Below, piece after piece: positions 1-7,432 of a stretch of DNA of 7,432 nt. The notes under the pieces are model-generated. The model was not told the origin of the DNA. It made no database searches and saw only the letters and a list, made by a program, of their open reading frames with translations. The DNA is from an archaeon (GTDB lineage Archaea > Iainarchaeota > Iainarchaeia > Iainarchaeales > CSSED10-239), in NCBI GenBank assembly GCA_035387745.1, contig DAOOON010000031.1, forward strand, positions 1 to 7,432, in the 5' to 3' direction. Numbering within the stretch: position 1 is the stretch's first letter; each line of letters starts with the position of its first letter. Both the position numbers and the translations under genes were made by a program.

Positions 1-511
1 TTGCTGTTGGTGGCCAAAAAGTGCTAACAATATTACAACCGCTTACATCAATAACTTCTTTTGGGCAAGCGCCGTTTGTTAAAGTTATATTATCTATATC
101 TTCAATATCAATATCCACTAAAGAATTTTGATCCCCTCTATTAACAGTAAAATTTGTGTCTGTTGAAAGATATGCAGTTTCTCCTGCTTCTACTATTTTA
201 TTAAAACTTCCAGAAACATTTCCATTAATTATTAGTTGTAAATTAAATAACCTAATATCTGAATTATTCATTAAAACAAGTCTTACTGTTTTAGTAGTAC
301 TATAGATTGTACAAGAATCAACATAAAATTGCGCATTTGAGCATTCTAAATCGCTTGCTGCTTTTAGCTCTGCTGTAACTTGGTCCATTTTTGTCTTTGC
401 CGAGTTTCTTGACCACGCAAAGAAAAGACTAGCAAGAATTACTACAATTACTATTAATAACGTTACACTAATAATCTCAGAAATCCCTTTTCTTGATTTT
501 AATCTAAACAT
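1..511 (-). CDS. Archaeal type IV pilin-like protein with class III signal peptide (3'-partial; C-terminus lies beyond the window start)
   Basis: Not in the supplied ORF track because it runs off the window. My translation from the ATG at 511..509(-) is MFRLKSRKGISEIISVTLLIVIVVILASLFFAWSRNSAKTKMDQVTAELKAASDLECSNAQFYVDSC..., and it stays open to position 1. The N-terminus is a short basic leader, then KG|ISEII, then about 20 hydrophobic residues ending in AW. This matches the archaeal pilin/archaellin N-terminal pattern (Pilin_N / DUF1628-type). A GGTGA Shine-Dalgarno-like site sits at 520..516(-), 4 nt upstream of the ATG. The ATG overlaps the TAA stop of the upstream gene (TAATG). Confidence 0.75.
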   Translation of the reverse strand, partial: MFRLKSRKGISEIISVTLLIVIVVILASLFFAWSRNSAKTKMDQVTAELKAASDLECSNAQFYVDSCTIYSTTKTVRLVLMNNSDIRLFNLQLIINGNVSGSFNKIVEAGETAYLSTDTNFTVNRGDQNSLVDIDIEDIDNITLTNGACPKEVIDVSGCNIVSTFWPPTA

Positions 512-1752
512 TATTTCACCAAATTATTTGCTTTAATTTTAAATTCTTTAGCTATCCCTTTTTCTACCAAAAATAAATAGATGGTTGTTGTAATGTTTGT
601 TATTAATATTACTAAAAATACAACCGCCACAAGCTTATTTGTAAAGTCATTAATAATTCCTATACTTATGGGATATGTTGCAAGTACTGCAGCTGCTAGG
701 CCTCTAGCATGAAGAGCAGAAATAATATTTTGGTCTGTTTTATTAAGGCTTTTTGAAAACAATAATTTTGCTGCAAGAATTCTAACAATTATTAAAACAA
801 CAATCAAGCCTAACGAGATTAAAATCGTTTCAAGAGAAATAATTGTAAGGTCAATTATTATTCCAAGATACACAAAGAAAAAAGTCTTAATTAATAATGA
901 AATTTCTGTCTGGAAATGAGACATGCTTTTTTCCATAGTAAATTCTTTCATCTTAAATGCTTTTAGAATTGTTGAAGCATTACCTAGAACTAATCCAAAG
1001 ATTAATGCACAGAATGCTCCGTTTCCATTTAGATATTCTGTCGCTACATATAATAAAAATAAAAAAGCTAAAGTAAGAAGATAATCAAAGTCTTTTGTTT
1101 CTGTATAGTCTCTTAATACTTTTATCCAGATTAACCCTCCAACTAGACCAATAACAGTAGCTATAGCAAATGCAGAAAATATGCCCTGAGCTATATTTGT
1201 TGCGTTTATTGATTGAGAAACAATTAACCCTGCAATTGTTATTGTTGCGACAACACAAAAAACATCTGTCATTGCTGATTCTAATGTCAGTATTATTCTG
1301 GTTTTTTCACCTGCACTTGATCTTGTAACTAATGGAATTACTATTGCAGAACTAGTACCGCCAATAATTGATCCTGCAAGAAACCCAAATATCCATTCTA
1401 CTCCAAAAACATAATGTAAAAATACACCACTAATTCCTGCAGTAAATAAAAATATTAAAATTGTGAAAATAAATGAATTTTTTATTTCGTTGACAACTTT
1501 ATTAAAATTTAAGCACAATCCACCATCAAACAATAAAATAATTAATGCAACTGCTGCAAATATTGGAGTAAAAGATTTTAATAGTTCAACAATATTAATC
1601 GGTATTAAATGAAATATTGGCCCTAAAAGCATACCAACAAATATTAAAATTAAAATATCAGATATCTTGGTTTTCTTAAAAAAAATATTTCCAAAAAAGC
1701 CAAGTAAGAATATTCCGGACATCAATAACAAAAACAGAAGTGTATTTACCAT
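511..1752 (-). CDS. Cation:proton antiporter, CPA superfamily (Na+/H+ exchanger fold); membrane domain only, no RCK/TrkA-type regulatory domain
   Basis: A 413-aa ORF that is hydrophobic throughout (about 11-13 predicted TM segments). The N-terminus GNIFFKKTKISDILILIFVGMLLGP resembles the Na_H_Exchanger family start. LLFDGGL, GGTSSAIVIPL (TM4-like) and TLESAMTDV (TM5-like) fall at the expected relative positions of the CPA ion-binding motifs. Confidence 0.88.
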   Translation of the reverse strand: MVNTLLFLLLMSGIFLLGFFGNIFFKKTKISDILILIFVGMLLGPIFHLIPINIVELLKSFTPIFAAVALIILLFDGGLCLNFNKVVNEIKNSFIFTILIFLFTAGISGVFLHYVFGVEWIFGFLAGSIIGGTSSAIVIPLVTRSSAGEKTRIILTLESAMTDVFCVVATITIAGLIVSQSINATNIAQGIFSAFAIATVIGLVGGLIWIKVLRDYTETKDFDYLLTLAFLFLLYVATEYLNGNGAFCALIFGLVLGNASTILKAFKMKEFTMEKSMSHFQTEISLLIKTFFFVYLGIIIDLTIISLETILISLGLIVVLIIVRILAAKLLFSKSLNKTDQNIISALHARGLAAAVLATYPISIGIINDFTNKLVAVVFLVILITNITTTIYLFLVEKGIAKEFKIKANNLVK

Positions 1753-1857
1753 AATTTATCTCTAATTTTTTATTTTTAATAAAATATATGTTAGTAAATT
1801 ATTTTATAAACTTAACTAAAAATATATAATATAGGGCAATTAGGAGAAATAGATAAT
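1753..1857. promoter_or_regulatory. Divergent intergenic promoter region (antiporter to the left, DAC operon to the right)
   Basis: A 105-nt, very AT-rich spacer. It has two aaaatatat boxes (1781..1789 and 1819..1827) and ttttataaa (1802..1810) as candidate archaeal TATA elements. An AGGAG Shine-Dalgarno site at 1842..1846 lies 11 nt upstream of the ATG at 1858. Transcription start sites cannot be determined from sequence alone. Confidence 0.4.
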
Positions 1858-2568
1858 ATGGTCGAAAAAAAACATAATGCAAACTTAAACAAAAAAGTTA
1901 TTTCTACAGTTACACAAATTGTAAACGGAATGGCAAACAAGAAAAAAGGTTCTTTTTTTATAATAAGTAAATCTGATATTTCTAATAAATATGAAAGACT
2001 TTATCCTGATCTTTTTTCAAATAAGAAAGTAAGTATTTTTAAAAAAGAAACACAAACACTTCTGATAGCTCTTTTAGAACTTGATGGTGCAATTGTTGTG
2101 GATAATTCTGGTTATATAGTAGATTATGGCGTAAAGGTTAAAAAAACAAAAATACTTTTGGGACATGGAACAAGACATTCTGCTGCTAGAGGGATTTCTT
2201 GTTTTCCTAATGTTTTATCAATTATTTCTTCAGAAGAAGATGGAAAGGTTAGATTATTTAGGAATGGAGAAATGGTTGCAGAGATTAATCCAAAAATGGG
2301 TAAATCCAAACTGTTCTTTGAAAGAGTAGGAGAATTATTTTCTAAACCAGAATTACAAGTAGCAACTGCTGGCGGAGTTGCTTCTTTACTTTTAAGAGTA
2401 AATCCTTGGTTTGCAGGTATTATCTTTACTGGTTCATGGATAGTTACAAAATATGGGCTAGTAAGTCTACAGGATTTTCTAAGAACAGGGCATTTGGTTG
2501 TTAAGAAACAAACAAAAGAAATAAAAAAACAAATTAAAAAGAATAGAAATGCAAGAGCCAAAAAATAA
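1858..2568 (+). CDS. Diadenylate cyclase (DAC / DisA_N) domain protein with a C-terminal hydrophobic segment and basic tail
   Basis: A 236-aa ORF with an AGGAG RBS. By eye it aligns to the CdaA/DisA DAC core at four points. KKGSFFIIS matches K-x-GALIVI. LDGAIVVDNSGYIVDYG is the DGA motif (nt 2083..2091). GHGTRHSAARGIS corresponds to GTRHRAA-x-GIS, so the RHR position reads RHS (nt 2173..2181). IISSEEDGKVRLFRNGE matches VVSEETG-x-IS-x-x-x-G. Residues 167-199 are hydrophobic, consistent with one or two TM segments or a re-entrant hairpin. The tail KKQTKEIKKQIKKNRNARAKK is strongly basic. Confidence 0.8.
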   Translation: MVEKKHNANLNKKVISTVTQIVNGMANKKKGSFFIISKSDISNKYERLYPDLFSNKKVSIFKKETQTLLIALLELDGAIVVDNSGYIVDYGVKVKKTKILLGHGTRHSAARGISCFPNVLSIISSEEDGKVRLFRNGEMVAEINPKMGKSKLFFERVGELFSKPELQVATAGGVASLLLRVNPWFAGIIFTGSWIVTKYGLVSLQDFLRTGHLVVKKQTKEIKKQIKKNRNARAKK

Positions 2569-2992
2569 AGTTACAGAAGTATCTTCTGGAATTATTAACT
2601 CTTTTATTAGAATTACAAAAAAAACAATAATTTTTGGAATTATTATTCCCGGAGTAATTTATTTAATTATTAGATTTTTAGAAATTGCTTTTGGTTATTC
2701 CTGGCAAGATCAACTGATTTTCCAATATATTTCTTATATTTATGGTATTGGTTATATTGCGTTTTTAACTTACAAAGCAGTTGCTGGTCAAATTCACACA
2801 ACGATTTATTATTCAATTGGTTGGATTTTAGGGTTATTATTGTTATTTAGATTTGGAGTATTTAATTTACAGGACTTTCTAAACATCTTGCTTATTCCAA
2901 CTATATTTGTAATTCTAAAAATAATATATTTGATATTTAGAAAACCAACAAAAATAATAAGAAAAGAAAGTATTAGAAGACGTAGCCCTTAG
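2549..2992 (+). CDS. Hypothetical 4-TM membrane protein, translationally coupled to the DAC gene
   Basis: A 147-aa ORF. Its only ATG (2549) lies 20 nt inside the 3' end of the DAC gene. There are four clear hydrophobic segments (about residues 26-44, 56-74, 84-100 and 112-130) and a basic C-terminal tail. No obvious independent SD site is present, which fits coupled translation. I recognise no family. Confidence 0.6.
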   Translation: MQEPKNKVTEVSSGIINSFIRITKKTIIFGIIIPGVIYLIIRFLEIAFGYSWQDQLIFQYISYIYGIGYIAFLTYKAVAGQIHTTIYYSIGWILGLLLLFRFGVFNLQDFLNILLIPTIFVILKIIYLIFRKPTKIIRKESIRRRSP

Positions 2993-5237
2993 AATTTATT
3001 CTTACGTGTCTTTGTAGTCTTCTTTGGCTAATTCCTAGTTCTGCTAATTCTTTATAACCATAGCCGGCTTTTATTAGTTGGTCTGGGCTGTAGCCTGCCT
3101 TATATAGTTCTTTTGCAGAAAAGCCAAGAGGTTTTAGTTCCTTTGCAGAATATCTTATAACTCTTAATTGTCTAGCTTTTAGACCTAATTTCCAAACATC
3201 TTTTGCAGGAAAGCCAGCATAATATAGTTCTCGTGGATAAAAGCCAACATCATGTAACTCTTTTGCTGAATATCCAGCATCCCTTAAAGAAGCAGAATCA
3301 AAGCCTGCATATCTAAGCTCTTTAGCAGAATATGCTTTCTTTAAATCATAGGCACTATAGCTTGCTGCTCTCATTTCTTTAGCAGAATAACCGGCCTTTG
3401 CAAACTCTATAACATCGATATCAAGATCAGCTAGTTCTTTTGCAGAATAACCTGCATCTTTTATGACCTTTAGATCAAAACCTGCAAAATAAAGCTCTCT
3501 TGCAGTAAAACCAAGATTATGAAATTGATTTGCAGAATAACCAATACCAAGAAGTTCTTTAGCATCAAACTCTGCATCTCTTAAATCATATAAACTATAG
3601 CCCGCCAAATGAATCTCAAGAGCAGAAAAACCAGCTTTCTTTAGTTCTTTTGCAGAGTAACCTTTCGCAATAAACTCTGGCAGCTCACAACCGCAAAGTC
3701 TTATTTCAGATAAAGAACAACCAGCATCCATTAATTGTGAACAAGAAAGACCTGCTTGAGATAATTCTTTTGTAGTAAAACCAGAGAAATATAATTCTGC
3801 AGGAGAATATCCAAACAACAGTAAATCTTTAGCAGAATAATTAAGATATCTTAAATCCTCTAAACTAAATTCTTCTTTTTTCTCTTGATTTGTTAAAAGA
3901 TCTCTTAGTTCAAAGATTTCTATAAGCTTATAGCCTGCTTCTTTTAAATCTCTTACAGAATAACCAGCTCTATACATGTCTCTTGCAGAGATTCCTGCTT
4001 CTCTTAATTGTTTTAAGGTTACACCTAATGGTACTAATTCTTTAATTCTAAAGCCTTCTTTTAAAAGATCAGAAACTGTTATGCCTTCATCAAGTAAATC
4101 TTGAATATTTATCTTTTCTTTGTCTACTAAATCTAGAAGGGTGTAGCCTGCAAGTAATAGTTCACTAACTGTGTATGCTTTTTTTAGGTCTTCAAGAGTA
4201 TAACCTGCTTCAATTAATTCATTTGCTTTATAGCCTGCAATCTTTAATTTCTTTACAGGAATATTTAGCTTATATAGGTCTTTTGCAGGATATTGTGCAT
4301 AAGCAACCACGTCTTCGCTGAATTTAGCTTTTAGTAAATCTTTTGCTGAATAACCTGTGTCTTTTAGTTCTTTAGCTGAATAACCTGCTCTTTTAAGTTC
4401 TGTTAAAGTATATTTTGCATTTCTTAACTCTTGAGCAGAAAACCCTAAAGTAAAAAGATACATTGAACTAAATTTCATTTTCTTTAGTCTTGTTGCAGTG
4501 TATTTTGCTTTTTTTAGTCTTTTATGATTATAACCTAATTGTAATAATTTCTTTGCTGGTGTTTTTTTTCTTAAAAGCTCAGACAAAGTTATTTTCTTTT
4601 TTTTTATAGGCTTTTTTATTGTTATTTTTTGGGGTTTTTCTTTTTTTTCTTCTTTAAATCCTAGTGTTTTTATTTCTGCAGCTGTAAAACCTGCTTTTTT
4701 AAGATCCGTGAATGTATATTTCAGCCCAGAGAATATTGTTCGATTTGCTTTAGCTTTCTGTAGATCTTTAGCAAATCTAATGATACTTATTTTTTTCTTT
4801 CTTAGTAATGATATATCAATTGGCGAGATAATAAATTTCTTTGGAGAATTAAGCTGTTTATTTAGCTTTTCTATTATCTCTTTTTTATTTAGACTAGCGG
4901 TTGCTTTTTTTTCTTTTAAAACAGGTTTTTGTGGAATTGTTTCTTTTACTTTTTTTGGCTCATTTAATGAAAAACCTAATTTTTTTAATTCCAGATTATT
5001 AAAACCTGCATTTTTTAAGTCTTTAAGAGTGTATTTTAAACCTAAGAATATAGTATAATTTGCTTTAACTTTCTGTAAATCTTTTGCATATCTATTAATA
5101 CTTATTTTTTTCTTTCTTAGTAATGATATATCAATTGGTGAGATAATAAATTTCTTTGGAGAATTAAGCTGTTTATTTAGCTTTTCTATTATCTCTTTTT
5201 TAGTTAAACTAACTGTTGCTTTTTTTATTTTTTTCAT
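2973..5237 (-). CDS. Large decapeptide-repeat protein of unknown family, with a duplicated Lys-rich N-terminal module and no signal peptide
   Basis: An uninterrupted 754-aa ORF. The N-terminus MKKIKKATVSLTKKEIIEKL has no hydrophobic leader and there are no TM segments. Residues 7-216 are two tandem 105-aa modules. Residues ~217-740 are about 50 ten-residue units with consensus L-x-x-A-G-[YF]-S-A-K-[ED]. The repeat periodicity is maintained at the protein level while codons have diverged, which argues for a genuine, selected coding sequence. Confidence 0.9.
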   Translation of the reverse strand: MKKIKKATVSLTKKEIIEKLNKQLNSPKKFIISPIDISLLRKKKISINRYAKDLQKVKANYTIFLGLKYTLKDLKNAGFNNLELKKLGFSLNEPKKVKETIPQKPVLKEKKATASLNKKEIIEKLNKQLNSPKKFIISPIDISLLRKKKISIIRFAKDLQKAKANRTIFSGLKYTFTDLKKAGFTAAEIKTLGFKEEKKEKPQKITIKKPIKKKKITLSELLRKKTPAKKLLQLGYNHKRLKKAKYTATRLKKMKFSSMYLFTLGFSAQELRNAKYTLTELKRAGYSAKELKDTGYSAKDLLKAKFSEDVVAYAQYPAKDLYKLNIPVKKLKIAGYKANELIEAGYTLEDLKKAYTVSELLLAGYTLLDLVDKEKINIQDLLDEGITVSDLLKEGFRIKELVPLGVTLKQLREAGISARDMYRAGYSVRDLKEAGYKLIEIFELRDLLTNQEKKEEFSLEDLRYLNYSAKDLLLFGYSPAELYFSGFTTKELSQAGLSCSQLMDAGCSLSEIRLCGCELPEFIAKGYSAKELKKAGFSALEIHLAGYSLYDLRDAEFDAKELLGIGYSANQFHNLGFTARELYFAGFDLKVIKDAGYSAKELADLDIDVIEFAKAGYSAKEMRAASYSAYDLKKAYSAKELRYAGFDSASLRDAGYSAKELHDVGFYPRELYYAGFPAKDVWKLGLKARQLRVIRYSAKELKPLGFSAKELYKAGYSPDQLIKAGYGYKELAELGISQRRLQRHVRINSKGYVF
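3018..4589 (-). repeat. Intragenic 30-nt (decapeptide) tandem repeat array, about 50 units
   Basis: On the + strand the unit recurs imperfectly as ...agttcttttgcagaataacctgc..., which is the reverse complement of A-G-Y-S-A-K-E-L. A hydrophobic residue falls at exactly every 10th position across four runs: residues 221-351 (14 units), 381-441 (7), 462-632 (18) and 641-741 (11). There are only about four register shifts in more than 520 residues. Confidence 0.9.
4590..5219 (-). repeat. Tandem duplication of a 315-nt (105-aa) N-terminal module
   Basis: Residues 7-111 (nt 4905..5219) and 112-216 (nt 4590..4904) align without gaps. The core 4783..4887 versus 5098..5202 is 105 nt with a single synonymous mismatch (TCG/TCA Ser) and encodes the identical peptide KKEIIEKLNKQLNSPKKFIISPIDISLLRKKKISI. 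Similarity decays towards the C-terminal end of each module. Confidence 0.92.
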
Positions 5238-5418
5238 ATTTTTCTCTCTCTTAAAAATATTAACTAAATCCGGTTATTTGTTATATATGTTATGTATGAA
5301 AAGCTTTATAATCTTAAGGCAAAAGAAAGCTTTATATACTGTTTTTAAAATAGATATATATAAGGCTTAAATCTTAAGCTAAACCATTTCTATTACAAAA
5401 AATAAGGGGGTAAAATAA
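5238..5418. promoter_or_regulatory. Divergent intergenic promoter region (repeat-protein gene to the left, small membrane protein gene to the right)
   Basis: A 181-nt AT-rich spacer. It has two gaaa(a)gctttata boxes (5298..5310 and 5325..5337) that resemble purine-rich BRE plus TTTATA TATA elements. A further atatatataa stretch lies at 5354..5363. On the minus strand, catatataac (reverse complement of 5281..5290) is a candidate TATA for the repeat-protein gene. Transcription start sites were not determined. Confidence 0.4.
5404..5411 (+). promoter_or_regulatory. Shine-Dalgarno ribosome-binding site
   Basis: aagggggt, with the G-run at 5406..5410 lying 8 nt upstream of the ATG at 5419. It differs by one mismatch from AGGAGGT. 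Confidence 0.7.
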
Positions 5419-5769
5419 ATGGCAAAAAAAGAAACAAAAATAGGAGCTTATATATTTATTGCAGGAATTGTAATTGCAATAATTTCAGGCATATTAATGA
5501 ATTTTATAAGTCCAGTAGTAATTACATCTTTGTTAATGATACTTGGTCTAATTGTAGGATTCTTAAATATAACAGACAAAGAAGTTAAAGACTACTTACT
5601 TACAGCAGTGTGTCTTGTAATTGTTACATCTCTTGGGGGGGCATCAATACAAAATTTAATGATTATTGGTCCTTACTTAGCAGGAGTATTACACGCAATT
5701 ATGATATTCACAATACCTGCTACAATAGTAGTTGCATTAAAAGAAATAATTTCTATAGCTAAAAACTAA
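5419..5769 (+). CDS. Small hypothetical integral membrane protein (about 4 TM)
   Basis: A 116-aa ORF with a strong SD at optimal spacing. It has a short basic N-terminus (MAKKETK) followed by four hydrophobic segments, and an oligo-T tract follows the gene. I recognise no family. Confidence 0.75.
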   Translation: MAKKETKIGAYIFIAGIVIAIISGILMNFISPVVITSLLMILGLIVGFLNITDKEVKDYLLTAVCLVIVTSLGGASIQNLMIIGPYLAGVLHAIMIFTIPATIVVALKEIISIAKN

Positions 5770-5780
5770 AGAAATTTATT

Positions 5781-5800
5781 CTTTTTTCTTTTTCTTATTT
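5781..5800 (+). terminator. Oligo-T tract, candidate archaeal-type terminator for the 5419..5769 gene
   Basis: cttttttctttttcttattt contains a T6 and a T5 run and begins 12 nt after the stop codon. Archaeal RNA polymerase terminates at oligo-T stretches. Confidence 0.4.
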
Positions 5801-5821
5801 TATTCTAAAACTAGTTTTACT

Positions 5822-7432
5822 TTATTCTACAGTTACTGATTTTGCAAGATTTCTTGGTTGATCAATAGCACAGTCTTTAAAGTCTGCTATATAATAAGCT
5901 AGAAGTTGCATTGGTATAACATTAACAAAAGGCGTTAAATTTGAGCAGGTTATTGGAACAAAAATAACATGATCGCATAATTTCTCTATCTCTTCATCTC
6001 CTTGAGTAGCTATTGCTATGATACTTGCCCCTCTTGCCTTTGCCTCATGTATGTTAGATAAAACTTTATCATAGTTTAAATCACTGTTGGCAATAACTAC
6101 AACAGGCAAGCCCTTGTCAATTAAAGCAATCGGACCGTGCTTCATCTCTGCTGCTGGATAGCCTTCTGCGTGAATATAAGATATTTCTTTTAGTTTTAGG
6201 GCGCCTTCTAAAGCGATTGGATAATTTATTCCTCGTCCAAGATATAGTGTGTTTTTACAAATGTAATATTTTTTTGCAATTTCTTTTATTTTTTCTTCAT
6301 TTTCTTTTTTTAACTCTGCTCTTATTATGTGGGGTAATTCTAAAAGATTATTTATTAATTTTTTAGCGCCGGAGTCATCTATACTCCCGATAATTCTACC
6401 AAGATATAGGGTTAAAAGATTCAAACAAACTAGTTGGCTGGTAAATGCTTTTGTTGAAGCAACACCTATTTCTGGTCCTGCTCTAATATATATACCACCA
6501 TCACATTCTCTAGCAATTGTTGAACCAACAACATTAACAATACCAATTACTTTTGCACCTTTTTTCTTTGCTTCTCTAACTGCTGCAAGAGTGTCTGCTG
6601 TTTCTCCTGATTGACTTATTGCTATAATTAAAGTATTATTATCAATTATTGGATTTCTATATCTAAACTCAGAAGCATAATCAACTTCTACTGGAATTCT
6701 TAAAAAACCTTCCATAGAAAACTTTGCGACAAGACCACAATGCCAGGAGGTACCACAAGCAACAATAATTATTCTTTTTATATTTTTTATTTGCTCTGTA
6801 GTTAGGTTAATACCACCCAATTTTGCAGTATTATTCTCAAAATCAATTCTTCCTAAGATTGCTTGCTTTATAGTTTCTGGTTGCTCATGTATTTCTTTTA
6901 ACATAAAATGTTTATAGCCTTGCTTTTCTATTTCTTCTAGATTTGTTTCTATTTCTATGGTTTCTTTATCTAAAGTTATATTGTCAAGAGATGTAATTTC
7001 ACAACCACCATTAATACAAGCCATTTCATTATCTTCTAAATACATTACTTTCTTTGTGTGTTCAATTATTGCAGAAACATCGCTTGCCACAAAATATTCG
7101 CAATCTCCAATTCCAATAACTATTGGAGAACCGCGCCTAGCAACAATAAGTTCTTTACCTTGCTTATCTATAACTACAATACCAAAAGTACCCACAACTT
7201 TCTTTAAGGCCTTTTGAACTGCTTTTTTTAAGTCTCCTGAATAAAACTTCTCAATTAAGTGTGCTAATACTTCGGTGTCTGTTTCAGACTTGAAAACATG
7301 CCCTTCTTTTTCTAGAAATTTCTTTAAAGTTTCGAAGTTTTCAATTATACCATTATGTACTAATGCAATTTCTGTTTTACAATCAGTATGTGGGTGAGCA
7401 TTAATTACAGTAGGTTCTCCGTGTGTTGCCCA
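5822..7432 (-). CDS. glmS: Glutamine--fructose-6-phosphate aminotransferase (isomerising), 5'-partial (about the first 70 residues lie beyond the window end)
   Basis: The reading frame stays open upstream of the ATG at 7195 in the ORF track, all the way to 7432. My translation from 7432 is WATHGEPTVINAHPHTDCKTEIALVHNGIIENFETLKKFLEKEGHVFKSETDTEVLAHLIEKF..., which is the class II glutaminase domain (the WATHG motif is near residue 75 in characterised GlmS). Two SIS domains follow, with the hallmark motifs CGTSWHCGL, ASEFRYRNP and SQSGETADTLAA. The protein ends with the canonical GlmS C-terminus DQPRNLAKSVTVE. Confidence 0.97.
   Translation of the reverse strand, partial: WATHGEPTVINAHPHTDCKTEIALVHNGIIENFETLKKFLEKEGHVFKSETDTEVLAHLIEKFYSGDLKKAVQKALKKVVGTFGIVVIDKQGKELIVARRGSPIVIGIGDCEYFVASDVSAIIEHTKKVMYLEDNEMACINGGCEITSLDNITLDKETIEIETNLEEIEKQGYKHFMLKEIHEQPETIKQAILGRIDFENNTAKLGGINLTTEQIKNIKRIIIVACGTSWHCGLVAKFSMEGFLRIPVEVDYASEFRYRNPIIDNNTLIIAISQSGETADTLAAVREAKKKGAKVIGIVNVVGSTIARECDGGIYIRAGPEIGVASTKAFTSQLVCLNLLTLYLGRIIGSIDDSGAKKLINNLLELPHIIRAELKKENEEKIKEIAKKYYICKNTLYLGRGINYPIALEGALKLKEISYIHAEGYPAAEMKHGPIALIDKGLPVVVIANSDLNYDKVLSNIHEAKARGASIIAIATQGDEEIEKLCDHVIFVPITCSNLTPFVNVIPMQLLAYYIADFKDCAIDQPRNLAKSVTVE

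Follow-up and report, generated by a model that had tools for sequence, protein, structure and literature searches.

Diadenylate cyclases are known in several architectures built around a shared DAC domain. CdaA/DacA, found in Firmicutes and many further bacteria, is bound to the membrane. In DisA, a helical linker joins the DAC domain to an HhH DNA-binding domain at the C-terminus. The archaeal enzyme characterised in Haloferax volcanii and Methanocaldococcus jannaschii is DacZ/CdaZ, and to our knowledge experiments on archaeal c-di-AMP signalling are limited to a few euryarchaea with enzymes of this type. Censuses of DAC proteins include further uncharacterised archaeal architectures; Corrigan and Gründling reportedly distinguished the archaeal classes DacV, DacW, and DacX in 2013, and Galperin's 2023 survey ("All DACs in a row") is said to list 22 DAC families. 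The H. volcanii enzyme has catalytic activity, and dacZ shares a transcript with the membrane-protein gene mscS2 (PMC6741144). A bacterial defence system, PanDA, pairs a minimal DAC, PanS, with a 2TM-beta effector, PanE (preprint 10.64898/2026.08.10.743972).

The window, meaning the whole 7,432-nt stretch of DNA that was analysed, contains a gene for a DAC-domain protein (ORF A) whose 3' end is overlapped on the same strand by a gene for a small protein with four hydrophobic helices (ORF B). Both reading frames lie where the initial annotation had placed them, and their features are collected in Table 1.

Table 1. Features of the DAC locus, with positions in the window (nt)
Feature	Position	Strand	Basis
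Cation/proton antiporter, Na_H_Exchanger family, K+/H+-antiporter-like, divergent	511..1752	-	Family scan; synteny in the window's close clade only
AGGAG, Shine-Dalgarno-like, 11 nt 5' of the ORF A ATG	1842..1846	+	Sequence inspection
ORF A, 236-aa DAC-domain protein, putative diadenylate cyclase	1858..2568	+	ORF call, Pfam, alignments, AF2/Foldseek
DAC (DisA_N) catalytic domain, residues 22-138	1921..2271	+	Pfam match; AF2 fold ~residues 10-165
DGA motif, D76-G77-A78 (gat-ggt-gca)	2083..2091	+	Aligns with CdaA DGA; D and G invariant in 73/73 family members
R106-H107-S108 (aga-cat-tct), "RHR" position	2173..2181	+	Sequence, family alignment
S124-S125-E126-E127, matching the CdaA S222-E223-E224 region	2227..2238	+	phmmer alignment, family alignment
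Conserved Gly/Ala/Pro-rich hydrophobic C-terminal module, residues ~165-203, ...ATAGGVASLLLRVNPWFAGIIFTGSWIVTKYGLVS	2350..2466	+	Family alignment, hydrophobicity, AF2
Lys/Arg-rich C-terminal tail, residues 212-236, net charge ~+11	2491..2565	+	Sequence, relatives
ORF B, 147 aa, four TM helices, loops of ~10 aa or fewer, basic termini	2549..2992	+	ORF call, hydrophobicity, homologs
Overlap of ORF A end and ORF B start, 20 nt (ATG at 2549; ORF A stop at 2566-2568)	2549..2568	+	Sequence

ORF A is a genuine DAC-domain protein, since the Pfam profile match, the alignment of its motifs with CdaA, and the structural matches of its model all support this assignment. The PF02457 (DAC) profile check that the initial annotation had suggested gave 51.1 bits (E=1.3e-13) against a gathering score of 27, covering profile positions 4-118 of 119. 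The DAC core that had been recognised by eye is therefore borne out, with the DGA, RHS, and SSEE motifs at the positions first given. In phmmer comparisons with the PDB, the DGA, GTRH(S/R)AA, and SEE(D/T)G motifs of CdaA from B. subtilis and L. monocytogenes aligned with ORF A, including CdaA GTRH with G104-T105-R106-H107. S125-E126-E127 aligned with CdaA S-E-E, the DAC motif for phosphate and metal binding, and D76 occupies the place of the catalytic Asp of DGA. The AF2 model had a pLDDT of ~90 across residues 10-165, and Foldseek matched it to the catalytic domains of CdaA, DacA, and CdaM, with E-values down to 6e-9 and target-normalised TM-scores of ~0.7. All of the best 50 Foldseek matches were labelled CdaA, DacA, DacM, CdaM, or diadenylate cyclase. 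The fold begins at about residue 10, and neither the model nor the hydrophobicity profile showed an N-terminal TM helix, hydrophobic segment, or added domain ahead of it, in agreement with the earlier placement of the DAC domain near the N-terminus. A WD40 assignment that ranked first for the DAC core was rejected; it consisted of many weak repeat matches, none of which passed singly, and the string SSEEDGKVRLF resembles the WD repeat SASDDKTVKLW. Databases already label proteins of the ORF A family as diadenylate cyclases, and the system is not new in kind.

The family to which ORF A belongs, with an N-terminal DAC domain and a C-terminal hydrophobic module, is widespread, extending over several archaeal phyla, and is experimentally uncharacterised. 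Its members are ~190-260 aa long, with DGA at ~residues 60-95, R-H-[SAG], an uncharged Gly/Ala/Pro-rich C-terminal run, and F-x-G-S-[YW]; in the alignments and the locus set, ORF A carries every one of these traits. The family comprises 78 clusters at 90% identity and ~55-60 representatives of the same layout at 50% identity, with loci in Iainarchaeota, Micrarchaeota, Marsarchaeota, and Methanoperedens. The initial annotation held that the architecture matches no described class. This stands for CdaA, DisA, CdaS, CdaM, and DacZ, with NCBIfam scores far under the cutoffs, but ORF A is not the only protein built in this way, as a family spanning several phyla shares the architecture. The family may also be one that is already listed in the DAC censuses, as DacV, DacW, DacX, or another of the 22 families; a literature search for the DacV/W/X architectures and for DACs with a C-terminal TM segment in DPANN or Methanoperedens returned nothing relevant.

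We consider it somewhat probable that ORF A is a functional, housekeeping, membrane-associated c-di-AMP synthase of a DPANN archaeon, probably one of the Iainarchaeota/Diapherotrites, and that ORF B is a local neighbour rather than a conserved partner. By homology, a head-to-head pair of DAC domains would form c-di-AMP from two ATP molecules via D76, R106/H107, and S125/E127, and Ser108, which replaces the second Arg of RHR, would be a normal family-level variant. The proposed family layout runs from the N-terminal DAC domain through a ~25-residue helical linker to a Gly/Ala/Pro-rich module, with a central Pro and F-x-G-S-[YW], and ends in a basic tail. The probable role of this module is to keep the enzyme on the cytoplasmic side of the membrane, in the form of either a kinked helix or an in-in hairpin, with the basic tail on lipid head groups, and it may also promote or gate dimerisation; membrane attachment is the weakest link of the scheme for ORF A. 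ORF B would be a small integral membrane protein whose gene, in the clade of ORF A, shares a transcript with the DAC gene and may be coupled to it in translation; the protein may act as a local accessory factor.

Membrane association of the family is suggested by the composition of its C-terminal region. Across 73 members, the median longest uncharged run was 33 residues, KD reached at least 1.6 in 53, and the tail was net positive; some members also carry two additional, unambiguous TM helices. For ORF A itself, the hydrophobic segment and basic tail that the initial annotation described as an anchor are both present, but the strength of the anchor did not hold up. The module is weakly hydrophobic, with a KD of 1.19 (KD 1.19-1.34) and a Hessa sum of +4.6 for its best 19-mer, compared with -2.9 to +3.3 for true TM helices of neighbouring genes. 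Position 180 is Arg in ORF A and Gly in most family members. The two AF2 runs both placed little confidence in the module (pLDDT 31-76), and part of it was built as a beta-hairpin, not a TM helix; with a deeper alignment of 73 sequences in the second run, its pLDDT was still ~50-70. The anchor is marginal in ORF A and clearer in its relatives.

This region is a putative membrane-association or dimerisation element. The module has the family motif P-x4-6-F-x-G-S-[YW]-x3-[KR], and the basic tail differs between relatives in both length and sequence. Such very high conservation as the module shows would be uncommon in a simple anchor, and the module could instead be a soluble element for regulation or oligomerisation. 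A more ambitious reading, which we regard as tentative and rather unlikely, is that the pattern of a Gly/Ala-rich helix, a Pro, and then F-x-G-S-[YW]-x3-K marks a hitherto undescribed membrane-embedded element for both regulation and dimerisation, defining a new archaeal DAC class in which synthesis is coupled to membrane state and ORF B tunes this coupling. If this were true, c-di-AMP synthesis would be coupled directly to membrane tension, lipid packing, or potential in DPANN, Marsarchaeota, and Methanoperedens, and a variable 4-TM protein would tune the coupling in the lineage of ORF A.

ORF B is a real conserved gene of a lineage-restricted orphan family. Its homologs form 32 clusters with invariant F43, I46, F48, G49, W52, Y88, G91, W92, G95, and P117, and its motifs are RF[LI]EI[AS]FG[YF][SA]W, Y-x2-GW-x-LG, and P117; searches of Pfam, NCBIfam, PADLOC, and PHROGs gave no meaningful match. 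The initial annotation proposed, as one of two readings, that ORF A is a DAC tethered to the membrane and that ORF B is a membrane regulator dedicated to it, in the manner of CdaA and CdaR. This proposal draws on the conserved motifs of ORF B and on the tight junction of the two genes; in the window and the five relatives in which both genes were called (L001-L005), they overlap by as much as 23 nt or lie at most 8 nt apart. In the next clade, ORF B homologs are still no more than ~1 kb from the DAC gene, and operons of a DAC with a membrane protein have precedents in CdaA-CdaR and dacZ-mscS2 (PMC8573169, PMC6741144).

Wider comparison of loci argues against a dedicated partnership. Direct coupling of ORF B to the DAC gene is confined to the close clade of the window. 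In the next clade (L076/L077), an opposite-strand PAP2 gene lies between the two, so they do not form one operon there, and the most divergent ORF B homolog has no DAC within ~3-5 kb. The 32 clusters of ORF B homologs belong to one lineage while the DAC family spans several phyla, and ORF B homologs were absent beside the DAC genes of Micrarchaeota, Marsarchaeota, Methanoperedens, and most Iainarchaeota loci. The initial annotation had staked the functional pairing on conservation of the gene pair across archaeal genomes, and ORF B proved to be missing beside most homologous DAC genes. Additionally, ORF B comes in two types, 35-42% identical, that conflict with the DAC tree, whereas the C-terminal module of the DAC hardly varies among the genomes with either type, which argues that the two proteins have not co-evolved. 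The whole 7-kb block is syntenic in the genomes where ORF B is coupled, so adjacency of the two genes is no more conserved than background synteny. ORF B also lacks an extramembrane domain able to sense anything. On these comparisons, ORF B is most likely a lineage-specific, co-transcribed local neighbour and not a conserved or co-evolving partner of the DAC, and we judge a dedicated regulator in the style of CdaR to be unlikely.

ORF A keeps the residues of the DAC catalytic motifs in all but one position, the second Arg of RHR, where it has Ser108. The initial annotation suggested that this change may alter or abolish catalysis, and a catalytically dead or repurposed protein, such as a nucleotide sensor or scaffold, could be proposed because this Arg is lost. 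Reviews call RHR a conserved DAC motif (PMC8573169), and DAC mutants with RHR changed to AAA are inactive (PMC3328451, PMC13022847). However, those mutants have all three residues changed, including the first Arg and the His, which are each critical by themselves and which ORF A keeps. Single substitutions of the Asp of DGA and of the first Arg show that each is essential, in Leptospira CdaA (D172A, R203A; PMC12974146) and in PanS (D68A, R105A; preprint 10.64898/2026.08.10.743972). Our literature search for single-residue mutagenesis of the second Arg yielded triple and first-Arg mutants alone.

The third RHR position is naturally variable. Among the best 150 profile matches it was occupied by 16 residues (S, A, G, I, M, L, V, Y, T, H, Q, W, E, N, C, and R), and within the family (n=73) it was Ser in 46 members, Ala in 22, and Arg in none. 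A Halobacteriales protein that narrowly misses the DacZ equivalog cutoff (426.5 versus 430 bits) has Met there; this comparison with the active haloarchaeal DacZ type rests on the near-equivalog from Candidatus Hikarchaeum, not on the H. volcanii sequence itself. The canonical RHR is present in PDB 9g69 (292 aa), which we considered as a possible DacZ. Because the third position is unconserved in the DAC superfamily, the second Arg appears to be dispensable in nature and not a truly defining feature of DACs, and RHS seems to be normal family-level variation, not a lesion. By comparison, D76, G77, G104, H107, and S125 were kept in all 73 family members, R106 in 71, and E126 and E127 in 68 each. 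These residues are essentially invariant even though mean column identity in the family is 28%, a pattern unlike that of a degenerate domain and one that suggests purifying selection on the catalytic residues. The loss of activity suggested for the RHS motif thus finds little in its favour, and we consider a dead or repurposed DAC quite improbable.

The genes around the DAC gene are ordinary ones that vary by clade, including Kae1/Bud32, DapF, a YchF-type GTPase, and SecDF, recognised by eye, and a CPA antiporter and GlmS, identified by family scan. Pfam and NCBIfam scans detected no RCK_C/TrkA_C domain in the antiporter of the window. The glmS gene lies 3 kb off on the opposite strand, and its presence is probably coincidental; an N-terminal truncation of its ORF was considered and rejected, as the frame simply continues past the end of the window and the gene is full-length in L002. 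Neither the Rfam scan nor the tandem-repeat scan of the window turned up anything of relevance here. This neighbourhood is of a housekeeping kind, and nothing in it points to defence.

The initial annotation had also raised a second reading, a cyclase with a TM effector, which would make the genes an anti-virus pair like those of PanDA, CBASS, or Pycsar, with a nucleotide signal from the DAC controlling a toxic membrane effector, ORF B. PanDA itself, the allele-like divergence of ORF B, and a weak partial match to an NCBIfam model of a DAC-containing "anti-phage protein" (E=1.5e-4, 20 bits versus a cutoff of 630) lend it something, but we find it highly improbable: neither protein had a PADLOC or PHROG match, no mobile-element or defence genes lie among the housekeeping neighbours, whose synteny is stable, GC content does not dip relative to the surroundings, ORF B has no soluble domain able to bind a nucleotide, and the distribution of the DAC family across archaeal phyla is vertical and does not include ORF B.

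The ORF A family would be the c-di-AMP synthase of several lineages about which little is known, namely the DPANN Iainarchaeota and Micrarchaeota, Marsarchaeota, and the methane-oxidising Methanoperedens. Work on one member would reveal how archaea with very small cells regulate an osmoregulatory messenger that is essential, and would bear on whether the textbook "RHR" motif should read "RH-x".

Compared with known systems, ORF A shares its catalytic domain widely and its arrangement with none of CdaA, DisA, CdaS, CdaM, and DacZ. PanS and PanE resemble ORF A and ORF B in having a DAC without an N-terminal regulatory domain next to a gene for a small membrane protein. However, PanDA is bacterial and found in defence islands and mobile elements, with a bare DAC of ~150 aa and a 2TM effector that has a ligand-binding beta-barrel, whereas ORF A is longer, at 236 aa, and carries a conserved C-terminal module, and ORF B consists of four TM helices with no soluble domain. 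ORF A differs from DisA in that neither HhH nor the DisA-linker was matched by Pfam at E-values up to 1. CdaS has N-terminal autoinhibitory helices and CdaM one N-terminal TM helix, whereas ORF A has no N-terminal extension, and their models scored 25.2 (NF038328) and 19 bits (NF038327) on ORF A against a cutoff of 225 each.

The closest likenesses are to CdaA/DacA and DacZ/CdaZ. CdaA/DacA has the same DAC fold and motifs and provides the best structural matches to ORF A; membrane association is presumed for ORF A as well, with a likely housekeeping role in ion and osmotic signalling. CdaA differs in having three N-terminal TM helices where ORF A has a much weaker, C-terminal hydrophobic module, in carrying RHR in place of RHS, and in its cdaR (YbbR) and glmM neighbours, which are absent here; its model, TIGR00159, scored 44.2 bits on ORF A against a cutoff of 188.8. 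DacZ/CdaZ is archaeal like ORF A, is its closest partial match in NCBIfam, and likewise lacks the second Arg of RHR, with RHM, RHI, or RHL in its place. The match to its model, NF041371 (51.8 bits versus a cutoff of 430), covers the DAC part only, and ORF A has no counterpart of its N-terminal domain. In DacZ, an N-terminal PK_C-like (DacZ_N/DUF5912) regulatory domain precedes a C-terminal DAC domain with no hydrophobic tail, the opposite order to that of ORF A. Relative to the known classes, the ORF A family inverts the regulatory layout: its catalytic domain leads, and the conserved hydrophobic module comes last.

The initial annotation had described two co-oriented, overlapping reading frames in this AT-rich window (~29% GC), the first with DGA and RHS motifs, and ORF calls and the sequence bore this out, motif positions included. 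Its assignment of ORF A to the diadenylate cyclase (DAC) domain also held. PF02457 (Pfam DAC/DisA_N) matched residues 22–138, scoring 51.1 bits where the gathering score is 27, and phmmer against the PDB placed DGA, GTRHSAA, and SSEEDG of ORF A on DGA, GTRHRAA, and VSEETG of CdaA. In the AF2 model, residues 10–165 had a pLDDT of ~90, and the 50 best Foldseek matches listed were all DAC enzymes (CdaA, DacA, DacM, and CdaM), with target-normalised TM-scores of ~0.7. ORF A is most likely an active housekeeping c-di-AMP synthase of a DPANN archaeon, its activity being a reasonable prediction from conserved residues. One other phmmer match, to the WD40 protein 2ymu (designed or natural), was rejected as a relative, as no single stretch of it was significant. 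The summed score was spuriously strong because the segment HSAARGIS...SSEEDGKVRLF (residues ~107–135, window 2200–2260) resembles the WD repeat consensus, a likeness that could mislead automated annotation.

Features of the window considered in this analysis
Feature	Coordinates	Strand	Remarks
ORF A (DAC-domain protein)	1858–2568	+	236 aa; co-oriented with ORF B
DGA codons	2083–2091	+	in ORF A
R-H-S codons	2173–2181	+	in ORF A
ORF B (4-TM protein)	2549–2992	+	147 aa; starts inside ORF A (20-nt overlap)
Decapeptide-repeat protein	2973–5237	-	754 aa, almost wholly 'Decapeptide' repeats; PF25296 E=2.4e-129, 12 stretches
GlmS ORF	5822–7432	-	reading frame continues beyond the window end

ORF A most likely represents a widespread, uncharacterised family of archaeal DAC proteins that share a conserved hydrophobic module at the C-terminus; no experiments on a member were found in the literature searched. 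Among 5.8 billion proteins, its relatives formed 78 clusters of 129–262 aa (mostly 207–262 aa), all with PF02457; the few that carry a name are given as 'archaeon' or 'Candidatus (I)ainarchaeum'. When 1.84 billion representatives at 50% identity were searched exhaustively with a profile, 2,670 DAC relatives emerged at E <= 0.001, and ~55–60 of the best 150 of these were 190–260 aa long and matched the profile through the C-terminal module. In the shared layout, the DAC domain is N-terminal and is followed by a linker helix; next come a Gly/Ala/Pro-rich run free of charged residues, which has a median length of 33 residues and contains a Pro and an F-x-G-S-[YW]-x3-[KR] motif, and then a positively charged tail. 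Scanning GTDB species genomes, we found this layout in Iainarchaeota/Diapherotrites, Micrarchaeota, Marsarchaeota, and Methanoperedens. One member (P0098, 321 aa) carries an N-terminal extension of ~100 aa. Since ORF A scored far under every cutoff of the NCBIfam models of CdaA, DisA, CdaS, CdaM, and DacZ, its architecture differs from these five; the 22 DAC families that Galperin's 2023 census reportedly recognises lay outside the comparison. The proposal that the architecture is unlike described classes therefore stands against CdaA, DisA, CdaS, and DacZ, but the layout is not peculiar to ORF A. The DAC annotation itself is already in databases, where named entries of the family read 'diadenylate cyclase' or 'DisA nucleotide-binding domain protein'.

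The serine at the third position of the conserved RHR motif had been suspected of altering or abolishing nucleotide contacts, a concern that the family comparison did not uphold. Among the 38 archaeal family members whose genes were called in the retrieved loci, the residue after R-H was always Ser, Ala, or Gly, never Arg, and in the family alignment it was Ser in 46 of 73 sequences, Ala in 22, and Arg in none. The same alignment had a mean column identity of only 28%, yet D76, G77, G104, H107, and S125 were invariant, R106 was conserved in 71 of 73, and E126 and E127 in 68 of 73; catalytic residues fixed against such divergence mark an active site that works. In the superfamily at large, 16 different residues occupied the third position among the best 150 profile hits. 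It is Met in a Halobacteriales DacZ (Candidatus Hikarchaeum) that matched the DacZ equivalog model end to end, with 426.5 bits against a cutoff of 430, and c-di-AMP synthesis by H. volcanii DacZ is documented both in vitro and in vivo (PMC6741144). Mutational support for the RHR motif comes from triple Ala mutants (PMC3328451, PMC13022847). The first Arg is essential singly, as demonstrated by R203A in Leptospira CdaA (PMC12974146) and R105A in PanS (preprint 10.64898/2026.08.10.743972), and ORF A retains it as R106. Judging by these alignments, RHS in ORF A is not a defect. GTRHSAAL, likewise without the second Arg, also recurs in bacterial DACs of other architectures, including Saccharibacteria, WWE3, Planctomycetota, Acidobacteriota, and others (L042–L072), in loci chosen by that pattern, which shows recurrence and gives no frequency. 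Examples from WWE3, Saccharibacteria, and other CPR bacteria measure ~490 aa and have the DAC at about residue 180; others, in Acidobacteriota and Thermoanaerobaculia, are ORFs of more than 1,300 aa.

The C-terminal hydrophobic anchor of the initial annotation does exist in the sense of a conserved module, but whether it anchors the protein in the membrane is uncertain. The best 19-residue stretch in ORF A scored +4.6 on the Hessa scale (KD 1.19), and all of the ~20 genuine TM helices of neighbouring genes scored better (-2.9 to +3.3). Residue 180 is Arg in ORF A and Gly in most of the family, and the segment is more hydrophobic in relatives (KD at least 1.6 in 53 of 73 members; Hessa +1.7 to +2.8 in Methanoperedens). 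Four members (P0127, P0140, P0147, and P0162; 260–292 aa) carry two unmistakable extra TM helices after the Gly/Ala-rich module (Hessa -1.9 to 0), so at least some of the family are clearly integral membrane proteins. Two AF2 runs modelled the ORF A module with low confidence, as a pair of short helices with a break at N182-P183 and, after them, a hairpin of low confidence. Given that the DAC domain has to be on the side of cytoplasmic ATP, that the tail is basic, and that the ~33-residue run has a central Pro, we favour a membrane-interface element, for example a kinked helix or an in-in hairpin, over a single-pass anchor. Its sequence is conserved to an unusual degree (F190, G192, S193, and G211 are invariant in a 33-sequence alignment), which suggests that the module also has a specific role, such as dimerisation or regulation. 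It is possible, though rather unlikely, that the module is a regulatory element of a new kind, coupled to the membrane, and would set apart a new DAC class.

ORF B encodes four hydrophobic helices with basic termini and had no match in Pfam, NCBIfam, PADLOC, or PHROGs. It is a real gene, since its homologs share invariant residues in RF[LI]EI[AS]FG[YF][SA]W, in Y-x2-GW-x-LG, and at Pro117. The coupling proposed between the two ORFs holds for their overlap and orientation here, but it is local to a close clade. Only the window and six close relatives (DAC identity at least 74%) show synteny for the block of CPA antiporter, DAC, 4-TM, decapeptide-repeat protein, small TM protein, and GlmS, with a DAC/ORF B junction ranging from a 23-nt overlap to an 8-nt gap in the window and the five relatives with both genes called. 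In the next clade (DAC ~60% identical), an opposite-strand PAP2 gene lies between the DAC gene and the ORF B homolog, and no homolog was found near the DAC gene in any other Iainarchaeota, Micrarchaeota, Marsarchaeota, or Methanoperedens locus examined. The ORF B profile found only 32 clusters in 5.8 billion proteins, and there was no DAC within ~3–5 kb of the most divergent homolog (L073). A gene close to that homolog encodes the N-terminal domain of a mechanosensitive channel (PF05552; 4536–5207, + strand), noted only because dacZ is co-transcribed with mscS2 in Haloferax.

ORF B also falls into two types, 35%–42% identical (type A in the window and relatives L004–L006, type B in L001–L003), in conflict with the flanking DAC and decapeptide genes, by which the window clusters with L001 and L002 at 83%–91%. 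This incongruence points to recombination having replaced alleles at this one gene, or to diversifying selection on it. Milder mosaicism occurs elsewhere in the block (TM116 is 96% identical between L004 and L006, the DAC 69%). For the L006 DAC (~5281–5906), tblastn gave two fragments that overlap and lie in different frames (query residues 7–43 and 28–216), which suggests a frameshift through assembly error or a pseudogene. A dedicated membrane regulator had been proposed, with absence of the 4-TM gene beside homologous DACs named as evidence against it, and such absence is largely what we observed. Together with the PAP2 split and the incongruent types, it indicates that ORF B is neither a conserved nor a co-evolving partner. 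Most likely, ORF B is a lineage-specific small membrane protein in an operon with ORF A in the close clade, and it may well be an accessory factor of ORF A.

The decapeptide-repeat protein, unusual for a DPANN archaeon, is encoded by a gene that is syntenic in close relatives (68%–86% identical) and converges on the 3' end of ORF B with a 20-nt overlap. Its N-terminal ~75 aa occur twice, nearly verbatim (residues ~5–80 and ~101–176), and it matched the repeat region of DotG/IcmE (type IVB secretion) strongly, though only in part (398.9 bits, cutoff 750). A split or truncated GlmS, its glutaminase domain seemingly missing, was ruled out, as the reading frame runs on past the window end; the full-length gene of L002 starts MCGISAYFGKK.

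The idea that ORF A and ORF B form a defence-type pair of cyclase and TM effector found no support: neither matched PADLOC or PHROGs, their surroundings are stable housekeeping synteny free of mobile-element genes, and ORF B lacks any soluble domain. PanDA, the sole DAC-based defence system described, pairs a bare ~150-aa DAC with an effector that, unlike ORF B, has a beta-barrel ligand-binding domain, and resides in bacterial defence islands (preprint 10.64898/2026.08.10.743972).

In other archaeal loci, the DAC neighbours, identified by eye, are unrelated housekeeping genes. Kae1 and Bud32 are usually adjacent or fused in archaea, and in nine Micrarchaeia genomes (L014–L022) the DAC gene (~6001–6687) splits the pair, with Kae1 upstream (332 aa) and Bud32 downstream (~205 aa), the latter abutting the DAC gene or overlapping it by 4 nt. 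In Methanoperedens the DAC gene is flanked by DapF and a methyltransferase of the UbiE type; loci elsewhere have a YchF-type GTPase or SecDF. In the window, a cation/proton antiporter is divergently transcribed from the DAC gene, an adjacency confined to the narrow window clade; Pfam and NCBIfam scans detected no RCK_C receptor domain in it. The antiporter fits the general link of c-di-AMP with ion and osmotic homeostasis, circumstantially. A loose parallel is H. volcanii, in which dacZ forms an operon with mscS2 and an antiporter responds to c-di-AMP depletion (PMC6741144, PMC12699388).
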